NCBI GenBank assembly: GCA_044226015.1
Contig: JBGAHS010000005.1
Span: 128,001-192,000, forward strand
Direction of reading: 5' to 3'
DNA length: 64,000 nt
Source of the DNA: Candidatus Obscuribacteraceae bacterium
GTDB lineage: Bacteria > Cyanobacteriota > Vampirovibrionia > Obscuribacterales > Obscuribacteraceae
The position numbers were made by a program, and so were the translations under genes. Positions 1 to 64,000 of this stretch are shown here, in pieces. How positions within the stretch are numbered: position 1 is the first letter of the stretch; every line of letters starts with the position of its first letter. The notes beneath the pieces are model-generated. The model saw only the letters and a list, made by a program, of their open reading frames with translations, was not told the DNA's origin and made no database searches.

Positions 1-2
1 CC

Positions 3-875
3 GCCTCCGCAGTTGCATGCAATCTGGTTCAATTTGGTATTGCGTTGGACAGTGGCGCTGCGGTGCAAGTTTCGGCAAATAATTGTGGCATCTATGGCTG
101 GCGTCCCCGGCATGGTTCTGTTCCCATGGCTGGTGTGATACCAGTGGCGCCGTCATTTGATACAGTTGCTGTGGTGGCATCATCTGCCAAAAGTATTTTT
201 CCTGTAGCTGAGCTATTCTCTTCAGCGAGTAATGAGTCCGTCAATAAAAGCATTGAAATATATGTTTTGACTGACGCCTGGGAGAAGGCTAATCAGCAGA
301 TTAATGCAGTGCTGAAACAAGCTTTAACTAGTCTGGAATCAAATATTGCATTTAAATCGCGGCAAGTTAGCTTGAAGCAGATATGCACCGCAAATGGTGG
401 CAATGAAATTCAAAATTGGTATCAAACCTACATTGAATTGTATTGTATGGAAGCCTGGAGTAGTTTGGGCACGTGGGTGGAGGATCGCAAGCCTCAGCTC
501 GGTAAAGAAGCGAGAGTGAATGTACATCGTGCGCGCATGACCGATCGCAGCGAGTCTGCCAAACATTTTCGTAATCGTGAGATCTACTCGCGCGCTATCA
601 ACTCTTATCTAGCGGATAAAAAGATCATTTGTTATCCATCGAGTGCCGAGCTGGCTCCGGTCAGAGGATTCATATCGAGCCCTGAAGACCCTGGTGCTTA
701 TTACCCGAATACGTTGACTCTTGCTGCTATTTCTGCACTCGGACGATTGGCTACGCTCACCGTTCCCCTTGCAGAAAATGACGGCGTGCCAATTGGGCTT
801 ACTTTCGCTGCGGCGAATGAAGCGATTTTGCTCGCACTTCTAAAAAACATGCAGTTGGTTGCAGAAAAAGTCTAG
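3..875 (+). CDS. Amidase-signature family protein, 5'-truncated by window edge; nucleophile Ser apparently replaced
   Basis: Frame open from base 3: ASAVACNLVQFGIALDSGAAVQVSANNCGIYGWRPRHG...PSFDTV and C-terminal 'VPLAENDGVPIGL' match the amidase signature fold. Confidence 0.85.
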   Translation, partial: ASAVACNLVQFGIALDSGAAVQVSANNCGIYGWRPRHGSVPMAGVIPVAPSFDTVAVVASSAKSIFPVAELFSSASNESVNKSIEIYVLTDAWEKANQQINAVLKQALTSLESNIAFKSRQVSLKQICTANGGNEIQNWYQTYIELYCMEAWSSLGTWVEDRKPQLGKEARVNVHRARMTDRSESAKHFRNREIYSRAINSYLADKKIICYPSSAELAPVRGFISSPEDPGAYYPNTLTLAAISALGRLATLTVPLAENDGVPIGLTFAAANEAILLALLKNMQLVAEKV

Positions 876-890
876 GACAGGTACTGTCTC

Positions 891-1676
891 TTAGTGAGTA
901 ATTTTCTTGCTTACTCTGTCGATGCACTCTTGCAGTGATTCTTGAAACTTTGGATCGGCTTTCTCTTGCTTTCTAGCAGAATCGAGTGCCTGTTGATACT
1001 GAGTTTTTGCAACAAGCAAATTACCGGTCTTCTCGTTTGCCTGAGCCTGTTCGTAAAGTTCGAGAGCCTTTCCATCGCGTTTGAATTCACTTTTTGGTTT
1101 TGGTGCAACGACCATTTCTCCCATTTGGAATTTGCCGCCCTTGTTAACATCTTGCTTCTTGGAACCAGTGCCGCATTCGCCTCCCATCATTATTTTCTTT
1201 CCTGCGCCGTTTCCTGGAGGCGGCAGAGCAATAGCCCCACCAGTCATAACTGGTCGTGGTCCAGAGGGCGTATTATGCGGAATGCTCGGTTTACCATCAA
1301 CAGCAATCGGCTCTTCGTTTTTGATTTCAGCTGATTGCGCGTATGCGCCGCCTTTTGATGAAGGAACAAACGCAAGAATAGATGCTGCAGCACCAGCGAT
1401 GAGTTTATAAATCATTCGAGCACGATTCCGCAGCGCTCGCAGCCCTACGGGGCAGTTGTCGGTCATTACTTTGCCATCTGCTCTTCGATATAGCCTTACG
1501 CATTGAGAAGTACCATTCTCTTCCAAAAATGTTTGTGCTTCCCCTGCAGTCATATCTGATAAATTGTAGACGTTTTTCGAGCACGAAGAGCAAAAGCGCA
1601 CACGCTCGTCACCTGGCATTTGTTCCCACGAAATTGGGCACGGTGCGGCAATAACAACTCGATTTAGTTCGTCCAT
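891..1676 (-). CDS. Hypothetical protein: Cys-rich N-terminal domain, hydrophobic segment, low-complexity linker, TPR-like C-terminal helices
   Basis: 261 aa ORF; PCPISW..RFCSSC..CVR..DNCP; GGAGA RBS; paralogous to 1730-2635. Confidence 0.8.
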   Translation of the reverse strand: MDELNRVVIAAPCPISWEQMPGDERVRFCSSCSKNVYNLSDMTAGEAQTFLEENGTSQCVRLYRRADGKVMTDNCPVGLRALRNRARMIYKLIAGAAASILAFVPSSKGGAYAQSAEIKNEEPIAVDGKPSIPHNTPSGPRPVMTGGAIALPPPGNGAGKKIMMGGECGTGSKKQDVNKGGKFQMGEMVVAPKPKSEFKRDGKALELYEQAQANEKTGNLLVAKTQYQQALDSARKQEKADPKFQESLQECIDRVSKKITH

Positions 1677-1729
1677 ATTCTCTCCAGTGTTGGTGCGTCT
1701 AAAGTTCGTTTAGTGCATATCAACGATGA

Positions 1730-2635
1730 TCAGCTCATCATCTTGTTTTTCAAATTTTTCAACGAACGATTCATCAGATTTAGGAAGTTCGGATCCCCTT
1801 GATATTGTTGCTGCGCAGCGATAACTGCTTCCTGATATTGCAAGAGCGCCAGAAGCTGGTTTCCTTGAGTTTCATTTTCTTGCGCCATTTTGAATATGTC
1901 GTAAGCGCGTGAATCTGCTTTAGTTTTTTCTTTCTTCGATTCTTTGCTCTGTGGTGCCGGGGGTGTTTGTTCTTTCGCACTTGGAGCTGAGGATCCCGGT
2001 TTGCTCGCTGAAGGCTGCGTGCTCGGGGTGCCCAGCTGGGGAGCTGGGCTGTGGGTGGCATTAGAGTTCGATCTTGGAGCCACCATTTTTCCCATTACCA
2101 CGTGCTTTCGTTGGTTCGGAGCTGCTTCTTTTGTGTCGTTTGAATTGCACTCTCCACCCAGCATAATCTTTGGATTCTTGCGTGCATTTGGCATCGCGAC
2201 GTTACCTTTTGTCTCGACCGTTCCTGTCGGGGGAATGTAGACGTCTCCACGCAATTCCTGGTGCTGCTGTCTTGATTGGTCTGGTGATTGTGGATTGGCT
2301 TGTTGCGCGCCGGCTTTCCCTGGAATGAACGCGAAAATCGCTGCTGCAATACCTGCCCCCAGTTTTATGCCGGTCATGATTCTGTTTCTGACAAGGCGAA
2401 GACCCTTTGGGCAGTTGTCTGTCATCATCTTGCCGTCAGTTCGTCTGAAAATCCTTATGCACTCCGTGCTTCCGTTTTTCTCGAAGAACTCATTTGCTTC
2501 TGCATCGGTCATATCTGCGATGTTGTAAACGTTCTTGTTGCAGCCACTGCAATGTCTAACTCTGTCATCACCATTCATGTTGTCCCATGAAATAGGGCAA
2601 GGTGCTGCAATTACAACTTCGTCCAGTATTGCCAT
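1730..2635 (-). CDS. Hypothetical protein, tandem paralogue of 891-1676
   Basis: 301 aa ORF with the same Cys pattern (PCPISW..RHCSGC..CIR..DNCP); GGAGA RBS. Confidence 0.8.
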   Translation of the reverse strand: MAILDEVVIAAPCPISWDNMNGDDRVRHCSGCNKNVYNIADMTDAEANEFFEKNGSTECIRIFRRTDGKMMTDNCPKGLRLVRNRIMTGIKLGAGIAAAIFAFIPGKAGAQQANPQSPDQSRQQHQELRGDVYIPPTGTVETKGNVAMPNARKNPKIMLGGECNSNDTKEAAPNQRKHVVMGKMVAPRSNSNATHSPAPQLGTPSTQPSASKPGSSAPSAKEQTPPAPQSKESKKEKTKADSRAYDIFKMAQENETQGNQLLALLQYQEAVIAAQQQYQGDPNFLNLMNRSLKNLKNKMMS

Positions 2636-2829
2636 GTTAAATCTCCGAATCGCTCTGTTTCGAATATAGTTGAGTTATTCCTCGGACACTACCGGAAAAT
2701 CACACAAGGAATCTAGGGTTAATCCTGAAAGCCGTGGCAGATTAAATCAATGAGCGGGGGCAAAGGTCTTGTGGTACAAGAGACATATAGAATCTCCTGC
2801 TTGCTGAACCCATAGATGGTTGCCATTTA

Positions 2830-3777
2830 ATGCGAAAACTCTCGCACCTTAAGTTTGTATTGTCTGCATCGCTTGTTCTGGCGTTTTGTTCGAGCAGTGT
2901 TATGGCCATGAATGCACAGGACAAGTTGGGTTCTGTGGAGATGATTATTGTAGGAAATAAAAATTCAAAAGCGCCAATCGAAGTGCGAATTAAATCCCTG
3001 GAAATAAAAGTATTTGGCAAAGCTCAATCAGGCAATCTTAGTTCAAGAATAAGCTCGCTGGAAAAATTCGCTGGATGCGAAAACAGTAGTGACTCAATGC
3101 CTGTGACAGCTCCTCCGATAAGGCATGACGAGCCAGTTGCTCACTCAAGTTCTGTCAAGAAAGTCCCCGAGTTGAGAGGCTCGAAAAAGACTAATGAGCC
3201 TTTGGATTCAAGATTGGAGGCTGCAGTAAAGTTGCATCATAATGGAAAGACTTTCGAGGCCGAACAGTCGCTGAGAAAGATTCTTGAGGAAAACCCAAAA
3301 AACGCCGATGCCTTTTTCAGTTTGGGTGCTATTGCTGAATCACGCGGTGATTTTCGCGCGGCATTGGAGTACTACACTACTGCAATGCAATACAACCCAA
3401 ATGATTCTGAAGCCAAAGATGCCGTTGCCGATTTGAGCAGGCGGCTGACAAGTCAACAGAGCAGTGCTGAGCAACCCGTGTTCTCCAATCCTCTTGCTGC
3501 CACTGTGCCACCTCCCGAGCCTAGCGCACCTGGTGTTCCGGTTCTGCAAGGGCGCGCGTGGGATGTGAATGCGAATGCTAATGCTAATGCCTCACCCGAT
3601 AGATTTCGGGGGCATGCACCACTTTCGGTGACTTTACCTACTGTTCCTACGGCAAATGTAAGCCAGAATGGTAGACCTAATACATTTGCACGAGCGCTGA
3701 CTCGAGCCGCTGTCGGAGCAGCATTGAGTGGAACGGGGCTACATTGCCCGATGTGTCACATCCTGAATGGATTTTGA
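2830..3777 (+). CDS. Exported TPR protein with C-terminal HCPMCH motif
   Basis: Signal-peptide-like N-terminus; TPR motifs (NPKNADAFFSLGAIAESRGDFRAALEYY); CxxCH at 3745-3759. Confidence 0.8.
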   Translation: MRKLSHLKFVLSASLVLAFCSSSVMAMNAQDKLGSVEMIIVGNKNSKAPIEVRIKSLEIKVFGKAQSGNLSSRISSLEKFAGCENSSDSMPVTAPPIRHDEPVAHSSSVKKVPELRGSKKTNEPLDSRLEAAVKLHHNGKTFEAEQSLRKILEENPKNADAFFSLGAIAESRGDFRAALEYYTTAMQYNPNDSEAKDAVADLSRRLTSQQSSAEQPVFSNPLAATVPPPEPSAPGVPVLQGRAWDVNANANANASPDRFRGHAPLSVTLPTVPTANVSQNGRPNTFARALTRAAVGAALSGTGLHCPMCHILNGF

Positions 3778-3778
3778 T

Positions 3779-4204
3779 ATGTTCAAGCTGCTTCCAGTTG
3801 TTGCTATCGTTCTTGCTTCGATTTCGCTGCTCTCACAAACTGCGAGGGCAGAACAAACCGAGCATAAAATTCGAATTAGTCGTCCACAGTCAAACGAAGT
3901 GCATGCTGCGCTTGACGCTAAACCTGCCGTTAAGTCTAACGTAGGTGGGTTGAGCACGAGGTGGTGGCGAAAATTCAAAAATCCATCTTTTTGCCCGTAT
4001 ATGATCTGCGGTAGTTCGTGTGCAGACATTTCAGGCATGCCTCGAATTGGCTCATATAGTCAGGACGAGCTGATGTCTGGCGATACTCCCTGCGGCTTGA
4101 AGGAGTTGAATGCTCTCGAGAAGCCAGCGTCTTGCTGCATGCCTGATACTGTTGATCATTCTTATTCCTGCCCAGAAGAAAGCTGTACTGAGGCGCAAAA
4201 ATAG
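3779..4204 (+). CDS. Small exported Cys-rich hypothetical protein
   Basis: MFKLL... signal peptide ending ARA|EQ; 8 Cys in the C-terminal half; ATG 1 nt after the upstream stop (alternative start 3767). Confidence 0.65.
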   Translation: MFKLLPVVAIVLASISLLSQTARAEQTEHKIRISRPQSNEVHAALDAKPAVKSNVGGLSTRWWRKFKNPSFCPYMICGSSCADISGMPRIGSYSQDELMSGDTPCGLKELNALEKPASCCMPDTVDHSYSCPEESCTEAQK

Positions 4205-4306
4205 TCAATCGACTATCCCCACCGATGGTGGCAGTCAAGGGTAGACTCTTAGATTGTTTGTCATCATAATGGTGTCAAAAGCGATACCATTAAAGTGGAT
4301 TTGGCG

Positions 4307-5077
4307 ATGAACAAAAACAGACTTAAACAGCTCACTATCATGCCCTTTATTGCGGCTCTTTCTGCGTGCACCGTAATCGACCCTGGTGAAGTTGGTGTCA
4401 AAGTGAGCATGGGGAAAATGGATCGTGATTTAATGAAATCCGGCATGCATTTCATAGTTCCTGGCGTTGATTCAGTATTTCGGTATTCAAACAAACAAGA
4501 GACTGTCGCAGGTTCGGCGGTGCCCTTAACTAGTGACCAGCAGCCCATCACCTTGCAATATAAGGTGCTGTTCAATCTTCCCGAGGGAGAAGTTTTGACT
4601 CTCTACGAAAAATACTCGGGAGACCCCTATCAGAAGTTGGTCGACCCTCAGATCCAGGAAGCTTTCAGGCAAGTGGTGGCGCAATACAAGGCAGATCAGG
4701 CAACAAAGAATGTTAACACCATAAAAAATCAAGTTTTGTCTTTGACCAGAGAGAATGTGAAAGGGCTCGTCAATGTGACGGATATTCCAATAACACATGT
4801 TGACCTGCCTGAGGTATTGCAGCAAGCTATCGCACAAAAGCAAGTAATGGAGCAGCAAGCACTTCAGAAACAGTATGAATTAGATAAAGCTCGTAAGGAG
4901 GCAGAAATTACCGTTGCTGCCGCTGAGGCACAAGCCAAGTCGATTCAACTTCAGAGTGATGCATTGCAAAAATCGCCCCAACTAATTGAGTACGAAAAAG
5001 TAAAGCGATGGGACGGCAAGCTTCCCAACACTGTCATCAGTGGTGGCTCTAACGGAACAATGTTTCAATTGAAGTAA
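4307..5077 (+). CDS. SPFH/Band 7/prohibitin family (lipo)protein
   Basis: LSAC lipobox; TVIDPGEVGV; coiled-coil AEAQAKS; C-terminal RWDGKLP. Confidence 0.9.
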   Translation: MNKNRLKQLTIMPFIAALSACTVIDPGEVGVKVSMGKMDRDLMKSGMHFIVPGVDSVFRYSNKQETVAGSAVPLTSDQQPITLQYKVLFNLPEGEVLTLYEKYSGDPYQKLVDPQIQEAFRQVVAQYKADQATKNVNTIKNQVLSLTRENVKGLVNVTDIPITHVDLPEVLQQAIAQKQVMEQQALQKQYELDKARKEAEITVAAAEAQAKSIQLQSDALQKSPQLIEYEKVKRWDGKLPNTVISGGSNGTMFQLK

Positions 5078-5113
5078 CTTCTTCGGGGGCGAGCTTAATT
5101 CTTATCTTGGTGA

Positions 5114-5173
5114 AACCTTTATTCTGAACTTTGTGCTGAGCATAGTCCTGAGTTAAGCCTTGAGCTTAGCCTG
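5114..5173. repeat. Degenerate 12-bp tandem repeat (5 units)
   Basis: AACCTTTATTCT/GAACTTTGTGCT/GAGCATAGTCCT/GAGTTAAGCCTT/GAGCTTAGCCTG. Confidence 0.4.
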
Positions 5174-5302
5174 ATCGTAGTGATGGTAGCTTAGTCCTGG
5201 GATGCTTGAGAAAAGCTTCAATAAACCTGAAATGTACGACCATGCCGAGATGGTTAAGCCTCACTAAGCCTGCAGGTGCAAAATCCTGCCTGATCGGCTA
5301 AA

Positions 5303-6547
5303 ATGCTTCTTCAGCATAGTTTTGTGGGCGCCTTTATGAGCTTTTTTATCAGGTTCGAGTCTGCTTTGCCGCTGGCAGCAGCATCTTTGGTGTTTTTGCT
5401 TAGCTCTTCTTTCTCTCCAGCCTTTGCAAACTCACCTAAACAAGCGGTAGTTAGCAGCTCTAGCGCACTCTCATCGCATACTGATCAGCTTGTTCAGCTT
5501 GTCCAGGTCTATCTGCAGAATGCCGGGCGATGGTCACCCATGCCTCAAGGTGCTGACATGCAGCTGTGTCAAGCATTGCAAGATTTCCAGAAGAAAGTGA
5601 AGACTTTGCGGAATGATGCAAATGGTTCCTTCCGGACAGCACAGTCTGATTTGCAAAATCTACAATTTCAGTCCCAGGTTCTTGAACAACTTTTGAACAA
5701 GCAGGTAAGTTCGCCAGTGGTGGGTACAGGGTGGCTGCAAGTGCGCAATGACTTGTTGAGCATCAGTCAAAGTATGACCCTACCTATGGGCGTGATGGAT
5801 GCCGATGCTTACTACGAAGGAAGAAGCATTTCAAACGGTTACGTTCCGAATGGCTACAATCCGAATGGTGTAGCGCCTAATCCCTTCGCTGGAAACATGG
5901 TGCCAGGTGCTGTGGTACCAGGTACAGTGCTTCCAAATGGTATGCCGGTTGGCGGCGTCTCTCCGTTCGGGTATAACCCTACCAACATAAACATCACTGA
6001 AAACAGTACATTCGACCCCCGTCCCAGTTTTCAGGGAAATTTCAATAATTTTGGTTCATTTCAAAACGGCTATGGCGGTTTCGGCGGCCCGGGAAACTAT
6101 GGGAATATGCCTAACAATTACGGTGGAATGCAAAACAATTTCGCCAATAACCCCCATGCGAATATGTCGAATGTTAGCTCTTCGTTAGCATCTGCTGATG
6201 AGCAGTCCGAGCGCTTCGTTAAACAGCTGACCAAGTTTTTGCAAATGAGAGGGCAATGGCCGCCAACAGGAGGCACACCAGCCATGGTGCTTTGTCAGAA
6301 TGTTCAATCGTTTCAACAGCAGCTTCGTAAGCTAAATTCAGATATGAGATCAAATCAGTCTTATGCTGTATTGCAAACCGAAATGCAGCAGTTGGGAGCT
6401 GTTTCCCAATCAATCGACCAACAACTTATGCAAACTGGTGTCACAGCTGATGTAAGTGGTCGCTGGAATGAGGTGAGAACATCGATGAATTCTGCGTACC
6501 AGTTATTTTATTCAGCAGGTTCTAATGGCTACATGTGGATGAGGTAA
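5303..6547 (+). CDS. Exported hypothetical protein with a duplicated helical domain flanking a G/N/P-rich linker
   Basis: Signal peptide ending AFA|N; two ~100 aa segments share L-Q-x-x-G-x-W...LCQ...F-Q...W-x-x-VR; start could be 5336. Confidence 0.8.
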   Translation: MLLQHSFVGAFMSFFIRFESALPLAAASLVFLLSSSFSPAFANSPKQAVVSSSSALSSHTDQLVQLVQVYLQNAGRWSPMPQGADMQLCQALQDFQKKVKTLRNDANGSFRTAQSDLQNLQFQSQVLEQLLNKQVSSPVVGTGWLQVRNDLLSISQSMTLPMGVMDADAYYEGRSISNGYVPNGYNPNGVAPNPFAGNMVPGAVVPGTVLPNGMPVGGVSPFGYNPTNINITENSTFDPRPSFQGNFNNFGSFQNGYGGFGGPGNYGNMPNNYGGMQNNFANNPHANMSNVSSSLASADEQSERFVKQLTKFLQMRGQWPPTGGTPAMVLCQNVQSFQQQLRKLNSDMRSNQSYAVLQTEMQQLGAVSQSIDQQLMQTGVTADVSGRWNEVRTSMNSAYQLFYSAGSNGYMWMR

Positions 6548-6548
6548 G

Positions 6549-8486
6549 ATGAAAATAAAATCGACGGCTGCTCTGATAGCAATACTGGCTTCAACTCTGG
6601 CAGTATCTGCTTACACCCCTGGTGATAATTTACATTCTTCCGGAATTCCCGCCATTCCTGATTCACTTGTGGATGCCGTTGATCGATACACCGAGTTTAG
6701 AACTGCAGGCATGGAAAGCTGGCATCCTGTAAAGCGTGAACTCCTCATTAAAACTCGATTTGCCGATACGGCTCAGGTTCACAGAGTGGGTTTTCCTGCT
6801 GCTGAAAGAAAGCAACTTACGTTTTTCAAAGACAGCGTGACCTCTGCCAGTTACCAACCAACCACTGGCGACTATTTCGTTTTTGCCAAGGATGCTGGCG
6901 GAAATGAAAATTATCAGCTCTTCAAGTTTGACACCAAATCTGGTGCTATCGAACTGCTCACCGACGGGCAGTCTCGTAACACTGCTGGACCATGGTCCAA
7001 TAAAGGTGATCAGATGGCATATGAGTCCAACCGAAGAAACAAGAAAGACATGGACATCTATGTAATGAATCCGCTGACAAAAAGGGAAAGACTCTTTGCT
7101 GAAATGGAAGGTGGCGGGTTCTCTGTCAGCGACTGGTCTCCAGATGACAAATCGCTACTAGTGACCGAAGAAATTTCAATCAACGAATCCTATCTATGGT
7201 TGATGGACATTGAAACAGGTAAGAAGACTCTTTTAACCCCGAAAGTAAAAGACTCGCAGATTGCCTACAATTCCGCAAAATTCTCTCGTGATGGAAATGG
7301 CATCTATGTCTCATGCGATAAGGATGCCGAATTTTGTCGCTTGACCTACATCGATTTGAAAACGATGAAACACGACGCGATCACCGATAAATTAGATTGG
7401 GACGTTGCTAGTTTCCAGCAATCTTGGGATGGCAAATGGATTGCTTACATCAGCAATGAAGATTCCATTTTCAGAATGCACTTGATTGATGCGAAGACGT
7501 ATAAAGAGCAGAAGTTGCCAGAGCTGCCTAAAGGCGAAATTTCCGGTGTTGAGTGGCACAAGAATAATGAAGATTTGGCGTTTCAGATGGAAACTGCGCA
7601 GTATCCCTCGGACGTTTATTCTTACAATCTGAAGACGCAGAAGGTTGATCGGTGGACAGAAAGCGAAACTGGCGGACTTAACACTGCAGATTTTTCAGAG
7701 CCTGAACTAATTCACTGGAAGAGTTTCGACGGCAAGCAGATTTCTGGTTTACTCTACCTTCCGCCCAAGAAGTTCTCTGGCAAGAGACCAGTTCTTATGA
7801 TTATCCATGGTGGACCCGAAGGACAGTCTACCGCTGGTTTCAACGGTAAGTTGAATTATTACTTGAACGAACTTGGCGTTGCGATAATCTTTCCGAATGT
7901 GCGTGGTTCTGCGGGCTATGGAAAGTCATATCTAAAAGCTGATAACGGTTTTTTGCGTGAAGGAAGCTACAAAGATATTGATGCCCTCTTCGACTTCATT
8001 AAAGCCTCTGACAAGCTTGATTCTGATAAAGTAATGGTTACTGGCGGAAGCTATGGTGGCTTCATGACATTGGCAGTTGCTTGCAATTACGCTGATAAGA
8101 TTAAGTGTGCTCTTGACGTTGTAGGTCCATCGAACTTCGTCACATTCCTCGAGCGAACTGAGGGCTATCGCCGTGATTTGCGTCGCTGTGAATATGGAGA
8201 TGAGCGAGATCCCAAGATGAGGGAATTCCTCGAAAAGATTGCACCTCGCAACAAGGCTGATAAAATTACCAAGCCACTGTTTGTGGTGCAAGGAAAGAAC
8301 GATCCTCGAGTTCCAGCGTTAGAATCTGAGGACATGGTGAATGTAATTCGTAAGAAAGGCACGCCTGTCTGGTATCTTCTAGCTGATGATGAAGGGCATG
8401 GCTTCCGTAAAAAGAAAAATGCCGATTACCAGTTCTTTTCGACTATTCTGTTCCTAAAGAAATATTTGCTAGAGGAAAATAGCTAA
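6549..8486 (+). CDS. S9 family (prolyl oligopeptidase/acylaminoacyl peptidase-like) serine peptidase, exported
   Basis: Beta-propeller repeats (WSPD, FSRDG); HGGP, GGSYGG nucleophile, NDPRV Asp, DEGHGF His. Confidence 0.95.
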   Translation: MKIKSTAALIAILASTLAVSAYTPGDNLHSSGIPAIPDSLVDAVDRYTEFRTAGMESWHPVKRELLIKTRFADTAQVHRVGFPAAERKQLTFFKDSVTSASYQPTTGDYFVFAKDAGGNENYQLFKFDTKSGAIELLTDGQSRNTAGPWSNKGDQMAYESNRRNKKDMDIYVMNPLTKRERLFAEMEGGGFSVSDWSPDDKSLLVTEEISINESYLWLMDIETGKKTLLTPKVKDSQIAYNSAKFSRDGNGIYVSCDKDAEFCRLTYIDLKTMKHDAITDKLDWDVASFQQSWDGKWIAYISNEDSIFRMHLIDAKTYKEQKLPELPKGEISGVEWHKNNEDLAFQMETAQYPSDVYSYNLKTQKVDRWTESETGGLNTADFSEPELIHWKSFDGKQISGLLYLPPKKFSGKRPVLMIIHGGPEGQSTAGFNGKLNYYLNELGVAIIFPNVRGSAGYGKSYLKADNGFLREGSYKDIDALFDFIKASDKLDSDKVMVTGGSYGGFMTLAVACNYADKIKCALDVVGPSNFVTFLERTEGYRRDLRRCEYGDERDPKMREFLEKIAPRNKADKITKPLFVVQGKNDPRVPALESEDMVNVIRKKGTPVWYLLADDEGHGFRKKKNADYQFFSTILFLKKYLLEENS

Positions 8487-8488
8487 TC

Positions 8489-10693
8489 TTGATTCTCAAG
8501 TCTGGAAAAACTTATCAAGGGCGATACCGAATTAACAATGTCCTCCACGAAGGTGCGCAGGCAGAAATATTCCTTGGCGACGATTTGCAGCTGACTCGAA
8601 AAATTGCCTTGAAAGTGCTAGACCTGACAAGAGACCCGAAAGCTGCTGAGAAGTTTCAGCAAGAAGCGAAAGTTCTAGCTGGTCTCTCCCATCCAAACAT
8701 CGTGACGGTTTATTCGTATGGAACCCTGGAGAATGGATGTAGCTATATTTCCATGGAATACGTTGATGGGCTCACTCTAAGAGATTGGCTTGAGCAAAAA
8801 GGTAAATTGAGTCTTGATGATTTCATAAGTGCTTATGGGCAATTATTGCGAGCACTGGTGTACCTCCATGAGAATGGCATTATTCACAGAAACATCAACC
8901 CGCAAAATATCATGATTCGGAAGGAAAACGATGAGGCTGAGCCTGTCGTGAAAATTCTGGATTTTGGTTTTGCAAAAGATTCGCCGGTTCAAGAAGATGG
9001 TTCAATCTTGGCGCAAGCCCAAACTCAAGCGCCAACCGGAAACCCTACATATATGAGTCCAGAGCAGTGTTCACTAAAGCCAATCGATGCTCGTTCAGAT
9101 CTGTTTTCACTGGCATGCGTAATGTATGAGGCAATCAGTGGTAAGCCGCCTTTTGAAGCGGAAACAGTGCTGGAAATGACCTTGAAACACGCAAACGACA
9201 TCATGAATCCGCTGGATGGTGTTCACCCTGACGTTATCGTTTACTTCCGCAAAGCCCTTGATCGTGATATCACACGACGCTATCAAAGCTCTTCTGAAAT
9301 GCTTGCAGCACTTCCTGTAATCGATCGACTTGATAGCAATAAAGTCTACAGAATGAGAGCTGCCAAAAAAGGATTGAAACCGTGGCAGAAAGCTGTTTTG
9401 GCTCTCGTCTTGCTCGGTATTGTCGGTTTGATGGGTGGATTTTTCTCCAAAAAATTGAATAATGTCCACATCTACAAGCGTGATATTCAACGGCTTAATG
9501 ATGGAGCTACGCTTCTCAGTCAGATGGATCAGAATAACAACAAGGAAGTGTATGACACTTGCAAGAGGATTCTAAAGTTAGATCCGAAAACCAACAAAGA
9601 AGCCCGTCTTACTGCATTGCGCTGGCTTTCTAAGGTATCAGATTCTTTTGAAAAGAATTCGGCGTTGAAGTACGCACAAAATCTCCTTAGTGCGGTCAAA
9701 GCTGATAAAAACGCGGGAGCAACTGCTTTGTTCGACGCTTATGCAAATTTGTATCAAGTTCAGGTGCGCGAGTCTAAGTTTAGTGATGCAGTCTCCACAG
9801 CGAAGGCAGCTATTACTGCTCTAAAGAACAGTAACGCTCCAGTCAATCTGGCTACTATCTATCAATACAAAGCTGCTTCTGAGTTTAAATTGAAGAGGTT
9901 TAGCGAAAGTAAGGAAGACGCGGAAATCTCGAACGATTACATTATGAAAACTGGAATAGCTGATAAAGACAAAGACTCGTTTGTTTGGACGAATACCTCG
10001 ACCATCGTCCTGGGTATGGCTGAGTCAGGACACGACGAAGGCATAGAAAAGCTTGTTTCTTCAGTCTTGGCTGCTCACAAAAGTTGTCCAGTGATGTTGT
10101 GTTATCAACTCTTAGATGCAGCAGATAATTTTGCAAGAGCTCATAAGTTCAAATCATCGGCTGTATTAGTTTCAGCTGTGGAAAAGACAGTCGATAGTGA
10201 TTCTTCCGCTGATTCATCATTGCGTTCTGACTTGTACACAACTAAGTCACTCGTCCTGTTTTCGCAGGGCAAAAAGGCTGAGGCGCATGATGCGGCTACA
10301 AAAGCGTACAATGAGTTAAAGAAACAATCTAACAAAGAGCACCTGGTCAATTTTCAGCGGTTCGCGCTTTTGCTAGGTCTGGAAAAGGATTTTGCACTCA
10401 TTGAGCAGGTCCAAAAGGATATTGTGGCAATTGCTAAAGTGGACGACCCGAAAGTTGATGCTGGTTGTCTGTCTGCGCTTGAGCTAGGCAATCTGTACAA
10501 GAATACCGGAAAGAACGAGAACGCCGAAGCTTACTTCAATATGGCGCTGACTTATGCCACCAACAATAGAGCGAGTAATCCGTCGCTTTATAAAAAGGTA
10601 GTGACAGAGGTTGCCAAATTTTATGATGCCGTTGGTAAAAAGCCAGAGGCGAAAAATCTTCGCGCAACCATCACTGCTACTGCGACGAAGTAG
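8489..10693 (+). CDS. Membrane Ser/Thr protein kinase-like protein with extracytoplasmic TPR region (predicted pseudokinase)
   Basis: IALK, HPNIV, DFG, YMSPEQ and RSDLFSL motifs; HRN replaces HRD; single TM; TPR-like helices. Confidence 0.9.
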   Translation: MILKSGKTYQGRYRINNVLHEGAQAEIFLGDDLQLTRKIALKVLDLTRDPKAAEKFQQEAKVLAGLSHPNIVTVYSYGTLENGCSYISMEYVDGLTLRDWLEQKGKLSLDDFISAYGQLLRALVYLHENGIIHRNINPQNIMIRKENDEAEPVVKILDFGFAKDSPVQEDGSILAQAQTQAPTGNPTYMSPEQCSLKPIDARSDLFSLACVMYEAISGKPPFEAETVLEMTLKHANDIMNPLDGVHPDVIVYFRKALDRDITRRYQSSSEMLAALPVIDRLDSNKVYRMRAAKKGLKPWQKAVLALVLLGIVGLMGGFFSKKLNNVHIYKRDIQRLNDGATLLSQMDQNNNKEVYDTCKRILKLDPKTNKEARLTALRWLSKVSDSFEKNSALKYAQNLLSAVKADKNAGATALFDAYANLYQVQVRESKFSDAVSTAKAAITALKNSNAPVNLATIYQYKAASEFKLKRFSESKEDAEISNDYIMKTGIADKDKDSFVWTNTSTIVLGMAESGHDEGIEKLVSSVLAAHKSCPVMLCYQLLDAADNFARAHKFKSSAVLVSAVEKTVDSDSSADSSLRSDLYTTKSLVLFSQGKKAEAHDAATKAYNELKKQSNKEHLVNFQRFALLLGLEKDFALIEQVQKDIVAIAKVDDPKVDAGCLSALELGNLYKNTGKNENAEAYFNMALTYATNNRASNPSLYKKVVTEVAKFYDAVGKKPEAKNLRATITATATK

Positions 10694-10768
10694 TACTGCC
10701 GATTCTTTGCGGTAATTTTCTTTTCTTGTTTTCGTAAAGCTGGTAGCTTTGCCTAAGCTTCTAACACA

Positions 10769-10810
10769 GTGAATGAGGATCCGTGAATGAGGATCCATGT
10801 ATGAAGATCC
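10769..10810. repeat. 3 x 14-bp tandem direct repeat between convergent genes
   Basis: GTGAATGAGGATCC GTGAATGAGGATCC ATGTATGAAGATCC. Confidence 0.85.
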
Positions 10811-10882
10811 ACTAGCGCTCGATGTTATAAGAGAAAGAAGGCGTTCTTACGAACTCAGATTCTCTTGCTGCTTTGGCTTCGA

Positions 10883-12691
10883 TTAGTGAGAAGATGGCAA
10901 TCCTGCCATCTTCTGGTAGGCACCGCGCTTGCCACCAGTCAAAGTTAGCACTGCGTCCATTTTGACTATTTGATTGACAATTTTTTGATCGTAATCATTC
11001 TTACTTTCGTAGATCTGGCGCATAATCGGACTGTACTGAAGAAGTGAAGTCAGCTCAAACTCGCTCTTATTCACGATAACTGAGCCCTGCGCTGTTTCGA
11101 TGCTTCGAACGTTTCTTCGCGAAACACCATCGTTTTTCATCTCACTGAAGGCCGCAGGTACTGAGTTCGCAATTACGAGTTCTTCTCCCGCAGAGCAATC
11201 AATACTTCGCGATTTGATTTTGGCGGTGACACTCTTGCTTCCAATTTCACGCAAATTTCGGATAACAGTAGCATTCTTTCGTGCAATAACTTGAACGATA
11301 GCTCCATCATCGATGTTTACGAAGCACTCGTTGATTTTGACACTCAAGGGGTCTTTCGCAACTAAAATCGCTTCGCCTGAACTTAAGTCGACTCGTCCGT
11401 ACTGATCAATTTCTAGTTTGGCTGATTCCAGATATTTTGCTGCGCCATTTTGCAACCAGGTAGTTTTGAGTGCATCGGCTACCCGCGGGAATGGAATAGG
11501 ACCTCTCTCATGCACAGTTCTTGCTGCAGGCACGAAATAGCGTGAGTCAAGTGACTCTTTGTAGCTTGGTGTCTTCTGATTTGCGATGGTATCTCTCTGA
11601 AGAATTTGCCTTCTGATTTCATCGCGCCGCATTTCTGGGGTGATACCAAACTGAGAAAACATACTCTTGTAAGCAGTCGCCATCTTCGCATTTGCAATTG
11701 GCGGGTCAATTGCTTTTAGCTCAGTAATAAAGTTGCTTGCATCACTATCTAAGTTGCGAGTTGCAATATTTAGTTCAACGGCCGGTGCCTGAAGTGGTTT
11801 ACTTGCTAATAATTCTTTTGAGCCGTTGTTGCTAACATAGTCCGAAGCACCAGAGCTAGCAACTGTGGACTCGTTGACCTTAATTTCCTTGCCCAGTGCA
11901 ACTTCCTGCTTTGTGTTGTTGCCTTTGTAGGCAAACTGAACTTCGCTTGCGGTTCCGTACAAACTACTTATACGAACACGGTTGAACCAGGTTTGTTCAA
12001 CTGCCGCAATAGAATTTGGCTTGACTTCAACAGCACCGTATTTGGTGAGTACTTTTACAGGTTTGACACCAGATACGACCCACATGGTTCCGCATCTCAG
12101 TACCATAGTCGATGGAGCACAGGCGTTGAACATCGTTCCGGATGACACCATCAGTAAACCGGATGGATCGCCGGGTACAACGAAAGATTGACCTGTTTTA
12201 TGACCCACCATCCACGGTATTTCATCAGGTGACTGCTTGCGAAGCGCAAGCTGTTCGAACTGTTTCTTGTCTGGACGCCTTGTTGGAATTGGAATGTTTA
12301 TTCTGATTGTGTCGGTCGGGGGCAGCAAAGTCTGTGGAATGTTCTGAGTGGTAGGCAAATTAGTTATCGGAACCCCACCAACTCTTGCGTTGTTGAGAAA
12401 CTCCTTAAGCTCTGGTGATGCCTGGTAGTAAGGAAACATCGTCATTCCAGCGATGTTGTAGGTGTAGGTATCTTTTGGCAATTTAAATCTTTGCGCTGTT
12501 ATATCGGCTACCCCTGTCGGCAGAACCACCATTCGCCGATTAGGCTCGGGATAACCGGGAATGTTCTTCCCTTGATTTTCGAAGTTGGGAAAGAACTGTT
12601 CTGCATTTGCGACGCTACACGTGGCGGCGAAAGCAATTAGCAATGCACCTGTCGCGCGTAGTTGGCGAACTTTATTTTGAGTTGAACTCAT
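10883..12691 (-). CDS. Exported hypothetical protein with two FecR-like beta-rich domains
   Basis: Signal peptide ending ANA|E; two beta-rich segments (LRCGTMWV...VKVLTKYGAVEV; LSSGEAIL...LSVKINECFVNI); the FecR likeness is by eye. Confidence 0.75.
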   Translation of the reverse strand: MSSTQNKVRQLRATGALLIAFAATCSVANAEQFFPNFENQGKNIPGYPEPNRRMVVLPTGVADITAQRFKLPKDTYTYNIAGMTMFPYYQASPELKEFLNNARVGGVPITNLPTTQNIPQTLLPPTDTIRINIPIPTRRPDKKQFEQLALRKQSPDEIPWMVGHKTGQSFVVPGDPSGLLMVSSGTMFNACAPSTMVLRCGTMWVVSGVKPVKVLTKYGAVEVKPNSIAAVEQTWFNRVRISSLYGTASEVQFAYKGNNTKQEVALGKEIKVNESTVASSGASDYVSNNGSKELLASKPLQAPAVELNIATRNLDSDASNFITELKAIDPPIANAKMATAYKSMFSQFGITPEMRRDEIRRQILQRDTIANQKTPSYKESLDSRYFVPAARTVHERGPIPFPRVADALKTTWLQNGAAKYLESAKLEIDQYGRVDLSSGEAILVAKDPLSVKINECFVNIDDGAIVQVIARKNATVIRNLREIGSKSVTAKIKSRSIDCSAGEELVIANSVPAAFSEMKNDGVSRRNVRSIETAQGSVIVNKSEFELTSLLQYSPIMRQIYESKNDYDQKIVNQIVKMDAVLTLTGGKRGAYQKMAGLPSSH

Positions 12692-12945
12692 GAATTATTT
12701 CCGAACTAGTAACTGGCGCCCGGGGGCTAGCACCCACACTGCCCCACGTAGAGGTTATCACCTTGGAATCTGGTTCCAAAATGAAAAACTTGGCGAAATG
12801 TTGATAATTTAGCCATCGAACGATGTCAATATAGATTTCAATTTTCCTTGAATGAGAGGTGTTGACTCCTCAGAGGGCATAAAATCTGAGAGTAAGGCTG
12901 CCTGGTCGCAGTCTGGAAGCGTCAGACTTATCGGAAATAGATAGC

Positions 12946-14616
12946 TTGATGAAGACCTGGACACTAGCTCTATTACTTTTGGCTAATTTCTTTTCTGCGG
13001 TTTCAGGCGCCGAGGAGAGCATTGAGAATTCTGCCAGTTCTGCTGAATCCAGGCAGAAGTCAAGCGAACTTAGATTCCAAGTGTTTTTGCCACCAGTGCT
13101 TGAGAAGGAAAAGAACGTTTGGGGTAGCATTTATGATCAGTTTGGAAACATAGCGCCTCAGCAAAAAATCGTTGTAAATGACATCGAGGTCGAGAGTGAT
13201 GATTACGGTTCATTTCATTTTCTCGCTCCGGTGGCTGACAAGGTCGATGTTCATATAGCTGGCATCGCTGGCAGTGACCTGTCTTATTGGAGCACCGCCA
13301 GTGGTTTGCTTGTCTCTGACCAGAGTGCAGTGGATTTGGTCGACAGGTTGGACTCAATGCCTGTGTTCTCTGGCAAGGAGCCGGTGATTGCGCTCGCACC
13401 ATCCGTGGTGGAAACGCAGCAAACCATAGTGGTGCTTGGAAAAAATTTCAGTGGTAAACAAGGCGACGACGACCTCGAAGTTGCTGACCGTAACGCTGAT
13501 ATTCTTGCTGCCTCACCTCGAAGCCTTGTTGCGGTTACTAGCAAATTTATGAAAATGGGACCGATGAAGGAAATGCGTGTTTCCAGCCACGAACAAACAT
13601 CACTGCCAGTCGAGCTAGATGTATGCAAAGTGTCCATAAAAAACAATTCTCAACCGAATGGCAAGGCTGCTGTGCGAATAGATGTACTCGGCACAACATT
13701 ACCTGCGGTGATTGCTCTCACTAACAATTCGCGCTCTGATTTGCGATTTGGGGGCTGGAAATTAGGCAGTCAAAATCTCTTCCTGAGCCAGGGCGGTGTG
13801 CAGAATGCTTTTATGGTCGAGCCCAGCGTGGCTTTATCTTCCAACGAGTTTGCTGCTCATCTGGTGTCAAATGGACTTTTTGACGCGTATTCGATGAAAA
13901 CCAACCGTAATCTTCTTTCGAAAAGTGTATACGACACTGAAGAACAAGCTGAAATCATTCGCTTGAAAAAACGTGTGATTGGACTTGAGTCTCAACTCAA
14001 TTCGCTAAATACCCAAAGGGCTGAAGAATCAAAGTCTGCAAAACTCGACCTTAATGAAGAGAGCGACCTCGAATTGAAGAGTAAGGCATTGAGCTCACGC
14101 ATCTTTAGAATAAACAGAATGCTTCAGGCACGGCGAACTGTTTTGGAGTCTTGCGGTTACAGCGACTATGACAAGCTTATGGATCTCGCCACCAGTGGTG
14201 GTGCGAGCAGTCTTGATGCTTTAGCATCAGACAAGGCTCTAGGTTTTACAGAATCGCGATTGCTGAGAATCGTAGCTAAAAGGGCAGCCGAAGAGAAGAA
14301 GCAATCTGAGATGGAAGCTAATGCAGCATGGACTTACAAATACAATTCTCCGGATAAGACTATGCTGAATTCTTACAGAAAGAAATATGGAAAACGTGGA
14401 TATGTACCTCCGCCTCCAAATATGGCGACCCTAATTCCTCCACCTGCACCATTCAAACCTGATTTAAAGGATATGGGACCATTCTTGATGGACCTCAATG
14501 TTGCACCGCCTGCGCCACTTTCTTCAAAAGCAAAAAGCAGCAAAGGTAAGCCGGCTACATCTGCTTCGGAAACTCGCGTTAATTCCAAGCAATCTAAGAA
14601 AAAAGCAAGAAGATGA
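12946..14616 (+). CDS. Exported hypothetical protein (Ig/IPT-like segment, coiled coil, Pro/Lys-rich tail)
   Basis: 556 aa ORF; signal peptide; 'IVVLGKNFS' IPT-like motif; stop overlaps the next ATG (ATGA). Confidence 0.75.
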   Translation: MMKTWTLALLLLANFFSAVSGAEESIENSASSAESRQKSSELRFQVFLPPVLEKEKNVWGSIYDQFGNIAPQQKIVVNDIEVESDDYGSFHFLAPVADKVDVHIAGIAGSDLSYWSTASGLLVSDQSAVDLVDRLDSMPVFSGKEPVIALAPSVVETQQTIVVLGKNFSGKQGDDDLEVADRNADILAASPRSLVAVTSKFMKMGPMKEMRVSSHEQTSLPVELDVCKVSIKNNSQPNGKAAVRIDVLGTTLPAVIALTNNSRSDLRFGGWKLGSQNLFLSQGGVQNAFMVEPSVALSSNEFAAHLVSNGLFDAYSMKTNRNLLSKSVYDTEEQAEIIRLKKRVIGLESQLNSLNTQRAEESKSAKLDLNEESDLELKSKALSSRIFRINRMLQARRTVLESCGYSDYDKLMDLATSGGASSLDALASDKALGFTESRLLRIVAKRAAEEKKQSEMEANAAWTYKYNSPDKTMLNSYRKKYGKRGYVPPPPNMATLIPPPAPFKPDLKDMGPFLMDLNVAPPAPLSSKAKSSKGKPATSASETRVNSKQSKKKARR

Positions 14617-17600
14617 CCTTGTTCAACCCGAAGTTGAGAGTCTTCCACCAAGGTTTGATTCTGGTGGGACTGCCTCTTATTCTCGAACTTTTACTTATCG
14701 GAAATCTCTGGAACTTACTTTTGCATGCCGATAGAGAGCTTGCAAGAGAAAGTCGTTATAGGCAATTCTCAGCTTTGGGCAGCCGTTTGATGACTCTTAC
14801 TTATGAGGCACCATATCTTTTGATTACTTCGCTGCAAGGTGGTGGCAATCGCTACTTTCTTGCTTACGAGCGTGACGTAGAGCAAGTGAAACAATTGAAG
14901 AGTCAGGCTTTGGCATTAGCAAAAGATGACCCACTAATAGAAGACGTTTCTGTTGAATTAGAAGAAAGTTTGTCAGTTATTCTAGGCATTTGTGACACCC
15001 TCGCAGAGGCGAAGAGAAGTGGAAGTTCACTCAACTTGATTCACGAACTTCCTCGTATTCAGCAGCGATTCAACAACTCGAAAAATCTCGCGATTGAGCG
15101 AATCGCTATAATCGTCAAAATCGGACAACATACTACAGCTGAATCGGAAAAGCGAATTCGTCGGATGCGCAGTCTGATGAGTTGGATTCTGCTCTTTGGC
15201 GTCTTCTCCAATATCTTATTGGGTGTAGCATTACTTGCATTTTTTCGAAAGCGCATTCTTGAGCGCATCAAAGTTATTACCGAAAATACTCTGCTATTGT
15301 CTCAAAAGAAAGAACTGCACAAACCCCTCGGTGGTGGCGATGAGATAGATCAATTAGATCGCGCATTTCACCTGATGAATACTGAATTGATCGAGGCATC
15401 GAGGCGAGAAACATCTCTGTTTAACAACGCCAGTGACGTTATATGTGTTCTTGACTCAAACGCTCAATTCTTAAAAATAAACTCTGCCTGCGAACGATTG
15501 TGGTTTTACAAATCAGAACAGTTACTTAGCCATTCACTGCTCAATCTTTTGGATGAATCGGATAAAGCATCCTTTGAAAAGTTGTTTGCTAAATGCAAGG
15601 CATCTCCAGAACCAGTTAATTTAGAGATAAAGATCAAGAGGAACGATGAATCTGTTATTGAGACTTTGTGGTCGACATTCTGGTCCGTTCCTGAACAGTG
15701 TCTGTATTGCGTAGTGCATGATATTAGCGAAAGAAAACAAGTCGAGAGAATCAAACAGAAATTTATTGCGCTAATTAGCAAGGAATTGAAAAAGCCCCTA
15801 TCGTCAATAAGTGATTCCCTGAGTGGACTATTGATTCCCACAGCTAAGCTATCTGACCTTGCGCGTAGCAAATTGATAAATACGCAAAGCAATCTGAAGC
15901 GCTTACTTCAATTGGTCAGTGAGTTGCTTCAAATCGCTGAAATGGAGAGCGCAGCAAAGATGCAATTGGAGTTTGCTGACTTTGATATCTTTGAGATTGT
16001 CAGTCAGGCTGTTTCTGATGTCGAAGGACTGGCTCAGGCGCGGAACATTCAGCTAATTGTTGAAGTGAAATCTTCCAATTGTAATTGCGATAAAAACAGA
16101 ATAGTTCAAGTGCTGGTGAACCTATTATCGAATGCGATAAAGTTCTCGCCAGAGTCTTCGACTGTTACCGTAAATGCGGTTTTAGAAGGTATAGCTCAAA
16201 AAATATGCGTAATAGATTCGGGCAGAGGTGTTCCAGAGTCACATCGTCAGACGATATTTGAAAAGTTCAAACAAGTAGAGGCAAGTGATGGAAGACCTAA
16301 AACAGGAACTGGTCTTGGTTTGCCGATTTGCAAAGATATCGTAGAAGCTCATTCTGGCAGCATTGGTGTTAAAAGTAATGAAGGTCAAGGAAGTGTTTTC
16401 TGGATAACGCTTCCACTAACTGAGCTAGAAAGAGAACGACTGCGGGCGCAAAAAGAGAATCTAATTTCAGCTGCCGATGAAAGCATGCCATTAGCGGGGA
16501 AATCTACTGCGCAGGCTGACTTGGGTAAGATTACAAAGCCATCGGAGAAAAAGAGATTTCAACTCAAGCTCATACACAAAGGTGTTTTGCTGGTTGGTAT
16601 TCCGATTTTATTTGAGAGCGCTTTCGTTGGCGCACTTGCAGTGCAACTGACGCAGTCTGAGCAAATGCGCCAGAGCGAGTTAAAGCAAAGAAAGATTGCC
16701 GCGTATTCCAACAGGATGCTGCAAGGCTTCATGAAAGCCGCATTATTGATTACTCTGACAAAAAGTCGCGACAACTGGGTTGCCTTTGAAGCAGTCTACA
16801 AGGAGATTCTTCATTACCGACAGACCATCAAAAAGTTGCTTGCAAATGACCCTGCTGTTGCGCAAGACTTTGAAAATCTGGAAATATCAAATAAGAAGTG
16901 GGATGAATTTTACGTCGCTGCAGCAGAGAGAATGAAGGAGGGTTTCACTGAAGTAAACTCAAGTGACACCATGGATAAACGGGCAATTTTACTTCCGATA
17001 ACAGCTAACATTGCACGGAAGGTTTTACGTCTTGTCGAAGATGTGGAAAAGCGCGAGTTCGAGCCAGCTAAGCAGGCTGCCCAAAGAAAGAAACTAGGGT
17101 TGATACTGTTGGCGGGGCTATGCAGCAATTTGATGCTGTCAGTATTGCTTGCTCTGTATTTCTCCAAAGACATTACGTCACGACTTGCCCAACTAGCAGA
17201 TAACGCTGAGCGTCTAGCTAACGATAAACCTTTGAATACTCCATTGAGTGGTACTGATGAAATTGCAAATTTAGATCGTGTGTTTCATGAGACTTCAGAA
17301 GCTGTGCAAGCTGCTCGCAAGAAAGAACGTGCTGTTTTTGATAATGCTCAAGATTTGATTTGTTCGATCGACGAAAACGCAAAATTCTTGAGTCTAAATC
17401 AAGCATGCGCACGGCTGCTCGGCAGTGATGCGGCAAGTCTTAAGGATAAAGTTCTCTATGAATTTGTTTCACCAAACGAGAAAGAGAAGATGCAAGCGGC
17501 TCTTTCCATCAGTGATGCAGGTACACAAAGTCACTGTGTTATTGAAAGCAGTCTATCTAGAAGTGATGGAGCTTTGATTTACTTGCAATGGTCTATCTCA

Positions 17601-18341
17601 AAAGCACCCCAGGAAAATCAGGTCTATTGTGTTGCACACGATATCACTATTAGAAAGGAATTCGAACAACTAAAGCAAGAGTTTCTCGCTATGGTCAGTC
17701 ATGACCTTCGCTCGCCACTAACCTCTATTTCTGCAATGTCTAAATTGGTTAGCACGGGCATGTTTGGTGGCATTGGCGATAGAGAGGACGAGCTTCTAGA
17801 AGCAATTGAAGTTGAATCGAGCAGGCTCATTGAACTCATCAACGACCTGCTTGATATTGAAAAATATGAGGCGGGCAAAATGGAGCTGCTTCTAGAAGAG
17901 GTTGATTTGAATGCATTTCTTCGCGAAACCTGCATTAGCCTCTTGGGGCGCTCAAGGCTGAGCTTCAACTTTGCCGCCGAGCACCATTTTGTCGAAATTG
18001 ATAAAGCACGGTTTTCCCAGGCAATCTCAAATCTGCTCAAGTTCTTTTTGCAAATCGATCCGCAGGCGAGAGTAACTGTTAGCTCTAGGGTGCAGCAAAA
18101 TGCTCTAGTTCTGTTATTAAGTTCTAGCGGTACGCAGCTTTCAGAGGAAGCCTGCAGTGCGGCGTTTGATCGGTTTCGTGATGAGAGCATCGAATTCAGT
18201 ATTGGCTCAGGGCTGGCTTTGCCAATCAGCCAGCGCATCATACAAAGTCATAGAGGCCGCATAAAGCTAAGCAGCGACGCTGATGCTCATATGAATGTTT
18301 TTGAGATAACGCTGAATTCTAACTTCTCCAGCGAAGAATAG
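14613..18341 (+). CDS. Tandem double sensor histidine kinase: 2 x (TM-sensor-TM-HAMP-PAS-DHp-CA)
   Basis: Module 1 H-box SKELKKPL with intact NAIKFS/DSGRG/GTGLGL; module 2 H-box SHDLRSPL with degenerate CA. Confidence 0.93.
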   Translation: MTLFNPKLRVFHQGLILVGLPLILELLLIGNLWNLLLHADRELARESRYRQFSALGSRLMTLTYEAPYLLITSLQGGGNRYFLAYERDVEQVKQLKSQALALAKDDPLIEDVSVELEESLSVILGICDTLAEAKRSGSSLNLIHELPRIQQRFNNSKNLAIERIAIIVKIGQHTTAESEKRIRRMRSLMSWILLFGVFSNILLGVALLAFFRKRILERIKVITENTLLLSQKKELHKPLGGGDEIDQLDRAFHLMNTELIEASRRETSLFNNASDVICVLDSNAQFLKINSACERLWFYKSEQLLSHSLLNLLDESDKASFEKLFAKCKASPEPVNLEIKIKRNDESVIETLWSTFWSVPEQCLYCVVHDISERKQVERIKQKFIALISKELKKPLSSISDSLSGLLIPTAKLSDLARSKLINTQSNLKRLLQLVSELLQIAEMESAAKMQLEFADFDIFEIVSQAVSDVEGLAQARNIQLIVEVKSSNCNCDKNRIVQVLVNLLSNAIKFSPESSTVTVNAVLEGIAQKICVIDSGRGVPESHRQTIFEKFKQVEASDGRPKTGTGLGLPICKDIVEAHSGSIGVKSNEGQGSVFWITLPLTELERERLRAQKENLISAADESMPLAGKSTAQADLGKITKPSEKKRFQLKLIHKGVLLVGIPILFESAFVGALAVQLTQSEQMRQSELKQRKIAAYSNRMLQGFMKAALLITLTKSRDNWVAFEAVYKEILHYRQTIKKLLANDPAVAQDFENLEISNKKWDEFYVAAAERMKEGFTEVNSSDTMDKRAILLPITANIARKVLRLVEDVEKREFEPAKQAAQRKKLGLILLAGLCSNLMLSVLLALYFSKDITSRLAQLADNAERLANDKPLNTPLSGTDEIANLDRVFHETSEAVQAARKKERAVFDNAQDLICSIDENAKFLSLNQACARLLGSDAASLKDKVLYEFVSPNEKEKMQAALSISDAGTQSHCVIESSLSRSDGALIYLQWSISKAPQENQVYCVAHDITIRKEFEQLKQEFLAMVSHDLRSPLTSISAMSKLVSTGMFGGIGDREDELLEAIEVESSRLIELINDLLDIEKYEAGKMELLLEEVDLNAFLRETCISLLGRSRLSFNFAAEHHFVEIDKARFSQAISNLLKFFLQIDPQARVTVSSRVQQNALVLLLSSSGTQLSEEACSAAFDRFRDESIEFSIGSGLALPISQRIIQSHRGRIKLSSDADAHMNVFEITLNSNFSSEE

Positions 18342-19455
18342 AATCTGGAACAGGGTTCTTGAATGGACGCTTTTCTCTCTTTGCGTCAGCCCATTCCTTC
18401 TTAAGGCGCAAGTACCAGGCGCCAGGCGTGCCGGCGTCTTTTATGGTTGGAACCAGTTTTGGTTTCAGCTTCAAGAGGGGCGCCTGTCTGAGCGCAATAG
18501 ACTGATCTTGCCCCAAAAACACAGTGACGAAATATTGGATGATCGGTTCGACGAACTTGGTGCCCGGAATCGTCCAATAGGTCATGTGGTTCAATTCTGT
18601 GTGCGTTTCATCGATTGGAGTTAAGCAACTAATTCCCGCGATAAGTGTGCGTCCCGCAAAAGTGAGGTACTCTCTGCGGCAGCCGGGCAAGCGAAATCCA
18701 AACTCATCCTCGATATATTTTCCAAAGAGTTTATACACGATGGAATGTGCCGATGGTCTATGTTTCACCACCGTCCAGCCGGTTGCATCCGGCACATAGT
18801 GTTTGGTTTTCTCTTTCAACTGTTTAGCTGATCGCCACCACCATGATTTATGTATATAAGGAACGTGCGCAGGGTCGATTAAAGCCAGGGCGGCATAGTC
18901 GATATGCGTTGGAAGTTGCAACGTGGTGCAAGCGCTTTCGTAAAGCATATCGTTCAATCCCGGTGCTTCCGGAACCACGTCTGGAAGATCTTCCTTCTCG
19001 TCGCCGAAGTAAACCCAGATTGTGCCTTTCACTTCGCGCACAGGATATTTTGGAGTTTTGATTTTGCAAACAGGAAATTTTTGGTCTGAGCAGAGCGATG
19101 GAATTTCGGTACAAGTTCCAGCACTATCGAATTTCCAACCATGGAAGGGGCACATTACTTCTTTGCCGTCGAAGTGCCCATCACTCAGTGGAACGGCCTG
19201 GTGAGGACAAATATCCTTCAGCGCAAAAACTTTTCCGTCACTGCGTCTTCCAATGAGAACTGGCTCACCAAGCATGGTCTTGCTTACCATCTGCCCGGGC
19301 TTCAATCTGCTGGACGGTATTGCAAAATACCACATATCTCGCAAAAACCATGTGCCGAGACCGCCCATTTGCGTTGGATTTACAGACTCAAGATCGGAAT
19401 AATCTTGTTCGTCTCGCTTATCAGCTGAAGTCTGACAGTTTAGTGTGCTTGTCAT
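18319..19455 (-). CDS. Rieske non-heme iron oxygenase, alpha subunit (VanA/PAO-like)
   Basis: CPH...CPFH Rieske ligands; DPAHVPYIH and distal QD mononuclear iron ligands. Confidence 0.92.
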   Translation of the reverse strand: MTSTLNCQTSADKRDEQDYSDLESVNPTQMGGLGTWFLRDMWYFAIPSSRLKPGQMVSKTMLGEPVLIGRRSDGKVFALKDICPHQAVPLSDGHFDGKEVMCPFHGWKFDSAGTCTEIPSLCSDQKFPVCKIKTPKYPVREVKGTIWVYFGDEKEDLPDVVPEAPGLNDMLYESACTTLQLPTHIDYAALALIDPAHVPYIHKSWWWRSAKQLKEKTKHYVPDATGWTVVKHRPSAHSIVYKLFGKYIEDEFGFRLPGCRREYLTFAGRTLIAGISCLTPIDETHTELNHMTYWTIPGTKFVEPIIQYFVTVFLGQDQSIALRQAPLLKLKPKLVPTIKDAGTPGAWYLRLKKEWADAKREKRPFKNPVPDSILRWRS

Positions 19456-19707
19456 ACAAAAACCTGTGGATACCAGAGCTTAGTCAGAATTAAGAAAATG
19501 TCTATTTTGACCGTGGATATCGTATTCCCTCTACATGATGGCAGTCAAGGTGTAATATGTAATCAGCAATCTTTCTATGTAGAAGAATTTTCCTAAAACT
19601 CAGCAAATCAGGCTTGGAATCTTAGATGTCAGGCGTGGATAATCCTTACTGGTTAGCAGTGTGATTATTGCGGCCGCTTACTAACTATCCTTCAGGAAGG
19701 ACCATTC

Positions 19708-20232
19708 ATGAACCGAGCTTTGAATATTCTGGCCGCTCTTTCAATCTGTGCTTTCGGCATTGCTCCGGCCCTGGCTGAGGACACCACAGATAGTGCTGTC
19801 AAAACCGAGCAGGTTGCTGAGCAGGCTGGAACTGACAAAAAACTGATTGCAGATGCCGACCCTGCGGCGAAGACTGGCAAGGATGGCAAGGATGGAAAGA
19901 AGGATCCTGCCGCAAAAGGCAAGTCGTCTGGTTCAAGTAACTGGGGCGCCAGGCTTGCTTCATTCACAACAGGCGTGGTGTTCGGTACGCCAATAGCTGT
20001 GGTACGAAGAACTGGAATTGAAATTGTTCAAGGTGAACGTGACCTCATCGGCGACGCTGACAGCTGGTACAAGAAAGCTGCTTACGTATTTCCAGGTTTT
20101 CTGGCTGTTCCTTATGGCGCCATAAGTGGTGGCGTTGGTGGCACTCTCTATGGAGTCAAAAATGCCTGGGCTGGCAGCGCACATGAGCCCTTCGGGAAGG
20201 AAGCCTTCAGCCTAGACGAGATAGGAAACTAG
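19708..20232 (+). CDS. Exported/membrane hypothetical protein
   Basis: AAGGA RBS; signal peptide ending ALA|E; glycine-zipper-like hydrophobic segments. Confidence 0.8.
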   Translation: MNRALNILAALSICAFGIAPALAEDTTDSAVKTEQVAEQAGTDKKLIADADPAAKTGKDGKDGKKDPAAKGKSSGSSNWGARLASFTTGVVFGTPIAVVRRTGIEIVQGERDLIGDADSWYKKAAYVFPGFLAVPYGAISGGVGGTLYGVKNAWAGSAHEPFGKEAFSLDEIGN

Positions 20233-20254
20233 AGATAACCGACTCAGGCGGCAA

Positions 20255-21235
20255 TCAATCCTGAAACTCTTCCCCACAGTAATGAGTGGTGTAGGTGTTG
20301 TATTGATTGACTATTGTTTTCTGGCTTACCTGCTGGTCTAACTTCTTTCCACTTCGTTGTTCGTGTTCGTCAAAGTCACAACGATAATCACTCATCTTTT
20401 TAGTGAGTTCCGAATCTCTTTGCGATTGTATTGCCGCCCAAGCCTGTGCTGTCGTTTTATCCGAAGCTTGTGAAAGGTCAGGAACACCCTGCTCATTGTG
20501 TCTGTAGGCGCCCATTTCTCCTTTTGCTGGAATAACAATAGATTCGAAATCGATTTCTCCATTTCGAGTATTCTCGAAAGTAAACGCGATAAATGGAGAA
20601 CCCTTACTATCTTTTCCGAAGTGCATTGAGTCCGGTGAATTGAAGTCTTGCGAAAGTTCCTTGGCTAGTCGACTCCACGCCCTGTCGTTTGGACTGCTCT
20701 GGAAGAGTTTCTTAATGGAAGCAATGTCTCCACTTCCATAGGCTTGTTCTAGTTTCTTCAGCTGTTCTTTTTGTGTCTGTGTAAGTGCTTTTTGCTCGCC
20801 TTCAGGCGGGTGTCTCGTATCCGAAACCGCCAGCGCATCTACGAACTCTTTCTTTTCGGCTACGGCTTCCTTTTCTAGTTGTGCTCTGCCTTTGCTGTTG
20901 ACCTCGTTTTTTTCGATGTCGATTTTTACGGTAGCAGGCGGGTAGCCAGGCAATTGCTTATCAAAAATAATTTCCTTAGGTGTTCCATCGCTTTTTCGGT
21001 TCAATTTTATAAAAGTGTCGTCTTCAAGCTCTGTCAAAACCGTGTTCAAGATACCAACATCTTTGAGCCAGTCTTTTGTTTCCAAAAGCCGATTTTGAGC
21101 AACCTTGCTGCCGCGCTGTGCATCGTAGGCATCTTGCATCAGCAATTGCTTTCCAAAAAACTTTTCCCGCTCAAGTCCGCTAGTATCGACTGAATCATGG
21201 CTTGAGCTGTCTGTTTTCCCTGAATTGTTGTCCAT
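20255..21235 (-). CDS. Hypothetical protein
   Basis: Long ORF; ATG at 21235 preceded by GAGGGG. Confidence 0.7.
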   Translation of the reverse strand: MDNNSGKTDSSSHDSVDTSGLEREKFFGKQLLMQDAYDAQRGSKVAQNRLLETKDWLKDVGILNTVLTELEDDTFIKLNRKSDGTPKEIIFDKQLPGYPPATVKIDIEKNEVNSKGRAQLEKEAVAEKKEFVDALAVSDTRHPPEGEQKALTQTQKEQLKKLEQAYGSGDIASIKKLFQSSPNDRAWSRLAKELSQDFNSPDSMHFGKDSKGSPFIAFTFENTRNGEIDFESIVIPAKGEMGAYRHNEQGVPDLSQASDKTTAQAWAAIQSQRDSELTKKMSDYRCDFDEHEQRSGKKLDQQVSQKTIVNQYNTYTTHYCGEEFQD

Positions 21236-21355
21236 TTTGCTCCCCTCTGCTGCCAGTCTGAGTCTGTGACCCAGGCAGTGCAAGCAACGTGCAAAGAAAA
21301 CCGCGGCAGTGGGATTAACCGCAATCTATCAGCAAATTCTTGATTTGTGGGAAAT

Positions 21356-21565
21356 TCAGGTACAGGTTTTCTTGGTTTTATTCTTATCGAGTTTTTTTGA
21401 TGCTGGGTCAATCAATTCGTCTACATTTCCCTGGCCCAGTAACAGCGATTTTGCCGCTCTTTTTGTCAGTTCGGTCGCACTCATTTCTGACGTGCTGCAA
21501 AAGCCAGTGTTTGCCTGGTCAATTTTTTTCTTGGTTTCTGCAATCATTTTCTTCAGTTCGCTCAT
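21356..21565 (-). CDS. Small basic hypothetical protein
   Basis: 69 aa ORF with GGAG upstream; protein-like composition. Confidence 0.5.
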   Translation of the reverse strand: MSELKKMIAETKKKIDQANTGFCSTSEMSATELTKRAAKSLLLGQGNVDELIDPASKKLDKNKTKKTCT

Positions 21566-21704
21566 GATGCTGAACTCCGTGTAAATCGTACAAATTATCT
21601 CTTATATCTAATAATATCAGAACTTTGTAATTCGACCACCAGAGAGTCCTTTGCGTTAGAATTTGCGCGCAGGCATTACTTACGTTCGCTTTGGAGCTGT
21701 TTTA

Positions 21705-23486
21705 ATGACAAAATTTGCGTCTACCTGTGTACCGGTTTTCGCTCTGGTATTTGCCATGGTGGCAGGCAGCCTGGCAAGTAATGCATTTGCCAGGTCGAAT
21801 CCGCTTCTCAATGCAAAAACCTATTGCAATCCAATGAACCTTGATTATGCATTTGTACCAGACAAAGACTACGCAAAAAACAACTGTCATCGCTCAACTG
21901 CAGACCCGGTGTGTATTCTGTACAAAGGTCTGTACTATTTGTTTTCGACTAATCAGGAAGGCTATTGGTGGTCGAAAGACCTTTCAAACTGGAATTTTGT
22001 TTCACACTTTTTTAAGCCAAACGCAAGTAACGATCAGGTCTGCGCGCCTGCCGCCTGGCCAAGCAGTAAGGGAGTGCTCTTCCTCCCCTGCGTCGGACAA
22101 TACGATGAAATGCCTCTCTACGTAAGCAAAGACCCGCGTGGTGGCAAGTGGGATGAAGCGACAACTAAGTTTCCTCTGCAAACATGGGACCCTACTCTGT
22201 TCGAAGATGACGACGGCAAATTATATGTCTACTGGGGCTCAAGCAATTTCTATCCTATGTACGGTGCCGAATTAGATCCGAACACCTATCAGGTCAAAGG
22301 TCCTGTGCAGGAGATGCTACGGCTAGAGCCTAATAAACATGGATGGGAACAATTCGGAGAGAACAACCAAAACGGCAAGATGGATCCCTTCATGGAGGGT
22401 GCCTGGATGAATAAGTTCAATGGCAAATACTACTTGCAATATGGTGCGCCTGGAACTGAATGGAATGTTTATGGCGATGGTGTTTACGTTTCGGATAAAC
22501 CCCTGGGACCCTTTGTCTATCAATTGAATAGTCCATTTTCCTGGAAACCTGGTGGCTTTGCCTGTGGTGCAGGCCATGGTGCAACCTTTGAGGACAAGTG
22601 GAAGAATTTATGGCATGTTGGAACCATGGTAATTAGCGTCAAGAATACCTTTGAACGCAGAATTGGTATGTTTCCTGCTGGTGTAGACAAGGATGGTGTC
22701 TTGTTTGCGGATACCGCATTTGGTGACTACCCACACACTCTTCCGACTGCCTCGCGAGATCCACATAAGACCTTCGCTGGGTGGTTTCTTCTTTCTTACA
22801 AGAAGAAAGTCACAGCGTCCGCTAACCCAGAATCAGCTAATTTAGCATTCGATGAAAACATCAAAACATATTGGACCGCTGGGCACTCAAAGCCAGGTCA
22901 GTATTTACAAGTTGACCTTGGAAAATCAATGTCAGTTAATTCTATTCAGGTTAATTATGCTGATGACCAGGCAACCCTATACGGTAAGCAACTGGGGGGG
23001 CGCAGAGCGCATAAGTATAAAATCTGGTCCTCCGATGATGGTGCAAGTTGGAAGGTTTTGGTTGACAAAAGTCACAATACAAAAGAGGTTCCACACGATT
23101 ATGTCGAGCTGTCTCAGCCAATCATGACCCGTTTTCTTAAGCTGGAAAATGTATCTATGCCAACTGGAAACTTTGCAATTTCCGATTTTCGCATCTTTGG
23201 AAAAGGTGGCGAGAAGGCACCAGAAACGGTGCAGAATTTCCGTGTAAACCGTGACGCTGCCGATAGGCGCAACGTCAACTTCAGTTGGAGCCCGGTAGCA
23301 AATGCATATGCCTATGAGCTTTCTTTTGGTATCAAACCAGACAAGCTCTATAGCTCAATGCTTGTGTATGACAAGACCAAGCTTGATTTGCATTCATTGA
23401 ATGTTGATGCTCCGTACTACTTTCAGATACAGTCCGTCAGCGAAAATGGGCTATCAGCCGGTTCTCCTGTAATAGAAGTAAAATGA
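21705..23486 (+). CDS. Exported GH43 glycoside hydrolase with F5/8 type C (CBM32-like) and FN3 domains
   Basis: ADP, WDP..FEDDDG and EGAW catalytic motifs; LQVDLG discoidin motif; C-terminal FN3; ATG 21705 follows GGAG. Confidence 0.9.
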   Translation: MTKFASTCVPVFALVFAMVAGSLASNAFARSNPLLNAKTYCNPMNLDYAFVPDKDYAKNNCHRSTADPVCILYKGLYYLFSTNQEGYWWSKDLSNWNFVSHFFKPNASNDQVCAPAAWPSSKGVLFLPCVGQYDEMPLYVSKDPRGGKWDEATTKFPLQTWDPTLFEDDDGKLYVYWGSSNFYPMYGAELDPNTYQVKGPVQEMLRLEPNKHGWEQFGENNQNGKMDPFMEGAWMNKFNGKYYLQYGAPGTEWNVYGDGVYVSDKPLGPFVYQLNSPFSWKPGGFACGAGHGATFEDKWKNLWHVGTMVISVKNTFERRIGMFPAGVDKDGVLFADTAFGDYPHTLPTASRDPHKTFAGWFLLSYKKKVTASANPESANLAFDENIKTYWTAGHSKPGQYLQVDLGKSMSVNSIQVNYADDQATLYGKQLGGRRAHKYKIWSSDDGASWKVLVDKSHNTKEVPHDYVELSQPIMTRFLKLENVSMPTGNFAISDFRIFGKGGEKAPETVQNFRVNRDAADRRNVNFSWSPVANAYAYELSFGIKPDKLYSSMLVYDKTKLDLHSLNVDAPYYFQIQSVSENGLSAGSPVIEVK

Positions 23487-23488
23487 GC

Positions 23489-23517
23489 AAAAAGAAGGAG
23501 CTGATAAACTCAGCTCC
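23489..23517 (-). terminator. Intrinsic terminator for xfp-glgP (possibly bidirectional)
   Basis: GGAGCTGA-TAAAC-TCAGCTCC hairpin with an A-rich tract on its left. Confidence 0.7.
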
Positions 23518-23542
23518 CCTTAACGCTCTTGGTCTTATGAGT

Positions 23543-26065
23543 CTAGACGCGTAAAGCTGCGTCTGTCTGAATGTATGGTTCGAGCTCAACCGGCACTGCC
23601 TCGACATTCCAGATGTCTTTGCAATACTCTTGAATCGCTCTGTCAGAGGAGAACTTGCCCATTCTGGCAACGTTCAATATAGACATCCGAGTCCACTTGT
23701 CACGATCTTTATAAGCTGCACCGACCCTGTTCTGGCACTCGATGTAAGAGTCGAAATCAGCGAGCAACATATAATCGTCGCTTTGTAATAGAGAATCGAT
23801 AAGAGGTTTGAACATTTCCTTATCTCCTCTGGAGAAATATCCATGCGAAAGCATATCGATTACTTCACGCAGTGAATCGTTCGACCAGTAGAGTTCATAA
23901 GGACGGTAGCCTTCGTATCTGCGTCTTGCTACTTCTGATGCAGTCAGACCAAAGAGGAAGAAGTTGTCCTCGCCCACTTCCTGTCTCATTTCAATGTTTG
24001 CACCATCTAAGGTGCCTATGGTGAGGGCACCGTTGAGTGCAAATTTCATGTTGCCAGTGCCTGATGCCTCTTTGCCGGCTGTTGAAATTTGCTCAGATAC
24101 TTCAGCTGCTGGGTAGATTTTCTGTGCACGTTGAACATTGAAATCTGGAATAAAGACTACTTTCAAGCGATCTTCAATATCTTTGTCGTTGTTGACGACT
24201 TCAGCTACCGAGTTGATAAGCTTGATCATCAGCTTAGCCATCACATAGCCTGGCGCAGCTTTTCCTGCGAATATGAAAGTGCGCGGCGGGTAAATATCAA
24301 GCTTCGGATTCTTCTTCAGGATGTTGTATAAGCGAATAATGTGCAAGACGTTCAAATGTTGTCTCTTATACTCGTGCATTCGTTTTGCTTGAACATCAAA
24401 AATGCTGGCAGGATCAACTATGATGTTGCAATGCTCCTTGATGTACTTGCCGAGAATTTTCTTGCGTTCCAGTTTCACATTCTGCCATTCGGCTTGAAAC
24501 TCTTTGTCAGTCACGAATTGTTCGAGCTTCTTCAATTCGGTTAAGTTGCTTACCCAATTGTTTCCGATCTTCTTCGTTATCAACGTACTCAGCTCTGGGT
24601 TAGAGACCACCATAAATCGTCTTGGAGTTATTCCATTCGTTTTGTTGTTGATCTTCTTTGGCCAGATTTTTGCAAAATCGTGCAACACGTCTTTCTTGAG
24701 CAACTCTGTATGGAGTTGCGCTACGCCGTTTATTGAGTGACTTCCGACACACGCTAAATGCGCCATGCGAACATAGCGTTCTCCACTCTCATCAATAATC
24801 GAGAGGCGGCGAAGCAAGTCTGGGTCATTTGGGAAATCTTGTTTAACTTCGTCAAGGAATCTTCTATTGATTTCGTAAATGATCTCCAAATGGCGTGGAA
24901 GCAGATTGCCGAATAATTGAACCGGCCAACGTTCCAGCGCCTCTGGCAACAGTGTGTGGTTTGTGTAAGCAAAGGTGTTGGTTGTAATCTTCCAGGCATC
25001 GTCCCATGGCACGAGATGCTCATCAACGAGAAGTCTCATCATTTCTGCGATGGCTATTGACGGATGTGTGTCATTCAGTTGTACAGCAAATTTGTCTGCA
25101 AGTGTATAAACTGAATCACCCAGCGAAAGATGGAAACCGATGAAATCTTGAAGCGAGCACGAGACGAAGAAGTACTGCTGTTCAAGACGCAAAATCTTTC
25201 CTTGCGTGACATTGTCGTTTGGATAAAGAACCTTGGACACGTTTTCGGAGAAGACTTTATTTTGCACTGCACCTATGTAATCACCAGCGTTGAATGCATT
25301 GAGATCGAATGATTCTGGTGCTTCGGCTTTCCAGAGCCGAAGCGTATTTGCGGTGTTTTTCTTGTAGCCAGGAACAGGCGTATCATATGGAACGCCATTG
25401 ATTTCTCGATCTGGAATCCATCTGCAGCGGAATCTGCCTTCGTCGTCGATGAAGTTTTCTGTTCTTCCACCGAGCTTGACCACTCTCATTGCCTGCGGTC
25501 TTGGAATTTCCCATGGGTTACCAAAGCGCAACCACTTATCTGTAATTTCGTGTTGCCAGCCATCGCTGATTTCCTGGTCAAAAATTCCGAATTCATATCT
25601 TATGCCATATCCAATTGCTGGAACCTCCAGGCTGGACATTGAATCAAGATAGCAAGCTGCCAGTCTGCCGAGACCGCCGTTGCCCAATCCTGGTTCCTCC
25701 TCTTTCTCAACCAGACCCTCGAAATCTAAGCCCGAGTCTTCAACTGCCTGTTTTACTCTGTCGTAGATGTCCATGTTGACGAGGTTGTTCTCTAACTGAG
25801 GACCCATCAAAAATTCTGCTGACAGATAACAAACAACTTTCACATCTTTCTTGCGATATGTTTGTAGTGTGTTCAGCCAGCGTTGTAGCAATCTGTCTCT
25901 CACCGTGTAGGAGAGAGCCATGTAGTAGTCCAATTGCGTTGCGATTTTCGGAAACTTACCTTGAATGTAAAACAAGTTGTCTGCCATCGCTCTGCGAATT
26001 GTTTCCACGTGCAGCCCGGTACGGTCGTCTTCAACGATTACCTTAGCCGTCGTATTGTCTGCCAT
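23543..26065 (-). CDS. glgP: Glycogen/starch phosphorylase
   Basis: GLGNGGLGRLAAC, QLNDTHP, KRMHEYKRQ and EASGTGNMKF (PLP Lys); ATG 26065 with AAGGAG RBS. Confidence 0.98.
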   Translation of the reverse strand: MADNTTAKVIVEDDRTGLHVETIRRAMADNLFYIQGKFPKIATQLDYYMALSYTVRDRLLQRWLNTLQTYRKKDVKVVCYLSAEFLMGPQLENNLVNMDIYDRVKQAVEDSGLDFEGLVEKEEEPGLGNGGLGRLAACYLDSMSSLEVPAIGYGIRYEFGIFDQEISDGWQHEITDKWLRFGNPWEIPRPQAMRVVKLGGRTENFIDDEGRFRCRWIPDREINGVPYDTPVPGYKKNTANTLRLWKAEAPESFDLNAFNAGDYIGAVQNKVFSENVSKVLYPNDNVTQGKILRLEQQYFFVSCSLQDFIGFHLSLGDSVYTLADKFAVQLNDTHPSIAIAEMMRLLVDEHLVPWDDAWKITTNTFAYTNHTLLPEALERWPVQLFGNLLPRHLEIIYEINRRFLDEVKQDFPNDPDLLRRLSIIDESGERYVRMAHLACVGSHSINGVAQLHTELLKKDVLHDFAKIWPKKINNKTNGITPRRFMVVSNPELSTLITKKIGNNWVSNLTELKKLEQFVTDKEFQAEWQNVKLERKKILGKYIKEHCNIIVDPASIFDVQAKRMHEYKRQHLNVLHIIRLYNILKKNPKLDIYPPRTFIFAGKAAPGYVMAKLMIKLINSVAEVVNNDKDIEDRLKVVFIPDFNVQRAQKIYPAAEVSEQISTAGKEASGTGNMKFALNGALTIGTLDGANIEMRQEVGEDNFFLFGLTASEVARRRYEGYRPYELYWSNDSLREVIDMLSHGYFSRGDKEMFKPLIDSLLQSDDYMLLADFDSYIECQNRVGAAYKDRDKWTRMSILNVARMGKFSSDRAIQEYCKDIWNVEAVPVELEPYIQTDAALRV

Positions 26066-26109
26066 GGTCTCTCCTTTTGGTTTGTATTGTATTCGGACTT
26101 TGCTATTCG

Positions 26110-28515
26110 CTATGGTTCTGAGCGCCACTTCCACTTACGTATTTCAGGCATGTCTTCTCCATGCGCTTCAATATATTGTTTGTGGTCGATGAGTTTGTCC
26201 CTCATCATTTGTTTTGCTCTGGCAGCAACGTAATGCAGTTCTGAGATGCGGTCAATTGCATCCATTGCTAAATGGAATCGGTCAAGGTCGTTCATAACTA
26301 CCATGTCGAATGGCGTTGTTGTGGTGCCCTCTTCCTTATATCCGCGAACATGCAAGTTCTTGTGATTTGCTCTGCGATAGGTGAGCCGGTGTATCAACCA
26401 TGGGTAGCCGTGATAAGCGAAAATTACTGGCTTGTCCTTTGTGAAGATTGAGTCGAACTCTCTATCATTGAGCCCATGTGGGTGCTCGGTGTCTGGCTGC
26501 AGCGTCATCAAATCGACCACGTTCACTACTCGAATCTTGAGGTCGGGTAAACACTGCCGAAGCAAGTCAACCGCCGCGAGCGTTTCCATAGTTGGAATGT
26601 CGCCAGCACAAGCCATCACCACATCTGGTTCGCTACCCTGGTCTGTTGAAGCCCAATCCCAAATGCCGATGCCAGCAGTACAGTGTTTGATTGCCTGATC
26701 CATCGTGAGCCATTGTAATTGAGGCTGTTTACCAGCAACAATTATGTTGATGAAATCGCGACTGCGTAAACAATGATCCATAACACTCAAAAGAGTATTT
26801 GCATCTGGTGGCAGATACACACGAATAATATCTGCTTTCTTATTTACTGCATGATCTATAAAGCCCGGGTCTTGATGGCTAAATCCGTTGTGGTCTTGCC
26901 TCCAGACATGAGAGGTCAGAAGGTAATTTAGCGAAGAAATTGGGCGACGCCAGGGAATTTCTCGCGTTACCTTCAGCCATTTTGCGTGCTGGTTGAACAT
27001 TGAGTCAATAATGTGAATAAAGGCTTCATAGCAAGAAAATAGTCCGTGTCTTCCTGTAAGTAGATAACCTTCAAGCCAACCCTGACACATGTGTTCGCTG
27101 AGAACTTCCATGACTCTGCCGTCATGAGTCAAGTGCTCGTCAGTGGAAAGAATGTCGTCAGCAAAAACTTTTCCTGTGACATCAAACACTGCACCCAGTC
27201 TATTTGACTGAGTTTCATCGGGCCCTACTATTCTGAAGTTCTTGTTCTTTTCATTGAACTTCATCACATCACGCACGAATTCTCCGGCAACGCGAATTGA
27301 CTCTGCATCTGTTCTTCCTGGTGCGGAAACCTCAACTGCGTACTTGCGAAAGTCTGGCATGTGCAATTCACGCAGAAGAACTCCTCCATTTGCGTGAGGA
27401 TTGGCTCCCATTCTGCGGTTTCCGCTTGGAGCAAGCTGCGCTATTTCTGGCTTTATTCTTCCGTTTTGATCGAAGAGTTCTTCTGGTTTATAGCTCTTCA
27501 TCCACTCTTCAAGTTGTTTGATGTGCTCTGGCTTTGTTTTCAATTCTGAAAGAGGAACCTGGTGAGAACGGTGGGTTCCTTCTACCTGTTTTCCATCCAC
27601 AACTTTTGGACCCGTCCAGCCTTTAGGGCTGCGGAGAATTATCATCGGATACAATGGACGTGCTTTGAATTCTTTTGCTGCATCTGACTTGATTTGTTTG
27701 ATATCAGCATAAACAGCATCTAGTGTGGCAGCAAACCACTGGTGCATTGATTTTGGTTCTTCACCTTCAACAAAATATGGTTTGTATCCATATCCGTTAA
27801 ACAAGCTTGTGAGCTCATCATCACTCATTCGAGATAGCACGGTTGGGTTTGCAATCTTATAACCGTTCAGGTGCAGAATTGGAAGAACGATGCCATCGCG
27901 TGATGGGTTGATGAATTTGTTCGAGTGCCAGCTTGCAGCAAGAGGTCCCGTTTCTGCTTCGCCATCACCGACAACACATGCCACAATCAAATCGGGGTTA
28001 TCTAACGCAGCACCATATGCATGTGCTACAGCATAACCAAGCTCACCACCTTCATGAATCGAGCCAGGTGTCTCTGGCGCGACGTGGCTAGGTATGCCAC
28101 CTGGGAACGAAAATTGTTTGAACAATTTTTGCATTCCCTCTTCGTCCTGGGTGATGTTAGTGTAAATCTCTGAATATGTTCCTTCGAGATAAGTATTAGC
28201 TACCAGGGCTGGTCCGCCGTGACCAGGACCTGTAACAAAAATCATGTCCAGGTCATGCTTCTTGATCAATCTGTTTAGATGAACATACATGAAATTGAGA
28301 CCAGGACTTGTTCCCCAATGTCCCAACAAGCGCGGCTTGATGTGCTCGAGTTTTAGTTCTTCCTTGAGCAAAGGATTGTCCAGCAAGTAGATTTGCCCAA
28401 CTGACAGGTAATTAGCAGCGCGCCAGTACATGTCAATTTTGTTCAATTCATCGTCAGCTAAGGGGGTCTTCTGAGAGAGGTCCTCAACGGTTTTATTTAA
28501 GCTGGAGACTGTCAT
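26110..28515 (-). CDS. xfp: Phosphoketolase (XFP/XPK family)
   Basis: [26 protein letters not shown] ThDP motif, [14 protein letters not shown] 28515 with AGGAG RBS. Confidence 0.97.
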
Positions 28516-28736
28516 GATAAGTGCTCCTATGAAATTAAGGACCACATTATAGCCGCTTATGTTTGCTGCTTTCTGTCATTTAATGAGCTTGCGCAATGAT
28601 CGCAAAGTTCCGCCTTGCAAAGTGAACCTGATTCATTCCATTGTGAGATGGCAAGCGAACCTGCTCAAGCACGTTCTGTCGGCGCCGCTATTGTCGTCAA
28701 TTTCCACAAATCTTGGAGTAGCGCTGTGCAGGCTTT

Positions 28737-29837
28737 CTAGAGCGATTTGTCCGTTTCCTGTTTGGCACTTGTTTTTCGCAAGGTGCCATAGACTCTAGTT
28801 TGACTTCTCAAAGTGCCGTACACCTTAACCTGGCAATGCGGTGCGTGCTGAGCCTGCGCTGGCCCGACATGGTTGGGTCGATGACGCAACGTATCCATCA
28901 TCGTGGACATGTGCTTTTTCTTGCTCTCTTCCTCTTCCTCATTCGCAACGCGTTGACCCATTTCATCCATCGCATCTTCGTGCTTGTCGTAGAACTGAGT
29001 GCCGTAATCAGAGTACTTTCCGGTGTCAAACGTGGTGTAGGACACGAAAGGGCGTTTTGCCATGCGTTCGTGCATGATTTCATCTGTCGTTTTCACAATG
29101 TCTTCGGATGTGTTTGGATCGATGGTGTTCATGTTGACGCCAGCTTTGATGGTGTCACGGAACCCTTTGCGTTCTAGCTCATGTTTGCGGTCAAAACCTT
29201 GCATATGACTGCGTTCAGTGAGTTCATGTGAATGTTGCCGGAAGTGCTCCATTTGCATTCTTGCAAAGATAACCTTCTTCTGGTCCATCGAGATGGTTTT
29301 GTCTTGCCACACTCCACCAAGTCTTTCGGCAAGTCTCAATTCTCCAGCGAGATCTTCTGGATTCCAATATCCCGGAATGCAATGCAGCACTGTGCCATCT
29401 GGCGCCATTACGAACATCTGGATGTTGTGTGGACCGGCACCGTTAGTGGTTTCCACCGCGTTTCCATCCACGGTATGAACACCGGAATTTCCCGCAAAGG
29501 GTTGGTCGCTTATGTCGCGATACCCGCAAACATAGCGGTTTCGGAGGCTCGAGAATAATGGTTCTTTGGAGAGCGACACGGCTCTGAGGCTATTGCCGGC
29601 ACTTCAAGTCTTGCCGTCCATTGAGCCGAGCATATGCACCCAAAAGATGAGCTTGCCGTTTTTCGTTGCTTCTTGCTCAGCTTCTTCGAGGTTGCTGCGC
29701 CAATTAATGCGACGATTAACCTGGTAATTTTCTTTTCGCGCTTCACTGCCAGGTACGAACGACAGTTTGTCAGCGCTGGCGGGCAAGCCAAAGCCAACAG
29801 CGAGAGTCAGGGAGAACAGCTTGATTAGCAATTTCAT
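28737..29837 (-). CDS. Exported thioredoxin-fold, SelN-like protein with an in-frame TGA at codon 78 (candidate selenoprotein; split into two ORFs in the track)
   Basis: 29604-29837 and 28737-29579 share a frame, separated only by TGA plus 8 sense codons: HMLGSMDGKT*SAGNSLRAVSLSKEP. Confidence 0.75.
29570..29585 (-). promoter_or_regulatory. Candidate bacterial SECIS hairpin
   Basis: AGAGC-CGUGUC-GCUCU; loop begins 24 nt after the UGA, with GU at loop positions 2-3. Confidence 0.35.
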
Positions 29838-29999
29838 TAAGGGTTACCAGCCACTCACAATATGATTATAATGAACTTCTTTTGGCTGGTAGTCAAGTGA
29901 AGTGGAGCTTTTTTGCTTCTCAGGTGAAAGCCTTGCTTTTGCTTGATTTACGGACGGGATCATCCGCTTCGGGGAACTCGGGGAGCTTTGGGAGCTCGT

Positions 30000-30256
30000 C
30001 TGCTGGATCTGGGGCTGTTGGATCCGGGGCTGTTGGAGCCGGGGCTGTTGAATCCGGGGCTGTTGGATCCGGGGCGCTCTTCTTAACGGGTCTAAGGAGC
30101 GGGGGGACTCCCGGGAGCTCCTTCGTTGGATCGATCGAGGGACCTTGTCTGTTGTTGGACGGCGTCCGTGGGAACTGTGGGATCCTGGGCGCTCGTCTGT
30201 TGGATCGGGGAGCTTGCCCGTTGGATCCTGGGTGCTCGTCTTAACGGATCCAAGGA
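30000..30256. repeat. GGATCC-rich repeat tract: 5 x 15-bp tandem units plus degenerate longer copies
   Basis: CTGTTGGATCCGGGG-like units at 30000-30074; 36-bp imperfect direct repeat at 30063-30098 and 30221-30256. Confidence 0.85.
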
Positions 30257-30563
30257 TTGCATCCAAGGCGCTCGACTGTTGGTGATTGCGGGATCAGGCT
30301 TATCGGTGTAAGAGCGCCAGCATTTGCTGCTTGGCATTTCGCTGCTTCTGAAGGTTTTAGTTGGGAGTGCCAGTAGTCGAAGAGCTGCAAGAACTGCTTT
30401 GAAGCCGCTTTCTAGCTGAACCTACCTTTGCTACCCAAAAGAATTTGCAGGTTGTGTGTTCTCAAGAGCCTTGTGGTATGCGACATATTAGTTCAGAACA
30501 CGATTCAAAGAGCAATTTGACTGGGCATATCTGGTAACCGAGAACCTATTATTTTCTGGGGCT

Positions 30564-33500
30564 TTGATTGCTTTGAAGTTGAAAGTTTTTCACAAGGGTC
30601 TGATATTGGTTGGCGTTCCTCTGCTTGTGGAGCTGCTTCTAATCGGTTCACTTTCGTTTTTGATTTACGAATCAGACCGCGAAAAAGCCAAAGAGCAGGT
30701 TTATCGACAATTTGCGCTGGTCACTGCGAAGCTAATGGCACTTACGTCTGAGGCACCCTACTTGCTCTTCTTGTCCATTCAGATGAGCAACGATAATTTA
30801 TTCAAATCCTATGAGAGAAAAATCGAAGACATCAAAGAATACACCAAAGAATACGATGACATTGTGAGCCGAAACCCCGAGCTTAACTGGGGCTCGAATG
30901 ATATGCAGCAAAGTGTTCTTGAACTTCTTGATGTTGCTGGAGAAATTACCACACAACGAAAAGCAAGCATCATGGATCTTATGACGGTGCTGCCAGAACT
31001 TCAGCCAAGGTTCAACAAGATAAAAGGCTCTGCAATTACTCGTCTCGGCGTCATGGTGCAAAAAGGCGAAAAGCAGACGATGGAGATGCAGGAGAAACAA
31101 GCCAGCATCCGCAATTGGATTTCTGTCATTCTGGTGGCTGGTCTGGTCTTCAATATTGCTGTTGGTATCTTGCTTGCATTCTATTACAAGAAAAGCATTA
31201 TGGAGCGCATCAAGGTCATAACGAAAAACACAGTTGCACTCTCTCGTGGACAGAGACTGCTTCCTGAGGTTGGTGGAAATGACGAAATAGCATTGTTGGA
31301 TTCAAGCTTTCATTCCATGCACAGGCAGCTTATGGCTGCTTCAGAGAGAGAGCGTGCTTTATTTAACAACGCAAGTGACGTAATTTGCGTACTTGATAGC
31401 AACAATCGTTTTAGTAAGGTCAATCCAATTTGTTATCAGTATTGGGGTTTCGAGCCCGAAGAAATGATTGGTATGTCGCTTTCTGAGCTGGTTTCGGATG
31501 AAGATTGGGTCCATACTGAGGAATTGATCATCAACGCCCGAATGAACAGAGAGCCAGTCAGTTTTGAAAATCGAATCAAGACAAAAACAGGAAAAATTAT
31601 TGAGGTGCTCTGGTCTGCTTATTGGTCGGAAAGCGAGCTCAGTCTGTTTTGTATAGTTCACGATATCAGCGAGCAAAAGCAAATTGAGAGAGTCAAGAAA
31701 CAATTTCTTGCCATGATAAGTTCTGACCTCAAGACTCCATTGAGTTCGATTTCTGCATCTGTCTCGATGTTGGTATCAGAACTGAAAGACTCCATGCCCA
31801 AGATGGCAGTCGATAAGCTTGATATGGCAAAAAAGAATGTCTTGCGTCTTCTTGGTTTGGTAAATGATTTGCTACAGATTACAGAGATGGACACTGGCAA
31901 TCTGGAAATCAAAAAGGAAGACAACAACATAGAAGAGCTTTTGCGACGCTCCATTCAAGATGTGGAAGCCGTTGCAGACAAGCAGAAGGTCAATCTTAAG
32001 GTTATTCCGGTTGAAGGAAATTGGTATGTCGATCCCAATCGAATCATGCAAGTACTGGTAAACCTGCTTTCAAACGCGATTAAATTCTCTCCTGCCGAAG
32101 GTACCGTTTTCCTCAAAGCTGAGCGGCAAGGCGACTATGTTGTTTGCAGTGTCATCGACCAGGGAAGAGGTGTTCCAGAATCGCACAAAGCTGCTATCTT
32201 CGAAAAATTCAAACAGGTAGAAGCTGCCGATGGAAAACGTAAGGCAGGAACTGGTTTAGGTTTGCCAATCTGTAAGCAAATCGTTGAGGAACATGGTGGA
32301 CTCATTGGTGTCGATAGCAAGGAAGGAAAGGGTAGTACTTTCTGGTTCAGAGTGCCTCTCGACGAAACAGTCAGCATGAAAATTAAAGCTCAGACAAAGA
32401 TTGCGCAGGCTGCCGAAGTCGCTGTTAAGTCTCGCAATGAAGCTCTTTCGAAAATGAAATCGATGGAGGAAGAAAACGCGAAGAAGAAACAGAAGCAGAA
32501 GGGCGGAAGTAAGCTTAAGCTCGCTTGGAAGGGTGTAATTCTGATTGGAATTCCTATTGCTTTTGAAGTGGTATTTGTAGCGGCTTTGTCCTTGCTCCTG
32601 ATGCAAATTGACCATGAGCGCGCAGCTGAACTGCATCAACGAAACATTGCGTTTAACGCTGGAAAACTTCTGAATCTCTACTTCCGCGCGGGAGTTTTCA
32701 TGGCAGAAGGAAAAGGAATTGATACCTGGAGAAATGTCGATGAGACTTTTCTTGCTGCTCAAAAGGTAAAGGCTGAGTTGCATGCATTGTGCCAGGATGA
32801 GCCAGAAGCCTCTGGGCATCTTGCCAAGGTTGAGCAGCAACAAACCAAGCTAGAGAGATTTGTTCAGCGTGGACGAATGCTTATGCAGTCTTCAGGAGGC
32901 TTCGACCCTTCAGTTGCTGCCGAAGCTTTGAGCGGAAGGGACAAACTGCTGCCTGTGGTAATCGGAGTGGCGCATAAAATTCAAAAGGTTATCGATGACG
33001 CTGAAGACAAAGAGTTGGCAAACCCAAAAAACCAGGAAGACTTGAGAAAGAAACAGGGACAGATTCTTGTTCTCGGGCTTGCTGCCAATGTTCTTGCTTC
33101 GGTTTTGCTAGCACTGTTTTTTACTAGAGATGTTACGTCTCGGCTAACAATTCTTGCGGACAATGCTGACAGGTTGGCGAAAGAGCAAGAGTTGAATCCT
33201 CAAATTGCTGGAAGCGATGAAATTGCACAGCTTGATCGTGTATTTCATGTCACTGCTACCGCATTGAATGAAGCGCGGCACAAAGAGCGAGCCGTTTTCG
33301 ACAATTCGCAAGACGTTGTTTGCGCCATTTCATCTGACGGCAAGTTCACCAATATGAACCCTGCAAGTTTGAAAATGTTTGGTTTTACGAAAGAGGAAAT
33401 GCTATCCAAAAACGTGCTTGATATAACACACCCGGATGATATTGAATCCACGAAGAAGTCGTTGCTCGGCGATTTCGGAGGACAACCACGCATTTCATTT

Positions 33501-34331
33501 GAAAACAGAGTGGTTAAAAAAGACGGTTCAACGATTTACGTTTTGTGGTCTGCATCAAGACAGAAAGGCGAGGAAACGTCCTATTGCGTCGCTTACGATA
33601 TTTCGAACAGAAAGGAACTCGAACAATTGAAACAAGAGTTTCTGGCGATGGTAAGCCATGACCTGAGGACACCGCTCACATCCATTACTGGTATAGCTAA
33701 GCTGATAGGTGCAGGGGCCTTCGGAAAGGTTTCGGAACAGCCAATGAAGGTTCTCACAGGCATTAATAAGAATGGAGACAAGCTGCTTGAGCTAATCAAC
33801 GATTTGTTGGATATCGAAAAACTTGAATCCGGTCACATGCAGTTGATTCTCGAAAATGTATCGCTTAAAGACCTGGTCGAAAAGTCTGCTGCAAGTGCAC
33901 CAGAAAACCATCCAGTGAAGATTGAATTTCACGGTGACAATCCGAGTGTATCGGTGAATGCAGACAAAGACAGGTTAACCCAGGCTTTGAGCAATATACT
34001 CAGTCATGCCTGTTTGCGCTCAACAGATGGAGCCACAATTCGCTTCCTTTCTCGCAACACCGCTGACTCCATTGAATTTCAGATAATCGATGCTGCTCCC
34101 GCGATGGAAGAAAAAATGCGCGTTCAACTTTTCGACCGCTTCAAAGACATGAGCTCGATGGCGTCTGCATCAGTAGAAGAACGAGTTGGCACAGGACTGG
34201 CACTACCAATTGCCAGAAAAATAATCGAGAGCCATGGCGGAACTGTTGGCGTTATAACAAAGGGAGCAAGCGGCAACGTTTATTTCATCAAGCTGCCGCT
34301 CGACGCTGCCCTCGTTCAATCTGCCAAGTAA
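30564..34331 (+). CDS. Tandem double sensor histidine kinase, paralogue of 14613-18341
   Basis: Module 1 H-box SSDLKTPL with intact NAIKFS/DQGRG/GTGLGL; module 2 SHDLRTPL with degenerate CA (NILSHACL, DAAPA). Confidence 0.93.
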   Translation: MIALKLKVFHKGLILVGVPLLVELLLIGSLSFLIYESDREKAKEQVYRQFALVTAKLMALTSEAPYLLFLSIQMSNDNLFKSYERKIEDIKEYTKEYDDIVSRNPELNWGSNDMQQSVLELLDVAGEITTQRKASIMDLMTVLPELQPRFNKIKGSAITRLGVMVQKGEKQTMEMQEKQASIRNWISVILVAGLVFNIAVGILLAFYYKKSIMERIKVITKNTVALSRGQRLLPEVGGNDEIALLDSSFHSMHRQLMAASERERALFNNASDVICVLDSNNRFSKVNPICYQYWGFEPEEMIGMSLSELVSDEDWVHTEELIINARMNREPVSFENRIKTKTGKIIEVLWSAYWSESELSLFCIVHDISEQKQIERVKKQFLAMISSDLKTPLSSISASVSMLVSELKDSMPKMAVDKLDMAKKNVLRLLGLVNDLLQITEMDTGNLEIKKEDNNIEELLRRSIQDVEAVADKQKVNLKVIPVEGNWYVDPNRIMQVLVNLLSNAIKFSPAEGTVFLKAERQGDYVVCSVIDQGRGVPESHKAAIFEKFKQVEAADGKRKAGTGLGLPICKQIVEEHGGLIGVDSKEGKGSTFWFRVPLDETVSMKIKAQTKIAQAAEVAVKSRNEALSKMKSMEEENAKKKQKQKGGSKLKLAWKGVILIGIPIAFEVVFVAALSLLLMQIDHERAAELHQRNIAFNAGKLLNLYFRAGVFMAEGKGIDTWRNVDETFLAAQKVKAELHALCQDEPEASGHLAKVEQQQTKLERFVQRGRMLMQSSGGFDPSVAAEALSGRDKLLPVVIGVAHKIQKVIDDAEDKELANPKNQEDLRKKQGQILVLGLAANVLASVLLALFFTRDVTSRLTILADNADRLAKEQELNPQIAGSDEIAQLDRVFHVTATALNEARHKERAVFDNSQDVVCAISSDGKFTNMNPASLKMFGFTKEEMLSKNVLDITHPDDIESTKKSLLGDFGGQPRISFENRVVKKDGSTIYVLWSASRQKGEETSYCVAYDISNRKELEQLKQEFLAMVSHDLRTPLTSITGIAKLIGAGAFGKVSEQPMKVLTGINKNGDKLLELINDLLDIEKLESGHMQLILENVSLKDLVEKSAASAPENHPVKIEFHGDNPSVSVNADKDRLTQALSNILSHACLRSTDGATIRFLSRNTADSIEFQIIDAAPAMEEKMRVQLFDRFKDMSSMASASVEERVGTGLALPIARKIIESHGGTVGVITKGASGNVYFIKLPLDAALVQSAK

Positions 34332-35528
34332 TTAGCGACGTCGTCCGCCACCGCCTCTTTCTCCTCCACCGCCACCACCACGGCGTCCGCCACCACCGCC
34401 ACCAAATCTGCCACCACCGTCTCCGCCTTCGCCACCGGCGCCAGCTTCACCGCCGCCACCGCGTCGTCCGCCCCCAAATCTACCGCCGCCATCGCCTGAC
34501 TCGCCTTCGCCGCCACGACGGTTTCTGCCACCGCCTTCACCTGCATTAGCGTCCGCTTGTCCATCGCCTCCGCGACGTCCACCACCAAATTTGCCACCAC
34601 CACCATCGCCATCAGCTCCGCCGGATTGACGCTCTCCGTTCAGTCCGCCTTCTCCGCCGGCTGTAGCACCATCACCGCCACCACGACGGCCAAAACGTCC
34701 GCCACCAGACTGTCCGCCTTCTCCGCCAGAACCGTTGCGTCCGAACTTGCCTTTTCTTTCGCCTTCAGCGTTTGCTGCATTGTTTAAGTCTCCCGCATTC
34801 GCTCCAGTTGCTGCCGGGTTGCTAGATACAGGGACCCTGTTGTCCATATCATTGAAGTTCTTCTGAGAATTCCATTGATTGACAGTATTAGTGTGCTGAG
34901 AATTATTATTGATTGTGACTGGTTGCCCGCCCTGATTGTAGTAGTACATACGGTTAGCATCAGCACCTGCACCTGCGCCTGCGCCCCTGTAAATTGGCGT
35001 TCCATAAGGTATGCCGTAATAGTTTGGCTGGGTCATCGCGTTTCCGATGGCTGCTCCTGTTGCAGCGCCTAAACCAGCCGCTACGGCTGTTCCCATTCCT
35101 GAGCCGCCGCCACCACCACCACTGTTGTTGGATGTATTTCCAGAGTTGTTGTAGTAGTTGTTTGTGACTGGTTGTTGCTGCTGCTGTTGCTGTTGTGGTT
35201 GTGTCTGTACCTGGGAAACCACCCACTGCAATTGCTCATGTGAGACCTGGGTTGGTCTTCCGTTTTGATCGACATACCAGAAGTTATTGTTGTTGTCGCG
35301 GTAGACCTGAACCTGTTGCGCATCAGGCGCTATGTTCAGTCCCGGAACATAAACTGGCTTGCCGCTCTTAGAAATTATGTATTGTTTGCCATCAGGTTCA
35401 CGAACAACCTGGTACATCGTCATGGTGATGTTCTGGTTGTAGCCTTGAGCGAAAACCTGAGGCGCTGTTTGTGGGGCACCCAGCAAAATCGTTAAAGCCA
35501 GCATTACAAAATTTCTCTTACTGAACAT
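34332..35528 (-). CDS. Exported low-complexity protein (Q/N/Y-rich middle, Gly/Arg-rich C-terminus)
   Basis: ATG 35528 with GGAG RBS; signal peptide ending VFA|Q; repeated GGRFGG. Confidence 0.8.
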   Translation of the reverse strand: MFSKRNFVMLALTILLGAPQTAPQVFAQGYNQNITMTMYQVVREPDGKQYIISKSGKPVYVPGLNIAPDAQQVQVYRDNNNNFWYVDQNGRPTQVSHEQLQWVVSQVQTQPQQQQQQQQPVTNNYYNNSGNTSNNSGGGGGGSGMGTAVAAGLGAATGAAIGNAMTQPNYYGIPYGTPIYRGAGAGAGADANRMYYYNQGGQPVTINNNSQHTNTVNQWNSQKNFNDMDNRVPVSSNPAATGANAGDLNNAANAEGERKGKFGRNGSGGEGGQSGGGRFGRRGGGDGATAGGEGGLNGERQSGGADGDGGGGKFGGGRRGGDGQADANAGEGGGRNRRGGEGESGDGGGRFGGGRRGGGGEAGAGGEGGDGGGRFGGGGGGRRGGGGGGERGGGGRRR

Positions 35529-35686
35529 AGCAATTTCTCCATTAGCCTTGCTACCCCTTGAGCAGCTTGCAGAGTATATCATTAGCCTCATCCATATATA
35601 CGAATTGCATTTCATCCTTTTACATCTTGTCTGGGAACTTCAGGAAAAGATCCCCCGCCAGATGCTGCAATTAAGGTTTCGGGCTT

Positions 35687-36661
35687 ATGCGCAGCAAAAT
35701 TCGAGTCAAACTAATCTCTCTGGTAACCCTTCTTAGCTTTGGGGCAATTCCTGCTCAATCTGAAGTTCTTGAGCGTAATTTGACCCATCTGATGCCTCAG
35801 TCCTATCCGCCAATCAAGGAATGGTCGGACGTAGCTAAGCGTGGAAAGGGCATTGTAATTATCATTCACGGCTTGTCGCAAAGGTCCGAAAGTGTTGTCT
35901 TGCTGGCTAAAGCAATTGCAGATGGTGGCTATGATGTTCTCGCAATTGACCAGAGAGGGCATGGAGAATGGCACGATGCTGGAAGTAAAGGAAAGCCGGG
36001 CTTCTTTTGTGATTTCAAAAAAACAAGTGAAGATCTTGCTGAGCTTGTTGTCGCTCTGAAAACAAAGCGCCCCTCTTACCCCGTGTTTCTCTTGGGTGAG
36101 AGTATCGGTGCGTCTGTTGCGCTTAAGGCAGCGTCTCTGGCTCAAGACAAAGTCGATGGTGTGGTTGCTTGTTCCTGCGGTGCCAAAGCGACAAGATTCA
36201 AAGCAAGTTGGATTCTCCACGACATCATTCACAGCATATTAAAGCCTTTCTCCGAAATTTCCGTGCGGAAGTATCAACAGGAATATGCATGTGAGAACCC
36301 CTCTGTGCTCGCAGTCTCCCTGAAGGATAATAAAGCTCGAGCGGGATTTCGTCCGATTGAAATCGTGCGGATAAATCGGTTCTTTGCTCACAATAAAAAG
36401 TATGCCCAGGCACTTTCGCCACAAACAGATCTGCTTCTCTTATCGGGCGACCTTGATAGACTTACAGCACCAGAGCAATGCGCTAAGTTGCTTAAAGCAG
36501 CGCAGAGTCGAAGAAAATCTCTCAGTACAATAAGTGGAAGCGGGCATATGATGATCGGGCGTCCTGATGTATTCCCGCAAACGAAAACCACGGTATCTCA
36601 GTGGCTAGATAACGAGTGTGTGCGTATGCTTGCGCAAAAGAAGAGCGTTTCAACAGAATAA
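35687..36661 (+). CDS. Alpha/beta hydrolase (lysophospholipase/monoacylglycerol lipase-like)
   Basis: IHGL, DQRGHG, GESIG nucleophile, GDLD, SGH. Confidence 0.9.
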   Translation: MRSKIRVKLISLVTLLSFGAIPAQSEVLERNLTHLMPQSYPPIKEWSDVAKRGKGIVIIIHGLSQRSESVVLLAKAIADGGYDVLAIDQRGHGEWHDAGSKGKPGFFCDFKKTSEDLAELVVALKTKRPSYPVFLLGESIGASVALKAASLAQDKVDGVVACSCGAKATRFKASWILHDIIHSILKPFSEISVRKYQQEYACENPSVLAVSLKDNKARAGFRPIEIVRINRFFAHNKKYAQALSPQTDLLLLSGDLDRLTAPEQCAKLLKAAQSRRKSLSTISGSGHMMIGRPDVFPQTKTTVSQWLDNECVRMLAQKKSVSTE

Positions 36662-36847
36662 ACTTGTGAACGCAAAGCCAGATTTCGTGTTTGACATTAT
36701 TCGTTGGCGTCATGAAGCGCAAGGTTCGGTAATTGCTCGAATGGGTTACTGTCTATTGTTCGATAATGATTTTATCTTATCCCAAGGTGCATGCATTGAC
36801 TGGGATTAGGACGATAAACGATCGGTGCCCGGAAAATACTTTGAACA

Positions 36848-36871
36848 GAGATCACTCTTTAGAGTGATCTC
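36848..36871. promoter_or_regulatory. 11-2-11 inverted repeat, putative operator
   Basis: GAGATCACTCT-TT-AGAGTGATCTC with perfect arms. Confidence 0.65.
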
Positions 36872-36887
36872 AATGGGGCACGCTGCC

Positions 36888-36916
36888 TTGACGCCCTCTA
36901 TGCAATCACTCAGAAT
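36888..36916 (+). promoter_or_regulatory. Putative sigma70-type promoter of the LuxR-family gene
   Basis: TTGACG-17 nt-CAGAAT. Confidence 0.45.
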
Positions 36917-36996
36917 TGTTGATAGAGCCTTTTTGTTTTGATTCTAAGTCACTTCGTTTGCTCAATCGGGAAAAGTGCTGCGCGGGTGCAAAAATA

Positions 36997-37641
36997 ATGA
37001 AGTACATTATCGTTGATTCCAACGATATTTCTAGAGCTGGGTTGAAATCTCTTCTTTTAGCCAGTGGTAAAAGTGTTGAGGAGTCAGCAGACTACTCGCT
37101 TATTTCGCGGGCTGATGCACCCGCTGTTTTGCTTCTTGGTTTGAATGAAGAGAGTATGGAAAGTGCAATCGCTCAGCTTGATGCACGTTTGCGAATAGGA
37201 AAGAAAACAAACATTCTTTGCATATCTTCGACCCTCAGTGTTGAGCAATGCGATACTCTTTCCAACATGGGTGTTCAAGGCTTTTGTAGTGGCAGCATTT
37301 CCGCTGATATGTTGGCACTGGCTATTCGTGCTGTAGAAAATGGTGCATTTTTTGTTTGTCCTAAGACCCAGCAAAAGCGAACAATGCATTTACGTAAGAA
37401 GCGCACTGCCATTGGTGAGGAATTGTCACCAAGAGAAATGGATGTTCTTGTTCAGCTAGTAAACGGAAACTCGAACCAGGATATCGCAAAGAATCTGAAT
37501 ATCAGTGTGGAAACTGTAAAAGCCCACGTTAAGAGCATTCTTGCTAAGCTGGCAGTGCATGATAGAACGCAAGCTGTAGTTAAGGCAATTAAGTTCGGAC
37601 TGGTCGAATATCTTTCAGCGAAGAGTGAGATAAAGAACTAG
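36997..37641 (+). CDS. NarL/LuxR-family regulator with an atypical, aspartate-less receiver domain
   Basis: LSPREMDVL..GNSNQDIA..ETVKAHV..DRTQAV HTH; receiver has LLLG where LLD is expected. Confidence 0.9.
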   Translation: MKYIIVDSNDISRAGLKSLLLASGKSVEESADYSLISRADAPAVLLLGLNEESMESAIAQLDARLRIGKKTNILCISSTLSVEQCDTLSNMGVQGFCSGSISADMLALAIRAVENGAFFVCPKTQQKRTMHLRKKRTAIGEELSPREMDVLVQLVNGNSNQDIAKNLNISVETVKAHVKSILAKLAVHDRTQAVVKAIKFGLVEYLSAKSEIKN

Positions 37642-37727
37642 TAATTGGAGTGAGTGGTCGAAGTGCCGCTTTTCCGTGTTTCAGTAATAGTGATAAGCTG
37701 GAAACTTTACTAAATATCGAATGTATC

Positions 37728-37763
37728 AAAAAAGGTCCAAGCCTCTTTTGAAAGAGGCTTGGA
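37728..37763 (-). terminator. Intrinsic terminator oriented for a minus-strand transcript
   Basis: TCCAAGCCTCTT-TTGA-AAGAGGCTTGGA with A6 on its left only. Confidence 0.75.
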
Positions 37764-37855
37764 GGAGAGCGTATATAAAGTCAAATACTAAGTGACAGGG
37801 ATGCTGCGTCGAGGATGTGACAGCATTGAGGAATGAAGTGTGTATCCTACCCTGC
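37728..37855 (-). ncRNA. Candidate ~130-nt small RNA
   Basis: TATTAT -10 box at 37861-37866, internal stems, CU-rich tracts, 12-bp terminator followed by U6. Confidence 0.4.
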
Positions 37856-38140
37856 CGTACATAATAGTCCACAAAATTGACCCGATTAAACGAAGAAATT
37901 GCCCTGGAATGTCACTTTTAATATTCCTTCTTTATCCTACATTGGCTTAATCAGTCTTCTGGCTCCACGAGCAATGGCACTGCAAGTAACGTCCCATCAT
38001 AGGCCTGTTAAGAGTCCGCGCTTACTGGAGATATTGCTCCTGAAGTGAAGATGTCACTCTCGGGTCATTCAGCTCCCTTATCTTCTTCTCATCAGATGTT
38101 TCTTGAAACATGTGAGGGCACAAAAGACGAGGGATGCGCG

Positions 38141-39139
38141 ATGTCAGAAACGAATTTCAAGCATGATGAATTGGAACTTTCCACGAATTCAAACGACAAC
38201 ACAACGGCCAGTTTGTTCAATAGTATTGCAAATGATTTGAATGGAAATCATCAAGTTCAGAGACGAGAAGGACCTGATGGGTCCAATTCACTCATTCCTC
38301 AGCTGGATTTGTTCGCGAAAAGAGACGCCGACTCTGCACAAAAAATTAGCGCTGATCTTCCTTCTCCCGCTCAAATTGCCGTGGAAGCCTCTACTGCTGG
38401 TGCCGTGGCTGGTGCGCAAATAGCTAACGGTCTTGCACAGATAGGTAAGCTTGTGACTTCGGGTGCAAGAGAAAGCGGGAAGCTGTTGAATGAGACAGTG
38501 CGTGGTGCGGGGCTAGATGCGCAGAGACTGGGCAACGTAGTGAAAGATGGAGCAAAAGAAAGCGGGAAGCTGTTGAATGAGACAGTGCGTGGTGCGGGGC
38601 TAGATGCGCAGAGACTGGGCAACGTAGTGAAAGATGGAGCAAAAGAAGGCGGGAAGCTGTTGAATGAGACAGTCAGAAGCGCAGAATTAGATGCGAAGAG
38701 AATGGGTAACGCCGTGAAAGATGGAGTGAAGGAAGCTGAGAAGCTCGTGGATGGCACTGTACGTGGTGCAAAGGCAGGAGTGCCCCTGGTAGAGCAACTA
38801 GCAAGGGAACAACTAAAAGACGCCTTTAAGAGTGCTGACGAACTTGCAAAGGGAGCGGGGATAGATACTACTCCTGCCAAAGTGGGTGCGGCAGCAGGAG
38901 TCAAAGTATTGGATGGTGCAGCCAAAGCTGCAGCTAACAAATTTGATAAAGCCGCTGAGGATGCCAGAAAGGCTGCTGACGAAGCTGCCAGGAAGCTAGA
39001 AGAACTCTCGCGCAGAGCTGAACTAGAAGCTAAAAACGCAGTCAAACAAGCTGAGCCTGTGGTGAAGTTTGGTATGGTGGGCGTCGGAACGAAGGTATTG
39101 GTTGATTTCCTTCTTCCAAACAATAATCCAAAGAAATAG
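38141..39139 (+). CDS. Ala/Lys-rich helical protein with 29-aa tandem repeats
   Basis: ATG 38141 after GAGGG; about 3.5 copies of GAKESGKLLNETVRGAGLDAQRLGNVVKD. Confidence 0.8.
   Translation: MSETNFKHDELELSTNSNDNTTASLFNSIANDLNGNHQVQRREGPDGSNSLIPQLDLFAKRDADSAQKISADLPSPAQIAVEASTAGAVAGAQIANGLAQIGKLVTSGARESGKLLNETVRGAGLDAQRLGNVVKDGAKESGKLLNETVRGAGLDAQRLGNVVKDGAKEGGKLLNETVRSAELDAKRMGNAVKDGVKEAEKLVDGTVRGAKAGVPLVEQLAREQLKDAFKSADELAKGAGIDTTPAKVGAAAGVKVLDGAAKAAANKFDKAAEDARKAADEAARKLEELSRRAELEAKNAVKQAEPVVKFGMVGVGTKVLVDFLLPNNNPKK
38462..38773 (+). repeat. 87-bp intragenic tandem repeat (~3.5 copies)
   Basis: Units start at 38462, 38549, 38636 and 38723; the first two are nearly identical in DNA. Confidence 0.9.
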
Positions 39140-39174
39140 TTTTCCCTGCCCTGGTGCCCAGAGGGCTGACGGCA

Positions 39175-39199
39175 AGATAAGGTAACCGTGACCTTATCT
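39175..39199. terminator. Hairpin between convergent genes
   Basis: AGATAAGGT-7 nt-ACCTTATCT; no clear U-tract. Confidence 0.35.
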
Positions 39200-39235
39200 G
39201 CCCTCAGTCCTCTTCTAATTTCTAATTGAGGAGGT

Positions 39236-40690
39236 CTAAATCTCGAACCAGAAAATGGAACCTTCACCTTGCTTTGATGTCACACCTATGATGCCACCAT
39301 GAGCTTCTACAAGTGACTTGCAAATGAAAAGACCCAGTCCGCTTCCCTGTCGTTTCACCTGACTTTCCTGGTCTAGCTGTTTGAACTTTTCAAAAACATG
39401 TTTTTGTTCTTCTTCAGAAAGTCCTTTGCCATGGTCTTCAACTTCGAAGCGAGTTCTCTTTGTTGCAGTTTGACTGCTAGCTTTCAGTTCTATCTTCGAT
39501 TTTCTTGGCGAGAATTTAATTGCATTTGAAATCAAATTTACCAGGACTTGAACCATTCTATCGGCATCGCAAGAGAATGACAGCTGGTCTGCTGCCGATA
39601 GCTCAAGCTGTATCTGTTTTGCATCAGCAAGTCCGCGCACCGAGTCTAGTGCTTGAGTCAATAGTTCCATTGCCGTAATCTCTCTCAAGTTTAGCTCCAG
39701 AGAGCCACTCTCGAGCCTCTCCATGTCCAGAAGATCATTTGCAAGCCGAACCAAGCGATTGATTTCGGACTCTACTCGCATTAATGTCGTATCTACTTTT
39801 TGAGGAATTTCTCCGTAGGTACTGTCACGGCATACCTGCACCATTCCCAGCAATGATGTGAGTGGTGCTCGAATGTCGTGACTTACCATTGCTTGAATAT
39901 TCTTTTTTATTTCGTCAGCAGATTCGCGTTGCGCAGCCATTTCGGAAAATACGGTATCAAGTTCAGCCAGTTCATCATTTCCACCTAATGGTGTCTTTTC
40001 GATCTTTCCCACTGAGAAATTGCGGATTTTAAAAATCAATTTGTCCATTCGCTTTACGGTTGTTCTGCCGAACATCCAGGCTAAAGTTGCGGTTATTGCA
40101 ATATTGAACACCACACCGCCTACCAGAAATGTTCTCAATGCTTTGCGTCTTTCCAACTCCGCTGGCATCATTTCTTTTACCAGTGGAATGTAGATATCAT
40201 TTATGGCTGCTATATCGGAAGTAAGCCTTTTTGAGTAAACTGCTAACTCTTCGAAAAACTCCCCCTGGTCGAGGTAAGACTTAAATTTTGGAACGGTGTC
40301 TTTTGAAAGGAAGCTCTTCTGTCCTTCATCGCAAAGTTCTTGAATGTGAGCGATTGAGTCCAGGTAGTGTTCAATAGCAGGCTTAGCTTTTGTATCAGAG
40401 GCAGTCAGAGTCTTTAAAGCCTCAACCTTCTCTTTCATAAGAGCCTTGCCGCGGTCGAGTACGGGAATATACTCTTTTGATTCAGCCATGCGCATAGAGG
40501 TGAGGACTAAATAGTTGGCGAACAACCCCATTCGCATTTCATCGCATGATGCCAGAACTTTTTTTGCATGACCTTCCACAGCCGCTGCTTTTTCAAGGTT
40601 CGCATTAGCAGCCACAAGAATCCATACGAATAGCAGTTGACAAACTAGTGGAAGTCCTGTAAGAACTAGACTCTGGTTGCGTAACTTCAT
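39236..40690 (-). CDS. Conventional sensor histidine kinase (TM-sensor-TM-HAMP-HisKA-HATPase)
   Basis: SHDIRAPL, NAIKFS, DHGKG and GSGLGL are all intact. Confidence 0.95.
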   Translation of the reverse strand: MKLRNQSLVLTGLPLVCQLLFVWILVAANANLEKAAAVEGHAKKVLASCDEMRMGLFANYLVLTSMRMAESKEYIPVLDRGKALMKEKVEALKTLTASDTKAKPAIEHYLDSIAHIQELCDEGQKSFLSKDTVPKFKSYLDQGEFFEELAVYSKRLTSDIAAINDIYIPLVKEMMPAELERRKALRTFLVGGVVFNIAITATLAWMFGRTTVKRMDKLIFKIRNFSVGKIEKTPLGGNDELAELDTVFSEMAAQRESADEIKKNIQAMVSHDIRAPLTSLLGMVQVCRDSTYGEIPQKVDTTLMRVESEINRLVRLANDLLDMERLESGSLELNLREITAMELLTQALDSVRGLADAKQIQLELSAADQLSFSCDADRMVQVLVNLISNAIKFSPRKSKIELKASSQTATKRTRFEVEDHGKGLSEEEQKHVFEKFKQLDQESQVKRQGSGLGLFICKSLVEAHGGIIGVTSKQGEGSIFWFEI

Positions 40691-40750
40691 TTTAATCGAT
40701 GACTTAGTAACCTGTATATTCTAACCATTGTTTCTCCGCGAATAAAGAAG

Positions 40751-41473
40751 ATGGCTAAAATCCTGGTTGTAGAAGATGACCCCTTAATTTCCCAATCATT
40801 GGTCGATTGGCTTGAGGGAGAACATCATACTGTTGAATTAGCTGAGGACGGAAAAGAAGCGCAAGATTTGCTGAAATTTTACCCGTATGACCTTGTGATA
40901 CTTGATTGGCAGTTGCCGAGTCTTTCTGGCATCGAGGTTTGTCGAAACTTCCGAAGCGGCGGTGGCAAGATTCCGATTTTGATGTTGACTTCACAAGGAA
41001 ATATCGAGCATAAGGAATTAGGCTTTGATTCCGGCGCTGACGATTATTTGACGAAGCCGTTCCAGTTGCGAGAACTTGCTGCAAGAATCAGAGCTTTGTT
41101 GCGTCGTCCTTTTGATATGGTCCAGACAATTGGAGGCAACGCCAATAGTGAAGTCGCTCTTGACCCTAAAGACTTTAGTCTGGTGCTAAAAGGAAGCAAG
41201 AGAATTGTTCTTCAACCTAAAGAATTTGCCGTTCTTGAATTCCTGATGCGGCATCCTGAACAGTTTTATTCGACCGAACAGTTGTTGAACCAGGTCTGGA
41301 AGTCTGATTCAGAATCAAGTGTTGGTGCCCTCAGAGCTTGTGTTAAACGTTTGCGCAAACGTATTGGCGCTGATTGCCCGGGGCTAGTTGAAAGTGCCAG
41401 AACTTATGGTTATAGGGTAGTTCTTGGACCAGGGATTTGGACGCAGAACTCGGGCTCTGAGGATGATGAATAG
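40751..41473 (+). CDS. OmpR/PhoB-family response regulator
   Basis: VVEDD, ILDW phospho-Asp, YLTKPF, winged-helix C-terminus; divergent from the HK. Confidence 0.95.
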   Translation: MAKILVVEDDPLISQSLVDWLEGEHHTVELAEDGKEAQDLLKFYPYDLVILDWQLPSLSGIEVCRNFRSGGGKIPILMLTSQGNIEHKELGFDSGADDYLTKPFQLRELAARIRALLRRPFDMVQTIGGNANSEVALDPKDFSLVLKGSKRIVLQPKEFAVLEFLMRHPEQFYSTEQLLNQVWKSDSESSVGALRACVKRLRKRIGADCPGLVESARTYGYRVVLGPGIWTQNSGSEDDE

Positions 41474-42372
41474 TGTATTTGCGATGGCTCGTCGCAGTAT
41501 TAATAATCCAGTGTTGCTGGTCGGCGCCGTTTGTTGAAGCGTTGGAAGCAAATGCTGAATCACAGTACGGAAAGCTCTCAAAGAGTGCTGCGGCGCACTT
41601 GCAAAAGGAAGAGTTTGCTGCCGCCGCTGCTGATTACCGTCAAGCTATTTCGATAGCAATTAGCGGACATTTAGCTAATAGTGCTGTACTTAATACCAAA
41701 CTTCTTCTTGTACATTGCTTGTCGAACTTGAAATTATATGACGATGCGTTGCGAGAGTTGAAAGAGGTCGAGCTTGCGTTAGATAACCAGTGTGAACCAT
41801 ATCTGGAAGCAAACCCAGCCATGCGCTTGCGCTTACAACGCCGTAAAGTTGAAATGTATTTATTGATGGGGAATTCGAAATCTGCAGCGCTTGAGCAGCG
41901 AAAGCTATGTGATATTTACGCAAAACACATCGGTAAATTAGTTTTGAATTATTTTGGACATCTAACAACTCTTCAACGTCTAGAAAGAGAAGCTGGCAAC
42001 GATGATGATGCTTTGAAAACTGGACTGGAGAACGAAAAGCTAATGCAGCGATTTCATCTGGCAAGAAACTCAGCGCAGTGGTTCTTTCTTTATATCGAAC
42101 TCGGTAAGGTTTCATTCAACAAAAATCAGTTTGAGCAGGCGTCGAAGTTTTTCAAAAGTGGGCTTAGCTTTGTAACTAATGAAGACCCGCCATTCGTGGC
42201 ACATCTTTCCTCATCTCTTGCTGTTTGCGCCAGGTCGATGCATGACGATGCTACAGAGAAGTTCGCTCTGAGAAAGTTGAGAGAAGCTTTTCCTGAGAAG
42301 CAGAAACAAGACGCATGGCTCACTCGAGCAAACCTTGAATTGAAAACGCATTACACATTTGTCACTGACTAG
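41473..42372 (+). CDS. Exported TPR-like protein
   Basis: GTG start sharing one base with the upstream stop; signal-like N-terminus; helical TPR-like repeats. Confidence 0.7.
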   Translation: MYLRWLVAVLIIQCCWSAPFVEALEANAESQYGKLSKSAAAHLQKEEFAAAAADYRQAISIAISGHLANSAVLNTKLLLVHCLSNLKLYDDALRELKEVELALDNQCEPYLEANPAMRLRLQRRKVEMYLLMGNSKSAALEQRKLCDIYAKHIGKLVLNYFGHLTTLQRLEREAGNDDDALKTGLENEKLMQRFHLARNSAQWFFLYIELGKVSFNKNQFEQASKFFKSGLSFVTNEDPPFVAHLSSSLAVCARSMHDDATEKFALRKLREAFPEKQKQDAWLTRANLELKTHYTFVTD

Positions 42373-42387
42373 AATAGAACATAGATA

Positions 42388-42423
42388 GCTGATACCGGCA
42401 TAGGAAGTATGTCCGGTATCAGC
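42388..42423. terminator. Long hairpin between convergent genes
   Basis: GCTGATACCGG...CCGGTATCAGC perfect 11-bp arms with an inner CATA/TATG stem. Confidence 0.55.
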
Positions 42424-42491
42424 ATTACAGTTGTGTCACACGGTTGAGGGCGTGCGGTGAATCGTCTTTCCAGGCGATGAGCACTTTCTGA

Positions 42492-43508
42492 CTAGAATCC
42501 CTCACGTTGTCTTTTTCGATTTGCCTTGTGAATGACTTTCCATTTCTGTTTCTCTTTATTTGCGAGCAGTCGGTCATTACTGCGCGCTTCAAACGCTGCC
42601 TCCTTTTCCAGTTTGAACCAGTTTTGAAGTCGAGAGCCGTCTACGGTTTCTTTAACTGCGCATCCTGGCTCGCTGATGTGTCGACAGTCTCGAAATTTGC
42701 AATATTCCGAAAGCTCGACAATTTCTGAAAATGCTTTTTGAACACCTTCCTCCACATCGGCTAAGGCAAATTGCCTCATGCCAGGTGTGTCGATTACAGA
42801 AGTACCATCAGCTAGTTGAAACAAACAACGTCTGGTTGTGGTGTGTCGTCCACGTTGATCGGACTCTCTTATCTCTGAGACTGCAAGAACGTTCTCACCG
42901 ATTAGAGAATTTATCAATGTCGATTTGCCAACACCGCTTGAGCCCACAAAGGAAAGTGTCTGTTCTTTTCCCCGATAAACATTCAGTTGTTCAATACTAT
43001 TTTGATTGAATGCTGATATACAGTGTACCGGAGTCTGCTTAACAGCATCGTTTAGCTGCTCTAAAAGTGAGTCTTGGTTTTCACAAAGATCCATCTTGCT
43101 GAGAATAACGGCTGTGGGAATATCGTAAGCTGCAGTTGCCACCAAATAGCGCTCAAGCCTTCGCAGGTTGAAGTCTCTATTGACTGACATAACGATGAAG
43201 AGTCTATCGATATTTGCGGCAATAGCCTGCATCTCGTGACTCTCTCCTACGGCACGCCTTGCCATCAAGTTCTTTCTTGGAAGCAAGCTGTGAATCAACG
43301 CAAAGTCTGTTGATCTTGTGATTCTTACGTAATCACCGACCACAGGAAAGTCTGAGTAGCTTTCAGAAGAGTGTCGAAATTTTCCACTAAGTTCTGCTCG
43401 CAGTTCCTCATGATTTGTTCGAATCATGAATGAATCACGATCTTGCGTGATAATTCTCGCGCAAGAGTACGGCGCTACAACGAGCGCCTCTAATTGTTTT
43501 GAAATCAT
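42492..43508 (-). CDS. rsgA: Ribosome small subunit-dependent GTPase A
   Basis: OB fold (PVVGD), SKMD, GSSGVGKS, GRHTT, DTPG, CKFRDCRHISEPGC Zn finger; ATG 43508 after AAGGA. Confidence 0.95.
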   Translation of the reverse strand: MISKQLEALVVAPYSCARIITQDRDSFMIRTNHEELRAELSGKFRHSSESYSDFPVVGDYVRITRSTDFALIHSLLPRKNLMARRAVGESHEMQAIAANIDRLFIVMSVNRDFNLRRLERYLVATAAYDIPTAVILSKMDLCENQDSLLEQLNDAVKQTPVHCISAFNQNSIEQLNVYRGKEQTLSFVGSSGVGKSTLINSLIGENVLAVSEIRESDQRGRHTTTRRCLFQLADGTSVIDTPGMRQFALADVEEGVQKAFSEIVELSEYCKFRDCRHISEPGCAVKETVDGSRLQNWFKLEKEAAFEARSNDRLLANKEKQKWKVIHKANRKRQREGF

Positions 43509-43533
43509 TGGAGTTTGTCCTTGAGTTGCTGTG

Positions 43534-43583
43534 AAAAAGTACCGACCAAACAGGTCGGGAGAGCCACCATCCTGGCGGCTTTT
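43534..43583 (-). terminator. Tandem hairpins plus U-tract in the rsgA leader (attenuator-like)
   Basis: AGCCGCCA-GGA-UGGUGGCU, then CCGACC-UGUUU-GGUCGG-UAC-UUUUU. Confidence 0.55.
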
Positions 43584-43666
43584 ACTTCGCTCCACCGGAA
43601 AAATCTGTGTGGATGCGGTGCACAGCCTCTGTCGAAGCTTAGCTCACATATATTGTTTTGAAAGCT

Positions 43667-43732
43667 TTAGCCCTGAGCGACAATAAGGCGCGTACCAGCG
43701 AAGCATCCGCCAAATGAAACACTCTCATTCAT
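43667..43732 (-). CDS. Putative 21-aa leader peptide MNESVSFGGCFAGTRLIVAQG
   Basis: Perfect AAGGAGG 8 nt before the ATG; upstream of rsgA; below the ORF-track size cutoff. Confidence 0.6.
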   Translation of the reverse strand: MNESVSFGGCFAGTRLIVAQG

Positions 43733-43886
43733 AATTCGCGCCTCCTTTTTTGCTCGAAGATATAAGTTTGAGTCTAACCTGAACAATTCGATTCAGTCAA
43801 GTTTGATCTTTTGAAATTTGAAACAAAAGAAACCTGAAATAGATGGAACTTCTAGAATAACTGAATGCGATCACTCATCGATTTAT

Positions 43887-46736
43887 CTAGCTTTGAGGAA
43901 TTGCGGGCTTAAAGTCTTCCGTCGGTAGCAGTTTCATGTCTGGGCCCTCTTCAATGAATCCGTGCTTTTCCGCTTCGTCGAAGTCTGCTTTGGAATCGAA
44001 AATTTGGCTTTTCATATAATGAGAGCTATTGCCTCTATTGGCGACTAGTTTCTTCAAAAACTCACTCCATTGAGGTTCCAATTCTCCAACAGGTTTTCCA
44101 TATACCGCTTCTAATAAGGAGTTCGCTTTACCTAGTCCATTCAAGCGAGCAACTTCTAGATAAGGCTTAAATTTGTTGTCTTCATTCAGGAAGAATGAAA
44201 CAAGTCCGACCTCAGCTTCGTGATTAGTCACGTCTTTTTCATGGAGAATAGCGTCCAATTTTACTTTTGGAAGTTCATCGGTAAGCACTCTGCTTCTTGT
44301 AGGACTAATGAATCCTAATTTTAGTACAAGTTTGTCATTATCGTAATATCCAAAAATCTGTTCGAAAAATACTGAGACTCCCTCTCGCGCCCATCTATCT
44401 AGGACGGTCATGTTGTCGAAGACAACCTTGTGCATTATCTCATGGGCAAATACTTCAATTCCGTCCTCGTCACCAAATACGATGGCATTAGGTCCTGAAA
44501 AGAATGCCGCCCTGGCCTCGTGTTCCTCGGGAAAATGATGAAAAACGAAGTCCAAGAAGTCCTTATGATTCTCAACTATATAAACTCTGGTGAGGGGCGC
44601 GTTTTTTAGCTTGATGAAGTCTCTGTCAATGAAGTCAAGGAATGATTCCGCGAACTTTGCGTAGTATAGAATTCTCGGCTCCGGGCGATTTGATAGGAAG
44701 AGGAATCGCTTTGTCGCAAACTGATGTTTAAACAATCCATCAAGCATTTGTGCTTTTGGATCTGACTTCGCTATGTAATCGCCGGCGGCTTTCACCATTA
44801 CGCTTGAGTCTGTGGCTTTGCTCGCAATCGCAAGCATCGATTCGCTTTCCTTTGAGACTTTGCTAATCGCTGACCGCAAGCTGCTATCCATGCTCGGGCT
44901 ATTTCCCGCATTTGCCAAAACGCTTTTGCATTTTTCAATGGCTTCTTTGTATTTTCCCATGTGCATCAATGCATCAGCTTGCAATCCCTGCGAAATGCAA
45001 TGAAGTTCGCTCCATTTTCCTGTTGTCTCTGTGGCGCATAGTTTTGCAACGGCATCACAATCGGTGATTGCTGCGCTATAGTTGGCAGAATGTTTTGCCA
45101 CCAACGCTCGCAAATAAAGGGCTTCCTGATTGTTAGCAGAAATTCGAAGAATTGCGTCCAAATATTGTTTGGCCACATCATTGTTAGACATCTGAAAGTT
45201 AGCTACTGCAGCTCCCATGAGAGCCTTGATGTCAGTTTTGTCTGCTTTAATGAGTCTGGCAAAATCAGTATAAGCATGATTGTAATCATGCTTGAGCATA
45301 TAGGCTTGTGCTCTTAGATAGATGAAACGATCGTCGGATGGATTTGATTTTATCGCCAGGTTTATTTGTTCAAGAGCTTGTTTATCATCCTTTTTATTCA
45401 TACTGACGGCGGCTAGTCCGTAATGAGCTGTCGAGTAATCTGTGTCAAGTTCTAAAGCCTTTTTGAAATCGTTTGAGGCTTCATCGAGTTTTGACATATG
45501 CAATAAAATAAATCCGCGAAAAACATAGTCTCTGGCAGTCGCTTTGTTATTCACCAGTTGGTCGCAGTCGGCTAGTGCTTCTGTGAATTTCTTGTTTTTA
45601 TAATGCATACCTGCGCTGACGCGCATGGCAAATTTATTCGTGGGATCAAGCTTGCGAACACTGCTTATGTCGGAAAGAGCAAGCGCCTCGTTTCCTTGAA
45701 TGATATAGATGGCCGCTCGGGTTAAGTAGAAATCGGGCTCTTTTCTATATGAAAGGGCGGTACTTATATCTGAAAGGGCGCCTTTAAAGTCTTTGTCGAA
45801 TGATGCTTTCAATAAGGCTCTGTCCGCATAAGCTGCCGGAAACCTGGGGGAGTCTTGCAGTACTTTCTCAAAATACCAACCTGCTGTCGACCACCTCGTT
45901 TGAGCCAGGGCGAAGTGTCCACGAACGAAATTGTCGATAAGTGTTCTTTCTTTGGGGAATTGCAGTATCAGTTTTTCAGCTTCAGTAAGTTTGTCTTCTT
46001 TGAAAAGCTTGTATGCCGTAACCGCTTCTGCCAGCCCTTTGTACTTGGAGTCTTTGGCAGCAGCGGTTTGGAAGTCGCTGATTGCGAGGGTGAGCTGGTT
46101 GGAGAAAAAGTAGAGCGTGCCGCGTTCTACGTAGGTCTCTCCTTTTCCGTCAAGATTAATAGCCGCGCCCATGTCCGCGATAGCTGACTTTTCCTCACCT
46201 GCAAGAAATTTGACCTTAGCCCTTCGTTCATAGTAGTGCGCAAAACGGGGCGTCAATTCTATGGCGTGAGTTAGGTCTGCGATCGCGAGGTCATATTTTT
46301 TTTGTACCTCATATAAGCTTGCGCGATATCCAAACACGGTGTCATCAGTTTTTGAATATTCAAGAGAATGTGTCAGTAGCGCTATTGCTGCTGCTGCGTC
46401 TTTGTCGCGCTCCCACTTTATTCTGCCTAAATCTGCAATTGGTGGTGCAAACTGAGGAAAGTAGAGAATTGCTTTGCGATAATGCAACTCTGCTGCATCG
46501 TATTGTTTTCTCTTGAAATTGATTTCTCCAATAACATAGTACGCTGGTGCCAGTTTCGGATTTATTTGGAGAGCTTGATTAGCTAATGCAGCTGCCTCTT
46601 CGAACTGACCCTTATTTACCAGACCGAAGGCTCTCAATGCCAATTCAGATCCGGGCTCTTGAGCATTTGCTGCATTAAAATTGCCAGCGCAGTTAGCGAG
46701 CAACAGCAACGCTCCTAGAAATCTTTGCTTTATCAT
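43887..46736 (-). CDS. Exported multi-TPR protein with C-terminal gluzincin-type metallopeptidase domain
   Basis: Signal peptide from ATG 46736 (ATGA overlap); many TPRs; HEIMH...WAREG. Confidence 0.88.
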   Translation of the reverse strand: MIKQRFLGALLLLANCAGNFNAANAQEPGSELALRAFGLVNKGQFEEAAALANQALQINPKLAPAYYVIGEINFKRKQYDAAELHYRKAILYFPQFAPPIADLGRIKWERDKDAAAAIALLTHSLEYSKTDDTVFGYRASLYEVQKKYDLAIADLTHAIELTPRFAHYYERRAKVKFLAGEEKSAIADMGAAINLDGKGETYVERGTLYFFSNQLTLAISDFQTAAAKDSKYKGLAEAVTAYKLFKEDKLTEAEKLILQFPKERTLIDNFVRGHFALAQTRWSTAGWYFEKVLQDSPRFPAAYADRALLKASFDKDFKGALSDISTALSYRKEPDFYLTRAAIYIIQGNEALALSDISSVRKLDPTNKFAMRVSAGMHYKNKKFTEALADCDQLVNNKATARDYVFRGFILLHMSKLDEASNDFKKALELDTDYSTAHYGLAAVSMNKKDDKQALEQINLAIKSNPSDDRFIYLRAQAYMLKHDYNHAYTDFARLIKADKTDIKALMGAAVANFQMSNNDVAKQYLDAILRISANNQEALYLRALVAKHSANYSAAITDCDAVAKLCATETTGKWSELHCISQGLQADALMHMGKYKEAIEKCKSVLANAGNSPSMDSSLRSAISKVSKESESMLAIASKATDSSVMVKAAGDYIAKSDPKAQMLDGLFKHQFATKRFLFLSNRPEPRILYYAKFAESFLDFIDRDFIKLKNAPLTRVYIVENHKDFLDFVFHHFPEEHEARAAFFSGPNAIVFGDEDGIEVFAHEIMHKVVFDNMTVLDRWAREGVSVFFEQIFGYYDNDKLVLKLGFISPTRSRVLTDELPKVKLDAILHEKDVTNHEAEVGLVSFFLNEDNKFKPYLEVARLNGLGKANSLLEAVYGKPVGELEPQWSEFLKKLVANRGNSSHYMKSQIFDSKADFDEAEKHGFIEEGPDMKLLPTEDFKPAIPQS

Positions 46737-47569
46737 TGTGTTCCCGCTGAAGAAGTGAGTTTTGTATTCCAGGGAATCTTCAGCCATGGACTGTTTGGAT
46801 CAGTAAGAAGCTTCTTGTACGCCGCATTAATTGCTGCTTCCTGATCTGATTTGGGTTGCCAAAATTTGCGCCCAATCATGTAATTTTCGCCGAGTTCCTT
46901 CCATGATGGAAATGAATTCTGTAAAGATTGTGCTATTGGCATAATCTTTCCCCAAGCTTCATCCTGGCTGATGTAACTGCAGAGAGTGCCCCAGCGACAG
47001 AGTGAAATATATCGGCAGTAGTCGAAGGCAATGATTGAACGCATCCCCAGTCTGGGACCGTACTCTTTAGCGATTTTCAACTTTTCGCTTACGTCTTCGC
47101 CATACTCTTGTGCTAATCGCTGTGTTATCTCTGGCGACATCCCCGGTGTTTGAGCGATTTTTACAAATTCATCAAAGCTCTTTCGATGTCCATCAAGCAA
47201 AAGGGAATTGAGACGATTCAGCAAATCATTTCGAGAGTTTATATCCCACCCTTCGGCCAATGCTCGTTTCTCATGCCTGATGTTCTCTTCAGTTGCTGCT
47301 GCGGTCCAGAGAATATCGTGGGATTCCTGGTTCTTTTCGGTAAGAACTGCTGAACATGCCAGAGCCCATAGCTGAGATTGAGTCAAGGTTTTCGCTGAGC
47401 TAGCTTGTTTTTCCGCTTCGCGAGTTTTTGCTTGTTTGTCCGATGCTGCGCCAAGGTTGCTACGCACTTTTGAGCTAGCTGCGCCAGACTTCGTTTGCGC
47501 CAAAGTGCTTGTTGACGAAAGCGCAAAGGTCAGCATAAGCAAAATCATCGGGCGTATGTTCTTGAACAC
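46733..47569 (-). CDS. Exported DUF1266-like protein
   Basis: WDI.S...GH...AFDYCR...GENYMIGR.FW...SPW pattern recalled for DUF1266. Confidence 0.8.
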   Translation of the reverse strand: MFKNIRPMILLMLTFALSSTSTLAQTKSGAASSKVRSNLGAASDKQAKTREAEKQASSAKTLTQSQLWALACSAVLTEKNQESHDILWTAAATEENIRHEKRALAEGWDINSRNDLLNRLNSLLLDGHRKSFDEFVKIAQTPGMSPEITQRLAQEYGEDVSEKLKIAKEYGPRLGMRSIIAFDYCRYISLCRWGTLCSYISQDEAWGKIMPIAQSLQNSFPSWKELGENYMIGRKFWQPKSDQEAAINAAYKKLLTDPNSPWLKIPWNTKLTSSAGTQ

Positions 47570-47719
47570 TTCGCACCTCGGCTGGATAGATTCAATTGTA
47601 CATTATGGGCTGATGCAAATACAAAATGACTGTTGTAGTCTTTCTCCTGAATCTCGAAATTTGGGATTTGTCTGGTTTATTGAATCCATTTAGGGAAGAG
47701 ACGAGCTGGGGCTCAGATC

Positions 47720-48337
47720 CTAGGCTTTGAATTCAGACCAGGATGAGAGGTTCCGTTGAGTTTTTGAAGAAAGCTCTCTTATTGCAGTGGGCGCGTTGTA
47801 CATGTCTTTGCCCAGCATGTAGCAGAAAGAACCTCCACCGACGGCGGCTGCGAGTGCCATTACGGGGTTACCCCTCAAAGCTGCAACCAGCCCCCACACA
47901 ACAGCATTACCACCGATTAGTCCTAAAAAAACTCCGTCCCTTAGCTCTCTTTGTACAATTGTGTTTCTCATGTTCCCGTCATAGAGTTTACTGTCCATCT
48001 CAATCTCATAGTAGTTTAAAACGTTGCTGTTGTATTTCGTTCCAGAACTCACAAGTGGAAGTAAATTGTCGCTGCGGTGCATGTTTTTGAGTTCATCGTA
48101 ATGCGCAGCCGCAATTCGTGCCGCTGCTTTTGTTTTGTCATCGCTACCGGTTGAAGCATAGAGTTCTAGATCAGCTTTGGATATGAAGGTGGGGTCAGTC
48201 TGTGCAATCTTCGGGAAGTTCTTTTGTAGTGTATCCAAAAACTCTTTTGGATTTGCAAAAGCACCTGTATTTAGTGACGCAGCCTCTCCAACATAGCTCT
48301 CTGTCTTCTTAACAGAAACGTTATCTAATATCATCAT
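47720..48337 (-). CDS. Hypothetical protein with two C-terminal hydrophobic helices
   Basis: AAGGAG RBS before ATG 48337. Confidence 0.7.
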   Translation of the reverse strand: MMILDNVSVKKTESYVGEAASLNTGAFANPKEFLDTLQKNFPKIAQTDPTFISKADLELYASTGSDDKTKAAARIAAAHYDELKNMHRSDNLLPLVSSGTKYNSNVLNYYEIEMDSKLYDGNMRNTIVQRELRDGVFLGLIGGNAVVWGLVAALRGNPVMALAAAVGGGSFCYMLGKDMYNAPTAIRELSSKTQRNLSSWSEFKA

Positions 48338-48589
48338 CTTTCTCCTTGATGGTTTTCTTTCGCAATGAAGTGGTATCAAGTTCTATTCGATGAATCAATT
48401 TTCTGGACATTGTTCAAATGAATTGCTTGTTAAAAGCCGCAGAGCAAGTGCTTCTTGGGCGTGTCTGAGCATGGTCGTGGCAACATAACTCTAGAGATCT
48501 GAAAGTGAAATTTGCGTGAATCGAGCGCTGTACATTCGTGCAAAAACGTCAACCTATCTGGCTTTCTGTCAATGAAATGAGCTTTAGCA

Positions 48590-49783
48590 TCAAACCAGTT
48601 CTCGTAGAGTTTTCTTGTCGCGTAGTTTCCAGATGATTGCATCTGTGGCAAAGTGGTGGAGATTTATTACAACAAAAACGCTGGCAAAAGATGATTGCCA
48701 ATTGAAGCCGAGAAAATGTATTAACACGGGGAGCAAGACGTAAATTGCTACCGAAATTAGAAGCAAATTCTTGTAGTAGTTCAGCCCCTCTTCAATTGCT
48801 ACTTGCTTCCAAGCAAGCTTTGGCTGAGCGGCTTTGGCAAGGTTACTTGCCTCTTTGATATACTGCGATGCCGTAATCGTCAGATACTGAGTTGCGTGGA
48901 AAAAGGCTGGCAGGTAAAACCATAGTTCTCCGAATTGTTGTTGGTCTGCGGAGAGCCCAACAACAATGGTTAGTAGCGTGAGAATGGCAGGTAGCGGAAA
49001 CTGATTGCTCTGACGAGCCCCGTTAGAAGCGAGCTTTAAGACAAAAATGATGATGACGGTTAGCAGCATTATTTGACTAAATTGGTGAATTTGAAGTGGT
49101 AGAAAATTCCATGGAGGTAAGTCGATTCCAAGAAATTCTTTCATGGAACCGGCTTCCTGCCCCAGTTGATATGTAATGGGCACCGATGCTGTGATGTACA
49201 ACAAAACCGCCAAAATCGACTTATCGATTTTGCTCATTACATAATTGGATTTTATGCAATACAAGAGAATCAAACCGTAAGCTTGTCCGGTGAAGTGCTG
49301 GTAAAGCCAAAGGAAGTATATTTTCAGTAGTACCCCAAGGAAGGTTGTGTATTTAAGTGCGACAATGCAAAGGGCTGCAGCGATAATTGGTTGCCAGAGA
49401 GTGCTTATGGCAAATCGTTCTCGCGTGTCTTTATTTCGATAGATTTTGAAGAGGGTGGCACTTACGTGCGCCTCAGAGAACAAGTGTGAGCAAGTCAAAA
49501 TTGTTAAACTTGTCATCTGCACAAGGGAAGGCGCGAGGAAGTAGGATATGGAATTCTGCAAAATGAATAGTAGCCAGGCTGCACCCCCGCAACAGAACAA
49601 TATGTCTGCAGCTGGATTGAGAATCCAGGGTGATGATTTCCTGGCGGCGAGGTCGCTCGGTTCGCTAATTGCTGTTGCTTTCGTCACATGCAAGTTGATA
49701 TTGATTGCCAATTTATTGATTGCTAAGAACGAGAACACGTCCACCGACTCCCGGAATTTGCATTCCGTCCGAATTCGCTCCAA
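48590..49783 (-). CDS. Polytopic membrane protein with several His motifs (true start probably GTG near 49687)
   Basis: About 9 hydrophobic segments; EAHVSAT, YQHFTGQ, FHATQY, LHHFATD. Confidence 0.8.
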   Translation of the reverse strand: MERIRTECKFRESVDVFSFLAINKLAININLHVTKATAISEPSDLAARKSSPWILNPAADILFCCGGAAWLLFILQNSISYFLAPSLVQMTSLTILTCSHLFSEAHVSATLFKIYRNKDTRERFAISTLWQPIIAAALCIVALKYTTFLGVLLKIYFLWLYQHFTGQAYGLILLYCIKSNYVMSKIDKSILAVLLYITASVPITYQLGQEAGSMKEFLGIDLPPWNFLPLQIHQFSQIMLLTVIIIFVLKLASNGARQSNQFPLPAILTLLTIVVGLSADQQQFGELWFYLPAFFHATQYLTITASQYIKEASNLAKAAQPKLAWKQVAIEEGLNYYKNLLLISVAIYVLLPVLIHFLGFNWQSSFASVFVVINLHHFATDAIIWKLRDKKTLRELV

Positions 49784-50402
49784 TCACCGCATAACTTGCT
49801 CCATTTTCAACAGCGCAATATTCAACTTGACCGGGTTTGAGTGGTGACTTGCTAATACGTCGTTCTCTAAGGTCGGCTATTGCCTTGCTAGATAATATCA
49901 CTGGCCCGTCTACTAGACTTTTCTCCGCAGTATTTATTGGGTTGACTGGCATAGTTCCTTGCTTTCCTCCGATTTCTAGAGAGCCGCCTGGAAGATATGG
50001 CGAAAGTTGTTTCGCTGAAATGGGATAGATGCCACCGTTATCGGTGGCGAAAGACTCGGCGGCAATTTGCACTGTGCGCATGTTACCTTTAACAAGGCTA
50101 TTCATAGAGATTCCTCTCCCGCAAGGGAGTGTTAGAGGTGCTAGAATTCCGAGGCAAACAAGAATGCTGATTATTGTTGTGAGTGCCTTTGCCCGTGGTT
50201 TCGTTTCTGATCTTTTATTGTTCGTGTCGGAAGTAGTCTCTAACGCTTTTGGAATGATAGTAGAGGGGCTAGTAAGTTTGGTTTCGCGATCGGGCGCGTT
50301 CACCATATCGGGTACTACTTCTTGCGTATCGCCGGACGAGTCTGCAATTGCAGTGTCTTCGCAGATTGTTTTGTCATTTTGTTTTTCGAGTGTAAGAATC
50401 AT
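49713..50402 (-). CDS. Pilin/pseudopilin-like membrane-anchored protein without a prepilin cleavage motif
   Basis: TM followed by VKGNMRTVQIAAESFATDNGGIYP...PVNP; AAGGAG RBS before ATG 50402. Confidence 0.7.
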   Translation of the reverse strand: MILTLEKQNDKTICEDTAIADSSGDTQEVVPDMVNAPDRETKLTSPSTIIPKALETTSDTNNKRSETKPRAKALTTIISILVCLGILAPLTLPCGRGISMNSLVKGNMRTVQIAAESFATDNGGIYPISAKQLSPYLPGGSLEIGGKQGTMPVNPINTAEKSLVDGPVILSSKAIADLRERRISKSPLKPGQVEYCAVENGASYAVIGANSDGMQIPGVGGRVLVLSNQ

Positions 50403-50805
50403 GCAGAATCTCCTTGAGGCTATGGCTGTTAGATAGCGAAAAATAACATTGCGACCTATCACTGTATTGAGACTTTGAAAGAGGGCAACTGAAGTTTCCG
50501 CCTGCGCTAAGGCAGAATGCCTGTTTCAATGCAGGCATTAATCTGACTAACGCAGGCAGCTGGCTTCAGAAGTGAGTAAGCAGTGTTTGTGGATGACAGT
50601 TATTCATCCATTCTAATAGCTAGCTTGAATCAGTGCTAGCGGCTAGTTGTCTTCGTTGACAGCTGGCAGCGCTTAAAAATTATTTCCCCGTGCGTGTATC
50701 TGTAGCCAGAGACTAGCTGTTGCCTTCTGAGACGAGCAGAAGCGTCGCTGACCAAGTATAATCGAATATTAAGTGCATTAGTTCTTCCAGTCCTGGGCTA
50801 AGGAA

Positions 50806-51321
50806 GTGGAAAGGTTGAAATCAATTTTTCTTGTGATAGCTCTGCTCTTGTTTCCTTGTTGCGCTGGTCAAGCTGGCGAAAGAAGGTACAGCATTGAGCG
50901 ATTGATTCCTCCTGACACATTTGGGCCTGGGGTATTGGAGCCAGAGCGAAAAAAAGTGAGGGCAAAGCCCATTGATGAGTTCAGTCGTATCGAGGCTCTT
51001 ATTCAAAATGGAAACTTGCTATGTAAAGAATGCAATTATGCTCAAGCAAAAGTATATTTTGAAAAAGCGTTGGTGCTCTTTGACGTGGCTGAGCGGCGTG
51101 AACCTCAGGAATTTTCTTATCACATGATTGATAAAGCTGAGTGTCTTGACTCCTACGCTGACTTGCTGACAAAGCTTAATCACAGCGCTGAGTCTGCGAA
51201 GGCTCGACTGCGGGCTGTGCAGCTTCGGAAACTTGCTGCAACAGTTAATTCAAAGGCACGATGCTACTCCAATGGGTATACTCGCTCGCATGAGCTGCCT
51301 ACAAAGAGGATACGCGAATAG
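50806..51321 (+). CDS. Small exported TPR-like protein
   Basis: AAGGA RBS; signal peptide; NYAQAKVYFEKAL...AECLDSYADLL. Confidence 0.7.
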   Translation: MERLKSIFLVIALLLFPCCAGQAGERRYSIERLIPPDTFGPGVLEPERKKVRAKPIDEFSRIEALIQNGNLLCKECNYAQAKVYFEKALVLFDVAERREPQEFSYHMIDKAECLDSYADLLTKLNHSAESAKARLRAVQLRKLAATVNSKARCYSNGYTRSHELPTKRIRE

Positions 51322-51482
51322 TATTTGGTCAATGCGGCGTAGACAGTCTTTAAGAGAAGCGATAGAGTAGAGTTAGGGCTGTCTGAATTGAATTGAAGTA
51401 ATTCAAGGAATTCAAGGAATTATTGGAACCCGCTGTAGCGCTAGAGAAATTCGTCGAAAGAAACAGTAGGGCCATAAATTAG

Positions 51483-51884
51483 ATGTTAGTCAATTTTGAA
51501 TCCTACATTCTGTTGATGCTTATGGAATTTTTCGATTGGTCCAGTAAGAATAAATCGATTCTGATAGTTTTGGTATTGCCCTATATTGTTTTGGGTTGCT
51601 TGTATCTTTTATTTCCTGGTTTGGAAGTTACGCTATTCTATTATCCGAGGCGTGTGCAAAATTTCCATCCTATAGTTGTTTACTTGATGCCAGGCATTGT
51701 TGCCTGGCATCTGATAGGTGTTTCAATGGCTGCTGGAGCGAAAACTGGATTCTTAAGAACAGCGATTTGCACAGTGTGCCTTATTCCGATTCTTGTTTGG
51801 TTCTCTATCGGCAGTTTTTTGTTGCTTCTCTTTTTTTCGGGACCTGATCCCGGTCCAGCTTTTGGTATTTCAACGACTCAGTAA
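51483..51884 (+). CDS. Small membrane protein (3 TM)
   Basis: Three hydrophobic segments; start uncertain. Confidence 0.6.
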   Translation: MLVNFESYILLMLMEFFDWSSKNKSILIVLVLPYIVLGCLYLLFPGLEVTLFYYPRRVQNFHPIVVYLMPGIVAWHLIGVSMAAGAKTGFLRTAICTVCLIPILVWFSIGSFLLLLFFSGPDPGPAFGISTTQ

Positions 51885-51888
51885 CGTT

Positions 51889-53109
51889 TCAACATACTCC
51901 GAGGTCGCTAGCAAATTTAGCTGACGGCACCACATCACTTGGATTCACGCTCGTTTGGCGCACGACCACTTCAACCAATCTGCGCCAGATCTCTTGATCG
52001 GTGTTTAGCTCTTTTGAAAACGAATCCCAATTTAGTGATATCAGAGCCTTAACAAGTTGTCTAACCGTCAGCGTTTCGTCGTTTAGTTTGAAACCCATGA
52101 ATTCGTTCGCTCGTTTGAAGTCAGGCGTATTCATTTCTATAAACAGCGGAAGATAGGGCCATCCATTCTCCAATTCTTCGATCGAGAGAATCTCACTTAA
52201 CCTCGTATCTGGTTCTATGGACGACCTCTTCACTTGAAAATTATTTATCAGGGCTCGTCTCAGCTTGTAAAAAATTCTTTGACTTAAGCACTCGCGAGCA
52301 GGTGCGCTGTTCAATCTCATGAGCAAGTATTCGTAAGTCTCGCCCACGGTATGCAATTGCTCGGCGACATTATCTGGAATCTCCAGTCCGAATTCCTCCT
52401 CAATTGCCATCAATAATTCGACACCATCTAGCCCACTCGCTTCGTTCCACTTTAAGCCACCGGCAAGGTCTACAGCAGCATATTCAATGTGCAAAACACG
52501 GCGATGTTCGGGCTTTGAGGCTTTGCTCGAACTATGTAAAATGAGTGGGCGCATCACTATTACATCGCCTTTTTCTGCCGAACAACAGATGAAGTTATTC
52601 TTTACTTTCCATTCACCGATATCTTCATGGTTTAGCTTTCCAATCTTGTGTGAACCCGGGATGAAGTTGATTGCACCATTTTCCGCAGAACATGCATCCA
52701 GATGAATTCTTATCGCTAGCATTTGCTCAAGCACAGACGCTGGCGGCTGTACGTGAGGAATCGAATCTTTCGTTGACCATGGGCCATATCCAGCAACATC
52801 AATTTTTTGTTTGACGGCAATCGTCAAATCTTGGTGCCATGTAACGTACCAATTTGATGTCGGTGTTTTGTCAAAGAAAATTGCTTTGACAGGTTTTGCA
52901 TTTAAACCCAGATGCTTTCCTGCGATGCTAAGGAGTTCCGGTGAGTTTGCGAGACGGCGGACGACTAAACTTCTTCGAAGCAGGTGTCTTACTCCCGGAG
53001 CGCTCGGCAAACTGTTCAACGCATCAATTGAATTCTTTAGTTTTTCTATTTGCTCATCGCTGACTATTTTCTTGAGCAGTAAGAAGCCGTTGTTTTCGAA
53101 GCTGTCCAT
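51889..53109 (-). CDS. PhyH-family Fe(II)/2OG dioxygenase fused to a permuted ACP-like domain
   Basis: WHQD...LHSS...RRVLH; then [21 protein letters not shown] and C-terminal [13 protein letters not shown]. Confidence 0.88.
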
Positions 53110-53337
53110 TTCGCACCAACACTGATGCCCTTGATTTTATCATGTGGTACCGGCATGCGAGTCAAAGCGCGAGCTGAAACCGACCCAGCTCTTCCGAACA
53201 TAATGCTCTGAAATGTTAGGGGCTATGGATAATGTCCGCTCGTTGCCAGAGCCTCTCTAATCTCTACCCGGACCGCTGCTTCTCTTTTGGATCTTCAAAC
53301 AGATAAGTGCAAGAATTGGCACAAAGGCTGGGCAGAG

Positions 53338-53589
53338 CTAGTCTTCATCAATATGTAGTTTTGCTCGTGCCTTGATTAGTTGTATGAGGTGCTCCAGCTT
53401 TCCTAATCGTTCAAGTTCAAGAGTCTCTTCCATAGTAAGGTCGCCGCACTTATTTCGAATTAGCAATTTGCGGACTTGCTGCTGAGCCTTTTTTGATGGG
53501 CGAAATGCAATCACTTCTTCGGACGTTGAGCCACGCGCAAGGAAATCAATGATTTCATCATATGCAGTCAGCGCTTCACCCACAGCCAC
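53338..53589 (-). CDS. Small hypothetical protein, putative antitoxin-like
   Basis: AAGGAG RBS; YDEIIDFLA.G.TSEEVIAFRPS pattern, which I recall from small genes preceding HNH nucleases. Confidence 0.7.
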   Translation of the reverse strand: MAVGEALTAYDEIIDFLARGSTSEEVIAFRPSKKAQQQVRKLLIRNKCGDLTMEETLELERLGKLEHLIQLIKARAKLHIDED

Positions 53590-53741
53590 TCTCCTTGCTT
53601 ATAATATCCCGACTTGCGCGATTGGCGGAGGTCAGCAAGGAACTCTTCTATGTCCTCTGGCCAAATATCACCTTTTAAGGTCTCAGAGGAAAATACTGGA
53701 ACACCTTGCGCAAGCTGATCTAAATCAATCTTATAATCCAT
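53568..53741 (-). CDS. Small acidic hypothetical protein, possibly an antitoxin-like remnant
   Basis: MDYKIDLDQLAQGVPVF...GDIWPEDIEEFLADLRQSR; family assignment from memory. Confidence 0.4.
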   Translation of the reverse strand: MDYKIDLDQLAQGVPVFSSETLKGDIWPEDIEEFLADLRQSRKSGYYKQGEWLWVKR

Positions 53742-54056
53742 AAACGCATGCAGCGCCGAATGTAAGTTTACGCCAGATCCCTGTGACTGACAAGGATGCA
53801 TTAACAATGCAGAGATCGCAGTAAGGTGCCAGTGTTCAGTTTGCCATCGCCCATAGTACCAGCTGCAAGTTTGCATGGAGTGAAGAAGCAAGTTCCAACT
53901 TCACGCAAGGTGCTTTTGTACTGGAGGATGTTCCTTAAGAACCAGCCTCAAAAAGTATCAAAGAAACAATCAGCACCGTTTGGCTACCCCCAAGAGTTTC
54001 TCTCTGGCGGAGGTACTACCGTGGTCCTGGCAATTATTTCGATTCCAATTAAAAAT

Positions 54057-54128
<72 letters not shown>

Positions 54129-54323
54129 ACTTGAAAAGTGCTTGGAGGATTTAAATTATACATCGTCCCGCTCAGTTGCAAGACTAATGTGAATCTTGAT
54201 GATGCCAAGCGGTCCGGCGGTTGTAGTATTCTTTTGCTGGCGGAACATCGGATTTTGCCTGTCGTCATCTATCCTTGTTGTCGTTTACCTGTTCCTTTCT
54301 TTTCAAAATTGTAGGTTTGCCGC

Positions 54324-55412
54324 ATGGGTTTGCTTAAAACGTCGCTGTTGCTCACTTCGGTAGCTGCAATCACCTGCTTTTCGGGCGTTTCAATAGATGC
54401 CGCAAACACGAATGCTATGCCAAAAGCTGCTCCAGACTTTAGAAAAGCGGGGACGAGTGCCAATTCGAAGCCCAAACCTACTGCATCTGCTGTTCAATCT
54501 TCAGATTTTGCTGGAACAACAAGCTTTCGTGTTCAGACAAAAGATAGCCCTCAAACGCCGCTTCAAGGTAACGTAGACCAGATTACTGTGAACCCAGGCG
54601 GTCATTTGCAGGGTCTCGGCGCTGAGACAGATTCGGTTATCAAAACATCTCCAATGCGTGCGCAAGCATCGGCTACTCCACCTGAAGTTTTCAGAGGCTG
54701 GCTTGAGCAAGCGCATTCTAAATTCGCCGCACGCAGTTCTAGCTTGTCACCAAATACGGTGCTTGAGGTCAAAGGCGTCTATGATAATTCCAGCAAGACA
54801 TTGCGCTCACTAGGCATTCCCTTTCAGCAGGTTAAGGGTGCTGATTTGCAGTCAATGTTGCCTGGGGGAACCCGCGTAGTTGTGGTAAATTGCCCCGGAC
54901 GCGTACCAAGAGAATCCTTGCAACAAGTCAGGGACTTTGTGGCAAACGGTGGATTTGTTCTTTCGACTGATTGGAGTTCTGACAATCTTATTGAGCAGGC
55001 ATTTCCTGGATACATAAAGTGGGACAGGCATAGTAACAAGCAAGCGGTTTATGATGCTGAAATTGTGAAACCTGATGCAACGCTATTTGCGCGAACAGTG
55101 ACTAATGCTAGCTGGAAAATGGATATTGATTCTCACATGATCAAAACGCTGCGCCCTGACGTGCGTGTCCTGGCTAAGAGTCGGCAGCTTCAGGCTGAAG
55201 ATCCTGCTTGTGATGGCATTCTAGCTGTGGTGTTTCCGTTCGGTCGAGGTTATGTTATGCACCTTGTAGGGCACTTCGATAACAACACAGTGATGTCATT
55301 TCGAAACATGCTTGCTGACCCAGCTCCGGCAATCGGAATCAGTTTGAGACAAGCGCTGGCAACTAATTTTGTTGTAGCGGGAATTGAAGGAACTCGTATT
55401 CCAACTAAGTAG
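54324..55412 (+). CDS. Exported hypothetical protein with a class I GATase-like alpha/beta domain
   Basis: Signal peptide; VVVNCPG...VRDFVANGGFVLSTDW...FGRGYV. Confidence 0.75.
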   Translation: MGLLKTSLLLTSVAAITCFSGVSIDAANTNAMPKAAPDFRKAGTSANSKPKPTASAVQSSDFAGTTSFRVQTKDSPQTPLQGNVDQITVNPGGHLQGLGAETDSVIKTSPMRAQASATPPEVFRGWLEQAHSKFAARSSSLSPNTVLEVKGVYDNSSKTLRSLGIPFQQVKGADLQSMLPGGTRVVVVNCPGRVPRESLQQVRDFVANGGFVLSTDWSSDNLIEQAFPGYIKWDRHSNKQAVYDAEIVKPDATLFARTVTNASWKMDIDSHMIKTLRPDVRVLAKSRQLQAEDPACDGILAVVFPFGRGYVMHLVGHFDNNTVMSFRNMLADPAPAIGISLRQALATNFVVAGIEGTRIPTK

Positions 55413-55473
55413 CATGAGACTTCAGGCAGAAACTTGTAGCGCGAATTCTGAGTCAATTGATACAAGAAAGTCG

Positions 55474-57165
55474 CTATTGCAGGACTGTTCCCATGGACTG
55501 TTCCAGATCCGTATACGCTTGCTGATATGTGGCAAGTGTCGTTAGATAGTCGGTCTTGATCTGAATCGTAGCTTGCTGCGCCAGCAAAGTTGCATTAATG
55601 TCACTCTGTCCAACTTCATAACCGAGTCGCGACAATCTGGCGATTTCGAGTGTACGTTGCAAGAGTTTTGTTTGGAATATCTCTATTTTTCTCTTAGCTC
55701 CTGCGAGCCTCTGGTAGGCAGTTGCCACCTCGGCCGCCACCATGTTTTCCTGTCCTAGCAACTCTGCCCTGAGCTGCTTTTCAGTGGCACCAAACTTTGT
55801 AATGTCGCCCTGTTGAAAGTTAAAGAGGGGAACTTCTTGGTAAACCTGAAAGAAGAAACCATGGAAATTGACGCGGTCTTTCGGACCGATGCTGCTGGGG
55901 TCAGTCGCGATTGCGCGAGCAGCAGCGGCTTGGTTTTGCGAGGGTTGCGTCGGACCATTAACGTTTGAATTACCGACACCAATGGTGGTGTTCGGAACGA
56001 TGTTCGCAAACGCAAGTCTGAGGCTAGCACCATTGGTCTTAATTGCCTGCTTCAGCACTTTTAACTCTGGTCTATTTGCCATTGCCTTGTTCAGGCAATC
56101 TTGCAGTGGTGGCAATGTGCCACCAGGCAAAATTCCTGTTGAACTGGGTTGTGTCCCGTCGGTTGGCAGTCGGGGCACATCGACAGGACTTTCTGGCATT
56201 CTGCCCAGTATTACAGCCAAAGCTTGTCGCGCTTCCAAGACACGATATTGCTGTTGCTCTTGTTCTGCCAGAGCTTTGAATGCTTCTTGCTCAGCTCTGT
56301 ATACGTCTAACTCTGCTACTTCACCCGCTTCAAATCGCTTCTTCGCTATTTTCTGTAGTTGGTCTGTCAATTCGACCAGCTCTGTGTAAGTTGAGTAAAG
56401 CTCTTGAGCGACGACCAGGTCGGTATAGGCACGTCTGACAGTTGCTCTAAAGATCCACAAGGACTTCAAGATTTCCAAGTCTGTCTGTTTGATCATATTC
56501 TTAGCAAGCACCACTCGTAGTGCTAGCTTCCATGGCTGTTCTATTGGAATAGTAAAACCATATCTGTACGTGAATTCTGCTCTGTACCCATTATCCATAA
56601 ACATGGTTGGATTTGGCAGTTCAGTCGCTCTTACGAGTTCTGATTTAGTAATGCCGAGCTGCAATCTGATTGCAGAGGTTCGGGGGCTACGTATCAAGCC
56701 TTCATCGAAAGCTGAACTTAAGGACAGGCTTCGGTCTAGCCCTCGCAAGACAGGCTGATCAGGTTTGATTGCCGGTAGGCTAGTGTTGTTGTCGCTGCCC
56801 GATGGCGGTACTGTCTGCGGTGCCGCCGACGTACTTGTCGTTGACGGGAGTGCCGGCGCTGAATCTGGTATTACGGGTCCACCACTGCCAGCTGATGGAG
56901 TGTTGCTTGGAGACAGTGCTGGTGTGAAGCCGCTTGCAGGAACAGGATTGACGGGCACCGATGGCGGTGTTGATTGCATTCCTGGTCCACCGCTAGAACG
57001 GCTTGACTTCATCTTCGCGGGAGCCGGGCTGGTTATAGATGGCGGGTTAGAAGCCTGTGCGCTGAGACTGCAAGAGAATGCAAAGGCACACGCAAAGGTA
57101 CCAAGCGTGTTTGCCACAGCTCTGTTTCTTCGTATTTTTTGCTTAGTAAGCCGAAAGATGACCAT
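55474..57165 (-). CDS. TolC family outer-membrane efflux protein with Pro/Ser-rich N-terminus
   Basis: LPNP, VRRAYTDL, KRFEAGEVAELD, NRPELK, PLFN and YEVGQ OEP repeats. Confidence 0.92.
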   Translation of the reverse strand: MVIFRLTKQKIRRNRAVANTLGTFACAFAFSCSLSAQASNPPSITSPAPAKMKSSRSSGGPGMQSTPPSVPVNPVPASGFTPALSPSNTPSAGSGGPVIPDSAPALPSTTSTSAAPQTVPPSGSDNNTSLPAIKPDQPVLRGLDRSLSLSSAFDEGLIRSPRTSAIRLQLGITKSELVRATELPNPTMFMDNGYRAEFTYRYGFTIPIEQPWKLALRVVLAKNMIKQTDLEILKSLWIFRATVRRAYTDLVVAQELYSTYTELVELTDQLQKIAKKRFEAGEVAELDVYRAEQEAFKALAEQEQQQYRVLEARQALAVILGRMPESPVDVPRLPTDGTQPSSTGILPGGTLPPLQDCLNKAMANRPELKVLKQAIKTNGASLRLAFANIVPNTTIGVGNSNVNGPTQPSQNQAAAARAIATDPSSIGPKDRVNFHGFFFQVYQEVPLFNFQQGDITKFGATEKQLRAELLGQENMVAAEVATAYQRLAGAKRKIEIFQTKLLQRTLEIARLSRLGYEVGQSDINATLLAQQATIQIKTDYLTTLATYQQAYTDLEQSMGTVLQ

Positions 57166-57561
57166 GAACCATGAACCGAGCGGGAAAGCCGCGTATATTT
57201 GGAGTTTAACAGCAGCACGAATAATTGCAAGAAGCCATAAGACTGCGATGAAGCTTCTCTATATTCTTGGCAAGGTTAGTCCTTTCTCTTGAGTTGCTCG
57301 ACATTGCGCGCTGTGTCGATGATCGCAGAATTTGAGTTTAGCAATTAATTGGGCTTGGATTGTGATCTGGAGTTTTAGTAAGATCATAACCATCTCATCT
57401 TATGCGCCGGCATGAGCATACCATTAGAAAGTTTCGTAAGACTTTCTCTGTAGTGGGCGTGCTACGAAACTTGCCTGAGGCTTTGACGGATAAAGAGCTT
57501 CCCTGTATGTTTACTTACATCAAAATTGGTTTACGCAGGATTACTTTTAGTTTGCGCAGGC

Positions 57562-58815
57562 TTACTCTTTTTTGTTTAGCTCGGAAAGGTCGATGGGCAG
57601 CTTTGTTGGCTTTCGCACCTTTTCAACCTTGCCTTTTTTATCAATGGCATATTCGTCGGTAGGCAGTTCGCCATCTTTAAGTCCGCCATTGCAAGCATAA
57701 GCAGTGCCAGCGTGAAACTCGTCAGCTCTGTCGAACTGTGCTTCGACCAGCCAGCTGCCGTCCTTCTTGATGTAACCCCACGATGCGGTCTCTTTGCTGC
57801 CAGCAGTTGCTGCTGGGGCTAGACCATCATGGAAAGAGCCGGCACCAGCGAAGGTGGCAGGAATTTTGTAGGCGCCACTTTTATCGATATATCCCCATTT
57901 ACCTGTGTAATCAAGGACGGCTGCAAGACCCTCTGAGAAATCTTCCTCTCTCATGTATACAGGCTTAAGGACGTATTTGCCTTTCTTATCTATGTAACCC
58001 CAGCGGCGCTTCCATTTGCTCGTGTCTTTCACTAGTACTCGTGCGCGCTGATCTACAAAGGGATAAGCCTGCAGGTAAGCAGCAGGCAACACATATCGTC
58101 CAGCGTGATCAATAAATCCGCATGAATTTAGCTCTGGCTTTGCGACATTCGAGTTGTATACTGCTGCGAGTCCATCAGAAAAATTGCTGTGTTCAAGCTG
58201 ATCTTCACGATGTACCGAGTTGCCTTCTGAAAATGGTGAAACAAAAAATTGCGGCTGAATAACAAACTTTCCTGTTTTGTTTATAAAACCGATTTTGCCG
58301 CTTATTCTATCTTCAACACAGGCAACGCCTTCGGAAAAGGGTCCACAGTACTCCCATTTTTGGTTGACGGGAATTATTTGTTTCCCCTCTTTGTCAATGT
58401 ATAAATACCCTTTTGAGCCGGAGTCGATTTTTACCAAAATTCGCGCTCTGTCATCAGCGAAGTGATCTGCTGCAATGACTTTAGTTACGTCGATATCGGT
58501 TTTGACATGCACATGATAATTCGAGTCGCGGTAGGTCAACTTGTCCTTAAATGATGCTGGAATGAGTTCCTCATATTTGACACCTGATATACGTTTGCCT
58601 ATCGTCACTGCCCCCATTGGTGAGTCGGTATCTGTCTCAGATTTTGTGGTATGCAAGACATCAGGGACGGTCAGATGTTCTTTCTTCCAGAAGTAGAAGA
58701 TGCCACCGAAAATGCCGAGAACCAGCACCGATAGTACGACCGTTATTATTCGTCTGACTTTGCGAGCTTTTTCCTGCTGTTTCTTTTTGGCGATTTCCAG
58801 GTGTGGGGAGTTCAA
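57562..58815 (-). CDS. WG-repeat protein, membrane anchored
   Basis: Repeated FSEGLAAV...WGYIDKSG; N-terminal TM. Confidence 0.9.
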   Translation of the reverse strand: MNSPHLEIAKKKQQEKARKVRRIITVVLSVLVLGIFGGIFYFWKKEHLTVPDVLHTTKSETDTDSPMGAVTIGKRISGVKYEELIPASFKDKLTYRDSNYHVHVKTDIDVTKVIAADHFADDRARILVKIDSGSKGYLYIDKEGKQIIPVNQKWEYCGPFSEGVACVEDRISGKIGFINKTGKFVIQPQFFVSPFSEGNSVHREDQLEHSNFSDGLAAVYNSNVAKPELNSCGFIDHAGRYVLPAAYLQAYPFVDQRARVLVKDTSKWKRRWGYIDKKGKYVLKPVYMREEDFSEGLAAVLDYTGKWGYIDKSGAYKIPATFAGAGSFHDGLAPAATAGSKETASWGYIKKDGSWLVEAQFDRADEFHAGTAYACNGGLKDGELPTDEYAIDKKGKVEKVRKPTKLPIDLSELNKKE

Positions 58816-58835
58816 TCAGCACCTCCAGCAGTACG

Positions 58836-59312
58836 CTAACTCTCTGTACTCATTATAATCTGAATCGTGGTCTTGTCTAAATCAGGCATCGCCATAATTG
58901 ATGCTGACTTTTTGTTTGATTGCGCAGTCAACGAATCTAATCCGCTGGTACTGGTTTCTGAGTCTACCTTCCAGCCATTTTTCTTGAACCAATCTTTGTA
59001 AAAGGAAATGACCTTGCCCTTTTTCTGAATCGTTTCAAGGCTGACCGTAACTGTTGTTTTTTCAACTGCTGGAGGCATTGAGAATTTTATTTTAGAGTCA
59101 GGGAATTGAGGAAATGGAATACTTTGCGGATACTCGTATGGCTTAGTGTTAGATTTCGTGCTCGGAGCAACTGCCGCAAGCTCGCGTTCCGCCTTCATTT
59201 TTCGCGGACTTGAAAGCTCGGCTTCTGAGTTCGTGCTTTCTTGCACAGTCTTGCATGAACACAACAAGACGAGCATTGCAAGGGCAAAGCATCGTCTCGC
59301 TGCTGTGTTCAT
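58836..59312 (-). CDS. Putative lipoprotein
   Basis: GAGG RBS; LLCSC lipobox; FYKDWFKKNGW alpha/beta motif. Confidence 0.75.
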   Translation of the reverse strand: MNTAARRCFALAMLVLLCSCKTVQESTNSEAELSSPRKMKAERELAAVAPSTKSNTKPYEYPQSIPFPQFPDSKIKFSMPPAVEKTTVTVSLETIQKKGKVISFYKDWFKKNGWKVDSETSTSGLDSLTAQSNKKSASIMAMPDLDKTTIQIIMSTES

Positions 59313-59396
59313 TTTCGTTCCTCGGCAGAGTTGGAAGCAAGCTGCTTCCGGTGCCTGACTCCTGCGTGGGTCTTGTTGTCTGTTCAGACTTGGGAG

Positions 59397-61034
59397 TTAG
59401 GCTCCCGGTGTCTGACCCGATGGTGCCTGGCTTCCTGAGCTGTCATCTTGTGGCTGATTCAAGCGAATCAGCGCCATTTCTTGCGTGTTGTTTGGACCAT
59501 AATGCACAAGTATCTGGCTGTCATCTTTTGTCAGGTCGCCAATCGTGGTATCAAAAACGGTGCTATTGTTCTGACCAATAGTCCACGAGACACGCTGCGT
59601 TTTCTTATCTAGCGCTCCATAAATTTGTGAGCGCTCGTTTGTTAATTGGTTCAGGTAGTTACCCCGGACGATGCCATCTTTACTAATTGCGATCTGTACC
59701 ATCATGTTGGATTGTGATTGTCCAGGTTCTGCTAGTGCAAAGACCCCCAATGGTGCCCAGTCACCCCCACCACTAGCTGCCGAAGCTTGTGATGATACGT
59801 TTGGAGCGACCGGCGGATAGTTTCCAGCATTGTTTTGAGCTGCAGCATTTGCCGCATTCTGGTTTGCATAAGCGTCCGCCTGTCCAGCTGCATAAGCTTG
59901 CGCTGCGAGCTGTTGGGCGCTCTGGTAGTACTGTTGCGAAGAACCATATGGCTGGCCATTAACATACACGGTGTCGCCCTGGTAAGTCACGTTTGTTGTA
60001 CTTGCTGGTGCGCTGTTTTTATTTGAACCTGCAATTTCTGCTCCCATGAGCCCCATTCCAAGGAATGTTGTTAGAGAAGAAATGCCCATGCAAGTCCACA
60101 TTGATGCTTCAGACCAACCTGGGTAGCCCCAGCACCCGGCCCCGCCCCAATAACCATGGTACGCGTTTGATGCTGCCCAGCCGTGAGCATATCCGTTCCC
60201 ATAAGGGTGATAGCCGCCGTATGCACCGTAACCACCATAGGCACCATTACGGTTCACGTTCACGTTGTTGACGTTGTTGAACTGATTGTTTTTGTTGAAC
60301 TGATTGTTGTTGAAAGAATTGCGGATGCTTTGACCCTGATTCTTCAAATTATTCTGGTTGATGGTGTGCGGGGTTTTGTTCTGTAGTCCAGAGATGCCAC
60401 CAAAGCCACCATCAGTAGGAAGATGGTCCGGGAAATTAGGTCTAGAAGAGATTGGTTGATCTGGACGATTGCCTTGTCCAAAGTTGCCTCGATTTTCAAA
60501 GCCACCCTGACCGCCAAAATTGCCTCGATTTTCGAAACCACCTTGACCGCCGAAATTGCCGCGATTTTCAAAGCCGCCTTGACCGCCGCCGAAATTGCCG
60601 CGATTTTCGAAGCCGCCTTGTCCGCCGCCAAAATTGCCGCGGTTCTCAAAGCCGCCGGACTTCATTCCGCCTTGACCGCCGAGGCTGTTGAAACCGCCAC
60701 CGAAGTCACGATTTCCTTGTTTGCCACCGAAGCCACTAGCACCACCGAAGTTGCCACCACCAAAATTGTGGTCGCCGCCACCAAAGCTGCGATCTCCGCC
60801 ACCGCCGAAGCCACCACCACCGAAATTGTGTTCGCCGCCGCCGAAACTGCGACCGCCACCACCGAAGCCGCCGCCACCACCGCCGAAGCTGCGACCGCCG
60901 CCACCAAAGCCACCACCACCGAAACTGCGTCCACCGCCGCCGAAGCCGCCTCTGGCGAAGCCAGGTAGCGCAATGGTCAGGCTGACAGCAGACATGATGA
61001 GAATTCTCAGTAATTTAGTATTCACTTCTTTCAC
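59397..61034 (-). CDS. Exported Gly-rich repeat protein with a globular C-terminal beta domain
   Basis: Signal peptide ending GFA|R; GGFENRGNFG x5; C-terminal WAPLGVFAL...GALDKKTQRVSW. Confidence 0.85.
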   Translation of the reverse strand: MKEVNTKLLRILIMSAVSLTIALPGFARGGFGGGGRSFGGGGFGGGGRSFGGGGGGFGGGGRSFGGGEHNFGGGGFGGGGDRSFGGGDHNFGGGNFGGASGFGGKQGNRDFGGGFNSLGGQGGMKSGGFENRGNFGGGQGGFENRGNFGGGQGGFENRGNFGGQGGFENRGNFGGQGGFENRGNFGQGNRPDQPISSRPNFPDHLPTDGGFGGISGLQNKTPHTINQNNLKNQGQSIRNSFNNNQFNKNNQFNNVNNVNVNRNGAYGGYGAYGGYHPYGNGYAHGWAASNAYHGYWGGAGCWGYPGWSEASMWTCMGISSLTTFLGMGLMGAEIAGSNKNSAPASTTNVTYQGDTVYVNGQPYGSSQQYYQSAQQLAAQAYAAGQADAYANQNAANAAAQNNAGNYPPVAPNVSSQASAASGGGDWAPLGVFALAEPGQSQSNMMVQIAISKDGIVRGNYLNQLTNERSQIYGALDKKTQRVSWTIGQNNSTVFDTTIGDLTKDDSQILVHYGPNNTQEMALIRLNQPQDDSSGSQAPSGQTPGA

Positions 61035-61059
61035 CTTTTACCAATCAAGTTTTTGCTGT

Positions 61060-62064
61060 CTACTTAACTCTGTGTACTTTCAATGCTTCTGTGTCATTGA
61101 AAGAGAGCCCGTTGAGACTGCGATTTACTGATTGCCAGGTAAAGTTATTGCTGTCTGAGGGGGAGATCATGTTGGTAGCGCTTGTGGAACTTCCATCTCT
61201 TTCAATTCCAGTAGCTTCCACCAACCATTCCTTATTACGCTTGATCCACGAACCGTAACCGTAGCCACCGTTCGAATCAAAATGCCACGATATCGGTTGT
61301 TCGCTGCGTGGGTCCCAACCAATTATTTGTTTGCTTTCGAGCACTGGAGCATCTGCTGATTTCTTTACCTGATAGGTGCAAACAATGAAATTCTTATGTG
61401 GTGCCCATGCAGCACTCATATTTACAGAGCCACCATTCTTTTCTGCAGACCATTCGCCAATCAACCAGGACAATTGCTCAAGCGGGTCAGCAGCCGTTGT
61501 TTCTTGCAATGGTGTTTCTGTAGCAGAGGAAATGAGCCAATTGCCTGACTCTTGTTTTTGTAAGACTATAGAGAAGTGAGTTTCAGGGCTGGGTCCATTG
61601 ACCCCATTTTTCCGTTTGACCATTCCTTCCGCTAGCACTACTGTTGGTGCTAAGGTTCGAACGCTTGTTGTTACGAATTCTATTTGTTGTGCACCACTAT
61701 CTGCTTTGACAGCACTAAATCTCTTTTCTAGATTGTCTCTACCTTTGCAGACGTCGCCATCAACACTTGTGTAGTCGCCATCTGCTGTCCACAAGGCGAC
61801 CAATCCTTTGACGTCTCCATCAGCGAGAGCCTTCGCTGCTTGAGGTAGAACCCCTGTCGCTTCAGTGCTACCGGAAGTAGTGACTACCACTTCATCTTTT
61901 GACTTTTTTGATTCCTTTTTAGACTCATGCTTGGCGGCTTTTTTCGCCGACTTATCTGTCTTATCACTCTTCGCTCCTGCGAATTGTGTGCTACCAAAGG
62001 TCGAAAATCCCAGGGCGATCGCTATCAAGATAGCCTGTGGCTTTTTAATGGAGCTGATGTTCAT
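61060..62064 (-). CDS. Exported NTF2/SnoaL-like (SgcJ/EcaC, DUF4440-like) protein with a second beta domain
   Basis: GDVKGLVALWTADGDY...GNWLI; LEQLSWLIGEW; GAGG RBS before ATG 62064. Confidence 0.8.
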   Translation of the reverse strand: MNISSIKKPQAILIAIALGFSTFGSTQFAGAKSDKTDKSAKKAAKHESKKESKKSKDEVVVTTSGSTEATGVLPQAAKALADGDVKGLVALWTADGDYTSVDGDVCKGRDNLEKRFSAVKADSGAQQIEFVTTSVRTLAPTVVLAEGMVKRKNGVNGPSPETHFSIVLQKQESGNWLISSATETPLQETTAADPLEQLSWLIGEWSAEKNGGSVNMSAAWAPHKNFIVCTYQVKKSADAPVLESKQIIGWDPRSEQPISWHFDSNGGYGYGSWIKRNKEWLVEATGIERDGSSTSATNMISPSDSNNFTWQSVNRSLNGLSFNDTEALKVHRVK

Positions 62065-62422
62065 TTGATTCCTCGCATGTGTACATAATGGCTGTCGAAA
62101 GTCACCATCCGCGCTCATGCTACTACAAAATGGATAAAGCTCAGCTCTTTGCCATCACGATGTGAAATCTCTTGAAGTGGATCTCATAAAGCCAGTTTTA
62201 TGATGCAAAGAAGAATTTTAGGCTGCAATGCTTCATTGCGCCATTAATGGATTAGAGCACGCTAAGCTTCCGGAGATATCAATAGCAGCGGCATTTGCAG
62301 TCACTATGCTGAACTGGCAAATTTTTAATGATACTTGCTTATCCAGGAATAGTTCTCAAGTTGAATTGCTCTTCATGCGATTAATTCGTTGATGAACGAA
62401 AATAGTTCGTCTGGAGGCCACA

Positions 62423-63922
62423 TTGTTATTCAATAGTCTTCAATATCTACTATTTTTGCCGGTGGTGACGCTGCTGTATTGGCGTGCCCCCAAAGTGCTG
62501 CGTCTTCCGATTTTGCTGCTGGCGTCCTACCTGTTCTACATGAGCTGGATGCGAGTCTATGGGCTTTTGCTTTTCGGACTGACTCTGGTCAACTTCTTGA
62601 TTGGTCTTGCTATTCATAAGTCGGCTGCTAGAAATTATCGGAGATTGATATTTATTGCCGGTCTGAGCGTCAATTTGTTCTGCCTGGCATTATTCAAGTA
62701 CACGAATTTCTTGCTTGATTCGATTAGAACACTTTGTGCGAACTTTGAAGGAAGCGCTGCTCTTGCTGCTAATTCGGTTCTTCACACGATTAGCGCAAAT
62801 GTTCCGCATGACCTTCCCATAATTCTTCCGTTAGGAATTTCCTTTTTTGTTTTCGAATTCATTCATTACCTGACTGATATCTTCAAAGGCGATAAACCGA
62901 TTTTCTCACCATTGAAGTTTGCCTTGTTTGCTGCATTTTTTCCTTCTCAAATTGCTGGGCCAATCAAGCGATATCAGGATTTCGAGAAGCAGGAAGTTGC
63001 TGACGCAAAATTTGATAGAAAGCTATTTAATTCTGGGCTTCTTCTGATAGCTCAGGGTATGTTCAAGAAAGTTGCTCTGGGCGATAATCTTGCTCCAATT
63101 GTTCAAGTGGGTTTCAACAACCCGCATCTCATGAGCACCACAGATGCGTGGGCTTGTGTGCTCGCGTTTTCCATGCAAATTTACTATGACTTTTCTGGGT
63201 ATACCGACATTGCGATTGGCTCTGCAAATGTCCTTGGATTCACCCTTCCAGACAATTTCAAAATGCCTTATTCTGCAAGGAGTCTGAAAGATTTTTGGCA
63301 CCGTTGGCACATAAGTCTGTCTAGTTGGCTGCGAGACTATCTGTATATTCCACTCGGGGGTTCACGCAAAGGGAATGCTCGTGCGATAGTCAATTTGATT
63401 ACTACAATGTTGCTTGGTGGGCTTTGGCATGGTGCTTCATGGCATTTTGTTATTTGGGGCGGTATGCACGGGTTTGGTCTGGCTATCAATAAAATACTGG
63501 ACGAATTCATTTCGAAAAACAAGTTGCTCGAAAATCTGACAAAGACGACTGCTTGGAACCTCTGTGCTCAAGCATTCATTTTTGTATTTGTCTCTCTTGC
63601 GTGGGTGGTGTTCAGAGCTAAAGATGCTAGTGAGGCGTTCGCGATTTATCATCAATTGTTCTCAGTTCAGCCATCTTTGACACCAGAGGCTACGATAATT
63701 GAAAGTTTCTGGAATTCAAGTCTTCCATTTGCGGCTTCTGTTTATGTACTTGCAAATCTCGTCTCACGCTTGCCTGAGAAATTCAAATATTTCATTCCTG
63801 AGGGGCTCAGAGAAAATGGCATTCCAGCATATGCTCAGGTTGTTTTGCTTTCTGGTTTTGCTTTGCTCATAGTCGGACTTGCACCGCACGCGGCGATCCC
63901 TTTCATATACTTCCAATTCTAG
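62423..63922 (+). CDS. MBOAT family O-acyltransferase (AlgI/DltB-like)
   Basis: LPLGISFF, AGPI, DFSGYTD, FWHRWHISLS, GLWHG catalytic His, FIYFQF terminus. Confidence 0.95.
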   Translation: MLFNSLQYLLFLPVVTLLYWRAPKVLRLPILLLASYLFYMSWMRVYGLLLFGLTLVNFLIGLAIHKSAARNYRRLIFIAGLSVNLFCLALFKYTNFLLDSIRTLCANFEGSAALAANSVLHTISANVPHDLPIILPLGISFFVFEFIHYLTDIFKGDKPIFSPLKFALFAAFFPSQIAGPIKRYQDFEKQEVADAKFDRKLFNSGLLLIAQGMFKKVALGDNLAPIVQVGFNNPHLMSTTDAWACVLAFSMQIYYDFSGYTDIAIGSANVLGFTLPDNFKMPYSARSLKDFWHRWHISLSSWLRDYLYIPLGGSRKGNARAIVNLITTMLLGGLWHGASWHFVIWGGMHGFGLAINKILDEFISKNKLLENLTKTTAWNLCAQAFIFVFVSLAWVVFRAKDASEAFAIYHQLFSVQPSLTPEATIIESFWNSSLPFAASVYVLANLVSRLPEKFKYFIPEGLRENGIPAYAQVVLLSGFALLIVGLAPHAAIPFIYFQF

Positions 63923-63932
63923 GGACGAAGCG

Positions 63933-64000
63933 ATGGTTGAAACCGAAACAAAGGAACAGAGACTGAGGCGGGTAGGCGCACCACCCGTGCCACCAGCGGC
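63933..64000 (+). CDS. 5' end of the next gene, truncated by window edge
   Basis: ATG 10 nt after the MBOAT stop; frame open to the end of the window. Confidence 0.45.
   Translation, partial: MVETETKEQRLRRVGAPPVPPA

Follow-up and report, generated by a model that had tools for sequence, protein, structure and literature searches.

Class I bacterial sensor kinases normally act as homodimers. In the window analysed here, a stretch of 64,000 nt from contig JBGAHS010000005.1 of Candidatus Obscuribacteraceae bacterium in whose numbering all coordinates are given unless stated otherwise, the gene P0001 (14613..18341, + strand) encodes, in one chain of 1242 amino acids, two whole units of the order TM-sensor-TM-HAMP-PAS-DHp-CA, and neither half combines a phospho-accepting His with a CA domain of the working type in one DHp-CA unit. 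How could such a chain act as a kinase, and what would each half contribute?

Anatomy and catalytic motifs of the two halves

The open reading frame contains no internal stop. HisKA, HATPase_c and PAS give two Pfam matches each and a hydropathy scan finds four TM-like stretches (residues 14-32, 192-210, 658-676 and 830-848), which bears out the claim, made in a sequence-only reading of this DNA, that the entire unit occurs twice. The first half begins with TM1, a four-helix-bundle sensor and TM2 (residues 12-211; 14646..15245, + strand as for all features below), placed by hydropathy and AlphaFold2 helices; by structure match this sensor resembles that of HK9 (3va9; Z 17.0, rmsd 1.9, 127 aligned residues). 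HAMP1 and PAS1 follow (residues 212-372; 15246..15728), the HAMP1 call resting on homology to HAMP2, whose Pfam match itself falls under the cut-off. In DHp1 (15735..15947), Lys390 (codon 15780) occupies the place of the phospho-accepting His, while Asn427 and Arg430 of helix 2 are retained; in CA1 (16089..16421) the N (Asn507), G1 (Asp535), F and G2 boxes are intact. A linker of low pLDDT (16422..16562) leads from CA1 back to the membrane and is variable, the span 603-655 ranging from 42 to 124 aa among homologues. The second half comprises TM3, a four-helix-bundle sensor and TM4 (residues 653-850; 16569..17162; AlphaFold2 helices and hydropathy), HAMP2 and PAS2 (residues 851-1012; 17163..17648; Pfam), and DHp2 (17655..17873) with His1030 (codon 17700), Asp1031, Ser1034 and Lys1084. 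CA2 (18000..18317) has lost its ATP motifs, the N-box Asn being replaced by Phe1144 and the G1 Asp by Ser1171, and retains the hydrophobic anchors Phe1185 and Leu1201. A codon check thus agrees with the earlier description of both modules, His replaced by Lys beside intact ATP boxes in the first and His1030 beside degenerate ones in the second.

The pattern is not a product of chance, since conservation across 99 aligned homologues is equally lopsided: the half-1 His is present in 23/99 and the CA1 Asn in 98/99, the half-2 His in 98/99 and the CA2 Asn in 24/99. An origin of P0001 by frameshift or misassembly was considered and ruled out, because in an independent activated-sludge run of 2016 a single contig spans 14400-18500 unbroken (61 substitutions, no indels) and because 92 full-length homologues were returned. 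Among the sequencing runs listed for this sequence none was of RNA. Among the best 25 of 81 NCBIfam kinase models none exceeds its own cut-off for P0001 (WalK 339.6 against 725, PnpS 326.4 against 400, PhoR 269.2 against 334.2), and Pfam gives no Response_reg match in P0001 or in its paralogue P0002 (30564..34331, +; 1255 aa, 41% identical, same polarity).

The nearest receiver gene lies 22.4 kb from P0001, in line with the previous statement that no response regulator is adjacent; the host genome has 113 receiver ORFs. Upstream, a 556-aa protein with a signal-peptide-like N-terminus, as judged by eye, is encoded at 12946..14616 (+); it has no Pfam or NCBIfam match and overlaps P0001 by 4 nt (ATGA, 14613-14616). 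In another genome of the genus the ORF calls at the corresponding, syntenic locus leave a 28-nt gap in place of this overlap, so that the proposed coupling to an exported protein may be of no consequence.

A family of double kinases in Obscuribacterales

P0001 is one member of a family found in genomes of the Obscuribacterales type. In its host genome 14 of the 16 double-sensor genes are reciprocal, which makes such doubles a major share of signalling in this uncultured lineage. Among 173 non-redundant doubles, 109 have the polarity of P0001 (a His-less half with an ATP site, then a His-bearing half without one), 22 show the reverse order (the mirror class), 39 are intact in both halves, and 3 are intermediates that retain both His after losing one CA; these proportions are biased because the rows share kinship and the queries were of reciprocal types. 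This count leaves out six two-core proteins of unrelated hybrid or soluble types by Pfam listing, 14 near-duplicates (90% identity) and two proteins, P0116 and P0149, in which the profile failed to detect the first DHp. Under a strict CA rule fixed after inspection of the data, none of the 131 His-less halves had lost its own CA (the initial rule gave 129/131 partner CAs lost). A later set, scored by the same rule, held 63 multi-core proteins, four of which repeat earlier rows and one of which is a four-core protein of another design; 35 showed the P0001 polarity, 8 were mirror forms and 13 intact, and again no His-less half (0/43) lacked its own CA. Every double but two retains a full ATP site and a His; in P0345 and P0380, both from the later set, both CAs fail the rule and both His are kept. 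Wherever a His has been lost, the remaining His and the full ATP site never share one half.

Motif loss in the homologues is thus reciprocal rather than random, and the mirror class is present, so that the refuting check proposed in the earlier reading came out in its favour. If each CA acted in cis on the His of its own half, His and CA should disappear together from one half; neither set shows this (0/131 and 0/43), and the cis model was set aside. In a 62-row tree computed with the H-box and CA columns excluded, nine state changes are needed, at least three for the P0001 polarity and at least six for the mirror one on the starred branches. One-site doubles have arisen several times separately, in both polarities. 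The two copies first noticed therefore stand, and their extent is wider than was then seen: a lineage-wide design with repeated origins.

Related forms surround these fusions. Some relatives have CA2 deleted and some mirror forms CA1; in the host genome and two relatives, pairs of overlapping genes divide the His and ATP sites between them in the same way, and alternating tandem pairs of intact kinases also exist in the lineage. The order 'CA loss always before His loss' fits the fused intermediates and was rejected as a general rule on account of one split pair (L162 in genome G137), which has lost its His with the partner CA nearly intact. A contig scan with generic kinase motifs found, among the 80 loci listed, two ORFs outside Obscuribacterales with two CA-bearing cores, L039 with both cores intact and L051 with a single recognisable H-box; none of these was reciprocal, a result with little bearing on how widely the design occurs. 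Among the clusters listed in the ESM Atlas only single-unit kinases appeared, without double kinases.

Pairing of the halves and competing explanations

The DHp surface is divided between the halves in the same sense as the motifs. Thr, Ser or Asn at His+4 occurs in 17/109 first halves against 109/109 second halves, and in 21/22 against 5/22 in the mirror class; Lys at His+53 in 4/109 against 94/109 (mirror 17/22 against 2/22); Arg at His+40 in 105/109 against 11/109 (mirror 1/22 against 21/22), with 37/39 in both halves of the intact doubles. Residues of DHp helix 1 thus track the His half and the helix-2 Arg tracks the ATP half, a division that recurs in the later set. P0001 itself is in the minority in retaining Arg at His+40 of half 2. 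Within a set of 72 sequences, which leaves out three duplicates and one truncated row, half-1 positions His+4, +7, +8, +11, +14 and +15 are free to vary (entropy 2.6-3.3 bits).

In CpxA, the F-box Phe403 of the active CA touches two residues of the partner monomer, Leu292 and Arg296 (PMC3904827). By residue spacing their counterparts in P0001 would be Leu1080 and Lys1084, each kept in 71/72, and the CA2 residues that probably correspond to the anchors Phe403 and Leu419 of CpxA are kept in 63/72 and 68/72. The surface division supports the arrangement that a DHp1:DHp2 bundle with trans geometry would require; together with the reciprocal loss, it speaks for the earlier proposal that the halves form a pseudo-heterodimer in which CA1 would phosphorylate the His of the second half.

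We consider it probable, from sequence and models, that P0001 is a single-chain pseudo-heterodimer phosphorylated in trans at one site. The two halves would fold into a parallel dimer (sensor 1 on sensor 2, HAMP1 on HAMP2, PAS1 on PAS2, DHp1 on DHp2), CA1 would bind ATP and phosphorylate His1030 of the other half, and the single working face would draw its helix 1 from half 2 and its helix 2 from half 1, the opposite face being dead. A regulator encoded elsewhere would dock on this face, which the retained Asp-x-x-Thr/Ser/Asn motif suggests may double as a phosphatase; CA2, a folded domain without ATP, would probably sit parked against the bundle, much as the inactive CA does in asymmetric homodimers. 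Within this scheme the bundle and trans transfer can be inferred strongly and pairing within one chain with moderate confidence, while two live sensor inputs, an OmpR-type partner and the parking of CA2 are put forward more weakly. Evolution could have led from tandem paralogues through fusion to the loss of one of two sites, in either direction.

As judged through structure-alignment ranges, the AlphaFold2 models pack the two halves together, a result that likeness to solved homodimers may drive. The NIT domain of NasR, whose two four-helix bundles are arranged like a sensor dimer (PMC12591593), aligns with the P0001 model across residues 1-781 (243 aligned, 3.9 Å, Z 19.1). One HK853 chain aligns with residues 261-845 of a mirror-type model (227 aligned, 3.2 Å, Z 23.4), so that HK853 His260 falls on His274 of half 1 and the HK853 CA on half 2. 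A second structure match of the P0001 model gave hits within half 1 only; an alignment bound to chain order cannot place CA1 behind helix 1 of the second half. The pTM values of the full-chain models (0.55 for P0001, 0.57 for the mirror type) were dropped as proof of pairing, both lying within what two halves could score without docking (upper limits 0.51-0.56 and 0.55-0.61). A complex prediction with two PAS2-DHp2-CA2 segments and one PAS1-DHp1-CA1 in competition gave an ipSAE of 0.01, which is taken neither for nor against pairing.

The same chemistry and the same DHp1:DHp2 bundle could be formed between chains, in swapped dimers or receptor chains. The motif and surface patterns fit this arrangement equally, as sequence cannot separate pairing within from pairing between chains; the linker from CA1 to TM3 is long, variable and disordered, and the split two-gene forms show that two distinct chains can supply the halves. 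We nevertheless think it unlikely, as the covalent link would favour the partner in the same chain, intrachain packing is indicated in the two single-chain models, and the seven paralogues of the P0001 type found in one genome would invite mixing.

Less probable still is that the protein acts mainly as a phosphatase, phosphate sink or scaffold, with the nucleotide of CA1 serving conformation only and His1030 loaded from a phosphorylated regulator. Such a role would suit the Asp or Glu at His+1 and the Thr, Ser or Asn at His+4 retained in the His half (the latter in 109/109), the presence of a receiver gene within 2 kb at only 6/18 such double-kinase loci against 48/66 other kinase ORFs, and the existence of regulatory kinase-like proteins such as RetS (PMC12189002) and DivL. 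It sits badly with the full ATP site and His kept in all doubles but two, never in the same half after His loss, and with the conservation of CA1, which in the P0001 polarity class is close to that in intact doubles (mean entropy 1.15 against 1.05 bits). A tethered relay in a two-chain complex, each half homodimerising, half 1 as a DivL-like pseudokinase (DivL is tied as top structural match to its core, Z 24.1) and half 2 as a phosphotransferase resembling ChpT/Spo0B in outline, is very improbable, as each half has only half a working face (half 1 without the helix-1 residues, half 2 without the helix-2 Arg), P0001 has no receiver domain to feed a phosphotransferase, and the entire pattern flips in the mirror class.

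Returning to the single-chain pseudo-heterodimer, a broader view can be offered tentatively, at a confidence that falls slightly short of even: Obscuribacterales may have turned the histidine kinase homodimer into a general heterodimer design, of which every stage can be seen: alternating tandems of intact kinases, split reciprocal pairs, intact fusions, one-site fusions of both polarities and deletions of the dead CA. Each one-site receptor would join two different sensors (and, in the P0001 class, two different PAS domains) as a composite binding surface or a two-input gate of fixed direction, and together they would form a class of monomeric membrane histidine kinases not yet described from nature. 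A natural chain with fixed asymmetry, available in both polarities and with intact sisters, allows each half to be mutated alone, and could test directly whether the two sites must alternate, what role the parked CA plays and how unequal sensors steer one site. The family also offers a natural map of the DHp residues acting in trans and a scaffold for two-input sensors.

Comparison with known systems

DivL-type pseudokinases have the His replaced and the CA fold kept, with a regulator-binding face on DHp helix 1; half 1 of P0001 shares the replaced His and the kept CA, but not the conserved face, its helix-1 positions varying freely. Phosphotransferases of the ChpT/Spo0B type combine a His-bearing DHp with a degenerate CA, as half 2 does, but are soluble, sensor-less and stand-alone, whereas half 2 is preceded by a membrane sensor, HAMP and PAS and shares its chain with the half that binds ATP. 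In a mycobacterial system, too, the ATP-binding and the His-bearing roles are divided between two proteins, but these are separate and small, where P0001 has two full receptor units in one chain. The name of this Mycobacterium tuberculosis system, HK1/HK2-TcrA, is taken from PMC9321153.

Domain order and catalytic motifs in each half are those of class I HisKA trans kinases such as CpxA (by profile the nearest are WalK, PnpS and PhoR, all under their NCBIfam cut-offs). These are homodimers with two equivalent sites and a dynamic asymmetry, regarded as transient, in which one CA is active and the other parked; in the asymmetric active state described for CpxA one CA is mobile while its partner is parked (PMC3904827). 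P0001 has two unlike halves in one chain and one complete site. Two kinase cores per chain are also found in two-transmitter hybrid kinases, including the fungal dual HHK Tco2 (PMC3018481, PMC13452588), 96.2% of which carry the receiver domains that P0001 lacks; a 2010 survey counted two transmitters in only 2/15,704 non-hybrid kinases, and the passages on two-transmitter kinases in these sources make no mention of reciprocal motif loss. Like the arrangement proposed here, RetS/GacS of Pseudomonas is a heterodimer of two unequal sensor kinases, but it is inhibitory and made of separate hybrid kinases (PMC12189002), both of which also homodimerise (PMC12675982).

The closest precedents concern the pairing itself. 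In the heterodimer proposed for FasB/FasC of Streptococcus pyogenes, FasB gives the kinase domain, while His246 of FasC is required and the FasC kinase domain is dispensable (PMC12675982), the same sharing out of kinase domain and His between partners that the sequence of P0001 suggests; FasB retains two His, cis transfer is not excluded, and the authors place sensing in FasC only (PMC12675982). FasB and FasC are two genes beside their own regulator, whereas P0001 is one ORF whose nearest receiver gene is 22.4 kb away. The engineered EnvZ[AAB] (Qin et al., 2000, via PMC8971529), a working kinase titled monomeric, carries an extra DHp in its chain, with two DHp and one CA; it is artificial, soluble and sensor-less, while P0001 is a natural membrane receptor. 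The natural forms that come nearest to EnvZ[AAB] are the mirror proteins lacking CA1, together with C6:370708 of the host genome. No natural fused reciprocal kinase was found in the literature searched.

Reciprocal division of motifs in P0001

The double histidine kinase P0001 is encoded by a single ORF of 1242 aa (window 14613-18341, + strand), with Pfam matches to two HisKA, two HATPase_c and two PAS domains and four TM-like stretches in a hydropathy scan. In half 1, Lys390 occupies the His position and the ATPase domain (CA1) is intact, with Asn507, Asp535 and the F and G2 boxes present; in half 2, His1030 is present and CA2 lacks the N-box Asn and the G1 Asp. The reciprocal His/ATP-motif division noted in the sequence-only reading was borne out, and the coordinates given there were all correct on re-check. 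No indels were found across the gene in an independent activated-sludge contig covering it entirely. The paralogue P0002 (30564-34331, + strand) shares 41% identity with P0001 and has the same polarity.

The closest receiver gene, of the OmpR family and adjoining an ordinary kinase, lies 22.4 kb from P0001, in agreement with the earlier claim that no response regulator is adjacent. Receiver genes are found within 2 kb at 6/18 double-sensor-type loci vs 48/66 other kinase-like ORFs, and four of those six are convergent. The P0001 neighbourhood is syntenic as a whole in one same-genus genome, so that the presence there of the upstream protein means nothing specific. The divergent proteins encoded at 12946-14616 and 10883-12691 each have a signal-peptide-like N-terminus, lack Pfam matches and are both kept at the syntenic locus of the relative G180, at 36% and 48%, respectively. 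A convergent Rieske oxygenase gene (weak VanA_C match; 18319-19455, - strand) overlaps the 3' end of P0001 by 23 nt. A LuxR-type HTH regulator (36916-37641, + strand), whose N-terminal part has no Pfam receiver match, lies 2.6 kb from P0002. Elsewhere in the source genome, two giant ORFs (C12:494476-518850, 8124 aa; C10:380473-404661, 8062 aa) each have a double-kinase gene no more than 3 kb away.

Distribution and origins of the double kinases

Three homologue searches (best 120 listed in each), the genome's own paralogues and genome loci yielded 187 TM-type doubles, reduced to 173 by clustering at 90%. By a strict CA rule, fixed after the data had been seen, and in proportions biased by the choice of queries, 109 are P0001-like, 22 have the reverse (mirror) polarity, 39 are intact in both halves and 3 have lost one CA and kept both His. 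Each of the 131 His-less halves retains its own CA opposite a partner CA that is degenerate or deleted (129/131 by a looser first rule); motif loss is reciprocal rather than random, as the earlier reading had expected. A later whole-library search gave 107 new identifiers, 63 of them multi-core (4 rows duplicating earlier ones). Under the same rule, 35 of the multi-core proteins are P0001-like, 8 mirror and 13 intact; a single CA has been lost in 4, both His remain but both CAs fail in 2, and one is a four-core protein. None of the 43 His-less halves of this set has lost His and CA together. P0345 and P0380, with both His, CA1 G1 Asp replaced by Asn and a degenerate CA2, are exceptions to the rule of one working CA.

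Named homologues belong to Candidatus Obscuribacterales or Melainabacteria. A stop-free match across both halves occurs in 17/104 family genomes, representing 8 genera; 200 genomes sampled from other families in the phylum gave none, with only 4 candidates per genome scored. The source genome has 16 double-sensor genes: seven with PAS, all P0001-like; five of about 1000 aa without PAS, four P0001-like and one intact; and four of about 850 aa with CA1 deleted (C10:374995-377559, C8:228042-230612, C8:604429-606969 and C12:264098-266764), three with a His-less second half and one with both His. It also encodes a split form (C8:205401-208467) of overlapping single kinase genes, His-less/ATP+ then His+/ATP-degenerate, the second preceded by a ribosome-binding site; such pairs are kept in two relatives (L160 in G157, L108 in G108). 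A further split pair (L162:3018-6079, G137) adjoins a divergent regulator, its first gene being His-less and the CA of its second near-intact. A 778-aa single-unit kinase-like protein (C1:500484-502820 of the source genome) has neither His nor ATP motifs.

A quick IQ-TREE of 62 chosen rows of the 173 (HAMP and DHp columns, H-box excluded) requires 9 changes among the three states, a soft number since the tree is unrooted, without bootstrap and with long branches; its starred branches require at least 3 changes for the P0001 polarity and at least 6 for the mirror. FastTree on all 173 doubles agrees in outline. Among the mirror proteins, P0081 branches within a supported group of intact doubles. 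The existence of opposite polarities itself needs at least two origins. The double-kinase design is real, conserved and repeatedly evolved. Identity between halves is 40% in intact doubles (n = 22) and 30% in the P0001 class (25 of 72 examined). In relatives of other genera, intact single kinases occur in tandem arrays (L172, L173, L175, L085 and L091), two types alternating in the first three; these are likely the raw material of the fused doubles, and the genes are possible heterodimer pairs and fusion precursors. Three consecutive, fully intact double kinases lie at L163:3585-15030 (G141). The PAS-type double at L180:1516-5277 (G137), with a degenerate CA1 and the second His kept but followed by Gly in place of Asp, is heading to the mirror state.

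A candidate single-chain receptor dimer

The DHp surface was compared in 72 PAS-type proteins of P0001 polarity and in all 173 doubles. Among the 72, half 2 conserves helix-1 positions His+4, +7, +8, +11 and +15, at which half 1 varies freely; on helix 2 it is half 1 that conserves Asn427 (94%) and Arg430 (100%), with half 2 unconstrained. Arg at His+40 occurs in 105/109 first and 11/109 second halves of the P0001 class, in 1/22 and 21/22 of the mirror class, and in 37/39 of each half in intact doubles; Lys at His+53 and Thr/Ser/Asn at His+4 track the His half across the 173. The rewired specificity positions of HK853 around His260 (268, 271, 275, 294 and 297, by PDB titles) correspond to His+8, +11 and +15 on helix 1 and to two residues within the N-terminal half of helix 2; for helix 2, the register relative to P0001 is approximate. 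Only in a DHp1:DHp2 bundle of trans geometry can helix 1 of one half and helix 2 of the other build a common face.

In CpxA, the attacking CA is described as contacting Leu292 and Arg296 in the other monomer through Phe403, while Phe403 and Leu419 anchor the idle CA (PMC3904827). Mapped by residue spacing, Leu1080 and Lys1084 (71/72 each) would be the His-half counterparts of the former contacts, and Phe1185 (63/72) and Leu1201 (68/72), retained with fold residues in the dead CA2, may correspond to the anchors.

The AlphaFold2 models of P0001 (residues 43-1242; pLDDT 84, pTM 0.55) and of the mirror protein P0123 (pLDDT 81, pTM 0.57) have pTM values that fit docked or undocked halves alike. Structure-alignment ranges are more telling for predicted docking, with the reservation that they give first and last residues only and that the predictor may pair halves by likeness to known dimers. 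The NasR NIT domain, whose two four-helix bundles mirror a sensor homodimer (PMC12591593), aligns to residues 1-781 of the P0001 model, spanning both sensors; each sensor is modelled as a four-helix bundle resembling those of the HK9 sensor and PcaY, and some single-unit relatives match Pfam CHASE3. On the mirror model, one chain of HK853 (titled a cis kinase in the PDB) covers 261-845, starting in register with half-1 His274 and ending on the half-2 CA. Chains of CusS, HprS, WalK, SrrB and AdeS likewise cover both halves, and CpxA is confined to half 2.

From sequence and models, we consider it likely that the two halves of one chain make up a complete receptor dimer, in which CA1 would phosphorylate His1030 at a single working face that then serves a regulator encoded far off. 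The same DHp1:DHp2 bundle, with the same conserved face, could form between chains, which appears unlikely; a phosphatase or scaffold role for P0001 is less probable still. Independent homodimers of each half are very improbable.

Relation to known kinases

Trans autophosphorylation and asymmetric kinase dimers are established. Kinase heterodimers are described as rare (PMC8971529), and a 2010 survey that included 15,704 non-hybrid kinases found 2 of them to carry two transmitters (PMC3018481). No natural fused reciprocal kinase was found in searches of the literature on architecture or lineage, with few subscription journals covered; within the literature searched, a natural fusion of reciprocal halves is undescribed. 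An engineered single-chain form is known in EnvZ[AAB] (PMC8971529), which is resembled by the DHp(His)-DHp(no His)-CA C-terminal end of a 1504-aa predicted ORF of the source genome (C6:370708-375222) with an apparent long repetitive N-terminal region; a receiver gene follows this ORF. FasB/FasC, a proposed natural heterodimer, has the same division of labour (PMC12675982), yet while its His and ATP functions reside in two genes, those of P0001 are joined in one chain, which would represent a new quaternary design built on known chemistry.

Follow-up and report, generated by a model that had tools for sequence, protein, structure and literature searches.

Crossed loss of the phospho-acceptor histidine and the ATP-binding site in tandem double histidine kinases of Candidatus Obscuribacterales

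Histidine kinases are nearly always homodimers with a transiently asymmetric active state, and the two subunits are therefore hard to study apart. WalK and HK853 are cis-acting; ChpT and Spo0B are phosphotransferases, ChpT being a homodimer with a His and a degenerate CA. Loop handedness between helices 1 and 2 of the DHp hairpin sets cis versus trans phosphorylation (PMC3904827; PMC8498467): VicK is cis-acting, and in trans-acting CpxA the attacking CA contacts the opposite monomer at His248 and Arg296 (PMC3904827; wording as interpreted here). GacS subunits mutated in the His and in the ATP site, respectively, complement each other in trans (PMC8498467), and Asp273 of EnvZ is a regulator-specificity residue (PMC2991266). 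In the authors' model for FasB/FasC of Streptococcus pyogenes, one unit contributes the ATP domain that phosphorylates the second unit's His, and the kinase domain of this second unit can be dispensed with, a mode of action shown in vivo, by deletion and by two-hybrid (PMC12675982). DivL is described as binding ATP poorly, with a dispensable CA and a regulator-docking helix 1 that is kept (PMC4211667).

The window, by which we mean the whole 64,000 nucleotide stretch analysed (positions 128,001 to 192,000 of GenBank contig JBGAHS010000005.1), derives from Ca. Obscuribacterales, a little-studied bacterial group. It carries a gene that encodes two membrane histidine kinases in tandem (Table 1), confirmed by Pfam (a pair each of HisKA, HATPase_c and PAS stretches, so that the DHp plus HATPase_c pairing of a class I HisKA kinase is found twice over) and by hydropathy, which places four TM helices at residues 21, 197, 666 and 843. 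All eight motifs quoted in the original prediction lie where it put them: ISSDLKTPL with Ser387 (TCT, 31722), NLLSNAIKFS (residue 500), DQGRG (532) and GTGLGL (562) in module 1, and VSHDLRTPL with His1032 (CAT, 33657), NILSHACL (1144), DAAPA (1176) and GTGLAL (1209) in module 2. Module 1 is thus confirmed to have no phospho-His and an intact ATP domain, and module 2 to have His1032 and a degenerate ATP pocket; unlike in a canonical homodimer kinase, neither module combines a phospho-His with intact N, G1 and G2 boxes. The docking Leu1212 of CA2 (34197) is retained. The two sensors are 22% identical; a Pfam search for a sensor domain in the periplasmic region of module 1 gave no match, and the ESM Atlas lists CHASE3 among its top matches to sensor 1 (score 0.95), which we treat as a lead.

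Table 1. Features of the double kinase and its surroundings (positions within the window).
Feature	Position	Strand	Remarks
Paralogue (copy 1), 1242 aa	14613..18341	+	Same clade and same polarity as 30564-34331
Divergent hypothetical gene, 280 aa	28737..29579	-	Synteny with the kinase is kept in five relatives
Tandem double histidine kinase (copy 2), 1255 aa	30564..34331	+	Alternative start: TTG at 30573
Module 1: TM1, periplasmic CHASE3-like helical sensor, TM2	30597..31181	+	Hydropathy; boundaries approximate
Module 1: HAMP and PAS	31191..31667	+	HAMP Pfam match weak, E 0.069
DHp1, His-less donor half	31686..31898	+	Ser387 (31722)
CA1, intact ATP-binding domain	32031..32363	+	Asn500, Asn504, Lys507, DQGRG, GTGLGL
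Cytoplasmic linker back to the membrane, ~55 aa	32364..32528	+	Sequence poorly conserved
Module 2: TM3, periplasmic sensor, TM4	32532..33119	+	Hydropathy; boundaries approximate
Module 2: HAMP and PAS	33120..33602	+	HAMP Pfam match weak, E 0.03
DHp2, acceptor half	33630..33833	+	His1032 (33657) in HDLRTP
CA2, degenerate	33960..34301	+	His1148 (34005) for the N-box Asn; G1 DAAPA; G2 GLAL
Ordinary single-module kinase without PAS	39236..40690	-	Pfam; tree
OmpR-type response regulator	40751..41473	+	Pfam; 6.4 kb from the double kinase

The double kinase is a member of a large family in Ca. Obscuribacterales, of which a literature search found no description; this genome alone encodes 17 two-DHp kinases. 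The reciprocal inactivation that the original prediction described in copy 2 is common to 94 of 120 full-length relatives, counts that overstate independence, the sequences sharing kinship. Loss of His and ATP site from the same module, loss of both His residues and loss of both ATP sites occur in 0/120, and uncrossed loss is likewise absent from a set of 169 that includes the 120 and from 30 held-out tandem proteins. If a cis kinase were to discard a superfluous site, both losses would be expected in one module, contrary to this crossed pattern. The original prediction took as counting against it that relatives might commonly keep both His residues and both N boxes; this holds in part, for the 23 relatives in which both His residues and both ATP sites are kept, but these intact proteins are the lineage from which new cross-losses are sourced and therefore support the model. 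The N, G1 and G2 residues of CA1 are invariant in 94/94 cross-loss proteins, and 92/94 retain the CA2 docking Leu (CpxA Leu419).

Both copies in the window fall within a single clade of 93 cross-loss proteins (P0063 represents copy 1) and share the same residue at 509 of 1264 aligned positions. As predicted, their dead-site residues differ, copy 1 carrying K and F. Because both lie within one clade, their common polarity is inherited, and the pair, sharing the pattern by descent, is not independent evidence. The argument that two such copies imply a selected design rather than decay is accordingly weak, but a conserved family design rather than decay is supported by purifying selection and recurrence in clades: in a per-domain comparison with five syntenic orthologues, each of the 11 segments, dead CA2 included, has a pN much lower than its pS. 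Cross-loss arose repeatedly, in separate clades and in both polarities. The cross-loss pair P0084/P0090 is nested among intact proteins (100/100), reverse-polarity P0117 is sister to intact P0093 (100/98), and the members of a separate PAS-less duplication of reverse polarity extend from near-intact forms to ones with the CA deleted. Polarity is thus not fixed within the family, and in reverse forms the dead ATP domain is often deleted altogether; a metagenome scan for the reverse family recovered four partial loci. One reverse form lies at C10:374995-377559, and P0049 is an example of an intact tandem. A conserved two-gene donor/acceptor operon occurs in G000 and 5/7 congeners, located elsewhere in this genome, unlike the one-ORF double kinase. 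A single chain at G000 C6:370708-375222 has two DHp hairpins and one CA, as the engineered single-chain EnvZc[AAB] reportedly does; none of 7 congeners was found to have the soluble DHp-DHp-CA form. Two apparent natural splits were rejected as evidence, L010 because an N gap falls within a linker repeat and L013 because of a frameshift.

The two DHp hairpins have diverged in a mirror-image manner along helix 2. In the forward polarity seen here, Arg at H+41 occurs in 104/107 donor (His-less) and 11/107 acceptor halves, and Lys/Arg at H+54 in 4/107 donors and 106/107 acceptors; reverse proteins have Arg at H+41 in 21/23 donors and 1/23 acceptors, and Lys/Arg at H+54 in 3/23 donors and 22/23 acceptors. 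Intact proteins have both residues (26/26). In the double kinase itself, DHp1 retains Asn425 (31836) and Arg428 (31845), with Glu441 (31884) at the position of the Lys of intact modules, and DHp2 retains Lys1086 (33819), with Lys1073 at the position of the Arg. By alignment, H+54 corresponds to CpxA Arg296 and H+38 to EnvZ Asp273. There are exceptions: three PAS-less forward proteins of G000 have no donor Arg, and in the held-out set 5/23 forward donors have Lys/Arg at H+54 and 5/22 acceptors have Arg at H+41. Across the full set of 36 conserved DHp columns, forward and reverse correlate only modestly (rho 0.32, p 0.056), and 7/9 strongly shifted sites agree. The mirror-image split is as expected of a helix bundle formed between modules 1 and 2 that would phosphorylate in trans. 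Indicators of cis versus trans action are mixed: the conservation pattern resembles that of trans-acting CpxA, but the hairpin matches that of HK853 in length (His to LLD, 52 residues) and exceeds those of CpxA and EnvZ, and the nearest solved kinases (VicK, WalK, HK853), being cis-type, count against the trans model.

With one half retaining only the ATP part and the other only the His, the halves probably work only together. The protein is probably a sensor kinase that works as an obligate pseudo-heterodimer, with CA1 phosphorylating His1032. It would have originated by internal duplication of a kinase module, and modules 1 and 2 would pair in parallel through sensor, TM, HAMP, PAS and DHp, mimicking the subunits of a normal dimer. 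ATP bound to CA1 would phosphorylate His1032 in trans, and the phosphate would then pass to an unlinked response regulator docked on a composite face of module 2 helix 1 and module 1 helix 2. CA2 would bind no ATP and persist as a docked structural domain, leaving two different sensor and PAS domains over the single active site of a dimer, a fixed version of active-kinase asymmetry. Pairing within one chain is the simplest arrangement, and pairing between two chains the alternative; inter-module linker length (42-113 aa in PAS-bearing members, an estimated 25-40 aa in those without PAS) was rejected as a test because it is set only by the return to the membrane.

No regulator gene adjoins the double kinase, the nearest Pfam receiver being the OmpR-type regulator of Table 1, which by adjacency is more likely the partner of its divergent neighbour, the kinase at 39236-40690; that kinase is not one of the 14 best surface matches. 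The same kinase had been proposed to resemble the ancestral unit; it belongs to the architecture class of the double-kinase modules, but it lacks PAS, has a long branch and an identity of at most 23% to any sensor/HAMP tree row, and is not that unit. The genome has 133 receiver-domain matches. A single-query scan for regulators (97 ORFs) overlooked at least two receivers beside tandem kinases (C9:469403, C6:375665), so the 'orphan' status of these kinases is a tendency only; the same kind of scan, which misses some receivers, found none in the flanks of the five syntenic orthologues (L001-L005). A comparison of surfaces with those of single kinases, meant to assign the regulator, pointed to no clear partner, and the composite surface outmatched the acceptor's own in 13/17 cases of a partly circular test. 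Promoter and terminator scans gave matches at chance level only.

The explanation that competes best, and is nearly as likely to be right as wrong, is neutral subfunctionalisation, by which fused trans-acting modules lost a redundant active site at random with nothing new selected. It concerns origin, not function, and is compatible with phosphorylation of His1032 by CA1. The existence of both polarities, the varied His replacements (S 73, F 7, Q 4, Y 3, R 3, plus others, in 120 relatives) and the persistence of partial states (P0115, P0127, P0300, P0194, P0203) and of the 23 intact forms all fit it. A retained role is suggested instead by replacement of the Mg-binding CA2 Asn with the aromatic residues His, Phe or Tyr in 88/94 cross-loss proteins (mostly one clade) and by purifying selection on CA2 (pN 0.17-0.27 against a saturated pS of ~0.8); the expansion to 17 members in this genome also speaks against neutrality.

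An unlikely alternative is a protein devoid of autokinase activity that serves as a phosphatase or a phosphate sink, in which a cis-handed bundle allows neither half to autophosphorylate, module 2 with its intact HDLRT takes phosphate off a regulator or drains it, and nucleotide bound to CA1 tunes this. The HK853-like hairpin, the cis-type nearest structures, the mostly orphan genes and the H+4 Thr/Ser retained in 114/120 module-2 sequences agree with it. Kinase-specific residues are nevertheless kept on the appropriate halves: all 107 forward acceptors have Asp H+1 and Arg H+3, and among 94 donors all have Asn500 and Asn504 and 93 have Lys507; moreover, a cis-handed bundle would set the conserved helix-2 faces around the helix that has no His. 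Still more doubtful is an arrangement of two homodimers per chain, with module 2 a ChpT- or Spo0B-like phosphotransferase supplied by another kinase and module 1 a DivL-like pseudokinase regulator. Module 2 has the His and degenerate CA of ChpT, the His-less module 1 resembles DivL, and the DHp1:DHp2 pairing is read from sequence pattern, not structure. A module-2 homodimer should, however, retain both helix-2 faces, and acceptors keep Arg H+41 in only 11/107 and 1/23; module 1 pairs an invariant CA with a lost Arg H+3 (kept in 18/107), opposite to DivL, and coupled losses in both polarities are left unexplained. A decaying pseudogene or assembly artefact, suggested by the frameshift of L013 and the N-gap split of L010, is refuted by pN far below pS, by syntenic orthologues in five genomes and by a contig of an independent study (run X2) that spans the whole open frame with zero indels and no substitution on a catalytic codon. 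Chance is excluded by the prevalence of cross-loss among relatives.

That Obscuribacterales repeatedly made homodimeric kinases into single-chain pseudo-heterodimers, with one hard-wired site, two sensor/PAS inputs and trans action despite a cis-type loop length, is a wider proposal that we hold tentatively, at slightly under an even chance. If true, it would give bacteria a counterpart to kinase/pseudokinase receptor pairs, in which the pseudo-heterodimer takes in two signals, or an asymmetric ligand, and swaps no subunits with paralogues, and of which all stages survive: intact tandem, partial, cross-loss both ways, CA deleted, two-gene operon and soluble DHp-DHp-CA. Such a family with its intermediates would record how pseudoenzyme/enzyme pairs emerge from homo-oligomers. 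Because a natural single-chain form has one fixed site, its halves are separately mutable, which would open half-of-sites catalysis, the rules of cis versus trans action and asymmetric signalling across the membrane to direct tests; it could also serve as a scaffold for two-input synthetic sensors, and the helix-2 signature could be used to test, from sequence, for donor/acceptor heterodimers hidden among kinases annotated as 'degenerate'.

The nearest profiles and solved structures are HisKA kinases of the WalK/PhoR/HK853 type, whose HAMP-PAS-DHp-CA order each module shares; unlike the double kinase, these are homodimers with both sites, cis-acting where tested. Among the matches listed, the protein falls below the curated cut-off of all 25 NCBIfam families (WalK 386 vs 725; PhoR 318.5 vs 334.2; neither equivalog). 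Module 2 alone resembles ChpT/Spo0B, His kept and CA degenerate, without their homodimeric DHp surface (Arg H+41 is lost in 96/107 forward acceptors and kept in donors), and the helix-2 pattern fits neither a ChpT nor a DivL homodimer. The double kinases form a natural family, unlike EnvZc[AAB] and ChrS/HrrS, which are laboratory-made single cases. In the latter, an evolved CA frameshift leaves a CA-dead ChrS that cooperates with its heterodimerising paralogue HrrS (PMC9491836). Module 1 alone looks like the His-less pseudokinase DivL (PMC4211667), but with invariant CA boxes. RetS-GacS demonstrates that a DHp four-helix bundle of two different kinases is structurally possible; that heterodimer is inhibitory and competes with homodimers (PMC8498467), whereas here it would be the sole productive form. 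In CheA3/CheA4 of Rhodobacter sphaeroides, ATP binding and phospho-acceptance likewise reside on different complex-forming units, but these are separate, dissociable chemotaxis proteins whose modelled bistability requires the free form (PMC3591291), while here each unit is a complete membrane HisKA module and a single chain tethers the two. The best reading of the sequence is that the double kinase works like FasB/FasC, but fused. As described for that pair, two membrane kinase-like units would heterodimerise, and the division of ATP binding and His between units is present by sequence; FasB/FasC are two genes with six-TM sensors and a linked ComE-like regulator (PMC12675982), and the double kinase is one ORF with four TM helices, HAMP-PAS HisKA modules and no ComE-like regulator, from a family mostly without linked regulators in which the division is visible in the sequence and arose repeatedly, in both polarities.

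The open reading frame at 30564-34331 (+ strand) encodes 1255 residues comprising two HisKA, two HATPase_c and two PAS stretches by Pfam, weak HAMP matches ahead of each PAS, and four transmembrane helices by hydropathy. From these helices and domains each module is predicted to run TM - periplasmic sensor - TM - HAMP - PAS - DHp - CA (DHp, the helical His-bearing hairpin; CA, the ATP-binding domain), and sensor 1 looks CHASE3-like, a lead from ESM Atlas. The modules are joined via a cytoplasmic linker of ~55 residues and share 22-36% identity per domain; none of the 25 NCBIfam families shown passed its cut-off. Every motif quoted in the original prediction was recovered in place, including Ser387 (TCT, 31722) and His1032 (CAT, 33657), and an independent-study contig spanning the frame has no indels and no changes in catalytic codons.

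Crossed losses were counted in a scored set made of the query and 119 of the best 120 of 2963 matches, with the query's own cluster left out. In this set 94 of 120 proteins lack both the module 1 His and an intact CA2 (the forward form), 23 keep all sites, one (P0117) is reversed and two are partial. An enlarged set of 169, including added matches, genome proteins and some near-duplicate rows, holds 107 forward, 23 reverse, 26 intact and 13 partial or other proteins, and 30 held-out tandem proteins, drawn from 112 new matches of a 50%-cluster search, comprise 22 forward, one forward with a residual His, two reverse and five intact. Loss of His and ATP site from the same module occurs in none of the 120, 169 or 30 held-out proteins. 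Single-module relatives served as a control: 70 of 76 still have His together with two or more CA boxes, and among the six that do not, three resemble fragments of tandem proteins. Some PAS-less tandem kinases (C6:217382-220375 of the window's genome, P0199, P0200, P0202, P0131, P0146) have both His and both N boxes with Lys three residues after the module 1 His (H+3), and may represent an early step towards the crossed losses.

The two active sites of a kinase dimer each combine one CA with one His helix. If CA acts in trans, on the partner's His, a heterodimer could drop one site through His loss in one subunit and ATP-pocket loss in the other; if it acts in cis, dropping a site would remove both from the same subunit. 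The observed losses match the trans pattern only, and in the laboratory a G2-box mutant complements GacS H293A in an equivalent way (PMC8498467, in part). Helix 2 of the DHp is split in the same manner between donor (His-less, with intact CA) and acceptor (His-bearing) halves. Arg at H+41 occurs in 104/107 forward and 21/23 reverse donors (acceptors 11/107 and 1/23), Asn at H+38 likewise stays on the CA-bearing half, and Lys/Arg at H+54 occurs in 106/107 forward and 22/23 reverse acceptors (donors 4/107 and 3/23). Intact proteins have Arg+41 and Lys+54 in both modules (26/26), and a two-gene donor/acceptor operon has the identical split. The rule has exceptions in both the window's genome and the held-out set; forward/reverse agreement is 7/9 at strongly shifted DHp sites, and the correlation is weak over all 36 conserved DHp columns (rho 0.32, p 0.056).

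By alignment, H+54 corresponds to CpxA Arg296 and H+38 to EnvZ Asp273, one of the regulator-specificity residues (PMC2991266, in part). In trans-acting CpxA, the attacking CA contacts His248 and Arg296 of the 'opposite monomer', a wording that needs interpretation, and the other helix-2 flank faces the partner's helix 1 (PMC3904827, in part). A trans-handed module-1:module-2 bundle would place all conserved residues around the His1032 helix; a module-2 homodimer would keep both helix-2 flanks, and a cis-handed bundle would place the conserved residues around the His-less helix. Counting against trans, the DHp hairpin matches that of HK853 in length, and among solved structures VicK, WalK and HK853 come nearest. 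WalK and HK853 are cis kinases. So is VicK (PMC3904827, in part). Together, the crossed losses and the helix-2 split suggest that phosphate probably travels from CA1 to His1032 and on to an unlinked regulator. The sole pointer to intramolecular pairing is a soluble 1504-residue protein (C6:370708-375222, L046:4709-9223) with long N-terminal repeats, a His-DHp and a His-less DHp back to back, one terminal CA and a response regulator gene after it; this form was seen in one genome and not found in seven congeners.

The proposal of a conserved family design rather than decay is supported by pN well below pS in all segments against five syntenic orthologues (CA1 0.08-0.10, CA2 0.17-0.27, both DHp 0.04-0.14, with pS saturated at ~0.7-1.0). 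All 94 cross-loss proteins retain the CA1 N, G1 and G2 residues. In CA2 the Mg-binding Asn (CpxA Asn360) is His, Phe or Tyr in 88/94, the Asn matching CpxA Asn356 is retained in 71/94, and the Leu matching CpxA Leu419 in 92/94. Because CpxA Leu419 and Phe403 anchor CA onto DHp in both states (PMC3904827, in part), CA2 looks like a plugged yet docked domain.

The polarity shared with the other window copy (copy 1, 14613-18341) had been taken as a sign of selected design. In trees built on non-catalytic columns both copies fall within one clade of 93 cross-loss proteins, so the likeness reflects descent, not convergence. On present trees real convergence lies outside this pair, in P0084/P0090, nested among intact proteins (100/100), in reverse P0117, sister of intact P0093 (100/98; both in a 33-row tree), in a PAS-less reverse family and in a two-gene version. 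In a module-level sensor/HAMP tree (FastTree, 141 rows, several long branches), modules 1 and 2 of the PAS family are mutual relatives (support 99), and the PAS-less reverse family is a separate duplication (98), whose members form a series: P0194 is nearly intact, P0195-P0197 and P0201 have a dead CA, and P0179-P0193 have the CA deleted. The two-gene version, donor first and acceptor second in overlapping or abutting frames, occurs in the window's genome and 5/7 congeners. The kinase at 39236-40690, once suggested to resemble the ancestral unit, has no PAS and is close to neither module.

In the window's 8.19 Mb genome a kinase-core scan matched 83 frames, 12 with two DHp-CA modules; in 11 of these a His-less module 1 with intact CA precedes a His-bearing module 2 with degenerate CA, and the twelfth retains the His and the N box of each module. 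Scanning for DHp alone gave 17 two-DHp proteins among 84 frames with a DHp match, and four of the five extra proteins are reverse kinases, which annotation would label as ordinary single kinases; the fifth is the soluble protein.

Coordinates of related kinase genes (window's genome) and of tandem repeats (window)
Feature	Location	Strand	Remark
Overlapping gene pair	C8:205401-208467 (L047:5402-8468)	-	His-less donor, then CA-degenerate acceptor; congeners L051-L055
Reverse tandem kinase, ~850 aa	C10:374995-377559 (L044)		CA-deleted His-DHp, then degenerate H box and intact CA
Reverse tandem kinase, ~850 aa	C12:264098-266764 (L049)		CA-deleted His-DHp, then degenerate H box and intact CA
Reverse tandem kinase, ~850 aa	C8:228042-230612 (L045)		CA-deleted His-DHp, then degenerate H box and intact CA
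Reverse tandem kinase, ~850 aa	C8:604429-606969 (L048)		CA-deleted His-DHp, then degenerate H box and intact CA
Tandem repeat, 15-bp unit x5	30000-30075		upstream of query
Tandem repeat, 22-bp unit x3	30175-30241		upstream of query
Tandem repeat, 87-bp unit x3	38465-38726		within 364-aa ORF 38045-39139

Named relatives are labelled Ca. Obscuribacterales or Melainabacteria, and matches from other phyla cover the kinase core and nothing more. With 25 candidates scored per genome, the fused junction was found at E <= 1e-80 in 7/7 congeneric and 11/77 family genomes and in 0/3 genomes of the other family sampled; in 60 other genomes sampled across the class, the matches listed are single-module frames. 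Arrays of two or three adjacent tandem kinase genes occur at loci L011, L013 and L016 and on contig C2 of genome G078.

A regulator lies within 300 bp of 33/56 single kinases in the window's genome. For the query the closest one lies at a distance of 6.4 kb and was not seen beside the query's orthologues at the syntenic loci. A LuxR/GerE-type DNA-binding protein (36916-37641, +), 2.6 kb downstream of the query, has an N-terminal part resembling a degenerate receiver, with no Pfam receiver match. Upstream, and divergent to the kinase in five orthologous loci, is a gene (28737-29579, -) for a 280-aa hypothetical protein with no Pfam match, which ESM Atlas likens to unnamed clusters of Planctomycetota and Melainabacteria. 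Copy 1 lies between an unannotated 556-aa gene (12946-14616, +) and a Rieske oxygenase (18319-19455, -), a synteny kept in two relatives (L008, L009). Elsewhere, adjacent small paralogues (891-1676 and 1730-2635, -) have a Cys-rich N-terminus in common.

The feature is genuine; it is conserved and has evolved repeatedly. A search of non-subscription literature, two reviews and one primary paper included, showed no account of the query's family or of fused donor/acceptor kinases. ChpT and Spo0B offer further comparisons, as reportedly does engineered EnvZc[AAB]. Judged from partial texts of the sources, the query probably works like FasB/FasC of Streptococcus pyogenes, yet is not a member of that system (PMC12675982); the split kinase CheA3/CheA4, to which it does not belong either, is a looser functional likeness (PMC3591291), DivL does not fit module 1 (PMC4211667), the evolved ChrS pseudokinase is a laboratory parallel (PMC9491836), and RetS-GacS demonstrates that DHp bundles can be heterodimeric (PMC8498467). 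The donor/acceptor kinase heterodimer is already known; the new variant here is an expanded family with donor and acceptor, which probably pair, on a single chain.
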